This document shows, one piece after another, positions 1 through 64,000 of a DNA stretch of 64,000 nt. This DNA comes from Bacillota bacterium (lineage in GTDB: Bacteria; Bacillota; JAAYKD01), in NCBI GenBank assembly GCA_963666425.2, contig OY762825.2, forward strand, positions 64,001 through 128,000. Reading direction: 5' to 3'. The translations under genes and the position numbers were made by a program. Positions within the stretch are counted from its first letter, which is position 1. Every line of letters begins with the position of its first letter. The notes under the pieces were generated by a model, which worked only from the letters and a program-made list of their open reading frames with translations, was not told the DNA's origin and searched no databases.

Positions 1-96
1 CTGGCTTGATTATTCTTTTATTTGGTGATGTATCTTATATCCCAGGTCAGTTTACTGCTATTGATAAGCCTGCTCCGCCTTTTGAAAATGTTCAAA

Positions 97-1059
97 CTAT
101 TTAGTTACATCGTTCGCAGTGGCGGCCATTTCCGTTGGCAGTGTCAGCCCCAATTCAGTCATGACCGCCGAGTTGATGTATAGTTTACTTTCTTTGATCA
201 CTTCGTAAGGTAGGCTAGATGCTTTTGCCTCACCCTTTAGCACCTTTGCCGCCATCTTACCTGTCTGCTTACCAAGTTCAAGATAATCAAGCCCCTCTGC
301 TGCAGCACAGCCGGATTTAACCTGTTCAATTTCACTGCCGAATACCGGGATTTTTTTCTCTTTTGCCGCTTCCAGGATCACGGGAAGGGAGCCAACAACC
401 GTATTATCCGTCAAGTTCGAAATACAATCAACCTTGCTGAGCAAATTTCCAATTGCAAGCGGGATATCTGACGCAGTGCTGATCCCGCTGTCTATGATTT
501 CAAAGCCATATTTCTCAGCAAGTTGTTTGTAAATTTTAATGGCAGATTCGGAATTGACTTCGCTTGTGGTATAGAGGATACCGATTTTCTTTGCTTCCGG
601 CATTATTGCACGAATGAGCTTTAATTGCGCTTCCACCGGGAGCATATCGCTGGTTCCTGTGATGTTGCCTTTATCGAGTTGTGCGGCGATCGGATCGGTT
701 ACCGCGGTAAAAATGACCGGTATGTTCTTGCTTTCTGCTGCGTTGTATGCTGCCTGTGCCATTGGTGTCGCAATTGCACAGATCAAGTCAACCTTTTTTG
801 AAATGAAGGCTTGGGCGATCAGGTTGGAGGTTCCACCGTCAAAGTTTGCATCTTGATAATCTACCGTTAAGTTTTTGCCTTCTATAATGCCCGCTCCTGC
901 TAAACCTGCCAGAAAGCCCACGCGACAGTTATCTAGTGATGGGTGCGGACCAAACTGTCCGATTCCGATTCTATACTCGGTTTTTACCTGGTTGTTGCAA
1001 CCCGACATAACGCTAAGTACTAATATTGTTACACATATCATTGCTAAGAACTTTTTCAT
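97..1059 (-). CDS. ABC transporter substrate-binding lipoprotein (ABC_sub_bind family), probably for tryptophan
   Basis: Lipobox-like MSGC; HPSLD, IATP, FTAVTDP and TDNTV motifs; preceded by a T-box with a UGG specifier. Confidence 0.85.
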   Translation of the reverse strand: MKKFLAMICVTILVLSVMSGCNNQVKTEYRIGIGQFGPHPSLDNCRVGFLAGLAGAGIIEGKNLTVDYQDANFDGGTSNLIAQAFISKKVDLICAIATPMAQAAYNAAESKNIPVIFTAVTDPIAAQLDKGNITGTSDMLPVEAQLKLIRAIMPEAKKIGILYTTSEVNSESAIKIYKQLAEKYGFEIIDSGISTASDIPLAIGNLLSKVDCISNLTDNTVVGSLPVILEAAKEKKIPVFGSEIEQVKSGCAAAEGLDYLELGKQTGKMAAKVLKGEAKASSLPYEVIKESKLYINSAVMTELGLTLPTEMAATANDVTK

Positions 1060-1152
1060 TTTTCATTACCTCTTTCATAATTTAGTTTGATCTGCAACTA
1101 TTTTCACAATTCCACCAGCCATCAATCATAAAAGACCATCCCCTTTACACAT

Positions 1153-1425
1153 AAAAAAATCCCAAGTATCTTACAGAATAAGATACTTGGGACGAAATTT
1201 CAGCTTCGTGGTACCACCCAAATTGGTTTTTTACAAAACCCACTCAATACACATACAAACATATGTGCCTAATTGATAACGGGTTTGGTTCCCGTCAGCG
1301 CCTACTCTCATGATGATTTCAGGCTGCCCTCAAAAGTCCATTCACTGCTCCGCCATATGCCGCAATCCCACCAAATGCAGCTCTCTGAAATACGGTGTTG
1401 AACAGTTACTCTTCTTTATCGCCAG
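1153..1425 (-). promoter_or_regulatory. T-box riboswitch leader, Trp (UGG) specifier, with terminator
   Basis: Minus strand shows AGTA and AGAGA/GGTGGGA stem I motifs, GAA-TGG-A specifier loop (TGG at 1340-1338), T-box AATTTGGGTGGTACCACG, then hairpin TCCCAAGTATCTTA..TAAGATACTTGGGA plus a T run. Confidence 0.9.
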
Positions 1426-2093
1426 TTTTGTCAATTCAATTGCTCCGATGGTAGCATACAATTCTGTTGGTGTCAATATCTATTTTTTGCTTCGATATTG
1501 ATTGAACAGAGCTATCTTTGTTTTAATAAAAATAATTTCAAAAGGAAAGGAATCTTATTGCCAAGAGAGGAATTTAAAATAAAAAGAACGATATAATCAA
1601 ATTTTAAGGAATAGATACTAAATCAGACAAGAAGATAAACAAGCGAAGTAGCCATTATGCAATCATATAAGAGGATTTTCTGGGCTGAGATAGTTTCGAA
1701 CTAAAGTGATTGACTCAAAAAGCAATTAACTATTCCTCTCTTTGTGTTTATAAGAAAAATCAAATAAATCGAGGGGGATTCTAGTTGTAACATAAAAGTT
1801 TCTACTGTGCAAATTTTGATAAATAGGGAGTAATGAGATGGAGAATTGATATTTACGAATGTACCTATCCCAATCCACGCTTCTCTTGTGACCGAACAAA
1901 GAAAAAACAAAGATCTATATAAAAAATCATGAGATTTTTTGAAAAGTATTTTAGCATGGCTTGGATTTTTTGAAAAAAGGTGATTTGAATAAAATATCCT
2001 ATAGTTCTCTTCGAAAAAGAAAAAGGTTTTAAGGTTACGACAATACTCTTTCTTTCGGATGGTGGCTTTTCAGTTGTTGTTCCGTATCATAAT

Positions 2094-2867
2094 ATGGGAA
2101 AATGTATATTAATGAAAACACCTGTTGTATATAGAAGCCCAGAAACCGTCAAAGTGCCTCTAGACTCATTAATTCAAGAGTTTTACGCATCTCAGAGACC
2201 GAAGCTAAGCATCCATCATGATGGCTTCTGCCAGTTTTCATCAGATCTTCAGGGCTCAATTCGTTCAGGTAGAGATCCTGAAACAGGAGAACCTAAAGGA
2301 ATTGGTATATTTATTTCTCCATTGAATAAACCAATAACGACTGGACCAACATTTGGAATTAATTTATGGGGGTTAAATGATTTTAAGGCTTGGACTAATG
2401 TAAAAAAAGACGAAAGCCCGTTAAGGTTTCACGAGTACTATAGTCGTAAATCTGTTGCTACTACACATGATTCATATCTTATTGAAGGTTATCTTTTTCC
2501 TAAAAAAGAAGCAGGCCCCAATATTGTGATTTCAAATGGTAAATACTATTTGTCAGTTAGGCATAAAAATTTTGAAATTCCGGGGACTGTTTTCAGATAT
2601 TCTATTATTCCGGAGTTTAATAATGATTATTTAATTGGAATTATGGTTAGCAAATCTAAAGTGGGATTTAAAACAGAATCCGGCTTTTCGCTTGGAGGAC
2701 CTAGTCAAATTGTTGGATATGATAATATGGGACATCAAATTGGACATTCGCTAAATGCAATTTATCCCGTACCTGACACAGCATACTTACCTGAAATGAG
2801 TCTTGATTACGTGGCTAAAGAATGTCATGACGAGGTACTGAATGAAACTAAGTTGGAACCCCAATGA
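2094..2867 (+). CDS. Hypothetical protein in AT-rich island; frame is open upstream to 1989
   Basis: 257-aa ORF with no recognised family; in-frame extension of 35 codons with no stop back to ATA at 1989. Confidence 0.65.
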   Translation: MGKCILMKTPVVYRSPETVKVPLDSLIQEFYASQRPKLSIHHDGFCQFSSDLQGSIRSGRDPETGEPKGIGIFISPLNKPITTGPTFGINLWGLNDFKAWTNVKKDESPLRFHEYYSRKSVATTHDSYLIEGYLFPKKEAGPNIVISNGKYYLSVRHKNFEIPGTVFRYSIIPEFNNDYLIGIMVSKSKVGFKTESGFSLGGPSQIVGYDNMGHQIGHSLNAIYPVPDTAYLPEMSLDYVAKECHDEVLNETKLEPQ

Positions 2868-3083
2868 TACGAGGTGTTATCTCTCTTTTCTATAACACTT
2901 TTTCGGATTTTGCTTTAAAAAACAATAAATTACGTAAGTGATAGTTACAGATAAGTAATGTATGGTGGGAAATTTAACTTGCACTGCTATTTTCAACTTA
3001 TGGAGAAAAAATTAAACTTATTGCAATATTTGACATTTCACGGTATTATTAAAATTTAAATAAAAAAGAAAGGATTTGCTATA

Positions 3084-3740
3084 GTGGCACTAATTATTTG
3101 CCCTGAATGTGGAAAAGAAAATGTAAGCGATTCTGCACCTACTTGCCCTAAATGTGGTTTTGCTATTAGAGAACACTTTGAAAATATTGAAAAAATAAGG
3201 ATTGCAAATGATCAGGAAATCCAAAAAAGGAAGCAAACTGAGGAAAAAAGGCTTAAGGATATTGAAAATGTAAAACAACAAGAGCGGCGAAGAATGGCAA
3301 GTATTACCATTCCTGAAAAACCAAGATTTCCTAAAGCTGCTTTCATAACCGGAAACATTTTTCTTATTATGGGTGGTTATTTATTGTATGACAGTAGTTT
3401 TTTCACTTTACTTTTAATTATAATTGGCTTGGTAATTTTAAGATATGGATATTCTTTATACAGCAAAAAGCAATCAGAGTATAAACTTGCCTTATCAAAT
3501 TTTGAAGAATATCAAAAACAAAAAATCAAAGAACAAGATGAAGCAGAAGCACAATTAAAACAAAATGCTAAAAATCGAATGGAAGCTGCTAACAACGTAC
3601 CCAAATGCCCATACTGCCATTCTATAAACATAAAATTCATATCAATGATAAATCGTTTGATAAGTGTAGGAATGGTTGGCATTGCAAGTTCTAAAATCGG
3701 TAAAACAATGGAATGTAGAAATTGTGGATATAAATGGTAA
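3084..3740 (+). CDS. Membrane protein with N- and C-terminal zinc ribbons
   Basis: CPECG..CPKCG at the N-terminus, two hydrophobic helices, CPYC..CRNCGYKW at the C-terminus; GTG start after AAGGA. Confidence 0.8.
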   Translation: MALIICPECGKENVSDSAPTCPKCGFAIREHFENIEKIRIANDQEIQKRKQTEEKRLKDIENVKQQERRRMASITIPEKPRFPKAAFITGNIFLIMGGYLLYDSSFFTLLLIIIGLVILRYGYSLYSKKQSEYKLALSNFEEYQKQKIKEQDEAEAQLKQNAKNRMEAANNVPKCPYCHSINIKFISMINRLISVGMVGIASSKIGKTMECRNCGYKW

Positions 3741-3884
3741 GTAAGAAACGATTTAGATTTTGATTCATTGACGAAATATGGAGAACTCATGCAAATACCC
3801 CTATCCCCGTAGCATTTTCCGCTTTTCAATATAAACAACACTTAGCTGTGATCCACTGACCTAAATAATACGAGGAGGGACAAT

Positions 3885-4436
3885 ATGGGAAACAGAACTG
3901 GAACCTATGTCGCCTTCGACGGATTGGGCGAAACTGACCCTACCAAGTCCGACTTTAGATACTATGCAACAATTCAGGCATGGTGTGCGAATAGTAAAAT
4001 TGAATTTAACATTGTAAACAGTCACGAAAAAACATATGCTGTCCGTGATTCAAGTTCAAAGGCTACTCTTTATGCTCGAATTCAGGAGCGATTGCGAGCA
4101 TCAAAGAATATGCTTGTCATTCTTACAAAAGACACACGCTATACAGGTAGCGTGCTTTCGTATGAAATTGAGCAGGCAATAGATAACTATCAGATACCGT
4201 TGATTATTGCGTATCCCAGTTTTTCATCGATACTCAACGTGGATTCTCACAGCGATATATGGCCAAAATCTCTTGCTGATCGCATCAACAGAGACAGTAC
4301 AGAGGCTATACATATCGCTTTCAAGAAAGACTGTATTTTAGATGCTATCTCACAATTTTCAGTAAACGGCAAGCACCTAAGTAATGGGAAGAATTACTAC
4401 GGTCGAGAAGCATACATCCAATGGAGATTAATATAA
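3885..4436 (+). CDS. thsB: Thoeris ThsB-like TIR protein (MTH538/DUF1863 type)
   Basis: TYVAFD, SHEKT, RLRASKNMLVIL and YEIEQA (catalytic Glu); GGAGG RBS; adjacent to a TM-Macro gene. Confidence 0.85.
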   Translation: MGNRTGTYVAFDGLGETDPTKSDFRYYATIQAWCANSKIEFNIVNSHEKTYAVRDSSSKATLYARIQERLRASKNMLVILTKDTRYTGSVLSYEIEQAIDNYQIPLIIAYPSFSSILNVDSHSDIWPKSLADRINRDSTEAIHIAFKKDCILDAISQFSVNGKHLSNGKNYYGREAYIQWRLI

Positions 4437-4451
4437 TAGGGAGGATGCAAA

Positions 4452-5294
4452 ATGATGAGTAGCGTTAAGAAAATGATATCTTCACTTCCTAAAATCTTTA
4501 TTGACAGCTTAAAGGTTGCTTTCACGATACTTGGTGGGTTAAGTATTATTTTGAGTTTCACGGCGTTCTCACTTGATAGTGTGGGCAAACTGACTGCTCA
4601 AATTGGGGTGGTTATTTTTGTATACGTTATACTTGTTGTTGGAACGATGCGCGTGAAGCATAATCATACGAAAAACGGGATTACATTGAAAATACGCGGC
4701 ATAAAGGTCATTATTAAAGAGGGCGATATATTTACCGCTACTGGTTGGAAGCTGATCCCCTTCAATGAGCATTTCGACACTCAGGTGGACGATGTAATCA
4801 TTGCTCATAGCTCGCTTAACGGAAAATATATTGACTCTCTTTGCGATGATGATGTGAAAGCGCTAAATAGGGCTATTGCTGATGATAACAAAAGCCCTTT
4901 ACAGAGATATGATCCGTCCGATTGTGCAAAAATACGATATGAGTTGGGGACAATCAAGATCTTTCAAGAAGTTATGATGTTGGCCTTAACCCACTTCAAC
5001 GAGCAAAACGAGGCGCACACAAACCGAGCCGAATATGAACATACTCTTCGAAAGATGTGGAAAGAAATCCGCCGTACATACCAAGGAAAACCGATTAACA
5101 TTCCGCTAATCGGAGGTGGGTTAACACAACTCGACGATATGACGGAAAAGCCAAATGAGCAACTACTTAATTGTATTCTCTGTACTCTTCGAACGAGTAG
5201 CGTCACTTTTGACGAAAGTGTTCTTTTAACTATTATTCTTACGAAAAAGGCACTAGAAACGATAGACCTTTACGAATTAAAAGGAGAAAAATAA
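4452..5294 (+). CDS. thsA: Thoeris type II ThsA effector (two TM helices plus Macro domain)
   Basis: Two N-terminal TM segments, then GDIF, IPFNEHFDT, SLNGK and INIPLIGGG motifs of the ThsA macro domain. Confidence 0.85.
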   Translation: MMSSVKKMISSLPKIFIDSLKVAFTILGGLSIILSFTAFSLDSVGKLTAQIGVVIFVYVILVVGTMRVKHNHTKNGITLKIRGIKVIIKEGDIFTATGWKLIPFNEHFDTQVDDVIIAHSSLNGKYIDSLCDDDVKALNRAIADDNKSPLQRYDPSDCAKIRYELGTIKIFQEVMMLALTHFNEQNEAHTNRAEYEHTLRKMWKEIRRTYQGKPINIPLIGGGLTQLDDMTEKPNEQLLNCILCTLRTSSVTFDESVLLTIILTKKALETIDLYELKGEK

Positions 5295-5296
5295 TT

Positions 5297-5812
5297 ATGA
5301 CCTACAGAACAAGAACGTACATTGCGGCAGATTGGGACAATGACAAAGATGCAGTAGAAAAACTGCGTGAATGGAATGACGGTAAGAAATGGAGTTTATC
5401 GTTTACTGATGCCCACGACCTTACTCAGTCACGAGATGATAGCTTGAATTGTAGTATCAAAGCATCCCTTGCTTTAAGAATGGATGCTTCAAAGACATTT
5501 GTTTTGATTGTTAGCAATAATACGAAAAGCCGTAGAGCTGGAGAATGTACCTATTGCTCGAGTTTCAATAACGGCAAGTGTAAAACAGGGCATACTATCA
5601 ACAATGATAGTTTCATCGAATATGAGTGCAAAAAGGCAGTTCGTGACAGTGAAAATATCAAACTCGTTGTTCTATATAATGCTGCAACAGTGGATAAGAG
5701 TAAGTGTCCTGATGCTATTAAGGCTTACGGTACACATTCACCAATGCAAAAAATGGAAGATGGCAAACATTATTGGGATTATCAATCCGTTAAGACAGCA
5801 TTAGGGTTTTAA
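5297..5812 (+). CDS. thsB: Second ThsB-like TIR protein with a Cys-rich insertion
   Basis: RTRTYIAADW, FTDAHDL, SKTFVLIV and IEYEC motifs; C-x2-C-x7-C-x3-H insert. Confidence 0.8.
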   Translation: MTYRTRTYIAADWDNDKDAVEKLREWNDGKKWSLSFTDAHDLTQSRDDSLNCSIKASLALRMDASKTFVLIVSNNTKSRRAGECTYCSSFNNGKCKTGHTINNDSFIEYECKKAVRDSENIKLVVLYNAATVDKSKCPDAIKAYGTHSPMQKMEDGKHYWDYQSVKTALGF

Positions 5813-5961
5813 TAGGAGATGGCCCCTGGGGAGAAAGATGCAAAATTCTTTGCTTAAACATATAGAAAAGACTAAATTTTGTCAAAGAAATACAAAAAAC
5901 TAATTAGCAAATACCCTATTATTCGTAGTTTTTTTAATTTCGAAAACCCTAATTGTGGAGT

Positions 5962-6090
5962 GCGATTCTAAGAAACAGATTCTTGCTCTACTATTAAAGG
6001 ATTCGGATCTTCGCCTGCCGAAAGAAAAATTGTATTAATCTCTACCAAATCCATCGATTCTCGGTTTGGACTATGGTATTTCATGTGAAA
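5962..6090 (-). pseudogene. Degenerate remnant of the 5' part of the D-2-hydroxyacid dehydrogenase gene
   Basis: 6003-6026 is identical to 8884-8907 (24 bp), with collinear partial matches on both sides. Confidence 0.7.
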
Positions 6091-6134
6091 TATTCAGAGT
6101 TTTTTCAAAATAATGAATGGGAGGCATGCGTAAA

Positions 6135-7079
6135 ATGAGTGATTTATTCAAAGTAGCGAATCTTTCAGTTGAGCAGGGGAAGAAAATCCAAGGCTTTTTA
6201 AAAGTTTATAACAGTGAAGTAGAGATGCCAATTACCTTAATCAATGGTGCAAAACCAGGAAAAACTGTAGTAATTACCGGGGGAACCCACGGTGGTGAAT
6301 ATCCGGGTGTTGAAACGGCTATCCGGCTCGCATCCCAGTTGAATCCAGCGGAAATCAGCGGTAAAATCGCCATCGTTCATCCTGTCAATGTCAGAGCCTT
6401 TTTAGCCAAAACACAATATGTGGGCCCTGACGACGGGAAAAACCTCAACAGAATGTTCCCCGGAAATGCCACAGGTACTTTTACGGAACGAATCGCCTAT
6501 ACCATCACGACAGAACTCTTCTCCCAAGCTGATTTTTATATGGATTTGCATGGCGGAGATATTCATGAAGCACTGGTACCTTTTGTGATTTATTCGCTTG
6601 CAGGAAAGCCTGATGTTCAAAAAACATCAGAAGAAGCATCGGCCGCGATGGGAATCAAGTTTCTTGTCGGCTCCATGTCGGTCACCGGATCCTTTGGTTC
6701 GGCAGCTTCTTCGGGAATTCCGGGCTTTTTAGCGGAAATCGGGCAGTGTGGCTTATGGAACGAAGAAGAAGTTGGGATGTATCTTCGGGGAGTCAAAAAT
6801 GTCCTCAAGTACTTAGGAGTACTGCCGGGTAAACCGGAAAATTTGGGTTCCACCGTGATCCTGCCAAAGATGATTGGTTCTAACGCAGAACAAACCGGCT
6901 GTTGGTATCCAACCGTGAAACCGGGTGATTTGGTTGTGAAGGGGCAAAAGCTAGGGGAAATTCGTGATTATTTTGCGAATGTTCTCGGAGAGTATCTTGC
7001 TTCACAAGATGCGACCGTATTGTATGTTATCAGTTCGCTTGCGATCAATATCGGTGAACCGATTGTTGCGATCGGTTAG
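6135..7079 (+). CDS. Succinylglutamate desuccinylase/aspartoacylase family (M14-like) hydrolase
   Basis: HGGE, NLNRMFPG, DLHGG and a catalytic E(IG); start chosen after GGGAGG. Confidence 0.88.
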   Translation: MSDLFKVANLSVEQGKKIQGFLKVYNSEVEMPITLINGAKPGKTVVITGGTHGGEYPGVETAIRLASQLNPAEISGKIAIVHPVNVRAFLAKTQYVGPDDGKNLNRMFPGNATGTFTERIAYTITTELFSQADFYMDLHGGDIHEALVPFVIYSLAGKPDVQKTSEEASAAMGIKFLVGSMSVTGSFGSAASSGIPGFLAEIGQCGLWNEEEVGMYLRGVKNVLKYLGVLPGKPENLGSTVILPKMIGSNAEQTGCWYPTVKPGDLVVKGQKLGEIRDYFANVLGEYLASQDATVLYVISSLAINIGEPIVAIG

Positions 7080-7086
7080 GCTAGGG

Positions 7087-7756
7087 ACGCGGAACGGTCA
7101 AGACCGTTCCCTACCTTGCGTTATTTTGATTAATTAACAGGACGAATTAATTGAAAAGAATTAAGTGCGGAACGATTGAGAATGTTATGCAGTTGCGCGT
7201 AGGTAGGTTAACTCCGTACGAAAGAATGGCACGTTAAGTCGGAGAACGCGGAACGGTCAAGACCGTTCCCTACCTTGCGCATTGGTAAGGATTGAATAGG
7301 TTGAATCAATTAGTAAGAGTGAAGTACGGAACGGTTGAGAATGTTATGCAGTTGCGCGTAGGTAGGTTAACTCCGTACGAAAGAATGGCACGTTAAGTCG
7401 GAGAACGCGGAACGGTCAAGATCGTTCCCTACCTTGCGCATTGGTAAGGATTGAATAGGTTGAATCAATTAGTAAGAGTAAAGTACGGAACGATTGAGAA
7501 TGTTATGCAGTTGCGCGTAGTTAGGTTAACTCCGTAAGAAAGAATGGCACGTTAAGTCGGAGAACGCGGAACGGTCAAGATCGTTCCCTACCTTGCGCAT
7601 TGGTAAGGATTGAATAGGTTGAATCAATTAGTAAGAGTGAAGTACGGAACGGTTGAGAATGTTATGCAGATGCGCATAGTTAGGTTAACTCCGTAAGAAA
7701 GAATGCACGTTAATTTGGAGAACGCGGAACGGTCAAGACCGTTCCCTACCTTGCGC
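7087..7756. repeat. Tandem array of 159-bp units, each carrying a GTAG-type REP-like palindrome (5 palindromes)
   Basis: GGAACGGTCAAGA(C/T)CGTTCCCTAC starts at 7091, 7250, 7409, 7568 and 7726; intervening sequence is near-identical. Confidence 0.95.
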
Positions 7757-7795
7757 TTTTGTGATTCATTGATAAGTGTAGAGTGAGGATCAGTT

Positions 7796-7838
7796 AAAAA
7801 AGAGGCTGCAGCTATTGTTCATAGCTGCGGCCTCTTTC
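7796..7838. terminator. Intrinsic terminator between convergent genes
   Basis: AAAAAAGAGGCTGCAGCTAT..ATAGCTGCGGCCTCTTT hairpin. Confidence 0.7.
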
Positions 7839-8047
7839 ATATACGATTACGATGCAAGATTTTTCTGCATTTATCTAGTGAGAATTTATCCTAATTATAC
7901 GGTGCAAGGTTTTTTTGCGTTTATACGATGAAAATTTACCCTATTTTACAAGACGAGTTTTCTCTCTTCATAGGGTGCAAGGACTACAAATTCATCAAGA
8001 GTGTTAGTAATGCACCTTAACCCGCTCTGACGCGTTCTAATTCGCCC

Positions 8048-8986
8048 TTAATACCCCAACTTGTAATCCACCAAACCACGCAGAGGTTCTTTTTTTAGAT
8101 AATGCTCCACATTTTCCACAAAAATCGCGGCGGCACGTTCGGTGTAGTCTTCCATGTCACCGGCTACATGCGGGGTCAAAATTACATTGTCCAGCTGCCA
8201 CAGTGGGCTGGAGACCGGCAGCGGTTCCACCTGGAAGACGTCCAGAGCGGCGGAAGCAATGCGTTTATTTTGCAAGGCAACAATCAAGGCTTCTTCGTCC
8301 ACTACCGGACCACGGGCAATGTTGATCAGGGAAGCGGTTGGTTTCATGGCGGCAATCGCGGCGGCGCTGACTAAGCCGGTGGTTTCGGGGGTTAAGGGGC
8401 AGCAAACGGCCACATAATCGGAAGCGGCCATAAAGTCAGTCAAATGGTCATTGTGATAAATACGTTCCACATGTTCGGCTGCTTTGTTGCTGTTGCGCAA
8501 GCCAATCACATGCATACCCAAAGCGGCGGCTTTGTCGGCCAGCACCTGCCCAATGCCACCCAAGCCAATGATGCCGAGTGTTTTGTCTTTCAGCATCGAC
8601 TGACCAAACTTCTGCCATTTGCTGGCCCGTTGGTTTTCCAGCACATAGGGTAATTTACGGTTCAAGGCAAACATCATGGCCAAGACATATTCGGAGATGC
8701 AGTCGCCGTGCATGCCACGTACGTTGGTCAAGAGAATCTTACGTTGTTCCAGTTCCTCCAGCGGAACATTGTTGACCCCGGCACTGGAGACCTGCAGCCA
8801 TTTCAAATGGGGGGCAGCCTGCAGCGAAGCGGCGGTAAAGCGCGATTCCGAGAAACAAATTTCCGTATTTTTCAATAGAGGAATCGGATCTTCGCCTGCC
8901 GAAAGAATAGTCAGATCGATATCCCCTAAACTTTTTAATTTGTCGGTCTGGGCTTTGGTCATGGGATGGTATGAGAGAATCTTCAT
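8048..8986 (-). CDS. D-2-hydroxyacid dehydrogenase family protein
   Basis: GLGGIG Rossmann motif, NIARG, ALDVF, TPHVAG; ATG at 8986 follows AAGGAG. Confidence 0.92.
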   Translation of the reverse strand: MKILSYHPMTKAQTDKLKSLGDIDLTILSAGEDPIPLLKNTEICFSESRFTAASLQAAPHLKWLQVSSAGVNNVPLEELEQRKILLTNVRGMHGDCISEYVLAMMFALNRKLPYVLENQRASKWQKFGQSMLKDKTLGIIGLGGIGQVLADKAAALGMHVIGLRNSNKAAEHVERIYHNDHLTDFMAASDYVAVCCPLTPETTGLVSAAAIAAMKPTASLINIARGPVVDEEALIVALQNKRIASAALDVFQVEPLPVSSPLWQLDNVILTPHVAGDMEDYTERAAAIFVENVEHYLKKEPLRGLVDYKLGY

Positions 8987-9056
8987 GTTGAAAACTCCTT
9001 TCCGTTGTGTTGTCACTTATTTCGAGTTATGAAGTAAAAAATCCTTTAAGGAGGGC

Positions 9057-10154
9057 ATGTCAATGAAAGAGAAACTGCGTAGTTATCTGAATAACCTAAT
9101 GCTGATTCCCGGTGTTTCCGGTCAGGAACAAAGAGTTGTCAAAGCCTTATATGAAAAATTCCTCCCGTTGGCCGATTCCGTGGAAGTGGATGCCTTTGGC
9201 AATCTGATTGCGGTCAAAAAAGGCAAAAAAGCTGGTCCGAGCCTGATGATCACGGCGCACAGTGACGAAATCGGCGCCATCGTCAAGAGCGTGGAAAAGA
9301 GCGGCTTCATCCGTTTTGAAAAAATCGGCGGCACCGTGGATTCCCTTTTACTGGGCAGACAAATTGGCATCAACGGCCATTTTGGTGTGGTCGGAGTCAA
9401 AGCCGGTCATTTGATGAGTGAGAAAGAGAAGAGCGAAGTCATCAAGCACCGCGATCTCTATATCGATATTGGCGCCAACAGCGACGCGGAAGTGGCTGAA
9501 ATGGGGATTAAAATCGGCGATCCCATTTATCAATGGCCTTATTTTCATAGTTTCACGAATACCGACCGGGTCTGCGGTAAGGCCCTGGACGATCGGATCG
9601 GCTGTGCTGCCATGTTGGTTTTATTCGAACAGCTGCAAACCACCGATTTCGCCGGAACCTTGTACGGCGTGATCACGGTGCAGGAAGAAGTGGGTCTGCG
9701 CGGTGCGACCATGGTCAGCAATCGGCTGATGCCCGATTTTGCCATCGCTTTGGATACCATGCCGGCCGGTGATACCCCGGATGTGAATTATATCAAAGAA
9801 CTGCCGGTTGCCATCGGCAAAGGTCCTGCCATTCAGGTCTTAAGCGGCAGTGGTGCCCGCGGTATGCTCTTAAATCCCATCATGAAGCATATCCTGATTC
9901 AGTGCTGCGAAAAAGCCGGTGTGCCTTATCAACAGACGGTGTTCATTGGCGGTAATACCGATGCCGCAGCCATTCATTTAGCCGGACACGGCATTGTCAC
10001 CGGCGCCTTAACCATTCCGCGCCGCTATTCTCATTCCCCCATTGAAGTAATGGATCTGAATGACGCAGCCGGCACGGTGGCGATTCTGCTGCAAATCGTC
10101 AAGGATATTCATCTGTATGCCAAGGTAAAGTTTATCGATACCATCGATTTATAA
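9057..10154 (+). CDS. M42 family aminopeptidase
   Basis: AHSDEIG, KALDDR, QEEVGLRG, GNTDA and RYSHSP motifs. Confidence 0.92.
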   Translation: MSMKEKLRSYLNNLMLIPGVSGQEQRVVKALYEKFLPLADSVEVDAFGNLIAVKKGKKAGPSLMITAHSDEIGAIVKSVEKSGFIRFEKIGGTVDSLLLGRQIGINGHFGVVGVKAGHLMSEKEKSEVIKHRDLYIDIGANSDAEVAEMGIKIGDPIYQWPYFHSFTNTDRVCGKALDDRIGCAAMLVLFEQLQTTDFAGTLYGVITVQEEVGLRGATMVSNRLMPDFAIALDTMPAGDTPDVNYIKELPVAIGKGPAIQVLSGSGARGMLLNPIMKHILIQCCEKAGVPYQQTVFIGGNTDAAAIHLAGHGIVTGALTIPRRYSHSPIEVMDLNDAAGTVAILLQIVKDIHLYAKVKFIDTIDL

Positions 10155-10372
10155 AAACAAGCCGCCCGTAATTTTTAAAAAGCGCAGCCGATGAAAATAA
10201 TCAATTTCGTCGGCTGCTTTTTTGTGTTGCAATGTGCTACAGGGAGAAAGAAGGAAAGGGCAGCACTGTTGTGGAAGTAATCTATATCGCGTACTTTTTT
10301 AGATTGTCGTGTTGCAGATGACCTGAAAATCGAAACAAACATTCGATTTTAGTATAAGAAATCAGATAAAGG

Positions 10373-12049
10373 ATGGAAGTAAAAATGTCTATTGGTCAAA
10401 GTATTAAATTAATCCCGTTGGGCGGCTTGGGTGAGTTGGGTAAGAATATGATGATCGTCTGTGTGGGAGACGATTGGGTGATCATCGATTCCGGCTCCGC
10501 TATGCCGGAAGATGGTATGCTGGGAATTGATGTTGTCATCCCGGATGTCAGTATTCTCCTGGAAAACCAGGACAAGATCAAGGGTTTGATCTTAACACAT
10601 GGTCATGAGGATCATATCGGCGCTTTGCCGTATCTGCTGGAGCAGCTCAATTTGCCGGTTTACGGCACCAAGCTGACTTTAGCAATGGCGCGTTTTTATC
10701 TCAACGAATATGATTATTTCGAACCGGTGCAGATGAATACCATCGAAGCCGGCAAACCGTTTATGTTGGGACAGATGCTCTGTGAATTGATTCATGTTAA
10801 TCACGATATCGGCGATGCCTGCGGCGTGGCGATTAAAACCGAAATGGGCTGGATTATTCATACCGGTGATTTTAAAGTCGATTATACGCCGGTGGATGGC
10901 AAACGCACCGATCTGGATCGTTTTGGGACCTTAGGCCGCGAAGGGGTTTTGGTTCTGCTTTCCGATTCTGTCAACGCGGAATACATGGGCAGCACGCTTT
11001 CGGAAAAAGCAATTGGCGACCAGCTCTCCGGCATGATTCGTCATGCGGCGGGGCGTGTGATCATCCATCTCTATATCACCGATTTGGTGCGTGTGCAGCA
11101 GGTGCTGACCATCGCTGAAGAAACCGGCCGCCGCGTCTCCATTCCAACCGAGCAACTGCTGAATGTGATGGAGCGGGCGGAGAGCGCCGGTTGTCTGACC
11201 TACAGCCGCCGTAATGTGGCTTCGGCACAGAATAAGAATCACCGCGGCAATGTCAAAAGCAAACCCGGCATCGTTTTACTGGCTTCCATTCCGGGCGAGC
11301 CTTATCTGAGCCCCTTAAGCGGTGAGAGCGGTCAGCGCTTTCCATTGGAAAAAGAGGATACGGTCATTCTGACCGGTTCGTATCATGCCGGCACTGAGAA
11401 AACTTTCATTCGCACCATCGATATGCTCTATCGTCAGGGAGCAGAGCAGGTTTATGACTTGATTTCGCGCAATCATATCAGTTCGCATGCCGGACAGGAC
11501 GAGCTGAAGCTGGTGCTGTCGCTGACCAATCCCAAGTATTTTATCCCCATTCACGGCGAGATGCGCCATATGATGCAGCACAAATACCTGGCTGAGCAGC
11601 TGGGCTGGCTGGATGAGAATATTTTCATTCTGACCAACGGTGAAGTCTTAGAATTCAGCGACCTGGGCGCCGCCATTACCGACCGGGTACCGGCTGAAAA
11701 AGTATTGGTGGACGGTTTAGGTGTGGGAGACATCGGCAATGTGGTGCTGAAAGACCGGAAATTATTGGCACAGGATGGCGTGGTGATTGTGGCTCTGGCC
11801 CTGAAACGGCGCAGCAAACAATTGGTCGGCTTACCCGAACTGATTACCCGCGGTTTTGTTTATACCAAAGAATCGGAAGCGTTGATTGATGATGTGACAT
11901 CAAAACTGGCCGATTTTGTGCGGGCAACGGATATGAAGAATTACGATCCGGCACTTTTCCGCGGTCTCGTCAAGGATGCCGTATCGAAAATGCTGTTTGA
12001 GAAAACCAGGCGCAGACCGATGGTGCTGCCGGTTATTCTGGATATTTAA
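10373..12049 (+). CDS. rnj: Ribonuclease J family protein (divergent)
   Basis: PLGGLGELGKNM, THGHEDHIG, HTGDFK, HGE and C-terminal RRPMVLPVI; located upstream of ftsK. Confidence 0.85.
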   Translation: MEVKMSIGQSIKLIPLGGLGELGKNMMIVCVGDDWVIIDSGSAMPEDGMLGIDVVIPDVSILLENQDKIKGLILTHGHEDHIGALPYLLEQLNLPVYGTKLTLAMARFYLNEYDYFEPVQMNTIEAGKPFMLGQMLCELIHVNHDIGDACGVAIKTEMGWIIHTGDFKVDYTPVDGKRTDLDRFGTLGREGVLVLLSDSVNAEYMGSTLSEKAIGDQLSGMIRHAAGRVIIHLYITDLVRVQQVLTIAEETGRRVSIPTEQLLNVMERAESAGCLTYSRRNVASAQNKNHRGNVKSKPGIVLLASIPGEPYLSPLSGESGQRFPLEKEDTVILTGSYHAGTEKTFIRTIDMLYRQGAEQVYDLISRNHISSHAGQDELKLVLSLTNPKYFIPIHGEMRHMMQHKYLAEQLGWLDENIFILTNGEVLEFSDLGAAITDRVPAEKVLVDGLGVGDIGNVVLKDRKLLAQDGVVIVALALKRRSKQLVGLPELITRGFVYTKESEALIDDVTSKLADFVRATDMKNYDPALFRGLVKDAVSKMLFEKTRRRPMVLPVILDI

Positions 12050-12145
12050 GTTATTTAACTAAGAAATGAAAGCTGCCGTTAGCGGTAGCTTTTTTCTTGT
12101 ATAGTTCTTATCGCTTGTGGTATAATCAGCTTATGCATTAGAAAA

Positions 12146-14662
12146 TTGACAGAGGTGATTGATTTGACCGAGACCAAAAAACGCCGCAGAAGAAAGTCGG
12201 CACCAAAACCTTTTTTCAGCGAAGGTTTTTTGCGTTCCGCAAAATGGCTGCTGCCTTTGGTGGGCTCCTTTGTTTTAATTTACATCGGCATCAGTTTGTT
12301 TTACGATAAAACAGGCAGTATCGGCAGCGTGTTGGCCGATTTTTTCCGTTATATGTTTGGCAGCGCAGCCATCCTGCCGATTGCTACCTTATTATATGTT
12401 TGTCTGGCTGTTTTATTGGCGCGCCCAAATGGCATCCGCGCCGGGTTGTTGATTGGTATTGTCATTTTGAATTTTGTTGTGATGATGTCGGTCGCCTTAG
12501 GGTTTTGGTTTCAGCGGCAAGATATTATGGCGGAAGAGTCCTTTCGCCGGGCGGGTGGAATTCTCGGCTCTTCCTTGCTGAATGCTATTTTACAGATTGT
12601 TGGCACCGCCGGCAGCGTATTGGTCTTGCTTTTACTGGTTTTTGTGGCGGTTTGTCTCATCAGTCACCTGGCACCGTCCTATTTCCTGACGCTGTTTGGG
12701 CGGCAAATCAAGCGCTTATTCCAGGCCAGACCCAAAATCAGCCTACCTGTTTTTAACAAAAATCAACAGACTCAAAATGCTGTCCAACCCGCAGAAGCGA
12801 AACAGCTGCAACTGAGTATAGCGGCCAATCGGCAGCCGGCAGAGGCTGCCGCAGAAATTTCACCGGAGAAACGGCTGAGTTCCATTCGGATTGCGGGAGA
12901 GAAGATACAGCAGTCAGGCTTATCTGTTTCGCCGGCCAACGAAGTGATGCAATTGACTCCGGATTCGGAGTTGATTTATCAGCAAAACACAGCGCAGCTG
13001 AATTTAGACGCAGAAGAACCCGCGATGCAGCCGCCAAAGCCTCGCTTCACCGTGGAGAGTATCGCCATGGATGCGGCACCGCCAACCGCTGGCAATCCTG
13101 TTGCCGCTGTTCCGGAGCGGATGTCTAGCGGTAAAGCGATGAACTCACCGCAGCGCAAAGAAAATCCGTTGACTGTCGTCGGAAAAAGCACTGCTAAAGA
13201 TGATGTGGAAACAAGTGTGATGCCGCAGCATAAAGTAGCTGCCTATATCAAACCACCCCTGGAATTGCTTGCCGCCGGTTTAGCGATGCCGAAGAACCGC
13301 ATGGCGGAGTTAGAAGAGAAAACCGATCAATTGGAACAGACACTGGCCGTTTTTGGCGTCAAAGCCAAAGTGGTGCATGTCAGCTGCGGCCCGGCAATTA
13401 CCCGCTATGAACTACAATTAGCGCCGGGAATCCGCGTCAATAAAGTGGCGAATTTAGCCGATGATATAGCGCTGAGCCTGGCAGCGACCGGGGTACGGAT
13501 TGAAGCGCCGATTCCCGGCAAGCCTGCTATTGGCATTGAAGTACCGAACAAAGAGGTCGCCATTGTGGCCATCCGTGATGTCTTATCTTCCCCTGAATTC
13601 CAGAATTCCGATAAAGGGGTGATCGTGGCGCTGGGCAAAGATATCGCCGGTAGGACAATTGTGACGGATTTGACCAAGATGCCGCATCTCTTAATCGCCG
13701 GTGCTACCGGTTCCGGTAAAAGCGTCTGCATGAATTGTATTATTACCAGTTTATTGTATCGCTTTTCTCCACAGCAAGTGAAAATGATCATGATCGATCC
13801 CAAGGTGGTGGAAATGATCAATTATAACGGCATTCCGCATTTGTTGTCACCGGTAGTGACCGATCCTAAAAAAGCGGCCGGCGTGCTGCGTTCCGTGACC
13901 AAAGAAATGGATCGGCGTTACGAATTGTTTGCCGTGCTGGGTGTCAAAAGCATTGGTCAATTCAATGAACGAGTCAATTTAAGCGGCGAGCGCGAAGCGC
14001 TGCCCTATTGGATTGTTTTTATCGATGAATTGGCGGATCTGATGATCGTGGCCAAAGAAGATGTGGAAGAATCGATTATCCGCATTGCTCAATTGGCGCG
14101 GGCCTGCGGTATTCATTTGGTGATGGGCACGCAGCGGCCTTCCGCCGATGTAATCACCGGCACAATCAAGGCCAATATTCCTTCCCGTATTGCTTTTGCG
14201 GTTTCCTCCGGCACCGACTCCCGTATCATTTTGGACATGAACGGCGCCGAGAAATTGTTGGGCCGCGGCGATATGCTGTTTCAGCCAATGGGTATTCCCA
14301 AACCGATCCGCATCCAGGGAGCCTATATTTCCGAAAAGGAATTGGATGCGGTGATTGCGCATGTCAAAATGCAGGGTGCACCCGTCTTTAACGAGGCTAT
14401 TCTGACGCCGGAAGAATTGGAAAACGAAGAAACCGATACGGGTGATCTGGATGATTTCTTCCTGCAGGCAGCCCGCATCGTGATCGAATCCGGGCAAGGT
14501 TCGGTTTCCTATTTGCAGCGCAGATTAAAAGTGGGTCACAGCCGGGCAGGCCGCCTGATGGATCAATTGGAAGAATACGGCGTGGTCGGTCCGGCGCAGG
14601 GCAGCAAGCCGCGGGAAGTGACGATGTCGAAAGAACAATTGGAGAACAAATTCAGTGAATAA
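12146..14662 (+). CDS. ftsK: DNA translocase FtsK/SpoIIIE (start may be TTG at 12164)
   Basis: N-terminal TM domain, GATGSGKS, IDELADLM, TQRPS, C-terminal gamma domain. Confidence 0.95.
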   Translation: MTEVIDLTETKKRRRRKSAPKPFFSEGFLRSAKWLLPLVGSFVLIYIGISLFYDKTGSIGSVLADFFRYMFGSAAILPIATLLYVCLAVLLARPNGIRAGLLIGIVILNFVVMMSVALGFWFQRQDIMAEESFRRAGGILGSSLLNAILQIVGTAGSVLVLLLLVFVAVCLISHLAPSYFLTLFGRQIKRLFQARPKISLPVFNKNQQTQNAVQPAEAKQLQLSIAANRQPAEAAAEISPEKRLSSIRIAGEKIQQSGLSVSPANEVMQLTPDSELIYQQNTAQLNLDAEEPAMQPPKPRFTVESIAMDAAPPTAGNPVAAVPERMSSGKAMNSPQRKENPLTVVGKSTAKDDVETSVMPQHKVAAYIKPPLELLAAGLAMPKNRMAELEEKTDQLEQTLAVFGVKAKVVHVSCGPAITRYELQLAPGIRVNKVANLADDIALSLAATGVRIEAPIPGKPAIGIEVPNKEVAIVAIRDVLSSPEFQNSDKGVIVALGKDIAGRTIVTDLTKMPHLLIAGATGSGKSVCMNCIITSLLYRFSPQQVKMIMIDPKVVEMINYNGIPHLLSPVVTDPKKAAGVLRSVTKEMDRRYELFAVLGVKSIGQFNERVNLSGEREALPYWIVFIDELADLMIVAKEDVEESIIRIAQLARACGIHLVMGTQRPSADVITGTIKANIPSRIAFAVSSGTDSRIILDMNGAEKLLGRGDMLFQPMGIPKPIRIQGAYISEKELDAVIAHVKMQGAPVFNEAILTPEELENEETDTGDLDDFFLQAARIVIESGQGSVSYLQRRLKVGHSRAGRLMDQLEEYGVVGPAQGSKPREVTMSKEQLENKFSE

Positions 14663-14691
14663 CGATATCAACAAACAATAAGGAGTAAACA

Positions 14692-16548
14692 ATGGCTTTT
14701 TTACCGATAACTGCAGCCGAAATGCAGGCAAGAGAATGGGATGAATGTGATTTTATTATGGTCTGCGGTGACGCTTATGTGGATCATCCCAGCTTTGGCA
14801 GCGCGATTATCAGCCGCATGTTGGAAGCGGAAGGGTTCCGGGTGGGGATGATTGCCCAACCCAACTGGAAAGACGATAAACAATTTACGCAGCTCGGCAG
14901 GCCGCGTTTGGGCTTTTTGGTTTCCAGCGGCAATTTAGATTCGATGCTGAATAATTATACGGCCAATAAAAAGCGGCGCAGCGAAGACGATTATGCGGCC
15001 GGCGGAATCGGGGGTAAAAGACCGAATCGGGCGGTGACGGTTTATTGTCAGATCATTCGGCGCTTATATGGCGATGTACCGATTGTACTCGGCGGCATCG
15101 AAGCGAGCTTACGTAAAATGGCGCATTACGATTACTGGGACGATAAAGTGATGCAATCTATTTTAGCGGACAGCAAGGCCGATCTGCTGATTTACGGCAT
15201 GGGCGAGAAACAGACGAAGGAAATTGCAAGATATGCGCGAAGAGGCGTACCCCTGACCAAATTGCACGAAATTGCCGGCAGCGCCTATCTGCAGGATGAG
15301 TTCAGCCCGGAAGAGAATACCGTCGAGCTTCCTTCCTATGAACAGGTTGTCAATGACAGAAGAAGTTACGCCACAGCATTTCGCCTCAGCGAACTGGAAC
15401 AAAATCCTTTTTCCGGGAAGAAGCTGGCGCAAAAACAGAAAACCAATTGGCTGATCGTCAATCCCCCGGCGAAACCGCTTTCTACCGCCGAATTGGATGC
15501 GGTCTACGATCTGCCTTATGAACGAGCCTGGCATCCCAGCTACGATGCTTTGGGTGGTGTTCCGGCGCTGCATGAAGTGGAATTCAGCATCACCAGTCAT
15601 CGCGGCTGCTTTGGTGGCTGCAATTTTTGTGCTATCACCAGCCATCAGGGCAGAATCATCCAAGCCCGCAGCCATGAGAGTATTTTGCGTGAGATTCGGC
15701 TGATGACCAACTCCCATCGCTTTAAAGGTTATATTCACGATATTGGGGGACCCAGCGCCAATTTCCGCATTCCATCCTGTCAAAAACAATTGACGGTGGG
15801 AACCTGCAGTAACCGTCAATGTTTGTTCCCCGAACCTTGTCCCAATTTGGATGCCGACCACAGCGATTATTTTGCCCTGCTGCGGGAGGCACGCGTGATT
15901 CCCAAGGTAAAGAAAGTTTTCGTCCGTTCCGGCGTACGTTATGATTACTTGCTGGCGGATCCCAAGGGCAGAGCCTATTTGAAGGAACTCTGTCAGTACC
16001 ATATCAGCGGACAATTAAAAGTGGCGCCGGAGCATGTGGCCGATTCGGTGATGCAGACTATGGGCAAACCCGGTGTCAGCGTCTTCAATCGCTTCCGCAA
16101 AATGTACGAAGAAGTCAATCGGGAATTGGGCAGAGATCAGTTTTTGGTGCCTTATTTCATGACATCTCATCCCGGCTGCTCCCTGCAGGACGCCGTGACA
16201 CTAGCAGAATATGTGCATGATCTCGGCTTTCAGCCGGAGCAGGTACAGGATTTCATCCCAACTCCAGGCAGTGTTTCCACCGCAATGTATTACACCGGCT
16301 TGAACCCGATGACCGGGGAAGCCGTAACCGTGGTCAAAACAGCAGAAAAACGCAAACTGCAGCGCGCATTGCTGCAATACCGCCGTCCGGACAATCGTGA
16401 CGAAGTCTTGAAAGCCTTACATCAGGCAGGCAGAGAAGACTTAATCGGTTATGATAAAAACAGTCTAATCCGTCCTACGGGCAACGTGCAGCCTAAAAAA
16501 ACACGGCGCAGCGGCTATAAAAAACCAAATCTGGGGGCTAGAAAATGA
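14692..16548 (+). CDS. YgiQ/UPF0313 family radical SAM protein
   Basis: GDAYVDHPSFG, CFGGCNFC, LKVAPEH, QVQDF. Confidence 0.92.
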   Translation: MAFLPITAAEMQAREWDECDFIMVCGDAYVDHPSFGSAIISRMLEAEGFRVGMIAQPNWKDDKQFTQLGRPRLGFLVSSGNLDSMLNNYTANKKRRSEDDYAAGGIGGKRPNRAVTVYCQIIRRLYGDVPIVLGGIEASLRKMAHYDYWDDKVMQSILADSKADLLIYGMGEKQTKEIARYARRGVPLTKLHEIAGSAYLQDEFSPEENTVELPSYEQVVNDRRSYATAFRLSELEQNPFSGKKLAQKQKTNWLIVNPPAKPLSTAELDAVYDLPYERAWHPSYDALGGVPALHEVEFSITSHRGCFGGCNFCAITSHQGRIIQARSHESILREIRLMTNSHRFKGYIHDIGGPSANFRIPSCQKQLTVGTCSNRQCLFPEPCPNLDADHSDYFALLREARVIPKVKKVFVRSGVRYDYLLADPKGRAYLKELCQYHISGQLKVAPEHVADSVMQTMGKPGVSVFNRFRKMYEEVNRELGRDQFLVPYFMTSHPGCSLQDAVTLAEYVHDLGFQPEQVQDFIPTPGSVSTAMYYTGLNPMTGEAVTVVKTAEKRKLQRALLQYRRPDNRDEVLKALHQAGREDLIGYDKNSLIRPTGNVQPKKTRRSGYKKPNLGARK

Positions 16549-17879
16549 AATTCTCGATGATCTCTTTGGGCTGCACCAAAAACCTGGTCGACAGCGAAAT
16601 GATGATGGGTGTTTTGGCGAACGCCGGTTATACTTATGCGCAGCCGGAAGAATCCGAAGTAGTGGTCGTCAATACCTGCGGTTTTATCGAATCGGCTAAA
16701 CAGGAATCGATCGATCAGATTCTGGAAATGGCCGAACTGAAAAAAACCGGAGCGTTAAAGTATCTCTTGGTGACTGGCTGTTTGGTGCAGCGCTATGCCA
16801 AGGAATTGGCAGCGGAACTACCGGAAGTGGACGCTTTAATCGGTGTGGGTGATTTCCCTTCTGTGTTGAAGATCTTGGAGCAGATCCGCCAGCAAAAACA
16901 GCAAGTGGTAGCGGTCAGCGAGCCTGAGAATTATTTGTTTGATCATACCATGCCGCGTATGCAGGCAACGATGCCGGCGATCGCATATGTTAAAATTGCC
17001 GACGGCTGCAATAACCGCTGCAGCTATTGTGCCATCCCAATGATCCGCGGTCATTACCGCAGCCGCACGGTGGAAGATATTCTGGCAGAATGCCGCGAAC
17101 TGGTGGCGAACGGCGTGCGCGAGATTTGTCTGATTGCGCAGGACTGCACGCTCTATGGCCAAGACCTTTACGGCGAATATGCTCTCGGCCGTCTCTGCCG
17201 CGAACTGGTGCAAATAGCAGAACTGCACTGGCTGAGAATTCTTTATTTCTACCCGACACATTTTACCGACGACTTTATAGAATTGATGGCAAGCAATCCC
17301 AAGATGTGTCAGTACATCGACCTGCCGCTGCAGCATTGCCAGGACAGCATTCTGCAAGCCATGCATCGCACCGGCAGCAAAGCGGAAATTCTCGCCCTGA
17401 TTGCCAAATTGCGCCAGGCGATGCCGGATTTGGTTTTACGCACCAGTTATATCGCCGGTTTCCCGGGGGAAACCGCAGAGGATGCCGAAGCACTGCGTCA
17501 ATTTATTTTACAGACGAAATTTGATCATGTTGGTGTCTTCACTTATTCGGCCGAAGACGGTACCGGCGCGGTTGCTATGCCAATGCAAGTGGAAGAAGCA
17601 GAAAAACAGCGGCGGCGCAATTTGCTGATGGAAGCGCAGCAAAGTGTGGTGCAGGAAAAATTGCAGCGTTGGCTGGGCAAGGAGATTGAGGTCCTCTTGG
17701 AGAAAGAAGTGTCCGAACAGTGTTGGCTGGGACGTTTTCGCGGTCAGGCACCCGATATCGATGGCCTGGTGATTTATCAGGGCAACGGTGTGGTGGGGAG
17801 CTTTGTCAAGGCGAGAGCAATCGCAATTCAAGGCTATGATTTAGTGGCAGAAGCAATTAAAGGAGATGGCATCGCATGA
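16545..17879 (+). CDS. rimO: Ribosomal protein S12 methylthiotransferase
   Basis: SLGCTKNLVDSE, NTCGFI, CNNRCSYC, APDIDG TRAM domain. Confidence 0.93.
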   Translation: MKFSMISLGCTKNLVDSEMMMGVLANAGYTYAQPEESEVVVVNTCGFIESAKQESIDQILEMAELKKTGALKYLLVTGCLVQRYAKELAAELPEVDALIGVGDFPSVLKILEQIRQQKQQVVAVSEPENYLFDHTMPRMQATMPAIAYVKIADGCNNRCSYCAIPMIRGHYRSRTVEDILAECRELVANGVREICLIAQDCTLYGQDLYGEYALGRLCRELVQIAELHWLRILYFYPTHFTDDFIELMASNPKMCQYIDLPLQHCQDSILQAMHRTGSKAEILALIAKLRQAMPDLVLRTSYIAGFPGETAEDAEALRQFILQTKFDHVGVFTYSAEDGTGAVAMPMQVEEAEKQRRRNLLMEAQQSVVQEKLQRWLGKEIEVLLEKEVSEQCWLGRFRGQAPDIDGLVIYQGNGVVGSFVKARAIAIQGYDLVAEAIKGDGIA

Positions 17880-19117
17880 ATGCGGAATTAATATCCGTCG
17901 GCACAGAAATTCTCTTAGGCCAAATCGTCAATACCAATGCCGCCTGGTTGGCGCAGCGTTTGGCGGATTTTGGCATCAATGTTTATCGTCAGATTACCGT
18001 AGGTGACAATGCGGCGCGCTTGACGGCCTGCATCCGCGAATCGATGTCGCGGGCTGATATTTTGATTTTAACCGGCGGTCTCGGCCCCACCGATGACGAC
18101 CTGACCCGGGAAGCGGTGGCGGAAGCAACCGGCCGCGAATTGGTCCTGGATGAAGGTCAGTTGAATTGGTTGATCAACCGTTTTCAATCCCGTCATGGCA
18201 AAATGACAGAGAATAACCGCAAACAGGCACTGAAACCACTGGGATCGATGCTGTTGGAGAATCCCAATGGCACAGCCTGCGGTTATGCCGTACCTTACCA
18301 GGATAAATGGCTTTTTTTGCTGCCCGGACCGCCTTGGGAAATGGACGCGATGTTCGAGAACCAAGTTGTACCGCTGCTGAAAGAACTGTATAATTTGGAA
18401 CAGCATTTATTCTCCCGCAATCTCAAATTCTTTGGAATCGGCGAATCGCAATTGGAGACGGAAGTACTCGACCTGATGCGCAGCCAGGTCGATCCTACCA
18501 TGGCGCTATATGCCGGCATGGGAGAAACCAAAATGCGTCTGACCACCAGAGCCGCCAATCGTGAGGTAGCGGATCTGAAATTTGACGCGCTCACTGCCGA
18601 AATTGCCAAACGTGTGGGAGAACACATTTACGGTACAGATGAAGATACGATCTTTTTCGCCGCAGCCAATCTGTTGTTGGCGCGTGGGGAAACCTTAGCG
18701 ACGGCAGAATCCTGCAGCGGCGGTCTTTTAGCCAGTTCGTTTACCGATATTCCCGGTAGTTCCGGTTATTTCCGGCAAGGTTGGGTCACTTACAGCAATG
18801 AAAGCAAAATGCAGCAGCTGCGAGTCAAGCCGGAGACGCTGGCGACCTTCGGCGCGGTCAGCGAAGAAACGGTGCGCGAGATGGCGGAACAGGCCAGAGC
18901 GATCAGCGGAACGGATTATGCCATTGCGGTCAGCGGCGTAGCCGGGCCAGGCGGCGGGACGGCCGAGAAACCGGTTGGCTTGGTTTGGCTGGCGGTTGCG
19001 TCCGGCAGCACTACCATGAGCAAGCAATTGAATTTGAGCGGTTCACGCAGTCAGATCAAAATGAGAACCGTAAAAAATGCCGCTTATCTCTTATGGCAAA
19101 CCCTAAAAACAAAATAA
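17876..19117 (+). CDS. cinA: Competence/damage-inducible protein CinA
   Basis: VGTEILLG, GGLGPTDDD, AESCSGG (PncC domain). Confidence 0.93.
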   Translation: MNAELISVGTEILLGQIVNTNAAWLAQRLADFGINVYRQITVGDNAARLTACIRESMSRADILILTGGLGPTDDDLTREAVAEATGRELVLDEGQLNWLINRFQSRHGKMTENNRKQALKPLGSMLLENPNGTACGYAVPYQDKWLFLLPGPPWEMDAMFENQVVPLLKELYNLEQHLFSRNLKFFGIGESQLETEVLDLMRSQVDPTMALYAGMGETKMRLTTRAANREVADLKFDALTAEIAKRVGEHIYGTDEDTIFFAAANLLLARGETLATAESCSGGLLASSFTDIPGSSGYFRQGWVTYSNESKMQQLRVKPETLATFGAVSEETVREMAEQARAISGTDYAIAVSGVAGPGGGTAEKPVGLVWLAVASGSTTMSKQLNLSGSRSQIKMRTVKNAAYLLWQTLKTK

Positions 19118-19171
19118 AGATTAGAAATTTGACGGCCTGGATTTTAAAAAGGGAAGGAGGATTGAGAAAGC

Positions 19172-20029
19172 ATGAATTTTCTCAATCTTCCTTTTACGTT
19201 GACTGGCGAAACCACGGCCAGAGCCCTGGCGCGTTTACAACCGCAAGACGGCAGCAACAATGTGCTCTCGCTGCGTGACTTGGAATTCATTGATCCTTTT
19301 GGCTTGGTTCTAACCTTGTCTTATCTGCGCTACCTCGCTATGGTGGTGGAGCGGGTCGGCTTATATCTGCCGCAAAACGATCAAGTCTTATCCTATTTGC
19401 AGCGCAGCGGATTTTTAAGTGAAGCCGAAAAGTATGCCACCCTGATTCCCAGCCAGCGCCTGCATTTTTTGCCACAAAGCGGGGAAGAACCCTGGCTGAT
19501 TCCCATCACCGTGATGAAACAGGAAGAAGATGTGGCGGGCTTAGTAATGATGATGATGAAAAATATGCAGCGTATGCTGCAAAACGGTGAAAAATCTCTC
19601 AGCCGCGATCAGCTGCAGATTTGCACGCTGCTGTCGGAAGTCTGCCAAAATGTGCCGCAGCACAGCGGTGATTTTGGCATCGTCGCCGCACAAAGTTATC
19701 GCAGCAAGCAAACAGGCGGCCGCAGCATCCATTTTGCCATCGCCGATTTGGGAATTGGTCTGCGCGGCAGCCTTTCCATTCATCATCCGGTGCGGGATTG
19801 GTCGGATGAAGCGGTGATCCGCTATGCTTTGCAGCAGGGTGTCTCCGGTACCAATGAAGCCGGCCGTGGTTTGGGTTTGACCCAGGTGGTGAAGGCCTTA
19901 GAACGCATGAATGGTGTTTTTTATCTGCGCTCAGGCAACGGGCTCTATGTGCAGAATAATTTTAGACAAGTTTACTACCCTTGCGGGTTTTTCCCGGGTG
20001 TACAAGTCAGTTTGGTAATTCATAGCTGA
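19172..20029 (+). CDS. STAS-like plus GHKL/HATPase domain protein
   Basis: FIDPFG N-terminal segment; ExxxNxxxH, DLGIG and GRGLGL boxes. Confidence 0.75.
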   Translation: MNFLNLPFTLTGETTARALARLQPQDGSNNVLSLRDLEFIDPFGLVLTLSYLRYLAMVVERVGLYLPQNDQVLSYLQRSGFLSEAEKYATLIPSQRLHFLPQSGEEPWLIPITVMKQEEDVAGLVMMMMKNMQRMLQNGEKSLSRDQLQICTLLSEVCQNVPQHSGDFGIVAAQSYRSKQTGGRSIHFAIADLGIGLRGSLSIHHPVRDWSDEAVIRYALQQGVSGTNEAGRGLGLTQVVKALERMNGVFYLRSGNGLYVQNNFRQVYYPCGFFPGVQVSLVIHS

Positions 20030-20156
20030 CGAAGACAAGATGAAACGTGAATTTTTGCTTCGGGTAGCTAAATATTCGCTGCATGAGAAGGAGAAATTCC
20101 AGTAATTGACGAACTGATACGTCGTGTGCAGAAATGAGAAGAAGGGGAGAGCAAGA

Positions 20157-21218
20157 TTGCAGATTGTACTCGTGATCAATCCGGGTTCCACTTCAACAAA
20201 AGTTGCGCTCTATTGCGATTATGTCAAAGCAGCGGATCAGACTTTTTACCATACAGCGGAGGAACTGGCGGGTTTTGCCCAAACCATCGATCAATTGGAG
20301 TTCCGGCTGGAGCTGATTAAAGCATGGCTGCCGCTGGTTCTACCCGTTGGGGAAACTTTAACAGCAGTGGTTGGACGCGGTGGTATGCTGAAGCCTTTGC
20401 ACAGCGGCGTCTATTCGGTCAATCAAGCAATGCGGCAGGACTTAATATCCGGTGTTTACGGCATTCATGCATCCAATTTAGGCGGTTTATTGGCAGAACG
20501 CTTAGCGGCTTTGCATGCGGTAGAAGCGTTTATTGTCGACCCGGTTTCGGTTGATGAATTTGATCCGGTCGCGCGATTCAGCGGCTTACCGGAATTACCG
20601 CGTGTCAGCATGCTGCATGCGCTGAATATCCGAGCCATTGCCCTGCGTCATGCCCAATTGCAAAAACAAAAATACGAAACGCTGAACCTGATTGTGGCGC
20701 ATCTGGGCGGCGGTTTTTCCATTGCTCCCATTACAGGCGGCCGGGTGATTGATGTCAACAATGCCAATCAGAACGGTCCTTTTTCGGCCGAACGCGCCGG
20801 TACCCTGCCGGTTTATTCGCTGGTCCGTTTATGTTACAGCGGTCAGTATACTGAGAATGAAATGATTAAAAAGATCAACGGCAAAGCCGGCCTGATCGCT
20901 TATTTGGGAACCGGCGATCTGCGTGTGGTGGAACAGCGGATTGCAGCCGGTGACCGCCGCGCAGCAGAAGTCTATATGGCCATGATTTATCAGATTGGTA
21001 AGGAAATTGGCGCCATGGCGGTCACCCTGAAAGGGAAAGTGGACGCGATTCTGCTCACCGGCGGTATGGCGCACAGCGATCAGCTCTGCTGCGGTATCGA
21101 GGAATTGGTCAATTGGATTGCAGCGGTTTATCGATACCCGGGCGAGGACGAGATGCGTGCTCTGGCCGAGGGTGTTTTTCGGGTATTGAAGGGCGAGGAA
21201 ATCCTTCGCACTTATTAA
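20157..21218 (+). CDS. buk: Butyrate/branched-chain carboxylate kinase (copy 1)
   Basis: INPGSTSTK, GRGG, HASNLGG, HLGGG, PGEDE; TTG start after AGGGGAG. Confidence 0.92.
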   Translation: MQIVLVINPGSTSTKVALYCDYVKAADQTFYHTAEELAGFAQTIDQLEFRLELIKAWLPLVLPVGETLTAVVGRGGMLKPLHSGVYSVNQAMRQDLISGVYGIHASNLGGLLAERLAALHAVEAFIVDPVSVDEFDPVARFSGLPELPRVSMLHALNIRAIALRHAQLQKQKYETLNLIVAHLGGGFSIAPITGGRVIDVNNANQNGPFSAERAGTLPVYSLVRLCYSGQYTENEMIKKINGKAGLIAYLGTGDLRVVEQRIAAGDRRAAEVYMAMIYQIGKEIGAMAVTLKGKVDAILLTGGMAHSDQLCCGIEELVNWIAAVYRYPGEDEMRALAEGVFRVLKGEEILRTY

Positions 21219-21254
21219 TATCATAGAACCTATAGAGAGAAAAAATAAGGAGAG

Positions 21255-22169
21255 ATGGGAAATTTGATCAAATCATTTGATGAATTACTCGAGCAGATCA
21301 GTCAGTTGCCCAAGCGTCATATCGCGGTTGCGGCAGCCCATGATGAAGATGTGCTGGAGGCCGTTTGTCATGCCGTTCAATCGGGTTTGGTGGATGCTAC
21401 CCTGGTTGGCAAAAAGGAAGAAATCCTGCAGATCGCCGCAACGCATGGTTTTAACCTGCAAAGCATGGAAATTGTTGATGCGGTGGATAACATCGACGCA
21501 GCCCGCAAAGCGGTGGAATTGGTTTCCAGCGGTAAAGCGCACATGCTGATGAAGGGCATTGTCGACACCGCTAATTTATTGCGTGCGGTCTTGGACAAAC
21601 AAATTGGCTTAAGGACAGATCACTTGCTCTGCCATGTGGCAGTGATGGAGATTCCAGGGCTGGACCGGTTGATTTTTATGACCGACGGCGGTATGGTGAT
21701 TGCACCTACTCTGGAACAAAAAGTGGATATGCTGAAGAACGCCTTCTCTGTGGCGCGCGGGTTCGGCATCAGTCAACCAAAGGCGGTGCCTTTAACCGCC
21801 TTTGAACATGTCAATCCTAAAATGCTTGCCACAGTTGATGCGGAAAAGCTGCATGAACTGGCGCTGGCGGGTGAATTTGGCGATGCCATGGTCAGCGGTC
21901 CGCTGGCTTTCGACGCTGCTTTGGTAGCAGCTGCGGCACAGCATAAAGGGATCAGCGATCCGGTGGCAGGGCAGGCGGATATTATTTTAGTGCCGTTTAT
22001 TGAAGTCGGCAACGTGATGTACAAATCTTTAGTCTATTTTGGTAATACCAAAGTGGCTGGCATCATTGTCGGTGCCAGAAAACCTATTGTCTTGACCTCC
22101 CGCTCCGATACTCCGGAAGCGAAATACCGTTCGATTGCGGTCGCTTCTTATTTAGCGAAAGAGCAGTAG
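21255..22169 (+). CDS. ptb: Phosphate butyryltransferase
   Basis: MKG, GPLAFD, GNVMYK and LTSRSD motifs. Confidence 0.92.
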   Translation: MGNLIKSFDELLEQISQLPKRHIAVAAAHDEDVLEAVCHAVQSGLVDATLVGKKEEILQIAATHGFNLQSMEIVDAVDNIDAARKAVELVSSGKAHMLMKGIVDTANLLRAVLDKQIGLRTDHLLCHVAVMEIPGLDRLIFMTDGGMVIAPTLEQKVDMLKNAFSVARGFGISQPKAVPLTAFEHVNPKMLATVDAEKLHELALAGEFGDAMVSGPLAFDAALVAAAAQHKGISDPVAGQADIILVPFIEVGNVMYKSLVYFGNTKVAGIIVGARKPIVLTSRSDTPEAKYRSIAVASYLAKEQ

Positions 22170-22178
22170 GCGCACCTG

Positions 22179-23252
22179 ATGGAAAAAAACTTAATCCTGG
22201 CAATCAATCCCGGTTCTACTTCGACCAAAATCGGTATCTTTCGCGAACGGACGCTGCTGGCAGAAGAAACGCTGCGTCATACGGCGGAGCAGCTGCAGCC
22301 GTACCCGCTGATTATCGATCAGTACGAATTCCGCTATCAGGCGGTCAAGGTGTGTCTCGCGCAACATGGGTTCGATTTGCAGCAATTCGTGGCGATTGTT
22401 GGCCGCGGTGGTATGATGAAGCCGATTGCCGGTGGAACTTACCTGGTCAACGAGGTGATGAAAGAGGATCTGCGCATTGGTTATGCCGGTCAGCATGCTT
22501 CCAATCTGGGCGGCCTGCTGGCGGATACCTTTGCTGCCGAAATCGGGGTGCCGGCTTATATTGTTGATCCCGTTGTGGTGGATGAACTGCAGCCGATTGC
22601 CCGCTATACCGGCATGCCGGAATTGACACGGCGCAGTGTTTTTCATGCTTTGAATCAAAAAGCAGTCGCTTACCGGGCGGCAAAATCACTGGGCAAAGCT
22701 TATACTGAGACGAATTTTATCGTGGTCCATCTGGGCGGCGGTATTTCTGTGACGGCACATGCACATGGCAAAGCCATTGATACCAATAATGCGCTCGATG
22801 GGGATGGACCTTTCTCACCCGAGCGGGCTGGGTCTTTGCCGGTGGAAGGCGTGATTCGTCTTGCCTACAGCGGCAAATACACCGAAGCGCAGCTACGCAA
22901 GCATTTTGTTGGCCAGGGCGGTTTGATCGCTTATCTGGGCAGCAACGACGGACGCGAGATCATGGCTCGTATCAACGCCGGTGATGCGAAGGCTAAAGAA
23001 GTGTTTGAAGCCATGGCCTATCAGATTGCCAAGGAAATCGGCGCGGCTGCGGTTGTGCTCGACGGCAAAATCGACGCCATCCTGCTGACCGGTGGCTTAG
23101 CTTATAGTAAAATCCTGACGGATTACATCCAGAATAAGGTCCGTTTTCTGGCACCGGTGAAGATTTATCCTGGTGAAGATGAATTGCTGGCTTTGGCGGA
23201 AGGCGCTTTGCGCGTTTTACAGGGACAGGATGAGGTGAAGATCTATGTTTGA
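22179..23252 (+). CDS. buk: Butyrate kinase (copy 2)
   Basis: INPGSTSTK, HALNQKA, GPFSPERAG, PGEDE. Confidence 0.93.
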   Translation: MEKNLILAINPGSTSTKIGIFRERTLLAEETLRHTAEQLQPYPLIIDQYEFRYQAVKVCLAQHGFDLQQFVAIVGRGGMMKPIAGGTYLVNEVMKEDLRIGYAGQHASNLGGLLADTFAAEIGVPAYIVDPVVVDELQPIARYTGMPELTRRSVFHALNQKAVAYRAAKSLGKAYTETNFIVVHLGGGISVTAHAHGKAIDTNNALDGDGPFSPERAGSLPVEGVIRLAYSGKYTEAQLRKHFVGQGGLIAYLGSNDGREIMARINAGDAKAKEVFEAMAYQIAKEIGAAAVVLDGKIDAILLTGGLAYSKILTDYIQNKVRFLAPVKIYPGEDELLALAEGALRVLQGQDEVKIYV

Positions 23253-23919
23253 TCATCGTGTCACCGTTTTTGTGGGACCCTACGGCAGCGGTAAAACGGA
23301 ATTGGCTTTGAATGCCGTGCAGCAAATCGCTCCGGCTTATGACCAAATCGCCATCGTTGATTTGGACATTGTCAAGCCTTATTTTCGGGCAAGAGAGTTC
23401 CGCGCTAAATTGATCAGCCGCGATATTCGGGTGATTTTGCCGCAAGGAGAAATGGCCGATGCGGATCTGCCTGCCATTTCACCGGTGATCTACACGGTTT
23501 TTCAAAATGAAAAATTGAAGGTGATTATGGATGTGGGCGGCGACGACGCAGGAGCAACTGCCTTGGGGCAGTACCGCGACCAGTTCCGCGCCACGGATCA
23601 TGAGATCTTGTTTGTGGTCAATACACGCCGGCCTTTTTCGCAAACGGTGGAGGAGATCATCAATATGAAGGAACGCATCGAATGGCGTTCGCGTATCCCC
23701 ATCACGGCCATTGTTGCCAATACGAATTTGAGTATGGAAACAACGGCTGAGGTTATCTTGGAAGGTTACAAAATTGTGCAGCAGGTAGCAGAGCGCTGCG
23801 GTTTACCCATTGCCTTTGCGGCGGTGGATCGTGCTTTTGGTGACGTGGTGGCGCCACATATTGCCGAACCGCTATTTTTAGTGGATCGACAAATGCTCCC
23901 GCCGTGGGAACGAATATAA
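23245..23919 (+). CDS. P-loop NTPase of unknown function linked to the oxidoreductase operon
   Basis: GPYGSGKT Walker A, DLDIVKPYFR, DVGGD. Confidence 0.8.
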   Translation: MFDHRVTVFVGPYGSGKTELALNAVQQIAPAYDQIAIVDLDIVKPYFRAREFRAKLISRDIRVILPQGEMADADLPAISPVIYTVFQNEKLKVIMDVGGDDAGATALGQYRDQFRATDHEILFVVNTRRPFSQTVEEIINMKERIEWRSRIPITAIVANTNLSMETTAEVILEGYKIVQQVAERCGLPIAFAAVDRAFGDVVAPHIAEPLFLVDRQMLPPWERI

Positions 23920-23946
23920 GAAGCAGAGAGAGTAGGAGGAGGAATT

Positions 23947-24153
23947 ATGGCTAACAAGGTGACGATTTTTGAAGACCGTTGTAAAGGGTGTGGTCTTTGT
24001 ACCACTGCCTGCCCAAAAAAGATCCTGGTCATGGGTAAACAAATGAATATCAAGGGATATTATCCCGTCACAGTCAGTGATCCGGAGCAATGCATCGCCT
24101 GTGCGATGTGCGCCAGAATGTGTCCGGATTGTGCGATACAAGTAGAAAAATAG
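23947..24153 (+). CDS. 2[4Fe-4S] ferredoxin-like delta subunit of 2-oxoacid:ferredoxin oxidoreductase
   Basis: Two CxxCxxCxxxCP motifs. Confidence 0.92.
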   Translation: MANKVTIFEDRCKGCGLCTTACPKKILVMGKQMNIKGYYPVTVSDPEQCIACAMCARMCPDCAIQVEK

Positions 24154-24179
24154 AAAAGAGAAAAGAAGGAGGAAACCAA

Positions 24180-25238
24180 ATGGCTGAGAAAATTTTAATG
24201 AAAGGCAATGAAGCCTTGGCGGAGTCTGCCATTGTTGCCGGTTGCCGTTATTTTTTTGGTTATCCCATTACACCGCAAAATGAAATTCCAGAATATATGG
24301 CGAGAAAATTACCGACCATCGGCGGCGCCTTTGTGCAAGCCGAAAGCGAAGTAGCAGCAATCAATATGGTCTATGGTGCGGCAAGCACAGGCGTGCGCTG
24401 CATGACCTCTTCTTCCAGCCCCGGCATCAGCCTGAAGCAGGAAGGCATCTCTTATTGTGTTGGCTCTGAATTACCCTGCGTGATCGTGAATATGATGCGC
24501 GGCGGTCCCGGTTTGGGCAGTATCCAACCCTCCCAGGGCGATTATTTCCAGGCAACCAAAGGCGGCGGCCATGGTGATTATAAATTGCTGGTTTTAGCGC
24601 CTGCCTCCATCCAGGAAATGGTCAATTTGACCATGCAGGCCTTTGATCTGGCAGACAAATACCGCAATCCGGTGATGATTTTAGGCGACGGTATGCTCGG
24701 CCAAATGATGGAACCGGTCACGATTGAACCGACAGTAAGCAATAAGGTAGAAAAACCCTGGGCAGTGGTAGGCACAGAAGGCAAGCGCAAACCGAATATT
24801 ATCAACTCTCTCTTTATTCAAGCGGAAGACTGCGAAAGACACAACCTGCATCTGCAGGAGAAATTCGCCCTGATTGCCAAGAATGAAGTGCGCTATGAAA
24901 TCATCAATGAAGATGCCGAATACTTCCTGGTTGGCTACGGCACCACCGCACGTATCATGCGCAACGTGATGAACATGGCCAGAAAACAAGGTCATGCGGT
25001 TGGTCTGATTCGCCCGATCAGCTTATTCCCCTTCCCAGACGAAGCGTTTGAAAAAGTGATCGGTCATGCCAAAGGATTCCTCACCGTAGAGATGAGCGCA
25101 GGCCAAATGGTCGAAGATGTGCGCTTAGCCGTCAACGGCCGGCAGCCGGTGGCTTTCTACGGCCGTATGGGCGGTATGGCGCCGGAACCCAATACGATTT
25201 TAGCAGAACTTTATAAGCTGATCGAAGGAGGAAAATAA
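24180..25238 (+). CDS. 2-oxoacid:ferredoxin oxidoreductase alpha subunit (VorB-like)
   Basis: MKGNEA, GYPITPQ, QAESE, TSSSSPG; ATG at 24180 follows GGAGG. Confidence 0.92.
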
Positions 25239-25239
25239 A

Positions 25240-25986
25240 ATGGCAATTGTTTATCAAAGACCAAAAGCCTTGGTTGATGTCACGACACATTATTGCCCCG
25301 GCTGCACCCATGGCATCATTCACCGTTTGATTGCCGAAGTCATGGACGAATTGGATATTGCCGGCCAGACAATTGGCATTGCTCCGGTTGGCTGCGCGGT
25401 GTTTGCCTATAACTATTTCAACTGCGATATGGTGCAGGCTGCCCATGGCAGAGCACCGGCCGTAGCGACCGGTTTAAAGCGCGCTCTGCCGGACCGCATG
25501 ATCTTCTCTTATCAGGGCGACGGCGATTTAGCTTCCATCGGCACAGCCGAAATTGTGCAGGCGGCACATCGCGGCGAAAATATCACCGTGATTTTCGTCA
25601 ACAATGCCATTTACGGTATGACCGGCGGCCAAATGGCTCCTACCAGTCTGCTGGGACAAAAAACAACCACGTCTCCTTACGGCAGAAAAGAAGAGCTGGC
25701 CGGCAAGCCCATCCGCGTTGCTGAAATGCTTGCCACCCTGGATAGCTCTGCCATGATCAGCCGTGTGGCGGTCAATACGCCTGCCAACGTGATCAAAGCC
25801 AAAAAAGCGATCAAACAAGCGTTCCTGACCCAGCAAAAGGGCCTTGGTTTTTCGCTGGTTGAAGTTTTATCCACCTGCCCGACCAATTGGGGTCTCAATC
25901 CGATTGAAGCCTTAAAATGGTTGGAAGACAACATGATTCCTTACTACCCCCTGAAAGACTTTAAAGTTCCAGAGGAGGTAAAGTAA
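25240..25986 (+). CDS. 2-oxoacid:ferredoxin oxidoreductase beta (TPP-binding) subunit
   Basis: [22 protein letters not shown]. Confidence 0.92.
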
Positions 25987-26523
25987 ATGACACATGAAAT
26001 TATCATTGCCGGATTTGGCGGCCAAGGTGTGATGCTGATGGGTCAGCTGATGACCGAAGCCGGTTTACAGGAAAAGAAACAAGTGACCTGGCTGCCTTCC
26101 TATGGACCAGAAATGCGCGGCGGCACAGCCAATTGCTCCGTCGTCATTTCTGATGAAGAAATCGGCAGTCCGATTGTGCTCAACCCCAGCGCGGCGATTG
26201 TGATGAATATTCAAGCCTTTGAGAAATTCGCTCCTTTGGTCAAACCAGGCGGCATGCTCTTCGTCAACAGTTCTTTAATTGAACAGGTCTCTCTCCGCAG
26301 CGATATCAAACAATACCGCATCCCAGCCAATGAATTGGCGGAACAAATCGGTAATGGCAGAGTTTCCAACATGGTGATGCTGGGAGCCTTCTTAGGTGCT
26401 ACCGGGGCGGTAACTCAAGAGTCTATTCTGACTGCGATGAGCCATAAACTGCCGCCGCAGCGTCAGAATTTAATTCCGGTCAACCAAAAAGGGTTGGAAG
26501 CCGGCGCTGCCTATATCAAATAG
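25987..26523 (+). CDS. 2-oxoacid:ferredoxin oxidoreductase gamma subunit
   Basis: AGFGGQG, PSYGPEMRGGTA, NMVMLGA. Confidence 0.92.
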   Translation: MTHEIIIAGFGGQGVMLMGQLMTEAGLQEKKQVTWLPSYGPEMRGGTANCSVVISDEEIGSPIVLNPSAAIVMNIQAFEKFAPLVKPGGMLFVNSSLIEQVSLRSDIKQYRIPANELAEQIGNGRVSNMVMLGAFLGATGAVTQESILTAMSHKLPPQRQNLIPVNQKGLEAGAAYIK

Positions 26524-26564
26524 TCTGCAGAGGAACGAAAACCTCGCTGCTATGATGAAAAGCA

Positions 26565-26633
26565 GCCGCAACGTCAGAATTAAGTTCCAGTCAAACAAAA
26601 GGACTGGAAGTTGGCGCTGCCTAGATCAAATCG
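26565..26633 (+). repeat. Degenerate direct copy of the last ~70 bp of the gamma-subunit gene
   Basis: GCCGCAACGTCAGAATT..GGCGCTGCCTAGATCAAAT aligns to 26454-26523. Confidence 0.8.
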
Positions 26634-26781
26634 TGTAGAAAATAAGTAAAAACCTCACTGCTTGTTTTGGCAGTGGGGTTTTTCTATAAAAATGCCAAGA
26701 TTAAAGAAGCGGCTTGAAAATTCGCAGCGCAGGGAGTATGATAAGAGAAAGAAAAATAGCAGGGAATGAAGGGATGATTGC

Positions 26782-27948
26782 ATGAGAACCATCATCATTG
26801 TCTTGGATAGTGTGGGCTGCGGCGCTTTGCCGGATGCAGCCATCTATGGCGATCAAAACGCCAATACGCTGGCGCATGTGGCAGATGCGGTGGGGGGGCT
26901 AAAGATCCCTCAGCTGCGCGATCTGGGCTTAGGCAATATTTTGTCGCTCGCCGGAGGAGCAACAGTGGCGTCACCCAGCGCCGCTTACGGTAAAATGGCG
27001 GAGGTTTCGCCCGGGAAGGATACCATCACCGGTCATTGGGAGATGGCAGGCCTAAGGTTGGTGCAGCCTTTTGCGGTTTATCCCGGCGGCTTTCCGGTGG
27101 AGTTGATAGAGCGCCTGGAAGCGGCCATCGGCCGAAAAACTTTGGGCAATGTCGCCGCATCTGGCACGGACATTATCGTACAATTGGGTCCGGAGCATCA
27201 GAAAACCGGTTATCCGATTGTCTATACCTCAGCGGACAGTGTGATGCAAATTGCGGTTCATCTGGAGACGGTGCCCTTGGCACAGCTTTACGCATGGTGC
27301 GAAATTGCCCGCCAACTCTGCCGCGGCAGCTATGAGGTCGCGCGGATCATCGCCAGACCTTTTATCGGTTCGCCGGGGGCATATTTTCGCACGGCCGAGC
27401 GGCACGACTACCCGATTAATCCGGGTGGCAATCATCTGCTGACCTTGCTGCAGGAACGCGGTATTCCGGTTTATGCGGTTGGTAAAATTGCCGACGTGTT
27501 TTGTAATGAGGGTGTCACCGCTTCCTATAAAACAAAAGATAATCTGGATGGCATGCAAATAACCGAAAAGCTGCTGTTGGAGAAAAGGGAAGACTGTTTG
27601 ATTTTCACCAATCTGGTGGAGTTCGATTCGCTTTACGGTCACCGCAATAATCCCAGCGGCTATGCCGGCGCGCTGGAAGAATTCGACCGGTTTTTACCCC
27701 GTTTGCTGCAAAATCTGCAGGCGGATGACTGGCTGATCATCACAGCAGATCATGGCTGTGACCCAACCAGCGTCGGTACGGATCACAGCAGGGAATATGT
27801 GCCGCTGCTGCTTTACGGTCCCAATATCTTGCCGGGAGCCCTCGAGACCCGGAGTTCCTTTGCTGATTTGGGAACCACCATCGCTTACCGTTATGGTTGT
27901 ACAATGCCGCTGCATGGCACCTTGATTCCTGTTCAGTCTAGAAAATAG
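26782..27948 (+). CDS. deoB: Phosphopentomutase
   Basis: VLDSVGCG, GKDTITGHWE, YTSADSV, YGHRN, TADHGCDP, DHSRE. Confidence 0.95.
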   Translation: MRTIIIVLDSVGCGALPDAAIYGDQNANTLAHVADAVGGLKIPQLRDLGLGNILSLAGGATVASPSAAYGKMAEVSPGKDTITGHWEMAGLRLVQPFAVYPGGFPVELIERLEAAIGRKTLGNVAASGTDIIVQLGPEHQKTGYPIVYTSADSVMQIAVHLETVPLAQLYAWCEIARQLCRGSYEVARIIARPFIGSPGAYFRTAERHDYPINPGGNHLLTLLQERGIPVYAVGKIADVFCNEGVTASYKTKDNLDGMQITEKLLLEKREDCLIFTNLVEFDSLYGHRNNPSGYAGALEEFDRFLPRLLQNLQADDWLIITADHGCDPTSVGTDHSREYVPLLLYGPNILPGALETRSSFADLGTTIAYRYGCTMPLHGTLIPVQSRK

Positions 27949-28142
27949 CTGCAGAGCACCTTGATTCCTGTTCAGTTTAGAAAATAGCTGCATGGCACCT
28001 TGATTCCTGTTCAGTCTAGAAAACAGCTGCATGGCACTCTAATTCCCGTTCGATCAATAAAATAGCTGCATCGCACTCTAATTCCCGTTCGATCGATAAA
28101 ATAGCTGCATCGCACTCTGATTCCCGTTCAGTCAGTAAAATA
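27909..28142 (+). repeat. Six tandem 39-bp repeats derived from the deoB 3' end
   Basis: GCTGCATGGCACCTTGATTCCTGTTCAGTCTAGAAAATA-like units at 27909, 27948, 27987, 28026, 28065 and 28104. Confidence 0.95.
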
Positions 28143-28147
28143 GCTTA

Positions 28148-28181
28148 AAAAGGCGGTACTTCGTGTGGAAGTACTGCCTTT
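28148..28181. terminator. Intrinsic terminator after deoB and the 39-bp repeats
   Basis: AAAAGGCGGTACTTC-GTGTG-GAAGTACTGCCTTTT. Confidence 0.75.
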
Positions 28182-28833
28182 TGATTTGGTTGATTCGATT
28201 TTGTCACGTTTGCACCATTGTGGTTTGATTTGTATATAAAACTTCAACGTTACAATAATGATATGCTGTGTTGATAAATTTATGGCGAAAATGTAGGGAA
28301 CGGTCTTGACCGTTCCGCCGTAACAATTCACCATTCCGTTGTAGATTTTTACTATTCCAATGTGATAATTCCATCGCGGTTTAGTTTGCACTTAACACTT
28401 CAACGTTGCAAGAATGAAATGCAGTGTTGATCGCTATGTTGCGGAACGGTCAAGACCGTTCCCTACAACTGTTCCAATGTGAATGTTGATCATTACAATG
28501 TGAATCGTTACGGTATGGAATTACCGTTTCGGCGTGGTTTGTACTTAACACTTCAATGATGCGATAATGTTGGATTGATTATTGTATTACAGCGTGGTTT
28601 GCACTTAACACTTCAACGTTGCAAGAATGATATGCAGTGTTGATAAATTTATGGCGAAAATGTAGGGAACGGTCTTGACCGTTCCGCCGTAACAATTCAC
28701 CCTTCCAATGTGAAAATTCCATCGCGGTTTAGTTTGCACTTAACACTTCAACGTTACAATAATGATATGCTGTGTTGATAAATTTATGGCGAAAATGTAG
28801 CCAGCTATCAAACGTCAAGTGGCAAAACGAAAA

Positions 28834-30006
28834 TTATATTCTGGGAACATAAGGCTTTTTATCCCTTAAAACAGCAAAAACAATGTTGCATAATTTATGT
28901 GTAACAGCTCCAATTGCCGTCATATAATCTTTTCCTTCGTCGCGTTTCTTCTGGTAAAAAGCAGACATGACCGGATCTTTTTGCGCGGCAACCGTTGCGG
29001 CATTCCAGAGCGCTCTGCGCAGATAAGGTGAGCCTCGCTTCGACATCGTGTTGTGCGTTGAAGTGAAATTACCGGATTGCTTAATCGAAGGGTCAATACC
29101 GGCAAATGCCGCCAGTTTCTTTGGATTTTCGAAATTATCAATATTGCCGATTTCCGAGTAGATCACCGCAGCCGAGGTGACTCCAACACCAATAATGGTA
29201 TCCAGATAGCATTCACATTGGGAATAGATCTGCTCAATCTTATTCTCAATTGCGTCAATCTGTTCTTCAATGAATTGAATCAGATCCACGGTTTGGTGTA
29301 ATTCAAAGCATAGAGCAGCGTTCGCTCTATTCACACCAACAGTGTGTCTGCAGGCGCTGCGGATCTCCAGCGCTTTTTCCTCACCGAAACTGCCGCGGGA
29401 ATGCTTCGCTAAAAAATCAGCCAACCGCTTTGTGCCGAGCTTCAGAATGGCATCCGGTGACGGATACTTGCTGAGCAACTCCAGCGAAGTTTTACCGAAA
29501 ATATTGGAAAACAGCTTGTGATATTCCGGAAAAAGGTGATCCAGCACGCCAATTACATGGTTTTTGTGCTTTGCAATCTCATCAACCAGAGAACAGCGGA
29601 AACGGCATAACTCGCGTAAATTCTGGACATCCTCCGTTTGTACCGCTACGTCGGAATAACGTCCCATGCGGATCACATCCGCGATATAACCGCAATCCAC
29701 CGTATCCGTCTTGGTTTTACGGACAGACATGCGCCGTATGGCGTCGGTGAGCAGGGGATTGACCACATGCAATTCAATTCCTAAATCGAGTAAAACACAA
29801 TAAAAATTCAGCCAGTAATGACCGGTGGCTTCCATGCCGACGCAAATTGCATCTTGCTTTTGGTAAAGAGCGACCTTCTGCAAAAACAATTGAAAGCCCT
29901 CTTCGGAATTTTCAAATGCAAACGAGGGAGCCAGCGCTTGACCACTGGCGTCCACCGCGATCGCCTGGTGACGGAATTTACCGATGTCTACGCCAAAAGT
30001 AATCAT
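28834..30006 (-). CDS. IS110 family DEDD transposase (bridge recombinase)
   Basis: GVDIG, MEATG and KTDTVD acidic tetrad; C-terminal LAAFAGIDPSIKQSG and SKRGSPYLR. Confidence 0.96.
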   Translation of the reverse strand: MITFGVDIGKFRHQAIAVDASGQALAPSFAFENSEEGFQLFLQKVALYQKQDAICVGMEATGHYWLNFYCVLLDLGIELHVVNPLLTDAIRRMSVRKTKTDTVDCGYIADVIRMGRYSDVAVQTEDVQNLRELCRFRCSLVDEIAKHKNHVIGVLDHLFPEYHKLFSNIFGKTSLELLSKYPSPDAILKLGTKRLADFLAKHSRGSFGEEKALEIRSACRHTVGVNRANAALCFELHQTVDLIQFIEEQIDAIENKIEQIYSQCECYLDTIIGVGVTSAAVIYSEIGNIDNFENPKKLAAFAGIDPSIKQSGNFTSTHNTMSKRGSPYLRRALWNAATVAAQKDPVMSAFYQKKRDEGKDYMTAIGAVTHKLCNIVFAVLRDKKPYVPRI

Positions 30007-30042
30007 TTACAGCAACTCCTCAAACTGGAATGCGGCAAAGGA

Positions 30043-30193
30043 TGATCTCTCTGACGCTGACAGTTGCAACCTCGCGTGAAATACAAGGATTTTACCCTAT
30101 CCAGCCAATACGCAGATTTCTGTCAGATCAGAGGCAACACTCTACATCACAGGAACGATTCCCAGGGAACAGTACGTTGACCTCTGCCTGACA
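30043..30193 (-). ncRNA. Predicted bridge RNA of IS110 copy 1 (boundaries approximate)
   Basis: Two internal-loop hairpins holding target guides (30172-30164, 30147-30142) and donor guides (30107-30101, 30074-30071). Confidence 0.8.
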
Positions 30194-30853
30194 AAATTAT
30201 ACCACAAAGGGCAAACCCCTTGGATACTTAAAGAGTGGCTTTGGCTCGCTTCCTGTACCCTGTAAATGAGTTACCTTGGCACTACTAGTATATACGAGGG
30301 AACGGTCTTGACCGTTCCGCCGTAACAATTCACCATTCCAATGTGAAAATTCCATCGCGGTTTAGTTTGCACTGAATATTTCAACGTTGCAAGAATATTA
30401 GGTTGTCTTGATCGCTATATTGCGGAACGGTCAAGACCGTTCCCTACAACTGTTCCAATGTGAATGTTGATCATTACAATGTGAATGTTGATCATTACAA
30501 TGTGAATCGTTACGGTATGGAATTACCGTTTCGGCGTGGTTTGCACTTAACACTTCAACGTTGCAATAATGAAATGCAGTGTTGATCGCTATGTTGCGGA
30601 ATGGTCAAGACCGTTCCCTACAACTGTTCCAATGTGAATGTTGATCATTACAATGTGGATCGTTACGGTATGGAATTACCGTTTCGGCGTGGTTTGTACT
30701 TATCGCTTCGATGATGCGATAATGTTGGATTGATTTTTGCATTACAGCGTGGTTTGCACTTAACACTTCAACGTTGCAATAATGAAATGCAGTGTTAATA
30801 AATTTATGGCAGAAATGTAGCCAGCTATCAAACGTCAAGTGGCAAAACGAAAA

Positions 30854-32026
30854 TTATATTCTGGGAACATAAGGCTTTTTATCCCTTAAAACAGCAAAAA
30901 CAATGTTGCATAATTTATGTGTAACAGCTCCAATTGCCGTCATATAATCTTTTCCTTCGTCGCGTTTCTTCTGGTAAAAAGCAGACATGACCGGATCTTT
31001 TTGCGCGGCAACCGTTGCGGCATTCCAGAGCGCTCTGCGCAGATAAGGTGAGCCTCGCTTCGACATCGTGTTGTGCGTTGAAGTGAAATTACCGGATTGC
31101 TTAATCGAAGGGTCAATACCGGCAAATGCCGCCAGTTTCTTTGGATTTTCGAAATTATCAATATTGCCGATTTCCGAGTAGATCACCGCAGCCGAGGTGA
31201 CTCCAACACCAATAATGGTATCCAGATAGCATTCACATTGGGAATAGATCTGCTCAATCTTTTTTTCAATTGCGTCAATCTGTTCTTCAATGAATTGAAT
31301 CAGCTCCACGGTTTGGTGTAATTCAAAGCATAGAGCAGCATTCGCTCTATTCACCCCAACTGTGTGTTTGCAGGCGCTGCGGATCTCCAGCGCTTTTTCC
31401 TCACCGAAACTGCCGCGGGAATGCTTCGCTAAAAAATCAGCCAACCGCTTTGTGCCGAGCTTCAGAATGGCATCCGGTGACGGATACTTGCTGAGCAACT
31501 CCAGCGAAGTTTTACCGAAAATATCTGAAAAAAGCTTGTGATATTCCGGAAAAAGATGATCCAGCACGCCAATTACATGGTTTTTGTGCTTTGCAATCTC
31601 ATCAACCAGAGAACAGCGGAAACGGCATAACTCGCGTAAATTCTGGACATCCTCCGTTTGTACCGCTACGTCGGAATAACGTCCCATGCGGATCACATCC
31701 GCGATATAACCGCAATCCACCGTATCCGTCTTGGTTTTACGGACAGACATGCGCCGTATGGCGTCGGTGAGCAGGGGATTGACCACATGCAATTCAATTC
31801 CTAAATCGAGTAAAACACAATAAAAATTCAGCCAGTAATGACCGGTGGCTTCCATGCCGACGCAAATTGCATCTTGCTTTTGGTAAAGAGCGACCTTCTG
31901 CAAAAACAATTGAAAGCCCTCTTCGGAATTTTCAAATGCAAACGAGGGAGCCAGCGCTTGACCACTGGCGTCCACCGCGATCGCCTGGTGACGGAATTTA
32001 CCGATGTCTACGCCAAAAGTAATCAT
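30854..32026 (-). CDS. IS110 family DEDD transposase (bridge recombinase)
   Basis: Intact 390-aa ORF with 4 substitutions relative to copy 1. Confidence 0.96.
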   Translation of the reverse strand: MITFGVDIGKFRHQAIAVDASGQALAPSFAFENSEEGFQLFLQKVALYQKQDAICVGMEATGHYWLNFYCVLLDLGIELHVVNPLLTDAIRRMSVRKTKTDTVDCGYIADVIRMGRYSDVAVQTEDVQNLRELCRFRCSLVDEIAKHKNHVIGVLDHLFPEYHKLFSDIFGKTSLELLSKYPSPDAILKLGTKRLADFLAKHSRGSFGEEKALEIRSACKHTVGVNRANAALCFELHQTVELIQFIEEQIDAIEKKIEQIYSQCECYLDTIIGVGVTSAAVIYSEIGNIDNFENPKKLAAFAGIDPSIKQSGNFTSTHNTMSKRGSPYLRRALWNAATVAAQKDPVMSAFYQKKRDEGKDYMTAIGAVTHKLCNIVFAVLRDKKPYVPRI

Positions 32027-32062
32027 TTACAGCAACTCCTCAAACTGGAATGCGGCAAAGGA

Positions 32063-32213
32063 TGATCTCTCTGACGCTGACAGCTGCAACCTCGCGTGAA
32101 ATACAAGGATTTTACCCTATCCAGCCAATACGCAGATTTCTGTCAGATCAGAGGCAACACTCTACATCACAGGAACGATTCCCAGGGAACAGTACGTTGA
32201 CCTCTGCCTGACA
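32063..32213 (-). ncRNA. Predicted bridge RNA of IS110 copy 2
   Basis: Guides identical to copy 1 (32192-32184, 32167-32162, 32127-32121, 32094-32091). Confidence 0.8.
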
Positions 32214-32495
32214 AAATTATACCACAAAGGGCAAACCCCTTGGATACCTAAAGAGTGGCTTTGGCTCGCTTCCTGTACCCCGTAAATGAGTTACCTTGGC
32301 ACTACTAGTATATACGAGGGAACGGTCTTGACCGTTCCCTACTACTGCTCCGATGTGGATGTTTGCTATTTCGACATGAATCGTTACGATATGGAATTAC
32401 CGTTTCGGCGTGGTTTGTACTTATCGCTTCGGTACTGTAAATATTCTGATCATCGCTCTACAAATACCAATAACGCTTCTCACAATTGCTTTTAG

Positions 32496-33425
32496 TTAAA
32501 TTCGATTGCTGCTGCCTAACACATCACGCATTTTATGCGCTACCATGGCTTGAATTGCGTTTCTGGCCGGTGTTAAGTATTGGCGCGGATCAAAATCGGC
32601 GGGATGGTTGATGAAATGACTGCGGATAGAAGCAGTCATCGCCAAGCGAAGATCGGTGTCGATGTTGATCTTGCAAACTCCCATGCCGGCAGCCTGCCGC
32701 AGCATTTCTTCCGGTACTCCTTGAGCGCCCTGAATATCACCACCGTATTGATTGCACATGGCGACGAATTCCGGCAGCACGGTTGAGGCGCCATGCAGGA
32801 CAATCGGATATCCTGGCATCATCGCCGCAATTTTTTCTAAACGCTGAAAATCAAGCTTCGGGGTGCCTTTAAATTTATAAGCGCCGTGGCTGGTGCCGAT
32901 GGAGATGGCTAAGGAGTCAACCCCGGTTCTTTGCACAAATTCCACTGCCTGGTCGGGATCGGTGAAACTGGCGTCTTTACCGCTGACTTTGATCTCATCT
33001 TCGATGCCGGCCAATTTACCCAATTCGCCTTCCACCACAATGCCTTTACTGTGGGCGTAATCCACAACTTCTTTGGTTACGGCAATGTTTTTCTCAAAAT
33101 CATATTTAGAACCATCGATCATGACAGAACTGAAACCACCATCAACGCATGCTTTGCAGATCGCAAAATCCTCACCATGATCCAGATGCAGGGCAATATC
33201 CAAACCGCTGTCGAGCATAGCTGCTTCCACCAATTTCATCAGATAAATATGCTTTGCGTATTTTCTGGCTCCGGCGGAAACCTGCAAAATCAAGGGAGAG
33301 CGTTCCTGCTTTGCAGCTTCGACGATCCCTTGGATGATTTCCATATTGTTGACGTTGAATGCACCAACCGCATATTTTCCTTCATACGCTTTGCGGAACA
33401 TTTCTTTGGTCGAGACAAGTGCCAT
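32496..33425 (-). CDS. fba: Class II fructose-1,6-bisphosphate aldolase
   Basis: MALV start after GGAGGAG; ALHLDHG, GTSHGAYKF, VLHGAS, KINIDTD. Confidence 0.95.
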   Translation of the reverse strand: MALVSTKEMFRKAYEGKYAVGAFNVNNMEIIQGIVEAAKQERSPLILQVSAGARKYAKHIYLMKLVEAAMLDSGLDIALHLDHGEDFAICKACVDGGFSSVMIDGSKYDFEKNIAVTKEVVDYAHSKGIVVEGELGKLAGIEDEIKVSGKDASFTDPDQAVEFVQRTGVDSLAISIGTSHGAYKFKGTPKLDFQRLEKIAAMMPGYPIVLHGASTVLPEFVAMCNQYGGDIQGAQGVPEEMLRQAAGMGVCKINIDTDLRLAMTASIRSHFINHPADFDPRQYLTPARNAIQAMVAHKMRDVLGSSNRI

Positions 33426-33622
33426 TTTGATCTCCTCCTTTTTTCTTATCATAGCACAATCAAAAAAATTTGTCATCAGTTTCAGAAAAAGAAGCAAGCA
33501 ATCTCTTGATTTGCAGCGACTGGTAGGATTTTTCTTTCTATAAAGCGAATAGCATAGGATGTGATGGGGGAGAGGGATTATGTCCACCGGATGAACAGAT
33601 TTTTTTTGAGGAGTAATGAAAA

Positions 33623-33901
33623 ATGAAATGGACTGATACTGCAAACTACGCATTTTTGCTGCTGAATTTATGGGCTTTTTTACTGTTTCTTTACGATAAA
33701 ATGATTGCAGGCGGTAAGAGACGGCGCGTACCTGAAAAGAATCTTTGGCTGGCTGCCTTTTTTGGCGGCGCAATTGGCAGTTTACTGGCGATGAGATGGC
33801 TCCGCCATAAGACGCAGCATCGGAATTTCGTCATTGGCATCCCGCTGCTGGCTTTGCTGCAGACGGCAGCTTATCTCTATCTTCGTTTTTTCAGAGGGTA
33901 G
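33623..33901 (+). CDS. DUF1294 family small membrane protein
   Basis: DK..A....RRVPE..L....GG..G......RHKT pattern. Confidence 0.85.
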   Translation: MKWTDTANYAFLLLNLWAFLLFLYDKMIAGGKRRRVPEKNLWLAAFFGGAIGSLLAMRWLRHKTQHRNFVIGIPLLALLQTAAYLYLRFFRG

Positions 33902-34010
33902 CAACTATTTACATGAGAAAAACAAGGGCAAGCCGGTCAGTGTGGATGATTCACTCAAGACCGGCTTGCTTTTTTTGCTGCAATTCATTGAAAATTCATT
34001 TTTCGATAGA

Positions 34011-34078
34011 TTGACAATCATAGATATGTTGCTTATACTGAATATAGAAAAATCTCTATGACATAGAAAAATATCTAT
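34011..34078 (+). promoter_or_regulatory. SigA promoter with two tandem palindromic operators (putative ArsR sites)
   Basis: TTGACA-17-TATACT (34011-34039); ATAGA-N6-TCTAT at 34044-34059 and 34063-34078. Confidence 0.75.
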
Positions 34079-34400
34079 GAAAGGATTGAGCTCATTGCAG
34101 ACATGCTCGAAAGATACCGTGCGGATTTTAAAAGCATTGGCCGATGAAACAAGGCTTGGAATTATTCAGATGTTGTGCAGGGAAGAGATGTGCGCCTGTA
34201 AAATTCTGAAAAATTTCGATATTACACAGCCAACGCTATCCTATCATCTGAGAATATTAACGGAGTGTGGTTTGCTTGACTCGAAACGCGAGGGAGCATG
34301 GATTCATTACACATTGAATCAGGCAGCGTTTGCAGCGGTCAGTTCGTTTTTTAGCGATCTTTGTGAGAGCTGTAGCCGAGCACAAAAAACATTGCTGTAA
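34077..34400 (+). CDS. ArsR/SmtB family repressor
   Basis: KALADETRL, EMCACKI, TQPTLSYHL, REGAWIHY. Confidence 0.92.
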   Translation: MKGLSSLQTCSKDTVRILKALADETRLGIIQMLCREEMCACKILKNFDITQPTLSYHLRILTECGLLDSKREGAWIHYTLNQAAFAAVSSFFSDLCESCSRAQKTLL

Positions 34401-34476
34401 AAGCTGTTGGGTAATCAGCAAACAGTAACTGAAACAAAACGGAACGAATCACATCGTTCATTGAGGAGGAATTTGA

Positions 34477-34956
34477 ATGGATACCTATTTTCTATATGGT
34501 GTAACACTGCTTCTTTTAGTGGTTTCTTACTTAAAAGACAAGAAGAAAACGAAAATTTCCTTAAAGAAAGCCTGGAAGGCGTTTGAAAATATTCTGCCGG
34601 AATTCCTGGTTGTGCTGCTCTTAGTCGGTGTTTTATTGGCTTTGCTCAATACGGAAGTGATTTCCAGGATTATCGGTTCCGGTTCTGGTTGGCTTGGTGT
34701 GCTGTTGGCTTCCATCGTGGGTGCGATTACCCTGATCCCAGGATTTATCGCTTTCCCGATGGCGGCAATGCTTTTGCAGGGTGGTGCAGGATATATGCAG
34801 ATTGGCGCCTTTGTCTCCACACTGATGATGGTTGGGGTGGTGACGATGCCGGTGGAGATGAAGTACTTCGGTAAGAAGCTGACTATTTTGCGAAATGTTT
34901 TGGCGTTTCTATTTTCTTTTCTGGTAGCGTATATTATCGGATTGGTGGTGGTTTAA
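34477..34956 (+). CDS. DUF318/ArsP-like permease, first half
   Basis: Hydrophobic; GAITLIPG..AFP and E.KYFG motifs. Confidence 0.75.
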   Translation: MDTYFLYGVTLLLLVVSYLKDKKKTKISLKKAWKAFENILPEFLVVLLLVGVLLALLNTEVISRIIGSGSGWLGVLLASIVGAITLIPGFIAFPMAAMLLQGGAGYMQIGAFVSTLMMVGVVTMPVEMKYFGKKLTILRNVLAFLFSFLVAYIIGLVVV

Positions 34957-34957
34957 T

Positions 34958-35497
34958 ATGAAAGCAATTTTGATTCGATATCGCGCATTTCTGATCACAA
35001 TGGCAGCGATTGGTTTACTTACGCTCTTTAACCAGCAAATTGGTTACAAAGCTCTCAGTATTTCTGCTAAGTCACTGAAAGAAATGCTGTTTGTGATTCC
35101 TCCGGTGTTTGTCCTGCTTGGTTTACTTGATGTCTGGGTGCCAAAGGAGACGATGGTCAAATATATGGGTGAGGATTCCGGTTTGGTGGGAATCGTTTTA
35201 GCCATCTTGATTGGTTCGGCTGCGGCGGGTCCGCTTTATGGCGCTTTCCCGGTTGCGGCGGTGTTTATGAAAAAAGGTGTTAAGTTCAGCAACATTCTAA
35301 TTTTCATCGGCGCCTGGTCGACAACGAAAATACCGATGTTCCTCTTTGAAATGGCAGCGCTTGGCACAAAGTTTGCACTTACCAGGATGCTGGTGGATAT
35401 ACCGGGTGTGATTATCATAGCGTATCTTTTATCGAAGATGGTATCCAAAGAGGAAATTAAGAAGATCTATGAAAATGCCGAAAATATCAGCAAATGA
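34958..35497 (+). CDS. DUF318/ArsP-like permease, second half
   Basis: LLDVWVP, GPLYGAFP, KIPMFLFE. Confidence 0.8.
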   Translation: MKAILIRYRAFLITMAAIGLLTLFNQQIGYKALSISAKSLKEMLFVIPPVFVLLGLLDVWVPKETMVKYMGEDSGLVGIVLAILIGSAAAGPLYGAFPVAAVFMKKGVKFSNILIFIGAWSTTKIPMFLFEMAALGTKFALTRMLVDIPGVIIIAYLLSKMVSKEEIKKIYENAENISK

Positions 35498-35857
35498 TCA
35501 AACAAAAGTGAGAAAAAAACCAAGGTAAAAAGCGAAAAGCAGAGAAGTGACATAGAAACTTTAGGTACTGCAAGCAATTCAGACAACAGTAAAGCCGCAC
35601 TTCTGCGCCTGGCAAGTATTACTGCCGAACTTGCTAATCTGACCAACGCTGCAAAGAGTGCCAAAGGGATTGCTGGATTGACGGATGCGATGCACTGTGC
35701 AAAAGAGGCACTAGAAAAAGTTGGATTTCATCCGGATGAACACATCATTTCTAAGGACCTGAAAATTTCCAAGAACTTTGATTTAAACTCATCTACTGAT
35801 CTGGAAAGAATGAAAGAAGCAATCGTGGAAAAAACCAAGAAAGTGTATGATAAATAA
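35498..35857 (+). pseudogene. DGC-domain (putative zinc-binding) gene remnant
   Basis: Start-less open frame ...HCAKEALEKVGFHPDEHIISKDLKISK...; IDGC motif lies in a shifted frame at 35677-35688. Confidence 0.6.
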
Positions 35858-35871
35858 TGGAGGTGCTGTAG

Positions 35872-36411
35872 ATGAGTGACACAAACCAAAGCAGCAAGCA
35901 AAAACTTGCAATCAAGTTCATCGTTCCAGTTTTAATTGTTCTTCTTGTGGCTGCAATCTGGATTTTGAAGAACTCACAGAAAAGTAATGCTCCCGTCAGT
36001 GACAATCCCGATTTTGCATTACTTGTCACGGAAGAAATCGATCTGGATCAACTAAAATCTTATGGTATACCGATCCTGCTCGATTTTGGTTCTGATTCCT
36101 GCGTTCCCTGTCAGGAATTGGCACCTATTATAGAGGAACTGAACCAGGAACTGCAGGGTAAAGTGATTGTCAGATATCTTGATGTCTGGAAATATCCCGC
36201 TTTGGCACAAAACTACCCGATTACAGTAATTCCAACTCAAGTGTTTATTGATGCAAAAGGTCAGCCGTATGTTCCGGAAGATGCTAATATCATACCAATG
36301 AAGCTATTTGCCATGAAAGACACAAACGAACATGTTTTTACAACCCATGAAGGTGGTTTAACTAAAAATGAATTTATGAGCATTCTAAAGGAAATGGGGA
36401 TGAAGGAATGA
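35872..36411 (+). CDS. Membrane-anchored thioredoxin family protein
   Basis: N-terminal TM, DFGSDSCVPC, VIPTQ cis-Pro loop. Confidence 0.88.
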   Translation: MSDTNQSSKQKLAIKFIVPVLIVLLVAAIWILKNSQKSNAPVSDNPDFALLVTEEIDLDQLKSYGIPILLDFGSDSCVPCQELAPIIEELNQELQGKVIVRYLDVWKYPALAQNYPITVIPTQVFIDAKGQPYVPEDANIIPMKLFAMKDTNEHVFTTHEGGLTKNEFMSILKEMGMKE

Positions 36412-37100
36412 TAACGCAGTGGCTAGAATCGTTATCTAACCTCCTTGCGGAAAATTTTTGGCTCGCACCGTTGCTTGCGTTGTTGGCCGGAGTCTTAACC
36501 TCTGTTACTCCCTGCGCTCTATCAAGTGTTCCGCTTGTGATTGGATATGTCGGTGGGACTGGCAGCCATGATCCGAAAAAAGCTTTCCGCTTATCGCTTA
36601 CTTTTGCTCTGGGAATGGCAATCACTTTTACAGCGCTTGGGACCATTGCCTCAATGCTGGGAAATTTGATTGGCAGCTCCGGTAAATGGTGGTATCTTGT
36701 GCTGGGTGTTCTCATGGTTTTCATGGCACTGCAAACTTGGGAAATTTATAATTTTATCCCATCCTCCTACCTGATCAGTAAAAGCACAAAAAAAGGTTAC
36801 ATTGGAGCATTTTTTGCCGGCATCTTAGGAGGCATATTTTCCTCTCCCTGTGCGACTCCCGTTCTTGTTGTCTTGCTTGGCATTGTGGCAAGAGGCAGTA
36901 ATGTTGCTTGGGGTGTTTTACTCCTATTGTTTTATTCGATTGGCCATAGTTTTTTAGTGGTGGTGGCGGGAACCTCGATGGGTCTTGTCAGAAAAATTAC
37001 CGCCAGTGGGAAATATGGCAACTTTAGCCAGATATTGAAATATTCGATGGGGACAGCAATCTTGTTGATCGCATTTTATATGTTCTATTTGGGGTTTTAG
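36408..37100 (+). CDS. CcdA/DsbD-type thiol-disulfide transporter
   Basis: TPCAL and SPCATP motifs; about six TM segments. Confidence 0.88.
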   Translation: MITQWLESLSNLLAENFWLAPLLALLAGVLTSVTPCALSSVPLVIGYVGGTGSHDPKKAFRLSLTFALGMAITFTALGTIASMLGNLIGSSGKWWYLVLGVLMVFMALQTWEIYNFIPSSYLISKSTKKGYIGAFFAGILGGIFSSPCATPVLVVLLGIVARGSNVAWGVLLLLFYSIGHSFLVVVAGTSMGLVRKITASGKYGNFSQILKYSMGTAILLIAFYMFYLGF

Positions 37101-37146
37101 CTGCGAGCGTGTCAGCATAATTAATTTTAAAAATGGAGGAGTCAAA

Positions 37147-37386
37147 ATGATCATTAAAATTTTAGGACCCGGCTGTAAAAATTGTGTTGCTCTCACAGAG
37201 AATACGAAAGAAGCTCTTGCGGAACTGGGTATCAAAGCGGAAATTGAAAAGATTACTGATTTTATGGAAATCGCAAGATATGGTGTCATGTCTACCCCGG
37301 GGTTAGTGATCGATGATAAGGTTGTCTCGTTTGGTAAAGTGCTGAAATCAAAAAAAATCGTCAAATTACTCGAGAAAAATCTTTAA
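37147..37386 (+). CDS. Small redox-active disulfide protein (MTH895/Thioredoxin_3 type)
   Basis: IKILGPGCKNC and YGVMSTPGLVID. Confidence 0.9.
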   Translation: MIIKILGPGCKNCVALTENTKEALAELGIKAEIEKITDFMEIARYGVMSTPGLVIDDKVVSFGKVLKSKKIVKLLEKNL

Positions 37387-37456
37387 TAGCACTGACCACA
37401 GCAAACGATTGCTGCAGCATGCATTCATGCAATAAGAAAATATCAGGAGGAAACAC

Positions 37457-37954
37457 ATGCAAAATATGATGGCACTCACAGAAGCAATGATTGAATTCGA
37501 TCAGGGAGACCCCAAGTTGATTCACCATTTCCTTAAGGTTTACGAATTGGCACGTACGATCGGGCAGGGTGAGCAACTCAGTGAACAAGAACAGTTTATC
37601 CTGGAGAGCGCAGCGTTGGTGCATGACATCGGCATTCACGAAGCCATAAAGAAATTCGGCAGCGGCAGAGGAAAGAATCAGGAGATCGTTGGACCGGATC
37701 TGGCACGGCAACTGCTTAGCAGCCTTGCTTGGCCGGCGGACGTCACAGAACGCGTTGCTTTCCTGGTCGGACATCATCATACCTATACGGAAATTGATCA
37801 GCCAGACTACCGCATCTTAGTCGAAGCCGATTTTTTGGTCAATCTGTTTGAGGGACAGGCAACTTCTGCGGCCTGTCGGGAAGCTTATGACAATATTTTT
37901 CGGACCGAAACCGGCAAGCGCCTTTTCCATTGGATGGTACCGCTACCAGAATAG
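37457..37954 (+). CDS. HD-domain phosphohydrolase
   Basis: H...HD...HH...D signature (HFLKV, VHDIG, GHHH, EADF). Confidence 0.85.
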   Translation: MQNMMALTEAMIEFDQGDPKLIHHFLKVYELARTIGQGEQLSEQEQFILESAALVHDIGIHEAIKKFGSGRGKNQEIVGPDLARQLLSSLAWPADVTERVAFLVGHHHTYTEIDQPDYRILVEADFLVNLFEGQATSAACREAYDNIFRTETGKRLFHWMVPLPE

Positions 37955-38121
37955 TGTGCCAACACCCCCGTCCCCCTGGAACATGGAACTTTCGGAAAAT
38001 TGAAGGAGTTCGGCAAATGTTAGCGAAATTAGACTCTGTAGACTGAAATGAAGGACAGAAGAGTTATTTCGCAGCTGAAAAAATGAGCTTCTGTTCCAAC
38101 GAGATTTGGGAGGGTTTGTTT

Positions 38122-38649
38122 ATGAAAACGTTGAAAATTCAATTGGAGACACTGGAATCGATGGATTATTTTTGGGCTGCATTAAAAGACCGCGAAAAAG
38201 TAGCCGATCAGTTCATTCAGGAAGTAACCGCCATGCAAGGTTATCAACTCAGTTATGACCAGGAATTCACAGCCGAATCGGTTCGCCGCGTGATGTCCGC
38301 TTTGACGAACCACGAACCGTTCAAGGCTGCCAATAAAAAGGAAGGCCGTTTATATAGCAATCATTTATGGATGATGGATGATTTGGGGATTGAAAAAGCG
38401 ATGTTGACTCCGGTCAAGCAATTAAACCTTGATCATATCAAAGACGAACTGGCCGATAAAATTGCTTTTGAGGAAGTTGTGGTACATTTTGTACCACTGC
38501 ATTTGGATACTACCTTCTGCAATAAGAATCATTTGCTGGTCAATTTCTTTAAAGTACAGCCCGGTGATGAAGAAACGCCAACCATGATCCAGGACAAACC
38601 AATGGATGAGTTCATCAAAGAAGCCTTATTGGCCGCAATGGCTAAGTAG
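38122..38649 (+). CDS. Conserved hypothetical protein
   Basis: ATG after GGGAGG; native codon usage; followed by a terminator at about 38662-38702. Confidence 0.75.
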   Translation: MKTLKIQLETLESMDYFWAALKDREKVADQFIQEVTAMQGYQLSYDQEFTAESVRRVMSALTNHEPFKAANKKEGRLYSNHLWMMDDLGIEKAMLTPVKQLNLDHIKDELADKIAFEEVVVHFVPLHLDTTFCNKNHLLVNFFKVQPGDEETPTMIQDKPMDEFIKEALLAAMAK

Positions 38650-38838
38650 GCTCTGCAGAGAAGTTTCGTCTGCCGCTAGCGGCAGACGGAGCTTTTATTT
38701 TTCCAATTGCAGTTCAGTGAAAATGTGATTAATTTTCTATGGCATTCTTCTTTTGGAAGGAGATTGCCGCTGCGGGATGGAAGTAGTGAATATCAAATAA
38801 TGAAAAATGAGAAAAGAAAATAATACGCAGAAAGGGAG

Positions 38839-39273
38839 ATGACGCGCATGTTAATTCGCAATTGTGCCGGTGGGGTAGTTTTTCATGGTGATACGGTGTT
38901 GCTTCTGAAAAACGACAAAGAAGAATGGGTTTTTCCCAAAGGAGTCATCCGTTCCAATCAATTGGCTCATGAAGTAGCTGTCGCCAGAGTTCAGTATGAA
39001 GCAGGTGTCACATCTAAAATTGTCGAGCCGGCAGGTCAAACCAGTTATGAATTTTACTCCACTTCACGCAGACGTCCGGTCTGTAACCGAATTACCTGGT
39101 ATTTGATGCTGAGCGATTCTGATAAAGCGTTACCGAATAGCGAACAAGGTTTTACCGACGGCGGTTTTTATCCATACGCACAGGCGTTAGAAATGGTCAC
39201 CTACAGCCAGGATCGATCATTGCTTTCTTTTTCGCATAAGCGTTTAGCAGAACAAAAAGAGAGCGCAATCTAG
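38839..39273 (+). CDS. NUDIX-fold protein with degenerate Nudix box
   Basis: CAGGVVF and WVFPKG..RVQYEAGV. Confidence 0.8.
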   Translation: MTRMLIRNCAGGVVFHGDTVLLLKNDKEEWVFPKGVIRSNQLAHEVAVARVQYEAGVTSKIVEPAGQTSYEFYSTSRRRPVCNRITWYLMLSDSDKALPNSEQGFTDGGFYPYAQALEMVTYSQDRSLLSFSHKRLAEQKESAI

Positions 39274-39451
39274 TGAGATCTTTGCACTCGCTTGGACAGC
39301 AGTGCAGCGGTTCTTTTTAAAGCGGCTAATCTTTCGTTTTAGATAAGGCAACTCCAGTCTGTCGGCTGTGGTTGCCTTTTTTTCGTAAAGAGCTTTAAAA
39401 TAGGCAAAAAAAACCGGCGCTGTTTTTAAAGCACCGGTTTCGATTGGGTGA

Positions 39452-40648
39452 TTAGGTGGTATAGAGGTAATGCCCTTCGCCGTTGAAGGTGTAGAGCCCA
39501 TTTTGTTTGCGCCATTCGCCAAAATCGAGGTAAGGCGTTTCGTATTCTTTGAAATCGATAGGGTAACCGCTGAGCGGCGTGTTAAAACTGGTGTAGAAGG
39601 GAAGCATCCGCCCCGATACCGGCACCAAGCCAATGCTTTTTGCCAATTCTTTGGTCAGGCTGACAAAAGAAGTGATGTAGCCACGCTCGCCATAAAGACA
39701 ATCCAGGTAAAGCAAATCCTGCTTATGATCCTGCACAATACGTAAAATCGCGCGGGCAACCAAACTGGTTTCTTCATCTTCTTCCGGATTGATCATTTCC
39801 AACATCGCCATATTGCTGTCCAATAAATTCGCCCAGAGCTTATGGCTCAGTTCGTGCGTATCCAGGCGAATGGGATTCTGACAGCTGCTCCAATGCGGTG
39901 AGCGGGTGCTCATGGTGACAATTGAATAGGGATCCGTCGCGACGCGCATGATATTCAGCGCTTTTCCGCCGCGTTGGTTATATTTGGTCAGGACATTGGG
40001 GTATTCGTAAAAAATCTGAAAGAGAAATTCCTCAATTTTATTAGTTTTGGGCAGCTTCTTTTCAGATTTTGCTTGTAAAGCCTCCAGACGTTCCGTCTGA
40101 AATTCACCGCGATTAAATTCCGCAACAGTCGTTTTGGCAATGAATCGACTGATCTGATGGGAAGCGATGCTGCGGCTTTCCAAAGCAGCCCAATACCACC
40201 ACCAGGGCAGTCGGGAAAGGTTTTTGCTGCTGCTGCGGTATTTTTTGACCGGCTCGGGATCAAGCGCAAAGACAACATTGAGGATACCGCCGATTTTAGG
40301 CGAAGAAATCAATTTTCGCTGTTCCAAAGCCCATTTGGAGCGGAATTCTTTGAAGCGGTTTTCCGATATTTTGCCTTCCATCATTTCCTGCCAGGTTACG
40401 GTATGCAATAATTCCTTTATCCAAGGAGTTTTCTGCAGCTGCGGCGAATTAAGAATACCTTCGGTCCACCAGAAAGGCATCATCGGGGAGGGAATTGCAT
40501 GCACACCACTAATCTGCTGCAGCAAGGGGTGGCGTGGGACAAAATCGGGAAAAGTTTTGGGACAGCAAGACCGCTGTGATTTTAGAAAAAAAGCTTTTGC
40601 CTGCTGTAAACGAAGATCCGGCTCAATCGCTGTGAAATAGTCGGTCAT
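39452..40648 (-). CDS. Hypothetical protein with TMS..WSSC..AR..LD.LY motifs
   Basis: Long ORF; ATG at 40648 follows GAAGGTGA; co-directional with the upstream peptidase. Confidence 0.75.
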   Translation of the reverse strand: MTDYFTAIEPDLRLQQAKAFFLKSQRSCCPKTFPDFVPRHPLLQQISGVHAIPSPMMPFWWTEGILNSPQLQKTPWIKELLHTVTWQEMMEGKISENRFKEFRSKWALEQRKLISSPKIGGILNVVFALDPEPVKKYRSSSKNLSRLPWWWYWAALESRSIASHQISRFIAKTTVAEFNRGEFQTERLEALQAKSEKKLPKTNKIEEFLFQIFYEYPNVLTKYNQRGGKALNIMRVATDPYSIVTMSTRSPHWSSCQNPIRLDTHELSHKLWANLLDSNMAMLEMINPEEDEETSLVARAILRIVQDHKQDLLYLDCLYGERGYITSFVSLTKELAKSIGLVPVSGRMLPFYTSFNTPLSGYPIDFKEYETPYLDFGEWRKQNGLYTFNGEGHYLYTT

Positions 40649-40733
40649 ATGATGTTCACCTTCTTGGTTTTTGAGTGGCAGCTTTACCGGATGGCACAAC
40701 TGATTGTTTCCGGTGCGGTAAAGCTTAATTTCC

Positions 40734-41552
40734 TTATTTTCCCGGATAGGTTTCCAAGATGTCTAGGACCCAGCGAACACAATTATTAAAGGCATACAAA
40801 TCGATTCGTTCCAGCGAAGTATGCGGTTGATAATAACCGACACTGAGGTTGACACAGTCCACTTTAAAACGCTTGGATAAGAAATACGCATCCGAATAAG
40901 AGCCTACCGTTTCTTTTAAGTCTTTGATATCAAGCTTCAGCCCCGAGAGCAGCACATGCTGCGCGAGCTTTTTCGTGCAGAGCGTTTGATTTTCGATGGT
41001 TGTGATAATATCGCCGCTGAATTTGCGATCCAGCACCAAGCCAAAGCTGACATCCCGAAAGAATTCTCTGCGCGCATCCTGGATGCCTTCACCGCCGATT
41101 TCTTCCCGGGTAGACAGAATGATTTTTAAAGTCAGAGGTCCCTGATAAGTTTCCAGGATGGAAAGGATGATTTCAATGCCCGCCCGATCGTCACCGCCCA
41201 AAACAACGGCCCGTATGGCGCCGCTGTAACGGTCTCTTTCCAGTAAGTTGCGATCCAGCAGCAGATATCCGTTTTCTACCAGATAGAAGCGTTCCTGGCT
41301 GGGGAAGAATACGGTATCCTGATGACTGCTGAGTAAAACGGTGGCGGCACCCGCTTCCCCTTGGCGGACGGCATAGAGATTACCGAGTTCATCCCGGCTG
41401 ATTTCCACGCAATATTTCGCCAACAGAGGCTCCAAATAATCCGCTACCGGTTTTTCCATTTTTGGTGGGCCGTATATATCGACCAATTTGATTAGCCGCT
41501 CCAAGTTAAAAGCGGCGTAGTCAAAGGTTTTTTCTTTTTTAATATAATTCAT
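40734..41552 (-). CDS. M20/M28-like zinc peptidase
   Basis: HQDTV, LGGDDRAG, REEIGGEG, LDRK, NLSVGYYQPHT. Confidence 0.85.
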   Translation of the reverse strand: MNYIKKEKTFDYAAFNLERLIKLVDIYGPPKMEKPVADYLEPLLAKYCVEISRDELGNLYAVRQGEAGAATVLLSSHQDTVFFPSQERFYLVENGYLLLDRNLLERDRYSGAIRAVVLGGDDRAGIEIILSILETYQGPLTLKIILSTREEIGGEGIQDARREFFRDVSFGLVLDRKFSGDIITTIENQTLCTKKLAQHVLLSGLKLDIKDLKETVGSYSDAYFLSKRFKVDCVNLSVGYYQPHTSLERIDLYAFNNCVRWVLDILETYPGK

Positions 41553-41691
41553 GATAACACCTTAATCTGTTTTTTCTTTGCTCTATCATACACGATTTAA
41601 CAGGCTAGAGCAAGATTAATCTAAAAATTCACTGGTTTAAAATTAGGAAGAAGCAGGTAGAAGTATCTGCTTTTTGAAAGGAGAGTTCGGT

Positions 41692-43098
41692 ATGACACAC
41701 GAAGAAGCAATACAGCAGCTGCAGGATTGGAGCCTGCAGTTTACCGGCAGGCAGCAACGCCCGCCGATGGTATATTTTTTAACTTTTGGCTGTCAGATGA
41801 ATTTTAATGATGCCGAATTGATTGCAGGGGTGATGAATCAAGTCGGTTTTTCTAAAACGGATCTCGTGGAACAAGCAGATTTGATTGTAATCAATACCTG
41901 CGGGGTGCGCGAGAGTGCCGAGAACCGGGTGTTTGGTCAATTAGGCCGTTTGAAGGTATTGAAGGAAAGCAATCCGAAACTCTTGATTGCCATCGGCGGC
42001 TGCATGGTACAGCAGCCGCAAGTGGCGGAAAAGATCAAAAAGAGTTATCGACAGGTAGATTTGGTCTTTGGTACGCATACGATTGATCAATTTGCCGAAT
42101 TGCTCTGCCAAACCATGCAGCAGCGCCGGATGGTCTGCGACATCAGAGAAGACAATTTGCTGCCTGCTGAAGGATTGCCGCGCCTGCGCAGCCAGAATCT
42201 GATTTGCTCGGTTAGTATTACTTATGGCTGCAATAATTTCTGCAGCTATTGCATCGTACCCTACGTCAGAGGCAGGGAGCGCAGCCGCGAGCCGCAGCAT
42301 ATTATTGCGGAAATCCAGCAGTTGGTCACTGCGGGCTGTAAAGAGGTGATGCTGTTGGGGCAGAATGTCAATTCCTATGGCAAGGGTTTGCAGCCGGCAG
42401 TTGATTTTGCCGATCTTTTGGCACAGGTCGATCAGATTGCAGGTCTGGAGCGGATTCGTTTCATGACATCACATCCCCGCGATGTCAGCCTGAAGCTCCT
42501 GCAGACGATTGCCGCCGCTCGGCATGTCTGTCATCAGCTGCATTTGCCGATGCAGTCCGGCAGCAGCCGCATATTGCAGGCCATGAACCGCGGTTACAGC
42601 AAAGAGCATTATCTGGATTTGGTACAGCAAATCAGAGAGACGATTCCGGATGTTGTTTTTTCCACCGATATTATTGTCGGTTTCCCCGGTGAGACGGACG
42701 AGGATTTTGCAGATACGCTGGATGTTGTACGGCAAGTCCGCTTTGACAGCGCGTACACTTTTATTTATTCCCGGCGCAGCGGAACCCCTGCCGCTGAGCT
42801 GCCGGAACAAATTCCATATGCTGAAAAACAGAAACGCATCGAAGGCCTGATGAATTTGCAGGCGGATATTTCCAAAGAGATCAACCAAGAGCAATTGGGC
42901 AAAATTGTGACGGTTTTAGTGGAAGGTCCCAGCAAGCAGGATGCCAAGATGTTTACCGGCAGAACAGCCGGCAATAAATTAGTCCATTTTGCGGCAAGAC
43001 AAGAGCAGATCGGTCAATTGCTGCCGGTGAAAATTGAAGCAGCCAGCAGCTTTCATTTAAGCGGCAGCCTGGCAGGAGAAGCAGAAGCAGAAGAATAG
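41692..43098 (+). CDS. miaB: tRNA-2-methylthio-N6-dimethylallyladenosine synthase
   Basis: TFGCQMN, CNNFCSYC, TSHP, TRAM domain. Confidence 0.95.
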   Translation: MTHEEAIQQLQDWSLQFTGRQQRPPMVYFLTFGCQMNFNDAELIAGVMNQVGFSKTDLVEQADLIVINTCGVRESAENRVFGQLGRLKVLKESNPKLLIAIGGCMVQQPQVAEKIKKSYRQVDLVFGTHTIDQFAELLCQTMQQRRMVCDIREDNLLPAEGLPRLRSQNLICSVSITYGCNNFCSYCIVPYVRGRERSREPQHIIAEIQQLVTAGCKEVMLLGQNVNSYGKGLQPAVDFADLLAQVDQIAGLERIRFMTSHPRDVSLKLLQTIAAARHVCHQLHLPMQSGSSRILQAMNRGYSKEHYLDLVQQIRETIPDVVFSTDIIVGFPGETDEDFADTLDVVRQVRFDSAYTFIYSRRSGTPAAELPEQIPYAEKQKRIEGLMNLQADISKEINQEQLGKIVTVLVEGPSKQDAKMFTGRTAGNKLVHFAARQEQIGQLLPVKIEAASSFHLSGSLAGEAEAEE

Positions 43099-43119
43099 AG
43101 TATAAAGGAAAGGATCGCC

Positions 43120-45726
43120 ATGGCTACTGATTATACTCCCATGATCCAGCAGTATTTGCAGGCAAAAGCGGAAAATCCGGGTGCGGTTTTGTTTTTTCGA
43201 TTGGGTGATTTTTATGAAATGTTCTTTGAAGATGCGATTACGATGTCCAAAGAACTGGAGATTACCCTGACCGGCCGCGACGGCGGTGCCGAAGAACGCA
43301 TTCCCATGTGCGGGGTACCGTATCACGCCGCGGAGACTTATATCAGCAAATTGGTTGCCAAAGGTTATCGCGTTGCGATCTGCGAGCAGGTCGAGGACCC
43401 CAAATTGGCCAAAGGCATTGTCAAACGGGAAATCGTTCGTATCGTTACACCTGGCACCGTTGATTATCACAGTGTTTTAGAGGATAAGCGCAATAATTAT
43501 CTCGTCTGCCTCGCTGCGGAGGAAAATTGCTTCGCGCTGGCCGTAACCGACGTAACGACCGGTTATTTCGCCTGTACAGGGTTTTCCGGCCCGGATGCGA
43601 TGATGCAGCTGCGCAATGAGTTGACTCGTTTGATGCCAAGTGAAGCCATCTGGACCGGCAACCGGGATCAAGATGAAGTCAGCGCGCTTTGCCGTCCGCT
43701 AAATATTCTCCTGACCACATTAACGGCGGAGGAACTGCACAAGACAGGTTCCGATGCCGCTCTGCTGCAGCAAATTCAGAGCATCCTGCCGGCTGGTCCG
43801 GAAAGGGAGCTGGAAACAAAGGTTTGCCTTGCCCTCTATTGGTATGTGCGTGCCACGGCCAAAATCGAACGGAAAGATCTGGGTAAATTGGAGTATTATC
43901 AGCTGAGCTGGCAGATGATCCTCGATCAATCCACCCGACGCAGTCTGGAACTGATTCAAACCATGCGTGAAAATCAAACGCAGGGCTCTTTGCTCTGGGT
44001 ATTGGATAAAACCCGCACCGCAACCGGCGGTCGGATGCTGCATCAATGGGTTTTGCAGCCGCTGACCAATGTGGCGCAAATTGAAAATCGCCTGGCCGGT
44101 GTGCAGGAATTGGTGGAGAACAGCGAAATGCGCTTCCGTTTAGGCGAAGCACTGGCCAATGTTTACGATCTGGAACGGCTGATGGGCAGAATTGCTTTTG
44201 GTTCGGCCAATGGGCGCGACTTATTGGCTTTGCAGCAATCACTGTCCGTGCTGCCGCAAATACAGCAGATTTTAAGCGGAGCCGTTTCTTCCATTTTACA
44301 AACCAATCATCACCGTCTGCCCGATTTATCTGCCGTTACTCTCAGGATTGCCACTGCAATCGTTGACGAACCGCCGATTTCCCTGCGCGAAGGCGGCATC
44401 ATTCGGCAGGGTTATCATGCCGAGGTGGATCGCTACAGCACGGCAGCCCGGGAGGGTAAGAATTGGTTGGTAGATTTAGAAAAGCAAGAACGGGAAAAAA
44501 CCGGTATCCGCACCCTGAAAGTGGGTTATAATCGGATATTTGGTTACTATTTGGAAGTGACTAAGGCGCAGTTGGGCAATGTGCCTGACGCTTATATCCG
44601 CAAGCAAACCTTGGCAAATTGTGAGCGTTATATTACCGAAGATTTGAAGAAACTGGAAGAGACGATTCTGGGCGCGCAGGAAAAACTGGTCGAATTGGAA
44701 TATGAGCTTTTTGTAGAGCTTCGCGACTGGATCGGAAGCTTTACGGAAGAAATCAGAAAAGCCGCTCAGGTGGTGGCGACGCTCGATTGTCTCGCTTCTC
44801 TGGCGGAAGTAGCGGTGAAATACCGTTACAACAAGCCGGTGATCAATCAGAGCGGCTGTCTGCGCATTCGCGAAGGCCGTCATCCGGTGGTGGAACGCAC
44901 GCTAAAGGACAGACCCTATATTCCCAATGATTTATTCCTGGATAAAGAAACGCAGCGAGTCATGATCATCACCGGCCCTAATATGGCTGGAAAGAGCACC
45001 TATCTGCGGATGAATGCGCTGATTGTGCTGATGGCGCAGATGGGTTCCTATGTTCCGGCTGCCGCTGCGGAAATTGGCATCGTTGACCGTATTTTCACCC
45101 GGGTTGGTTCCGGAGATGATCTGGCCGGCGGGCAATCCACTTTCATGGTGGAAATGACAGAACTGAGCCAGATTTTGGCATCCGCTACAGCCAATAGTTT
45201 GCTGGTACTCGATGAAATCGGCCGCGGGACGAGCACCTTTGACGGGATGAGCATTGCACGTGCAGCCCTGGAGTACATTCAGAACCCCAACCAATTGGGA
45301 GCCAGAACCTTATTTGCTACGCATTATCATGAATTGACCGATCTGGAACAACTCTACAGCGGAGTGAAAAATTTTTCGGTGGCGGTCAAGGGCAAAGGAG
45401 AGGACATTGTTTTCCTGCATCGCATCGTCTCGGGAGCTGTGGATAAGAGCTATGGCATTGAAGTCGCCAGATTAGCCGGTTTGCCGAAAAATGTGGTAAA
45501 GCGCGCCAGGGAAATCCTGAAGCAAATGGAATCGAGCGATGAATTGCGCTTAAAGCAGGAAACCAGTCAGAAGCCGACAGCGAATGCCGACGCGCTACAG
45601 CTGCCCTTGCTGAGCGCAGAGGAACACCCGGTTTTGGAGCGCTTGCGCCGAGCCGATGTGATGTCGATGACCCCGATTGAAGCGATTAATTTAATCAATG
45701 AATGGCAAAAAGAACTGAAAAAGTAA
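43120..45726 (+). CDS. mutS: DNA mismatch repair protein MutS
   Basis: FFRLGDFYEMF, TGPNMAGKST, STFMVEM, DEIGRGT. Confidence 0.97.
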   Translation: MATDYTPMIQQYLQAKAENPGAVLFFRLGDFYEMFFEDAITMSKELEITLTGRDGGAEERIPMCGVPYHAAETYISKLVAKGYRVAICEQVEDPKLAKGIVKREIVRIVTPGTVDYHSVLEDKRNNYLVCLAAEENCFALAVTDVTTGYFACTGFSGPDAMMQLRNELTRLMPSEAIWTGNRDQDEVSALCRPLNILLTTLTAEELHKTGSDAALLQQIQSILPAGPERELETKVCLALYWYVRATAKIERKDLGKLEYYQLSWQMILDQSTRRSLELIQTMRENQTQGSLLWVLDKTRTATGGRMLHQWVLQPLTNVAQIENRLAGVQELVENSEMRFRLGEALANVYDLERLMGRIAFGSANGRDLLALQQSLSVLPQIQQILSGAVSSILQTNHHRLPDLSAVTLRIATAIVDEPPISLREGGIIRQGYHAEVDRYSTAAREGKNWLVDLEKQEREKTGIRTLKVGYNRIFGYYLEVTKAQLGNVPDAYIRKQTLANCERYITEDLKKLEETILGAQEKLVELEYELFVELRDWIGSFTEEIRKAAQVVATLDCLASLAEVAVKYRYNKPVINQSGCLRIREGRHPVVERTLKDRPYIPNDLFLDKETQRVMIITGPNMAGKSTYLRMNALIVLMAQMGSYVPAAAAEIGIVDRIFTRVGSGDDLAGGQSTFMVEMTELSQILASATANSLLVLDEIGRGTSTFDGMSIARAALEYIQNPNQLGARTLFATHYHELTDLEQLYSGVKNFSVAVKGKGEDIVFLHRIVSGAVDKSYGIEVARLAGLPKNVVKRAREILKQMESSDELRLKQETSQKPTANADALQLPLLSAEEHPVLERLRRADVMSMTPIEAINLINEWQKELKK

Positions 45727-45761
45727 ACTGCTGACCGGCGCAGTAAAGTGAGAGGTAGGAG

Positions 45762-47615
45762 GTGTCAGCCATGATTCGGATTCTTAGCGCGGATTTAACC
45801 AATAAAATCGCTGCCGGTGAAGTCGTGGAACGGCCTGCTTCGGTGGTCAAGGAGCTATTGGAAAATGCCATTGATGCCGGTGCCAGCCAAATCTCGATCG
45901 ATATTTTCGGTGGTGGTCTGACCAGAATCAGCCTGACGGATAACGGCAGCGGCATGAATCGAGCGGATGCTGTTTTGGCTTTGGAACGGCATGCTACCAG
46001 TAAATTACAGGAAGAAAGCGACCTTTTTGCAATACGGACCTTGGGTTTTCGCGGTGAAGCCTTACCCAGCATTGCCTCGGTTTCACACTTTTGCCTGCTG
46101 ACCCGTCAGCAGGATGACTTAGCAGGAACCAAGGTGCAGGTGCAGCAGGGAGAAATCACGGCAGAAGACGCGGCTGCCCCCAAAGGCACCCAAGTCATCG
46201 TCGAGGATTTGTTTTATAATACACCCGCCCGGCTCAAATTTATGAAGAGTGTCGCGGCCGAAGGCAGTCATATCCTCAACGTGGCACTCAGCCTGGCACT
46301 TTCGCGTCCCGATGTGGCCATCGAATGCACCAGAGATGATCGCCTGGTCTTGTCCACACCCGGCAACGGCAAATTGGAAGATGTAATTCGAGCCGTTTAC
46401 GGTCATGATGTGATGCAGCAATTGCTGCCGCTCTCCTATACGGAAGGAGAATACCGAATCTTCGGTTATATCGGCAAACCTACGTTCAGCCGTTCCAACC
46501 GCCGCGACGAGCATTTCGTTATCAACGGTCGCTATGCACAGGCCAAAAATATTCAGCACGCCGTGGAGGAAGCCTACCGTCAAATCATGGCGCCGCGCAA
46601 ATACCCCTTTTTTGTCTTATCCATTGAATTGCCTTTGGATCAGGTGGATGTCAATGTCCATCCGGCCAAGACCGAAGTGCGCTTCCGTGAGGAAGGAAAA
46701 TTGTATCAACTCTGTATGCGGGGTGTGCGCTCTGCTCTGAATCCGCATCTTATGGGCAATGAACCGGAACAGACTGCCTACCCTCCTCAGCAAACACAAG
46801 GTTGGCTGGCAGCTGAAACTATAACCAGACCAGCGGCACAACAGAAGTCCTTACTGTCTTCGTTTCCGGCCGCTGTCAGAACAGCAGATCAGCGCGCTGC
46901 GGCGGCACCACCAGCAAGACTTTATTCTCCGCCAGATTTGGCTGCTGCCAACCGCAGCGAGGAAGCAAGCCAAGTTTTTCCACCGACCCTGCCTCCGCTT
47001 TCCACGCTGGATTTGAGTAAAACCTCGATTTTTCCACCGATGCGGGTGCTCAGCCAGTTGGCCGGCACCTATCTCTTAGCGCAGTCTATCGATGCCTTTT
47101 ATCTGTTTGATCAGCATGCCGCGCATGAACGGATTCTATTCAGCATGCTGAAAGCCCAAATGGAAGAAGGTCAAATCAGCAGCCAAACCATGCTGATGCC
47201 TTATACCATAGAATTGCCGCTGATGGAATTTGATCGCATCATGCAGCGTCTGGCGGAATTGCGGACACTCGGCTTCCTGCTTGAGGACTTTGGCAATCAA
47301 ACACTGCTGGTCCGCGAAATGCCGCAGCTTTTAACCGGTGATGGTGCCAGAGAAGGCTTGGTTGAGATTTTTAACGAGCTGACAGCCACGGAACGTCCGC
47401 TTTCGGCTGCTGATTTAACCATGAAGACGCTGATCACGATGTCCTGCAAAGGTGCGATCAAAGCCAATCAATGGCTGCCGCAAAGCCGGATGAATGAATT
47501 AATCGAACAGTTGGGCCGCACGGCAGATGCAGCCACATGTCCGCATGGCCGGCCGACTTTTTATTGTTTGTCATTAACGGAATTGGACAAGATTTTTAAG
47601 AGAGTGACGCCTTGA
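45762..47615 (+). CDS. mutL: DNA mismatch repair endonuclease MutL
   Basis: IAAGEVVERP, GFRGEAL, DQHAAHER, CPHGRP. Confidence 0.97.
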   Translation: MSAMIRILSADLTNKIAAGEVVERPASVVKELLENAIDAGASQISIDIFGGGLTRISLTDNGSGMNRADAVLALERHATSKLQEESDLFAIRTLGFRGEALPSIASVSHFCLLTRQQDDLAGTKVQVQQGEITAEDAAAPKGTQVIVEDLFYNTPARLKFMKSVAAEGSHILNVALSLALSRPDVAIECTRDDRLVLSTPGNGKLEDVIRAVYGHDVMQQLLPLSYTEGEYRIFGYIGKPTFSRSNRRDEHFVINGRYAQAKNIQHAVEEAYRQIMAPRKYPFFVLSIELPLDQVDVNVHPAKTEVRFREEGKLYQLCMRGVRSALNPHLMGNEPEQTAYPPQQTQGWLAAETITRPAAQQKSLLSSFPAAVRTADQRAAAAPPARLYSPPDLAAANRSEEASQVFPPTLPPLSTLDLSKTSIFPPMRVLSQLAGTYLLAQSIDAFYLFDQHAAHERILFSMLKAQMEEGQISSQTMLMPYTIELPLMEFDRIMQRLAELRTLGFLLEDFGNQTLLVREMPQLLTGDGAREGLVEIFNELTATERPLSAADLTMKTLITMSCKGAIKANQWLPQSRMNELIEQLGRTADAATCPHGRPTFYCLSLTELDKIFKRVTP

Positions 47616-47640
47616 GCGGCGTATGAAGTGAGCTGAACAG

Positions 47641-48600
47641 ATGAAAGAAAAATTGACGTGCGTCATCGTAATTGTTGGGCCGACCGGGGTAGGGAAAACA
47701 GCGGTTTCGCTGCGCCTGGCCGAACATTTCAATGCCGAAATCGTTTCGGCGGATTCGATGCAGATTTATCGTGGGATGGATATCGGGACAGCCAAAGCAA
47801 GCGCGGCGGAAAGAACCCGGATTCCGCACCACTGTATCGATTTTTTACCGATTACCGAGCGCTATTCTGCCGCGCAGTATCAGCAGGATGCGCGGGCTGC
47901 GATTGCCCAAATTCAGCAAAAAGGGAAACTGCCAATCCTGGTCGGCGGTACCGGTCTTTATCTGCGGGCTGCTTTGGAACCGTATGATTTCAGCGAAGCA
48001 AAGCTTGATTTACCGCTGCGCAGCGCCTTACAGCAGCGGGCTGCACAAGAGGGCAGCCTCAGTTTGCTGAACGAATTAGCGCAAGTCGATCCCCAAACGG
48101 CTGCCCGTCTGCATGTCAATGATACAAAGCGCATTATCCGTGCTTTGGAAGTCTATCAGACCACCGGCAAGCCGATTTCTCAGGCAGAACAGGCAACAAA
48201 AAATGCTGCACCGCTCTACCAAGTGGTTTATCTGGGCCTGACGCGGCCCAGAGAGGAGCTTTATACCCGAATAGAACAAAGGATCGACACCATGTTCGAG
48301 CAGGGCTTAACGGAAGAAGTCAGGCAGCTGATCGAGCAGGGTTTGACAGAACAATTGCCTGCCGGACAAGCGTTAGGTTATAAAGAATTTTTTCCGTATT
48401 TCCGGGGTGAAAGCAGCCTGGCTGAAGTGGCCGCTCTCTTGAAACAAAACACGCGGCGTTATGCCAAACGGCAGCTGACTTGGTTCAGAGCGAATCCCGA
48501 GATTCACTGGTTCAATCTCAGCGCGTATCGGACGGAAGAAATTCTCTTAGCTGAATTGCAAACGCTTGTGCAGCAGACACTTTTTATGTTAAACTGTTGA
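47641..48600 (+). CDS. miaA: tRNA dimethylallyltransferase
   Basis: GPTGVGKT, DSMQIY, GGTGLY, YAKRQLTWF. Confidence 0.96.
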   Translation: MKEKLTCVIVIVGPTGVGKTAVSLRLAEHFNAEIVSADSMQIYRGMDIGTAKASAAERTRIPHHCIDFLPITERYSAAQYQQDARAAIAQIQQKGKLPILVGGTGLYLRAALEPYDFSEAKLDLPLRSALQQRAAQEGSLSLLNELAQVDPQTAARLHVNDTKRIIRALEVYQTTGKPISQAEQATKNAAPLYQVVYLGLTRPREELYTRIEQRIDTMFEQGLTEEVRQLIEQGLTEQLPAGQALGYKEFFPYFRGESSLAEVAALLKQNTRRYAKRQLTWFRANPEIHWFNLSAYRTEEILLAELQTLVQQTLFMLNC

Positions 48601-48624
48601 AAAGGATGGGGAGGGTTTTCTGGG

Positions 48625-48879
48625 ATGAATAAGACATTGAATTTACAGGATGCTTTTTTAAATGTGGTGCGTAAAGAGAATATTATGGTGGCCGTTTATT
48701 TAGTCAACGGTTTTCAGCTGCGCGGACTGGTACGCGGATTTGACAGTTTTTGTGTTGTCATTGAATCGGAAGGCAGGCAGCAATTGGTGTATAAGCATGC
48801 CATCTCAACCATCTCACCTTTTCAACCGGTTCAGTTTTATCATACACCGGAAAAAGAAACGGAAGAGAGCCAGAGATAG
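48625..48879 (+). CDS. hfq: RNA chaperone Hfq
   Basis: [28 protein letters not shown]. Confidence 0.96.
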
Positions 48880-48961
48880 AACATTAAAAAAAGCTGTTTC
48901 AGCGGCGGTCCTGCAAACCGTCACGGAAACAGCTTTTTTGGCATAACTGCCAGGAGAAAAA

Positions 48962-49486
48962 TTAGAAATTCCTCATCACCTTTTTTAAGGCCAGTGCAAC
49001 AGGATACGCGATGATACCGCCGGTCACAACTTGAATGATGTTGCCCGGAATGCTGGTCAGAGGTGCAATCAGATTGCCATACAAGAACCATTCTGCTAAA
49101 TAATAACCAAAGACTTTGATCAGCAAGGCGACGACCACCGCGAAAATGTAATCCTGTGGTCTCTGCTTTTTTTCCAGAATTAGTCCGCTGACATAACCCA
49201 TCAAACCAACGATAACGAGCGTAAAAGGTGCCCAACTGGTCCAGCTCGACAGCACATCAAACAAAGCCATGCCGATGCCACCGGCCAAAGCCGCTTTATT
49301 TTTACCTAAACAGACGGCTGCCACAAACAGCGGCACATTGCCTAAATGGATCAGTCCCCCATTGGCAGCAATGGGTAAACGAATATTGATAAACATGGTA
49401 AAGACCAGGACCAGACTAATAAAGAGAGCCGTAATAACCATATCACGGATCGTATATTTTGGCTGCTTTTTTGCTTGATTGATCAT
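48962..49486 (-). CDS. ECF transporter S component
   Basis: GGLIHLGN, GMALFD and WAPFT motifs; hydrophobic. Confidence 0.85.
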   Translation of the reverse strand: MINQAKKQPKYTIRDMVITALFISLVLVFTMFINIRLPIAANGGLIHLGNVPLFVAAVCLGKNKAALAGGIGMALFDVLSSWTSWAPFTLVIVGLMGYVSGLILEKKQRPQDYIFAVVVALLIKVFGYYLAEWFLYGNLIAPLTSIPGNIIQVVTGGIIAYPVALALKKVMRNF

Positions 49487-49573
49487 GCAGTATCTCCGCC
49501 TTTCCTTCAATTGTTTAAATTTTAACACAGCATTGAGCAGGATAACATAAGTTGTTTCAAGAGTTTTTAAAGC

Positions 49574-50917
49574 TTATCGTGAGGATGGCGTCTGATCCTG
49601 TTCGGCAAGATAGACGGCTTGCAGTAAGGTATGCCGCAAATACGCCATGCGTCCGTCCAAGTCACCGGTCTGAATAAAAAACCCGGAAGGCTTGGCATTA
49701 CACTCCAACAGCCAGATCTTACCTTGGGTATCCAGCATAAAATCACAGGAAAACTCACTGGCTTGATAAGGCTTCTCTCCGAATAATTGCGTCAGCCCGT
49801 GCACGGCAGTCTGAATTTGAGCCATCATACTGCTATAAAGTTCTTGCGAGAGGATGTCAGACAGAACTGCCGCATCCGCAGTAATTTCGCGCGCAGCGGT
49901 GATAAACGGCACATCCTGAGCGCCGCTGCAGCGGAGCACATGGCAAGCCTGCAGCCAATTTTCTTGGCAGCGCTGCATTAAAATCCTTTGCTCAAAAACC
50001 CGATGATCCCATAAAAAAGAGGTAATCCCCGCCTGAATCAGGTAATCCTGGCTTTGAGTGATTTGCTCTGCCCGCAGCAGCAGATTCTCTGGTGAGAGCG
50101 AGTTTTGTGTCGATAAAAATCCATTATCATCATTATAAGCAAGCTGCCAGCCGGGATCAGTTTGCTGCAAGCGCAGCAGACCACGGGATTCGTAACCGGC
50201 GGTCGGTTTTAAGAACAGGACCGGGTGCCGCAGCAGCATTTCTGCAAGTGCTGCTGTGGAATAATTCAGTGTTTCCGGCAGGAAAGGCGAGAGCGCCGTT
50301 TGATGTAAAAAATGATAAAAATTCAGTTTGTGATCCAGCAGGCGCGTAAAGAGAGGATTATTCAGGCTGGGAATGCCTAAATTGCTTAGTCGCTGCAGCG
50401 CCTCGATTCGTTCGCTGTTTTCCTCCAGGTAGATGCTGACGCCGCGATAATAGATCACGTCAGGCAGGGAAAAGCAACCGGACTGCCATTCCTGATCAGG
50501 TGTTAAGCAATAACCTTGGATCGTTTTCTGCTCGTAATTCAGGCCTTTGGCGGCAAAGACTACGGTTTTGAAACCATAATTGGCAGAAAGACGAGCGAGT
50601 TGACGGAAATGATAATCCTCAAAGCCAAAGCCGACTTCGTGATTGTTGAGAGAAATTTCCCGGTAGAGAACACCGAACACCGGTAAAACTGCAGCTCGAT
50701 CGGCAGCGCAATCCGTTTCTGTTACCTTCGAAGGATCAGAATCAACAAGGGAGGAATTCAGAGCGGCGAACCTTTGCCAAGCGTATTGCAGCGCCTCTTG
50801 GCGTGAATGGCAGATTTGCCACTTGCCATCTTTGTATCCCTGCAAAGGCCAAATTGTTGTATTGGAGGGGCGCAGCAATTCTGCTTCTTGTCGTTTTGTT
50901 TCATTGATTGGCAGCAT
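49574..50917 (-). CDS. YheC/YheD-like ATP-grasp protein
   Basis: LPDVIYYR, FLKP, QAGI, DFMLD..GKIWLLECNAKP. Confidence 0.82.
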   Translation of the reverse strand: MLPINETKRQEAELLRPSNTTIWPLQGYKDGKWQICHSRQEALQYAWQRFAALNSSLVDSDPSKVTETDCAADRAAVLPVFGVLYREISLNNHEVGFGFEDYHFRQLARLSANYGFKTVVFAAKGLNYEQKTIQGYCLTPDQEWQSGCFSLPDVIYYRGVSIYLEENSERIEALQRLSNLGIPSLNNPLFTRLLDHKLNFYHFLHQTALSPFLPETLNYSTAALAEMLLRHPVLFLKPTAGYESRGLLRLQQTDPGWQLAYNDDNGFLSTQNSLSPENLLLRAEQITQSQDYLIQAGITSFLWDHRVFEQRILMQRCQENWLQACHVLRCSGAQDVPFITAAREITADAAVLSDILSQELYSSMMAQIQTAVHGLTQLFGEKPYQASEFSCDFMLDTQGKIWLLECNAKPSGFFIQTGDLDGRMAYLRHTLLQAVYLAEQDQTPSSR

Positions 50918-51231
50918 GAGGCACCTCCTTTCCAAGTGTAGCACTCTATTCTAGAAAACCAGGAAAAATCCTGCATTTTCTGGACAGCCGGAGGAACCAG
51001 GCGGCGGTAAGTTGTTTTAGCGCAACAATTCTGTCATAAAATGGTCATTTGAAGGGGATGAGGGGTTCGATCAAGAATTAACTAAATTGACTTGTCGGCA
51101 TAACGTTTTATAATGGTAAAATATAACATATATACTGCCGCAAGTGGCTGAACCAAGCCGCCTTCTTGACAAGGGAAACGAAAAAAGTTAATATGGATTG
51201 GATTCTCTCCCAGGAAAGGATGATTTGAAGC

Positions 51232-52257
51232 ATGAAATTTAAGATCGACCTGAAGAAAATCTCCCGAAAAGGGTTCCTATCACTTTGTCTCATTTTATTG
51301 TGCGCCTGTCTGACTGCCGGTATGTTGTATCAATACCAGATCAAAGACGTCACCTTGAGGGTGGCTGGCGAAGAAAGCAAGGTTTCCACGATGAAATCGA
51401 CCGTGGCAGAACTACTGCAGGAACAGAATATTGTGCTTCGCGAATCGGACCGCGTTCTCCCGGCCGCTGATGAGCGATTAGTTGATGAGATGCTGATTAC
51501 GGTTTATTACAGTGTTCCCTACACGCTGATGGTGGATGGTCTGACAATCAGCGGTCAAACCACCGCAGCAACGGTGCATGACTTATTGTTGGAGGCAGGT
51601 GTGCAAGGCAGCGAATTAGATCTGGTACAGCCGGAAGCAAGCACGCCGCTCAAAGCTAACATGGAGATTCGCGTGACTCGGGTCAGACAGGAGACGGTGA
51701 GCGAAAGTGTCGCATTACCCTTTGGCACGGTCTTGGTTGCCAGCGGTGATCTCTTTGTTGGCCAGCAAAGGGTTACGACAGCGGGCCATGATGGCCTTGC
51801 TATCTGTACTTATCTCGTGACCACGGAGGATGGTACAGAGGTGGCAAGACAGTTGCTGCAGACAGAAGAAAAGCAGGCGATATCAAATCAGATTGTGGAA
51901 TATGGTACACAAACAGAGACACAGCTAGCGAACGGTGATCTGATTTCCTTTTCGCAAGTCGCTTACATGACCAGCACCGGCTATTGCTCTTGTGTTCTCT
52001 GCTGCGGTAAGGAGCCCGGTGATTATGGTTACGGTATTACCGCCAGCGGCCGCGCGCAGGGTTATGGGGTGGTCGGTGTGGATACCAGTACAATTCCATT
52101 CGGTACTCGGCTTTATGTTGAAGGCTATGGTTATGCAGTTGCCGGTGACACCGGCGGCGCCATGGTCCCCAACCATTTGGATCTTGGGTTTGATTCCCAT
52201 GCCGATGCGGTAGCTTGGGCGAAAAGAAATGTTACCGTCTATTTTATCAACAATTAG
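51232..52257 (+). CDS. YabE-like cell-wall protein (DUF348, G5 and 3D domains)
   Basis: N-terminal TM, DUF348 repeats, G5, then TASG..VGVD..IPFGT..AGDTGG..LD. Confidence 0.88.
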   Translation: MKFKIDLKKISRKGFLSLCLILLCACLTAGMLYQYQIKDVTLRVAGEESKVSTMKSTVAELLQEQNIVLRESDRVLPAADERLVDEMLITVYYSVPYTLMVDGLTISGQTTAATVHDLLLEAGVQGSELDLVQPEASTPLKANMEIRVTRVRQETVSESVALPFGTVLVASGDLFVGQQRVTTAGHDGLAICTYLVTTEDGTEVARQLLQTEEKQAISNQIVEYGTQTETQLANGDLISFSQVAYMTSTGYCSCVLCCGKEPGDYGYGITASGRAQGYGVVGVDTSTIPFGTRLYVEGYGYAVAGDTGGAMVPNHLDLGFDSHADAVAWAKRNVTVYFINN

Positions 52258-52279
52258 TCAATGAGAAGTGGAGGTACCG

Positions 52280-53290
52280 ATGAAAAAAACAATTGCACTG
52301 CTTCTCCTTCTGATGCTTTTTTTGACAGGCTGCAATCGTTCCAGCCAGTTGTCGGGTTCCGCTGACCATGTCTTTGGTGACCAAGTTGCGTTGAGCGGAG
52401 CAGAAGATCCGGAATATCTGCATATCACAGAAACCGCAAAAGTGAAACAAATGATTTCTTATCGACTCTATAGCAATGGCAACCGGTATTGGTATTATCC
52501 GGTGACGGAGGAAACAAACTCTAACCAACCTTTACATCTGCAAGCGGTCAACGCTACCTTAAGGTATCTTTGCCAGGCACTTCAGCTGCCCAATGTGGAG
52601 GTAGCTTCGATTGCAGTCAGAGATAAAATTGCGTATTTGGATTTACCGGATAGTTTCACTGCCGCTTTGCCTTCTTTCAGTGCTGTGAAAAGCGTGGGAG
52701 ACGCCTTGGTCATGACACTGACCGAATTTAAATCGATCAATAAGGTCCAATTTCTGCTGGATGGGCAAAACAGTAATTTTTTATCCCGCAACAGCGCCCA
52801 ATATGAGATCAATTTACCGCTGAGCCGGCCAGAATGGCCCAATGAAGAAACCGTACGGCAGGAAAGCAAAACAGTGGTCTATTGGTTGGTGCCGGAAACG
52901 GACTGTTTGGTACCGATTACGGTTCGTTTACCCAATACAGACGATAGCATCTTGCAGACGCTTGCTATGCTGTTAGAAGGACCGGCAGCTTACGCCAGCT
53001 CCCTGCAAGCTTCTGTCCTCGGTAATCAAGCAGACGTTCCTGTACGGGTAAATATTAGAAGCTTTGCTGTGAAAGACAAGACGGCAATTTTGGATTTGGA
53101 TTTTGGCAAATACAATTTTGCTGGCAATCCGGCACAGTTTGAATTGGCGGTCAAGGCGATCGTTCAAACCCTGACCGAATTTCCCGCCATAGAACAGGTT
53201 CAACTGTTATTAAATGGCGAGCGGACGGCATTGGCCGTAGGGCAAATGAACACCGGAGATCGGTTGGAACGGCTACTTTACTTAAATTAG
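52280..53290 (+). CDS. GerMN-domain lipoprotein (GerM-like)
   Basis: LTGC lipobox; two TLTEF...VQ.L..G repeats. Confidence 0.85.
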   Translation: MKKTIALLLLLMLFLTGCNRSSQLSGSADHVFGDQVALSGAEDPEYLHITETAKVKQMISYRLYSNGNRYWYYPVTEETNSNQPLHLQAVNATLRYLCQALQLPNVEVASIAVRDKIAYLDLPDSFTAALPSFSAVKSVGDALVMTLTEFKSINKVQFLLDGQNSNFLSRNSAQYEINLPLSRPEWPNEETVRQESKTVVYWLVPETDCLVPITVRLPNTDDSILQTLAMLLEGPAAYASSLQASVLGNQADVPVRVNIRSFAVKDKTAILDLDFGKYNFAGNPAQFELAVKAIVQTLTEFPAIEQVQLLLNGERTALAVGQMNTGDRLERLLYLN

Positions 53291-53484
53291 CAACGGAGGC
53301 AGACGCTGCCAAACGAATCGGGCAGCAGGGTTTCGGTAATAAGTTAAGGCTTCCATATCCAGCTTTACGGGTGCAGTAATTTTGGATACTGAAAAATTTA
53401 TAGCTAAATTGCGCAAAAACACTGGACTTTTAAAGGGATAAGATGTATAATTCTGTATGGAGATTTTTGGTGAGGTGATTTTTT

Positions 53485-53940
53485 ATGGAAGAAGAACGTG
53501 AATTTACCGAAACAGTCGGAGAACTTGAATGGCTGCTGCGGCATGTCAGTAATGTAATTCGTATCCGAGGCAGAGAGATTTTAGCCGACTTTAATATTAC
53601 GCCACCGCAGCTGACCGCTTTGCAAGTCCTGCAAAAAAACGGTACAATCACCATCGGCGAATTGGGTGAGAAAATGTACCTTGCTTATAGTACAGCTACC
53701 GATTTGATTGACAGGATGGAACGGAACGAACTGGTACTGCGCATTCGCGACGTGGATGACCGACGTGTTGTACGCTTACAGATCCTGCCCAAAGGGGAAA
53801 AATTGGTGGATGAGGTGATTTACCGCCGGAAAGAGTATTTAGCCGAGATTCTGATTGCCGTCAATGAAGAAGATCAGCTGCATCTTTTGAATTCTTTAAA
53901 ACGTTTGGACGAGATCATGGATAAAGATAAGAAAAAGTAA
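53485..53940 (+). CDS. MarR family regulator
   Basis: [25 protein letters not shown]. Confidence 0.9.
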
Positions 53941-53963
53941 ACGGAAGGCAGGAATTTCTTACA

Positions 53964-54698
53964 ATGCGCTTCAACGGCAGAAAAGAATGTGAACTACGCC
54001 CGGTATTCATTAAGACCGGCTTTAATATTTATGCAGAAGGTTCTGTACAAATTCAAGTGGAAAATACCATTATTTTGGTGACTGCTACCGTGGAAGAGCA
54101 TGTGCCACCCTTTCTGAAAGGGAGCGGCAAAGGCTGGGTTACTGCCGAATATAATATGCTGCCGAGAGCGACTGCTTCACGCAACCAACGGGAGGGAAGA
54201 CGCGGCAATGGCATTGGCGGCAGAACACAAGAAATTCAACGCTTAATCGGCCGATCCTTAAGAGCTGTCTGTGATTTGGAAGCTTTGGGGGAAAGAACGA
54301 TTACGCTTGATTGTGATGTACTGCAGGCAGATGGCGGAACCCGGACGGCTTCCATTACGGCTGCTTGGCTGGCTCTGGTGATGGCGTGTGATAAATTGGT
54401 GCGAAAAGGAATTCTCCCTTCGATTCCCATTAAAAATTATCTAGCCGCGGTCAGTGTGGGGATGCGAAATCAAGAGATTTTGATGGATTTGTGTTACGAC
54501 GAAGATTCCAACGCGGACGTTGATATGAATGTTGTGATGACCGGCGCCGGTGAATTTGTGGAAATTCAGGGAACCGGTGAAGAAGCTACCTTTAACCGAA
54601 TTCAGATGAACCGCATGCTGGACATGGCGGAAGTTGGCATCCAAAGCTTAATTCAAAAACAAAGAGAAGTCCTGCAAAAAGAAAATATACGCTTTTAG
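53964..54698 (+). CDS. rph: Ribonuclease PH
   Basis: [36 protein letters not shown]. Confidence 0.96.
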
Positions 54699-54710
54699 AG
54701 GGAAATATAC

Positions 54711-55322
54711 GTGAGAAAAATACTGTTAGCCACCGGCAACCAAGGTAAAATCCGAGAATTCCGCGTCCTGACTCAAGGTTTGCCAATTGAGTTGCTGACT
54801 GCCAAAGAAATCGGATTTCACGGTGAAATTGAAGAAAATGGTCATACATTTGCTGAAAATGCCATAAAAAAAGCCACAGCAATCGCAGAGTTTTCGAAAG
54901 AATGGACGATCGCGGATGATTCCGGCATTGTGCTGCCTTACCTGGGCGGAGAACCGGGTATTTATTCCGCGCGCTATGCCGGTGAACAGGCCACCGATGC
55001 AGAGAATAATGAAAAACTGCTGATCAATATGCAGCCAGCCGAAGGAGAGCAGAGAACTGCCTATTTCGTAGCAGAAATTGCTTTGCTCAGACCCGGTTTT
55101 CCACCGGAGACGTTTCATGGCGAAACCAAAGGCATACTGCTGCGTTCTTTACAGGGCGATCATGGTTTCGGTTATGACCCTCTCTTCTTTGTTGAGGAAT
55201 ATCAATTGACCTTCGCTCAGCTGCCGATGACCGCGAAAAATGAAATCAGCCATCGCGGCAGAGCAATGGCCTTACTCAAACAGCGTTTATTACAGCTTTT
55301 TCATACAAATGTGATGAATTAA
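54711..55322 (+). CDS. rdgB: XTP/dITP diphosphatase
   Basis: ATGNQGK, ADDSG, PGIYSARY, FGYDP, KNEISHR. Confidence 0.95.
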   Translation: MRKILLATGNQGKIREFRVLTQGLPIELLTAKEIGFHGEIEENGHTFAENAIKKATAIAEFSKEWTIADDSGIVLPYLGGEPGIYSARYAGEQATDAENNEKLLINMQPAEGEQRTAYFVAEIALLRPGFPPETFHGETKGILLRSLQGDHGFGYDPLFFVEEYQLTFAQLPMTAKNEISHRGRAMALLKQRLLQLFHTNVMN

Positions 55323-55489
55323 GTCAGGTAGAATAGTTCTGTGCAGTGAAATCCGAGCCATTTCCATTTTTCTTATCTTTTTCCTGGGACTGATGTGACT
55401 GCGTATGTCGGAGATGCTGGTATTGTCAGGGTTTCCGATTGTTCTTTGAAATGATAAGAAAAAAATTAAAAACATATACGCACTTTGGG

Positions 55490-55518
55490 TTTACAAATTC
55501 TCATTGCTGTGTTATATT
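55490..55518 (+). promoter_or_regulatory. SigA promoter of the tRNA cluster
   Basis: TTTACA-17-TATATT with extended TG. Confidence 0.6.
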
Positions 55519-55586
55519 ATTTGAGCCAAGAACTGAAGGCACGTAAAATTCTTAATGATTCACTCTCAGCAGAAGCGAAATGTATT

Positions 55587-55663
55587 CGGGACGTAGCGCA
55601 GTTTGGTAGCGCGTCTGGCTTGGGACCAGAAGGTCGGGGGTTCGAATCCCTTCGTCCCGACCA
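55587..55663 (+). tRNA. tRNA-Pro(TGG)
   Basis: Cloverleaf; anticodon arm TCTGG-CTTGGGA-CCAGA; TTCGAAT; CCA end. Confidence 0.95.
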
Positions 55664-55691
55664 GTAAAGATGCGCTTTCCATTCAGAACAT

Positions 55692-55767
55692 GCGCTTGTA
55701 GCTCAGGGGATAGAGCAACGGACTTCTAATCCGTGGGCCGTAGGTTCGATTCCTACCAGGCGCACCA
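55692..55767 (+). tRNA. tRNA-Arg(TCT)
   Basis: Anticodon arm ACGGA-CTTCTAA-TCCGT; CCA end. Confidence 0.95.
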
Positions 55768-55785
55768 TTTATTCCACTCATTTAT

Positions 55786-55863
55786 GGCGGATATAGCTCA
55801 GTTGGTTAGAGCACCAGGTTGTGGCCTTGGGGGTCGTGGGTTCGAGTCCCGTTATCCGCCCCA
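55786..55863 (+). tRNA. tRNA-His(GTG)
   Basis: G-1, anticodon arm CCAGG-TTGTGGC-CTTGG, C73-CCA. Confidence 0.95.
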
Positions 55864-55884
55864 TTTAAACTTTTTTTTTGATAT

Positions 55885-55961
55885 GCGCCCGTAGCTCAGC
55901 TGGATAGAGTAACAGGCTACGAACTTGGTGGTCGGGGGTCCGAATCCCTCCGGGCGCACCA
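55885..55961 (+). tRNA. tRNA-Arg(ACG) with non-canonical T-loop
   Basis: Anticodon loop CTACGAA; T-loop reads TCCGAAT; CCA end. Confidence 0.85.
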
Positions 55962-55998
55962 AAAAACCGGATTGCTTTGCAAAGCAATCCGGTTTTTT
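55961..55998. terminator. Bidirectional intrinsic terminator
   Basis: AAAAAACCGGATTGCTTTGCAAAGCAATCCGGTTTTTT. Confidence 0.85.
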
Positions 55999-56037
55999 AC
56001 TGTGCTATTGAGGAAAGTAAGAAAGAAAACGCTCTGA

Positions 56038-56508
56038 CTATTGTTTGATGGTATAGTGATCCGTCTGGATTTCTTTGATGATTTCCTGATGCAATCTGCC
56101 GAGCGCGCTCTCTTTTTCCTCGGCGGCTAAGTGAGTGAAGCTTTTGGCTAAATCCTCCACCGTTGATTCTAGGGTCAGCATAAATTGGGTGTAGGCGAAT
56201 TCTCGCTTGCTGTCCGCTTCCTCTGTGCCGTAAACCAAATTGATCAACCCTTCGATCATCTGGTCCATTTGCCAAAGCTTTAAGTGCAGCAATTCGTGAA
56301 TGATCACTTCTTCCGTATTGCTGCGTTTGGGGTTGCAGACATTAAGCATCAAAACCGCATTGTGATTGGCATCATCGATTTTGATATCGCCCGTCTTGCG
56401 CCACTCAACCTCGACCGGCAAGAAGTGCAGATCCCAATCCTGCAGACGTAAAATTCCCTGCCATTTTTGCATACAATTTTGCATTTCTTCTTGATTCATC
56501 GCTGCCAC
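56038..56508 (-). CDS. Hypothetical HExxH (zinc-metallopeptidase-like) protein
   Basis: WQGILRLQDW and IIHELLH motifs. Confidence 0.7.
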   Translation of the reverse strand: MAAMNQEEMQNCMQKWQGILRLQDWDLHFLPVEVEWRKTGDIKIDDANHNAVLMLNVCNPKRSNTEEVIIHELLHLKLWQMDQMIEGLINLVYGTEEADSKREFAYTQFMLTLESTVEDLAKSFTHLAAEEKESALGRLHQEIIKEIQTDHYTIKQ

Positions 56509-56835
56509 CTCTGTTTTGTTTTTTTAAACTTTCGCTGCTGCTGCGATTCATTCCTCTTGATGGCTGTATGCTATAAGGAAAAAACACAAAACAAGTTAGT
56601 AACGTTCAATTTGAATGCAAAATCAGCCTTTACGCAGTGGAGAAGCAGAATACAGGTAAATAATGACAAGCCATCCGGCGAAAAAAGGAATTTGTCTCGG
56701 GGATCCAGAATGCTCAAAGAAAACTCTTGAAAAGATTGCTGCAACTTTTTTCCTGCAAAGGGAAGGTAGGATTGCGGCAGCGCGTGAATTGGCAGTAAAA
56801 TATCCGGATCACCTGTGTAATAAGGAGAGATCAAC

Positions 56836-57759
56836 ATGAAGAAAATAAGTGTGGTAATTCCTTGTCTGAACGAGGAAGAGTCCATTCCACTGTTTTATGA
56901 AGCTTTTTTGAAAGAGACAGCGGGTATGCCGGTTGAATTTGAATTACTGTTTGTTGATGACGGCAGTACGGATCATTCTCTTGAAATCATGAAGGCGCTT
57001 TCAAAAAAGAATGCGAATGTTCACTATCTTAGTTTCTCCAGAAATTTCGGAAAAGAAGCGGTCATGCTGGCCGGAATGGAAGCGGCAAGCGGTGACTATG
57101 TCGCGATCATGGATGTGGATTTACAGGATCCACCCTCACTGCTCAAAGAGATGCTTACCGGCATTGAGCAAGAGGGATATGATTGTGTTGCAAGCAGACG
57201 TGTCACACGAAAAGGAGAACCTAAGCTGCGCAGTTACTTCGCACGCCTGTTTTACAAGTTGGTTAACCTGATCAGCAAAATTGAAATTGTGGATGGAGCC
57301 AGAGATTTTAGGCTGATGACGCGTCAAATGGTCAACGCCGTACTCAGTGTGCGAGAAGTAGGACGATTTTCGAAAGGTATTTTCAGTTGGGTGGGATTCA
57401 AAACAAAGTGGATTGAATATGAAAATGTGAATCGTATCGCAGGCGAAACAAAATGGTCATTTTGGAAATTGTTTCTTTATGCCCTGGATGGTATGATTTG
57501 TTTTACAACAGCACCGCTGGCAATTGCATCTTTTGCGGGAGTTTTATTCTGCGTGATTGCCTTTTTAATGTTGCTGTTCTTCTTTGTAAAAACGATTGTT
57601 TGGGGTGATCCGGTTGCAGGTTTTCCGGCCTTGGTTTGCATTGTTTTATTCCTGGGTGGGATTCAGCTTTTTTGTATTGGCATCTTGGGGCAGTATCTCA
57701 GCAAAACCTATATGGAAACCAAAAGCAGACCGATCTACATTGTGAAGGAACAAAAATGA
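56836..57759 (+). CDS. GT2 undecaprenyl-phosphate glycosyltransferase (GtrB-like)
   Basis: VVIPCLNEE, VDDGSTD, SRNFGKE, DVDLQDPP, two C-terminal TMs, RPIYIV. Confidence 0.93.
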   Translation: MKKISVVIPCLNEEESIPLFYEAFLKETAGMPVEFELLFVDDGSTDHSLEIMKALSKKNANVHYLSFSRNFGKEAVMLAGMEAASGDYVAIMDVDLQDPPSLLKEMLTGIEQEGYDCVASRRVTRKGEPKLRSYFARLFYKLVNLISKIEIVDGARDFRLMTRQMVNAVLSVREVGRFSKGIFSWVGFKTKWIEYENVNRIAGETKWSFWKLFLYALDGMICFTTAPLAIASFAGVLFCVIAFLMLLFFFVKTIVWGDPVAGFPALVCIVLFLGGIQLFCIGILGQYLSKTYMETKSRPIYIVKEQK

Positions 57760-58175
57760 TGAAGGGTGCTATAGCGAAATTTATCAAGAAATATAAAGAT
57801 CTCATATTATATCTGTTCTTCGGTGGTCTGACCACATTAATAAATCTGATTATCTACCATATATCATATACTCTGTTTCAAATCCCCAACATTTTATCCA
57901 CTGTCATCGCGTGGATTTTTGCTGTTGTCTTTGCTTATCTGACCAATAAATTATGGGTTTTTCACAGTAAAGCTTTTGATGTTACTACTTTAAAACATGA
58001 AATTCCAACATTTTTTACTGCTCGAATTCTGACGGGAATTCTGGATGTTGGTATTATGTATATCGCTGTTGATGCTCTGCAGAGGAACGCGACCCTGTGG
58101 AAACTAATTTCAAATCTATTGGTTGTGATTTTGAATTATAGCGCAAGTAAATTGGTTATTTTCAAGGAAAAATGA
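57756..58175 (+). CDS. GtrA family flippase
   Basis: YLFFGGLTT, AYLTNKLWVF, NYSASKLVIF; ATGA overlap with gtrB. Confidence 0.9.
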   Translation: MMKGAIAKFIKKYKDLILYLFFGGLTTLINLIIYHISYTLFQIPNILSTVIAWIFAVVFAYLTNKLWVFHSKAFDVTTLKHEIPTFFTARILTGILDVGIMYIAVDALQRNATLWKLISNLLVVILNYSASKLVIFKEK

Positions 58176-58386
58176 CCAACATAGGGATGTTAAAGCACGG
58201 GAAGAGACTGGTTTGCTTCTGATTCAACGGCTTCCTAATCGTGACGGATATCGTTGTCAAAATGGAAGAAATCAGATGATTCTCTGAGGAAGTGCAAATT
58301 TCAATCATGCCGGGTGGATCATCGAACAGGGAACCATGCCGGAAGCTCAGATCAGCAATAGAAAGCAAGCTACCCGCTGTGATGAT

Positions 58387-59847
58387 TTATCTCACGATTA
58401 AGATCAGATTATAGCGATAATTTTGATAGGCAGTCAGGAAGATTTCACTGCTCTTAAATGAATAAGCGTCATTTTTGAAAGCACTATTGTAGAAATCGAA
58501 ATTCTCAGAGTCGATCAGCCAGATTCTTCCCTGATAATCATTCAGAAAAGAGAGATCTGCAACGGTTGTCATTTGCGGAGCATAAGCTTTAAAAGCGCCC
58601 ACTGCATCCCAATTATCAACATTGTAAAAGTACTGCTCATGATCTGTAAAATGGGTCGCGATCACGGAGCCAATGCCAATATTTGAATAGACGATGATAT
58701 CATTCGGTTGGATCTCTTCTGCTAAATAGTCTATTTGCTTCATATTGCTGGCGGCATAATTTGCTTTGATTAAAGCAAGGTTGTTGTAGACGGATAAGGC
58801 AATCATGATTCCGGCGATAAGGATCACAATTGATTTCTTTTCTTCTTTGGCTAATATGTAACTGAGAGCGAAGATGAACAAGCCGGTAATGGTAAACAAA
58901 TACCTGGCGAATAGAATCGGTGTTTTTAGCGAAAGAATAAAAGCAAAAGCGATCACGGCAAGATAAAGTCCGATGGCCCAGACAGCCCATTTTTTCTCAT
59001 TGCTTTTTTTCATTTTCCAGATACGACAGCCAATATAGAGATACAGAACAATTGCAATCATAAAGGCAATATTTGTGTGAATCACGCTGGCAGTCGCGAG
59101 ATCTCCGCCAAACTGAAAGCTCATGATTTGGATTAATGTCTTAGGGAAGATCAATTCGACCCAGAAACCTTTTTTTAAATCATCCATTTGTTTGAGTAAA
59201 ATGATCAGCCAGGGCAAATAGAGTAAGATTTGAATGGAAGCTGCAATCAGAAAGATCTTAATCTGCTTGATCTGCTTTGCCAGGCAGAGAGTAACAAAGA
59301 GTACTACGTTGATAATTCCAACCGCTAATAAACCATAATAATGGGTATAAGCGCTTGCTAAACTAAATAATGTAAACAGGCACCAGTTTCGATTGGTGCT
59401 TGTTTTTAAGATCCTGTAAGCATAAATAAAGGCAAGCGTGACAAAAACCATGGTCCAGGAGTACATTCTTATTTCATTGGCATAGATGCACATGATCGGC
59501 AGAAAAAATGCCAAAAAAGAAAATGCTAAGCCGGCTTTTTCTCCCAGATCTTTTCGAATATGAGTGTAACCCAGGGAGGCAAACAAAGCGATTCCAAGCA
59601 TAGAGAAGATTCTGTAAACAAGGATGTTCGTTCCAAAAATCAGATAGAGGACTCTTAACATCCAGTAATACAGGGGAGGATGCACATCGTTCGCCGTGAT
59701 TGACCAAATTTCACTAAAACTGTGACTTGCCAGAGATACTGAAAACGTTTCATCGAACCATAGATTGGTATGGAAAATACTGGCTGTAATATAGATCGTT
59801 CCCAGAACGATTAATATAAGGTGAATTTTCTTTACGGATTTCAACAT
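58387..59847 (-). CDS. GT-C fold (PMT/GT39-like) membrane glycosyltransferase, GtrC-like
   Basis: LWFDE, DVHPPLYY, EIRMYS, AYTHYY; multiple TMs. Confidence 0.88.
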   Translation of the reverse strand: MLKSVKKIHLILIVLGTIYITASIFHTNLWFDETFSVSLASHSFSEIWSITANDVHPPLYYWMLRVLYLIFGTNILVYRIFSMLGIALFASLGYTHIRKDLGEKAGLAFSFLAFFLPIMCIYANEIRMYSWTMVFVTLAFIYAYRILKTSTNRNWCLFTLFSLASAYTHYYGLLAVGIINVVLFVTLCLAKQIKQIKIFLIAASIQILLYLPWLIILLKQMDDLKKGFWVELIFPKTLIQIMSFQFGGDLATASVIHTNIAFMIAIVLYLYIGCRIWKMKKSNEKKWAVWAIGLYLAVIAFAFILSLKTPILFARYLFTITGLFIFALSYILAKEEKKSIVILIAGIMIALSVYNNLALIKANYAASNMKQIDYLAEEIQPNDIIVYSNIGIGSVIATHFTDHEQYFYNVDNWDAVGAFKAYAPQMTTVADLSFLNDYQGRIWLIDSENFDFYNSAFKNDAYSFKSSEIFLTAYQNYRYNLILIVR

Positions 59848-60500
59848 CTTTACCCCCTAAATGTTTGGTCATCGTCAATTTGTCAACTGCCCGAGACTTG
59901 ACAGTAATCTCTCTGGAAAGCAACAAAAAGTGATCCATTTTGTAGATCTTCTTAAGCCAATTGCAGGGCTGCCGACTTCTGGTAGCCGTCTGACAATGCT
60001 TTTATTTTACACTAAAGCAAGAGAAATGCAACAAAAAAAGGAAAATATCCTGGATGTACGGAAAGCATTCCATACAGAAATACTCACGTAAATAAGCTGA
60101 TGCCTCAGTCTTAACTATCTTCAGCCAGTCCTAATACCTGCAAGATGAGGAGAAGAAATTCTTGCGACCCTGATCATGTTTTTGACTGCGGCGAGGATAC
60201 TTTCTTTTGGCTTCCTGCTACGGAAGATAGGGCATGATCCGGTAAAAAGTCACTGCGGCCAATAAATTTTAGCTGTACGGTGCGGAAGCTCCCTTTTTGT
60301 GCAGAAATATTGCGAATTTATCCGACTAAAAAAAGGATTTTGCCTAAATCATCCAGAATGCTGAAAGAAAACAATTTGAATCTTCTTTTTAGAGCGGTGA
60401 TAGCGATTACCTCGTAACTGCCGACGATTGATAGACTGTCGTTTTTCACTGCTCGCTGATGGGCTCTTTGCTTTGCTTGGAAAGGGGGGGTATGGTAAAG

Positions 60501-62029
60501 ATGTTAGCCAAAATCAACGGGATCAGTCTGCAGGCTTTGGATGGGATCCTGATTGAGATCGAAGTCTCAATTCGTTCGCAGGGCTTACCCAGCTTTGATA
60601 TCGTCGGTCTGCCGGATCTTTCCATTCGGGAAGCAAAGGACCGGCTGCGCCTTGCCTTTCAGAATTCAGGTTTGCAATTTCCCACACACCATATCGTCGT
60701 CAATTTGGCACCGGCCAATGTGAAAAAGGATGGTATTGGCTTTGATTTGCCGATGGCGGTCGGTATCTTAGCCGCTTCGAGTCAGATTCCGGCAATTGAA
60801 TATACTGATACGGCTTTTATTGGTGAACTCGCCCTGGATGGCCGCATCCGGGCAGTGCCTGGTGTGCTGGCGAGAGCGATCAATGCGGCAAAACTCGGCA
60901 TCAAACGGCTGATCGTGCCTTATGAAAACCGACAGGAAGCTGCTCTGGTCCGAGATCTGGCGGTTTTTGCCTTTCAAACTTTTAGTGATTTGAGCAAGTA
61001 CTTAAGAGGTGAATTGAGCGCCACCGTCTGCCAAACGGAACCGGAACAGGAGCAACCGCACCCGCTCTATGATTTTTCTGAAGTGAAAGGGCAATCGTCT
61101 GCCAAAAGAGCCCTGGAAGTTGCGGCCGCTGGCGGCCATAATCTGCTGATGATCGGCAGCCCGGGCAGCGGCAAGACGATGCTGGCCAAATGCATTCCCT
61201 CTATTCTGCCGCAAATGAATTTTGCGGAAGCGCTGGAAGTAACCCAAGTCGCGAGCGTCGCCGGTTTGCTCAACAGTAAAAGCGGTTTGATCCGGCAACG
61301 GCCTTTTCGCTCACCGCATCATTCGATCAGCAACGCAGGGCTCGTGGGCGGCGGCAGCAATCCGCGCCCCGGTGAAGTGAGTCTGGCGCATCACGGCGTG
61401 CTGTTCTTGGACGAATTACCTGAATTTCGCAAAGATGTTTTGGAATTGCTGCGTCAGCCGATGGAAGACGGCAGGGTGACGCTGGCCCGAGCCAGCGGTT
61501 CTTATACCTATCCCACCCGGTTTATGCTGGTTGCGGCGATGAACCCCTGCCCCTGTGGCTATTATGGTGATTTACAGCACGCCTGCACTTGTAACGAGCA
61601 GGTGATTCGGCGTTACCAGGGCCGTATCAGCGGACCCCTTTTAGATCGCATCGACCTAATGGTGGATGTACCGCGCTTGACCTACAGCGATATCACAACG
61701 ATCACCCCATCAGAAAATTCAGAAAATATCCGCTTGCAAGAGTGGAAACTGCCCGGCAGATTCAGCAAGAGCGCTTTACAGCCAGTGAACTGACCTGTAA
61801 CGCAGCAATGCACCAAAAGCAAATCAAACAATACTGCAAGCTTTCCAATGAATGCCAGCAGCTCTTGAATGCCGCCTTCCGCAAACTGAATCTCAGCGCC
61901 CGCGCCTATGACCGCATCCTGAAAGTCTCGCGCACCATCGCCGATTTGGCGGGAAAAGAAGCAATCGAAACCATCCATCTGGCAGAAGCCATTGGTTACC
62001 GCGGCTTGGATCAGAAATATTTCAAATAA
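60501..62029 (+). pseudogene. comM: ComM/YifB Mg-chelatase-like AAA ATPase split by a frameshift near 61735
   Basis: IVGLPD, GSPGSGKT, FLDE, CPCG, SGPLLDRID in one frame; VETARQIQQER..SARAYDRILKVSRTIADL in the next. Confidence 0.85.
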
Positions 62030-62039
62030 GGAGTCGACT

Positions 62040-62783
62040 ATGTCTGTTTATGCTATTTCCGATTTGCATTTGTCTTCAGACGGCAGCAAACCAATGGATG
62101 TTTTCGGGCTGCGCTGGCAGCATCATGCCGAGCGATTAGAAGAAAATTGGCGTGCAGTTGTCCGTTCGGAAGACTGGGTTCTGATTCCCGGTGATATCAG
62201 CTGGGGAATGCGCTTAGCGGATGCCGCGCAGGATTTCGCCTTTCTCGATCATCTGCCGGGCAAAAAACTGATCGGCAGAGGTAACCATGATTATTATTGG
62301 CTCTCTCATCAGAAAATGCAGGAGTTTCTGCCGAGCAGTCTCCAGGCGGCAGATCGACAAACCATTAGTACCGACGAATTCACCCTGGTTGCCACCAAGG
62401 GTTGGCTATGTCCCGGCTCTAGCGGCTATACAGCGACGCGGGATGAGAAACTCTACCTGCGTGAGGTGCAGCGGCTGCGGCTTGTTTTAGAGCAAGTAAA
62501 GAGCAGCGAGCGTCCTTTGATCGCGATGCTGCATTTTCCGCCGATGAACGAAAAAGCAGAAACTTCCGGTTTTACCCAATTATTGGATGAATTTCAGGTT
62601 AAGCTATGTATTTACGGGCATCTGCACGATCCGGACGGTCAAGCCGGTTTCAACGGGATGCTGCAGCAAACCAAGTATCAATTGGTTGCCGCAGATTATC
62701 TGGGCTTTCAACCGCTGTGTTTGGATGAGTGGCTCTTTACAGCAAGTAAAGGAGGCGGCCATGAATATGGCTCTGTCAGATGA
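62040..62783 (+). CDS. Calcineurin-like metallophosphoesterase
   Basis: SDLHLS, PGDISW, GNHDY, HFPP, YGHLH. Confidence 0.9.
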   Translation: MSVYAISDLHLSSDGSKPMDVFGLRWQHHAERLEENWRAVVRSEDWVLIPGDISWGMRLADAAQDFAFLDHLPGKKLIGRGNHDYYWLSHQKMQEFLPSSLQAADRQTISTDEFTLVATKGWLCPGSSGYTATRDEKLYLREVQRLRLVLEQVKSSERPLIAMLHFPPMNEKAETSGFTQLLDEFQVKLCIYGHLHDPDGQAGFNGMLQQTKYQLVAADYLGFQPLCLDEWLFTASKGGGHEYGSVR

Positions 62784-63873
62784 GGAGGAACGCTACTATC
62801 TGGGCTGCTTGTTTCGGCTGACTCATATCGGCAGAAACAGAGGGGAACAGCTGCTGGCTTTTTTTGGTGATGCCAAAACAGCCTGGCTGACGAATCTGGC
62901 GGAATGGCGTACCGTTATTCGCCTCAGTGAGCAACAATGGCAAGAAGTCGCTGCCAGTAAATCTAGCTTACAGCCGGAGCAATTTTGCAGTGAACTGAAA
63001 AAACGCAGAATTCGGCTGCTGATCAGAACAGATGAAGCCTATCCCAGGGAATTGCTGCAGATACCCGATCCACCTGCCTGTCTCTATATGCAGGGCGATT
63101 TATTGCCCAAGTCTTCCTGCATTGCAGTGGTCGGCTCCAGGCAAGCCAGCCATTATGGTAGGAACGCTGCAGAAATGCTGGCAGAAGGCCTGGCGGAATG
63201 CGGCTTTGTAGTCGTGAGCGGTTTGGCGCGCGGGATCGATGGAGCAGCGCATCGCGGAGCGTTGAAGAAAGGTGCCACCTACGCAGTCTTTGGCTGCGGT
63301 CACGATACTATTTATCCGACGGAACATCAGAAGCTGGCGGAACAGATCCGGGAAAACGGCGCTCTTTTAAGTGAGTACGCGTTTGATCAAATTCCCAATG
63401 CCGGTTTCTTTCCAACCAGGAACCGCATCATCTCCGGTTTGAGTTTGGGTGTTGTCGTGGTGGAGGCCAAAGCAACCAGCGGTTCTTTGATCACTGTCAA
63501 TTTTGCCTTAGAGCAGGGCAGAGAAGTTTTTGCGGTGCCGGGCAGTATTTATTCCGAAAATTCCAAGGGCTGTCATGCTTTGCTCCGTCAGGGTGCCAAA
63601 TTGGTCTCCTCTTTAGATGATATCATCGATGAATTTCAGTTTATCCTGCCAAAAAAAGCCCCCGAGACGGCAGAATCGCCGTTCCCGGAAGTGGCTTTGA
63701 GCTTGATGCAACAGAAAATTTGGAATGAATTGGAGGCTGAACCGCTGCATCTCGATCAATTGTCTTTACAGCTGCAATTGCCGGTCGGTCTCGTCTCGGC
63801 AGAACTATTACAGTTGGAATTGATGGGGTTAGCGCTAGGGTTAACCGGAGGTTATTATACAAAAAAGCTTTAG
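62761..63873 (+). CDS. dprA: DNA processing protein DprA
   Basis: AVVGSR, VSGLARGID, FPTRNRIISGLS, SGSLIT, REVFAVPG. Confidence 0.95.
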   Translation: MNMALSDEEERYYLGCLFRLTHIGRNRGEQLLAFFGDAKTAWLTNLAEWRTVIRLSEQQWQEVAASKSSLQPEQFCSELKKRRIRLLIRTDEAYPRELLQIPDPPACLYMQGDLLPKSSCIAVVGSRQASHYGRNAAEMLAEGLAECGFVVVSGLARGIDGAAHRGALKKGATYAVFGCGHDTIYPTEHQKLAEQIRENGALLSEYAFDQIPNAGFFPTRNRIISGLSLGVVVVEAKATSGSLITVNFALEQGREVFAVPGSIYSENSKGCHALLRQGAKLVSSLDDIIDEFQFILPKKAPETAESPFPEVALSLMQQKIWNELEAEPLHLDQLSLQLQLPVGLVSAELLQLELMGLALGLTGGYYTKKL

Positions 63874-64000
63874 CCAAGCAGATTGGGGCTTGTCAAAGAG
63901 CTTTTCTGCGGTTATGATAAAGAAGAACCATGTGCTGAATCATTGAAAATCAGAATTCAGGCAACGAGTTTATAAAGAGAGAGTTGATGAATGATATGGC

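What the first reader, a model, noticed from the sequence alone, without database searches (positions are those of the whole stretch)
28799..32318. REP-targeting IS110 bridge recombinase with readable target and donor guides
In element orientation the target is CCGTTCC-CT-ACAT and the circle junction (donor) is TAGCTGG-CT-CGTA. The left end folds as CAGAGG-U-CAAC [CUGUUCCCU, GGAA-UCG-UUCC hairpin, AUGUAG] GUUG-CCUCUG. The left guide matches the target at 8/9 (the difference is a U-G wobble) and the right guide is the reverse complement of CTACAT. A second loop holds UGGCUGG (donor left, one wobble, followed by AU rather than CU), an AGGG..UCCU hairpin and (G)CGAG (reverse complement of CTCG). 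This is the bridge-RNA logic established for IS621, which also uses a CT core at the GTAG of E. coli REPs, but with different guides, host phylum and REP family. It is a candidate new programmable recombinase.
Basis: partly seen in the sequence, partly recalled or inferred. Interest (0 to 1): 0.92.

Follow-up and report, generated by a model that had tools for sequence, protein, structure and literature searches.

The report
REP-targeting IS110 element with bridge RNA
The interval holds two copies of a small mobile element of the well-known IS110 family. Its left end encodes a guide ("bridge") RNA that matches the repeated palindromic site it inserts into, so it is a real but ordinary new member of a known RNA-guided recombinase family.

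Summary
Observation confirmed.

- **What is there.** Window 28799-32318 holds two 1500-bp IS110-family copies on the minus strand, 28799-30298 and 30819-32318, 14 differences apart. A 520-bp REP spacer separates them.
- **Copies and sites.** The genome has 10 full copies, all with intact 390-aa ORFs carrying DEDD_Tnp_IS110 plus Transposase_20. All ten sit at the CT of AC[C/T]GTTCC-CT-AC[A/C]T beside one REP hairpin. A further 121 such sites are empty.
- **Target loop.** The left end carries CUGUUCCCU and AUGUAG in an internal loop closed by CAGAGG-U-CAAC / GUUG-CCUCUG. CUGUUCCCU matches 2 of 10 sites exactly and the other 8 at 8 of 9, the difference being a G-U wobble.
- **Donor loop.** A second loop carries UGGCUGG-AU and GCGAG, matching the circle junction TAGCTGG-CT-CGTA.
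- **Homologues.** 71 homologous left ends (43-64% protein identity, mostly Bacillota) share this architecture, and 17 of 19 consensus pairs show compensatory changes. Their guides track their own flanks; 0 of 5000 shuffles reach the observed match for either target guide.
- **Not shown.** RNA expression, circle formation and recombination.
- **Verdict.** A new member of a known kind, one of thousands of IS110 orthologues.
- **Minor points of interest.** One copy carries a U-to-C change in the left target guide. Copy A carries a stem-breaking mutation in the donor loop. Most relatives target Shine-Dalgarno-like sites instead of a REP.

The parts
28799..30298 (-). IS110-family element, copy A, 1500 bp including the CT core at both ends
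30819..32318 (-). IS110-family element, copy B, 14 differences from A. All copy-A sub-features lie at copy-A coordinate + 2020.
28834..30006 (-). Recombinase ORF of copy A, 390 aa: DEDD_Tnp_IS110 (residues 5-160) plus Transposase_20 (268-352). Catalytic residues D7, E59, D101, D104, S311.
30854..32026 (-). Recombinase ORF of copy B, 390 aa, 386 of 390 identical to A. None of the four differences is at a catalytic residue.
30297..30298 (-). Core CT at the left end of copy A (AG on the + strand). The right-end core is at 28799-28800.
30129..30186 (-). Target-binding loop of copy A: closing stem CAGAGG-U-CAAC / GUUG-CCUCUG, inner hairpin GGGAA-UCG-UUCC
30164..30172 (-). Left target guide CUGUUCCCU. 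With the preceding A it reads ACUGUUCCCU, equal to the top strand of the target AC[C/T]GTTCC-CT.
30142..30147 (-). Right target guide AUGUAG, the reverse complement of CT-ACAT
30057..30126 (-). Donor-binding loop of copy A: outer helix CUGACAG/CUGUCAG, inner helix CUGC/GCA(A). Element position 235 (window 30064) is A only in copy A and breaks the C-G pair kept by the other nine copies.
30099..30107 (-). Left donor guide UGGCUGG-AU, against the right end TAGCTGG-CT
30070..30075 (-). Right donor guide GCGAG plus a following G. GCGAG pairs with CT-CGT of the left end, with a G-T wobble at the last position.
30196..30204 (-). TGGTATAAT, an extended -10-like motif just upstream of the target loop. 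[GT]ATAAT is nearly invariant in the homologues. Its promoter function is inferred only.
   Evidence: not found by the two-hexamer scan
30287..30292 (-). TATACT in the left end, the -10 half of the inferred circle-junction promoter
   Evidence: sequence
28813..28818 (-). TTGACG in the right end, the -35 half of the inferred circle-junction promoter. It lies 18 nt from TATACT once the ends are joined through one CT.
   Evidence: sequence
30299..30318 (.). REP hairpin GGAACGGTCTTGACCGTTCC abutting the left end of copy A. The equivalent REP for copy B is at 32319-32338.
28660..28685 (-). Unoccupied copy of the same target (ATGTAG|GGAACGG...), 114 bp from copy A. Another lies at 28291-28316.

Best explanation
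Each copy is an autonomous insertion sequence of the IS110 group of the IS110 family. It encodes a 390-aa DEDD/Ser recombinase and, in its 290-nt left end, a bridge RNA with two internal loops.

**How the guides read (inferred from the IS621 rules).**
[quoted passage not shown] **Inferred cycle.** The element excises or copies out as a circle whose RE-CT-LE junction is the donor. That junction also assembles a -35/-10 promoter, TTGACG-18 nt-TATACT. The recombinase tetramer with the RNA then exchanges strands at the CT core, which places the element at the GTAG/CTAC head of the REP.

**Shown here:**
- element boundaries and the duplicated CT;
- ten insertions in one site type;
- domain content and catalytic residues;
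- the conserved RNA architecture;
- guide-flank covariation in relatives.

**Inferred, not shown:** transcription, RNA-protein binding, the circle, the chemistry, and present-day activity.
For: **Copies and sites.**
- 10 of 10 genomic copies are flanked by the same REP and a duplicated CT.
- 121 empty sites match AC[CT]GTTCCCTAC, against about 3 expected for the 11-mer.

**Protein.** Pfam DEDD_Tnp_IS110 at 1.5e-40 and Transposase_20 at 8.1e-26. phmmer hits IS621 and ISCro4 structures, with the catalytic residues aligned.

**Target loop in this element.** The left guide matches 9 of 9 at 2 sites, and 8 of 9 plus a wobble at 8 sites. The right guide matches 6 of 6 at 7 sites and 5 of 6 at 3 sites. 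A comparable arrangement arose in 10 of 20000 shuffles.

**Conserved structure.** In 72 aligned left ends, 17 of 19 consensus pairs keep pairing through changes on both sides.

**Covariation in homologues.**

| Guide | Observed match | Shuffled pairing | Shuffles reaching observed |
|---|---|---|---|
| Left target guide vs left flank (51 unique pairs) | 5.33 of 7 non-core positions | 3.97 | 0 of 5000 |
| Right target guide vs right flank (54 unique pairs) | 3.31 of 5 | 1.74 | 0 of 5000 |

- The donor left-guide 5-mer equals the right end in 61 of 61 (GCTGG, GTTGG, GCCGG, GTTAG).
- The donor right-guide 5-mer equals the left end in 51 of 54.

**Signs of recent mobility.** All 10 ORFs are intact. 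Copies differ by 0-16 nt, with identical copies at unlinked loci (c5 = c7; c8 = c9 = c10 on another contig).

**Junction promoter.** In most homologues it is TTGACT-17 nt-TATAAT across the joined ends.
Against: - **No direct evidence of RNA, circle or activity.** The runs available were assembled contigs only. Two contigs of one metatranscriptome cover 29812-30078 and 30110-30320, but may derive from DNA or read-through. No contig shows the precise RE-CT-LE junction.
- **No Rfam match.** Rfam 15 gave no family match to the left end.
- **Unremarkable fold energy.** z = -1.45 for 204 nt. The minimum-energy folds pair parts of the guides with each other.
- **Imperfect donor loop.** The left donor guide matches 7 of 9 (one wobble, and A opposite the core C). 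The right donor guide has only 4-5 contiguous pairs. By itself that pattern arises in 4.5% of shuffles.
- **No canonical promoter or terminator** was found in the left end by the simple scan.
- **Copy A is damaged.** It carries a private G-to-A change that breaks a donor-loop stem pair.
- **Some homologue insertions fit their guide poorly.** 2 of 54 match only 2 of 7 positions, for example L018.
Confidence: 0.9

Rival explanations
1. The REP hairpin itself, as DNA structure read by the protein, is the main or a co-equal specificity determinant. On this reading the RNA match is only part of the recognition, as in the 'sequence-structure dual-match' reported for ISPpu10.
For: All 10 insertions abut a 20-nt perfect palindrome, and the left guide overlaps its 3' arm. 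The ISPpu10 preprint reports a target stem-loop acting as an added determinant (abstract only).
Against: Most relatives with the same RNA architecture insert at non-palindromic CCTCC-CT sites, and their guides track those sites. A hairpin is therefore not required in the subfamily. Nothing here tests it for this element.
Confidence: 0.25
2. The copies are recent but now immobile relics, for example RNA not expressed or recombinase inactive. The tandem pairs would then arise from duplication of REP units rather than from transposition.
For: - Copy A has a stem-breaking mutation.
- c8 and c9 are identical and their 45-nt left flanks differ at one position, which is compatible with a tandem duplication.
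- No circle junction was seen.
Against: - 10 of 10 ORFs are intact.
- Identical copies lie at unlinked loci and on another contig.
- Copies within the pairs A/B (14 differences) and c6/c7 (15) are less alike than copies at distant loci, so these pairs are independent insertions.
Confidence: 0.12
3. The guide-like matches are chance, or are left over from the target duplication, and the left end is only a 5' UTR and promoter region.
For: Fold energy is not exceptional. There is no Rfam hit.
Against: A comparable arrangement arose in 10 of 20000 shuffles. Homologues keep the architecture with compensatory pairs, and their guides follow different flanks.
Confidence: 0.02

Closest known systems
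IS621 of Escherichia coli (bridge recombinase; PDB 8WT6 and related)
   Same: - Same two Pfam domains and the same DEDD plus Ser-Gly catalytic residues.
- A CT core.
- RNA encoded in the left end, with a target loop and a donor loop.
- Left guides read as top-strand sequence and right guides as reverse complement.
- A G-T wobble at donor position 12.
- Insertion at the CTAC/GTAG head of a REP (IS621 target ATCAGGC-CT-AC).
- A promoter rebuilt across the joined ends (PMC11208160 and PMC11208158, passages).
   Different: - Distant in sequence: phmmer E about 1e-20, aligned only over parts, 390 against 326 aa.
- Different guides and a different REP family.
- The right target guide matches 6 nt rather than 4.
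- The left donor guide has A opposite the core C followed by U, whereas IS621 pairs the C and follows it with an unpaired A.
- The nucleotide after the right target guide (A) pairs with neither donor nor target position 7, so a target-loop handshake is not evident.
- The host's nearest relatives are Bacillota.
CazIS110-1 of Caloranaerobacter azorensis (bioRxiv 10.1101/2025.10.25.684509; abstract and sections 5 and 8 read)
   Same: A multicopy IS110 element (also 10 copies) of a Clostridia-class host. It has a bridge RNA of about 170 nt with target and donor loops, and has been reconstituted in vivo and in vitro.
   Different: Relatedness to this element is therefore untested. Its reported TBL-only RNA and 'direct transfer' pathway are untested here.
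ISPpu9 and ISPpu10 of Pseudomonas putida
   Same: IS110-family elements inserted in REP or a conserved intergenic stem-loop sequence, in several copies per genome (PMC12288879, start of abstract in the listing; 10.64898/2026.03.19.712850, abstract).
   Different: Proteobacterial hosts and other REP sequences. No sequence comparison was made here.
IS1111 subgroup of the IS110 family (seekRNA elements)
   Same: The same recombinase family.
   Different: As I recall it (from no call), that subgroup carries its guide RNA downstream of the gene and has subterminal inverted repeats. Here the right end is only 33 nt and the RNA lies upstream.

Membership tests
IS110 family, IS110 group (bridge-RNA-guided recombinase elements) | N-terminal RuvC-like domain (PF01548) with a DEDD motif | tested here: met
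   PF01548 at 1.5e-40, residues 5-160. E59, D101 and D104 align to IS621 E60, D102 and D105. D7 aligns to the first Asp of ISCro4 (residue names).
IS110 family, IS110 group (bridge-RNA-guided recombinase elements) | C-terminal Tnp domain (PF02371) with the conserved catalytic Ser | tested here: met
   PF02371 at 8.1e-26. S311-G312 aligns to IS621 S241-G242.
IS110 family, IS110 group (bridge-RNA-guided recombinase elements) | Short core dinucleotide present at both element ends and once in the empty site; no terminal inverted repeats | tested here: met
   CT lies at both ends of 10 of 10 copies. Empty REPs read ...CCGTTCC-CT-ACAT. The ends CTCGTATATAC and GATAGCTGGCT are not inverted repeats, judged by eye.
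IS110 family, IS110 group (bridge-RNA-guided recombinase elements) | Long non-coding left end encoding a structured RNA with two internal loops | tested here: met
   The left end is 290 nt. The consensus structure of 72 sequences has 17 of 19 pairs with compensatory changes, covering the target-loop stem, its inner hairpin and the donor-loop stems.
IS110 family, IS110 group (bridge-RNA-guided recombinase elements) | Target-loop guides match the left target (as top-strand sequence) and the right target (as reverse complement), core included | tested here: met
   The left guide matches 9 of 9, or 8 of 9 plus a wobble. The right guide matches 6 of 6 or 5 of 6. A comparable pattern arose in 10 of 20000 shuffles. 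Homologue covariation gave 0 of 5000 shuffles for both guides.
IS110 family, IS110 group (bridge-RNA-guided recombinase elements) | Donor-loop guides match the RE-core-LE junction | tested here: met
   In this element the match is partial: 7 of 9 on the left and 5 with a wobble on the right, and it is weak alone (898 of 20000 shuffles). In homologues the guide 5-mers follow the ends in 61 of 61 and 51 of 54.
IS110 family, IS110 group (bridge-RNA-guided recombinase elements) | Promoter reconstituted across the circle junction | tested here: inconclusive
   TTGACG in the right end and TATACT in the left end would lie 18 nt apart. Homologues give TTGACT-17-TATAAT. This is sequence only; no transcription data.
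IS110 family, IS110 group (bridge-RNA-guided recombinase elements) | RNA is made, binds the recombinase and directs recombination through a circular intermediate | not testable with these tools
   Only assembled contigs were on hand. One metatranscriptome has contigs over the left end. No circle junction was seen.
REP (repetitive extragenic palindromic) family as the target | Many dispersed or clustered copies of a short palindrome with a GTAG head, associated with a RAYT-type Y1 transposase | tested here: met
   There are 182 hairpins by a loose pattern; in contig C1, 101 of 132 successive gaps are under 400 bp. The hairpin is followed by CTAC, which reads GTAG on the other strand. One of 3 Y1_Tnp genes (C1:533030-533401) has 7 of these REPs within 1.5 kb. 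Extragenic location was not checked.

The most novel reading that the evidence does not exclude
The element may be tuned for colonising REP arrays in three ways.

1. **A deliberately degenerate guide.** The U at position 2 of the left target guide would let one RNA address both REP alleles: CTGTTCC by a U-A pair and CCGTTCC by a U-G wobble. Copy c6 (U to C) would then be a guide variant arising inside the genome.
2. **Expression from integrated copies.** The conserved extended -10-like TGGTATAAT just upstream of the target loop could allow bridge RNA, or a target-loop-only RNA, to be made from integrated copies and not only from circles.
3. **A possible conformational switch.** The middle segment CUGACAG can pair either with an upstream CUGUCAG, which extends the target-loop stem, or with a downstream CUGUCAG, which closes the donor loop. 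That could toggle between a target-loop-only and a full bridge conformation.
Probability: 0.15. Interest if true: 0.5.

Novelty: new member of a known kind. Interest (0 to 1): 0.3.

Why it matters
It adds one more natural, apparently active bridge-recombinase orthologue with fully readable target and donor guides, from a host whose nearest relatives are Bacillota. It also gives a clear natural example of retargeting within a subfamily. Most relatives aim at CCTCC-CT sites that look like Shine-Dalgarno sequences on the other strand, while this one aims at a REP. As a candidate tool it is one of thousands, and nothing here suggests unusual properties. For genome biology, it shows REP arrays in this lineage being colonised repeatedly: four of the six occupied loci carry two copies in neighbouring REPs.

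Tried and rejected
- **Rfam 15 scan of 27500-33500.** The only match was IS128 at E = 0.85, far below its gathering score. Rejected as chance.
- **Simple promoter and terminator scan of 29950-30330.** Nothing found. The tool needs two hexamers, so it cannot judge an extended -10 or a promoter split across the ends.
- **Public runs.** All 24 runs listed were assembled contigs, so RNA ends, strand and circle reads cannot be judged.
  - The joint 28798>30297 (skips 1498) in X1 and X3 has only 20-21 nt on its shorter side. It is most simply a contig of another, empty REP, not evidence of excision.
  - The 'goes back 1524 with 46 letters between' contig in X6 is a tandem IS-REP-IS arrangement or an assembly cycle in a 94-96% relative, not the precise circle junction.
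  - The two RNA-library contigs in X12 are not proof of transcription.
- **Orphan bridge-RNA copies.** blastn of the element against the genome found only the 10 full copies and one 82-nt diverged left-end fragment, so no stand-alone RNA gene was seen at that sensitivity. No covariance-model search was run.
- **Host naming.** The nearest phosphopentomutase relatives, at 59% or less, are Symbiobacteriaceae and unclassified Bacillota genomes assembled from metagenomes. No closer name was obtained.
- **Relatedness to CazIS110-1.** Could not be tested, because supplements are closed and the sequence was not among the fetched loci.
- **Rows dropped.**
  - Of the 80 loci, 9 were left out of alignment A2: 4 with under 235 nt upstream, 1 with no start codon found, and 4 with identical upstream sequence.
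  - In one search the left boundary of L029 was dropped as spurious, and those of L025 and L040 were reset to the first candidate.
  - Loci without a recognisable boundary were not counted.

Full report
**What is at the coordinates.**

The interval 28799-32318 holds two elements, not one. Reading the sequence, listing ORFs and aligning the two halves shows two 1500-bp copies on the minus strand. Copy A is at 28799-30298 and copy B at 30819-32318, with 14 differences between them. A 520-bp spacer carrying REP hairpins separates them.

Each copy has a 390-aa ORF (28834-30006 and 30854-32026), a 290-nt non-coding left end and a 33-nt right end. In element orientation both read ...GACCGTTCC|CT|CGTATATAC ... 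GATAGCTGG|CT|ACAT. An uninterrupted REP 114 bp away reads ATGTAG|GGAACGG on the plus strand (28660-28685). The element is therefore bounded by a duplicated CT.

**The protein.**

Pfam finds DEDD_Tnp_IS110 (1.5e-40, residues 5-160) and Transposase_20 (8.1e-26, residues 268-352). The only solved structures matched are the ISCro4 and IS621 transposases, at E about 1e-20.

In those alignments:
- E59, D101 and D104 fall on IS621 E60, D102 and D105;
- S311-G312 falls on S241-G242;
- D7 falls on the first Asp of ISCro4.

The chain numbering of 8WT6 is offset by two from the paper's numbering, by my count. The paper states that these five residues are essential (PMC11208158, passages). Copies A and B differ at four residues, none catalytic.

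**Copies in the genome.**

The window's genome is 3.2 Mb in 18 contigs, 47% G+C, with completeness 98.5% and contamination 6.9%. blastn finds 10 full-length copies at 98.9-100% identity and one 82-nt diverged left-end fragment. A search with PF01548 finds the same 10 genes and no other IS110-family gene.

- All 10 ORFs are intact at 390 aa, and copies differ by 0-16 nt.
- Identical copies lie at unlinked loci (c5 = c7; c8 = c9 = c10, the last on contig C17).
- The two members of the tandem pairs A/B and c6/c7 differ by 14 and 15 nt. That is more than each differs from copies elsewhere, so these pairs are independent insertions into neighbouring REPs rather than duplications.
- For c8/c9 (identical copies, nearly identical flanks) a duplication cannot be excluded.

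**The target.**

All 10 copies sit in the same orientation next to the palindrome GGAAC[G/A]GTCAAGAC[C/T]GTTCC, at the CT of ...GTTCC-CT-AC.

- Eight sites read CCGTTCC and two read CTGTTCC.
- The right flank is ACAT in seven and ACCT in three.
- The genome holds 121 unoccupied AC[CT]GTTCCCTAC sites, against about 3 expected for an 11-mer. Of these, 54 are ACCGTTCCCTACAT, 10 are ACTGTTCCCTACAT and 35 are ACCGTTCCCTACCT.
- A loose pattern finds 182 hairpins, strongly clustered: in contig C1, 101 of 132 successive gaps are under 400 bp.
- On the other strand the site is GTAG followed by the palindrome, the classical REP layout as I recall it.
- One of three Y1_Tnp genes in the genome is surrounded by seven of these REPs within 1.5 kb. 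This fits a REP with its RAYT-type (REP-associated tyrosine) transposase.

The IS621 target ATCAGGC-CT-AC lies at the same CTAC tail of E. coli REPs (PMC11208160, passages).

**The RNA in this element.**

Element positions below are counted from the left-end CT, and window coordinate = 30299 minus position for copy A.

*Target loop (for positions).*
- Closing stem: CAGAGG-U-CAAC (113-123) and GUUG-CCUCUG (161-170).
- 5' side of the loop: GUA-CUGUUCCCU (guide at 127-135).
- Inner hairpin: GGGAA-UCG-UUCC.
- 3' side of the loop: ..AUGUAG.. (152-157).

The 62-nt piece folds to exactly this stem and hairpin (-19.4 kcal/mol, z = -1.9).

By the IS621 rules the left guide pairs with the bottom strand and so reads like the top strand, and the right guide pairs with the top strand. 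Both include the core (PMC11208160 section 7).

- CUGUUCCCU equals CTGTTCC-CT exactly, and equals CCGTTCC-CT with one U-G wobble.
- With the preceding A the match is 10 nt.
- AUGUAG is the reverse complement of CT-ACAT.

Such an arrangement arose in 10 of 20000 dinucleotide-preserving shuffles of the left end.

*Donor loop.*
- Outer helix: CUGACAG (173-179) with CUGUCAG (236-242).
- Inner helix: CUGC (184-187) with GCA[A/G] (232-235).
- 5' side: UGGCUGG-AU (192-200).
- Hairpin: AGGG-UAAAA-UCCU.
- 3' side: GUAUUUCAC-GCGAG-G (GCGAG at 224-228).

UGGCUGG against TAGCTGG has one G-T wobble. It is followed by AU where the core is CT. GCGAG pairs with CT-CGT, with a G-T wobble at donor position 12. 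IS621 has the same wobble there (PMC11208158 section 8).

After three unpaired bases, GUAUUU could pair with ATATAC of the left end at 5 of 6 positions. This is my inference, by analogy with the discontiguous right donor guide of IS621.

Taken alone the donor loop is weak evidence: 898 of 20000 shuffles meet a comparable criterion. The energy of the whole left-end fold is unremarkable (z = -1.45).

**Homologues settle it.**

The best 80 loci were kept. They are 43-64% identical and mostly Bacillota genomes assembled from metagenomes or isolates.

I aligned the 235 nt upstream of the start codon for 71 non-identical loci plus this element (nine loci were dropped for short flanks, a missing start codon or identical sequence). 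The alignment shows the same succession of parts:
- a [GT]ATAAT motif;
- the target-loop stem, left guide, hairpin and a right guide ending in an invariant AG;
- the donor-loop stems, a left guide ending GG-AU (G and U invariant, A in at least 90%), a hairpin, and a right guide ending in an invariant AG-G.

RNAalifold predicts 19 consensus pairs. In 17 of them some sequences keep the pair through changes on both sides.

I located element ends without using the guides. The left end was found through CT-NN-TATAAT-like motifs and the right end through TTGAC...ATAGNNNG(T)CT. I then compared guides with flanks.

| Comparison | Observed | Shuffled pairing | Shuffles reaching observed |
|---|---|---|---|
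| Left target guide vs left flank (51 unique pairs, 7 non-core positions) | 5.33 | 3.97 | 0 of 5000 |
| Right target guide vs right flank (54 unique pairs, 5 non-core positions) | 3.31 | 1.74 | 0 of 5000 |

- The five variable-to-conserved positions of the left donor guide equal the right end in 61 of 61 loci (44 GCTGG, 11 GTTGG, 5 GCCGG, 1 GTTAG).
- The right donor guide's 5-mer equals CT plus the first three left-end bases in 51 of 54 (CTCGT, CTTGT, CTACT; the three misses differ at the last base).
- Not all insertions fit. Two of 54 match their left guide at only 2 of 7 positions (for example L018), and six match at 4 of 7.
- These sequences are related, so the shuffle counts are not probabilities.

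**Differences from relatives.**

- **Target.** Most relatives aim at ..CACCTCC-CT. In 37 of 54 the reverse complement of the flank begins AGG[AGT]G, and in 23 of 54 an ATG follows 3-11 nt later. Those elements therefore sit at Shine-Dalgarno-like sequences of oppositely oriented genes. This element, and L011, L013 and L022 in part, carry ..GUUCCCCU-type guides instead. It has been retargeted to a REP.
- **Right end.** Most relatives end ..GCTGG-T-CT. This element, L001 and L066 end ..GCTGG-CT, while the guide keeps GCUGG-AU in all of them.
- **Handshake positions.** The base after GCGAG is G. It could pair with target position 7 (C) and not with donor position 7 (G), as described for IS621 position 166. 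The base after AUGUAG is A and pairs with neither.

**Variation among the ten copies in the RNA.**

- Position 128, the second base of the left target guide, is C in copy c6 only. This gives CCGUUCCCU, an exact match to the commoner REP allele.
- Position 235 is A in copy A only. It breaks the C-G pair of the donor-loop inner helix, which is a pair with compensatory changes in the family and where copy A is the single C-A outlier. The donor-loop piece of copy B folds better than that of copy A (-23.6 against -20.0 kcal/mol).

**Expression and mobility.**

Joining the ends through one CT would place TTGACG of the right end 18 nt from TATACT of the left end. In most homologues the same arithmetic gives TTGACT-17 nt-TATAAT. 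This fits the junction promoter described for the family (PMC11208160 section 5).

A second motif, TGGTATAAT, lies directly upstream of the target loop and is nearly invariant as [GT]ATAAT in the family. It may be an extended -10 promoter active in integrated copies, or part of the RNA's 5' region. The simple two-hexamer scan finds nothing in the left end.

Public runs gave only assembled contigs:
- two contigs of one metatranscriptome cover 29812-30078 and 30110-30320, which is not proof of transcription;
- no contig shows the exact circle junction;
- the apparent 'skip' of 1498 bp has only 20-21 nt on one side and is best read as another, empty REP.

**Comparison with what is known, and verdict.**

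Every sequence-level defining feature of a bridge-RNA IS110 element that could be tested was met. The junction promoter is judged from sequence only. RNA production and recombination cannot be tested with these tools.

The closest characterised systems are:
- IS621 (same logic, CT core and REP head, but a distant protein);
- the REP- or stem-loop-targeting ISPpu9 and ISPpu10;
- CazIS110-1 from a Clostridia-class host, whose relatedness I could not test.

The exact protein is already in public collections, in an unnamed 18-member cluster at 90% identity. Bridge RNAs were defined across thousands of IS110 elements. This is therefore a new member of a known kind: a correct and well-read observation, but not surprising to a specialist.

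I did not search the literature for this particular element or host, so I make no claim that it is unpublished.

Noticed in passing
G000 C1:706183-707682 (copy c6), element position 128: This one copy of ten has C instead of U at the second base of the left target guide. The guide then matches the commoner REP allele CCGTTCC exactly. The other nine reach that allele only through a U-G wobble but match the rarer CTGTTCC allele exactly.
   Followed up: partly
window 30064 (copy A, element position 235): A G-to-A change private to copy A breaks a covarying C-G pair of the donor-loop inner helix. The other nine copies and the nearest relative L001 keep G.
   Followed up: yes
loci L002-L080 (left flanks): Most homologous elements are inserted at ..CCTCC-CT. 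On the other strand this is a Shine-Dalgarno-like AGGAGG, often followed by an ATG 3-11 nt later (37 and 23 of 54 insertions). That subfamily therefore lands just upstream of genes, in the opposite orientation.
   Followed up: partly
G000 C1:533030-533401: A Y1_Tnp (IS200/RAYT-like) gene with seven copies of the same REP hairpin within 1.5 kb. It is a candidate REP-associated tyrosine transposase for this REP family. Two other Y1_Tnp genes have no such REPs nearby.
   Followed up: partly
G000 C1:1593457-1593538: A diverged (87% identical) fragment of the element's left end (positions 7-85) next to a variant REP, about 90 bp beyond copy c3 and in the opposite orientation. It is probably the relic of an older insertion. 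Contigs of runs X1 and X3 carry the same relic.
   Followed up: no
window 28291-32338: The REPs here form an array of alternating orientation embedded in longer repeated units of about 150-370 bp. Of four minus-oriented targets in this array, two are occupied (copies A and B) and two are empty. The REP at 32319-32338 has the IS on one side and a CTAC tail on the other.
   Followed up: partly
window 30057-30195 (and L001): The segment CUGACAG between the two loops can pair either with an upstream CUGUCAG, extending the target-loop stem, or with a downstream CUGUCAG, closing the donor loop. This three-way alternative is seen in this element and its nearest relative, but not evidently in the other homologues.
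   Followed up: no
run X6, contig 19 (laid on window 28797-30320): A freshwater metagenome holds a 94-96% relative of the element. It is assembled as left end-REP-46 nt-right end, which means either tandem copies separated by one short REP unit or an assembly cycle.
   Followed up: no
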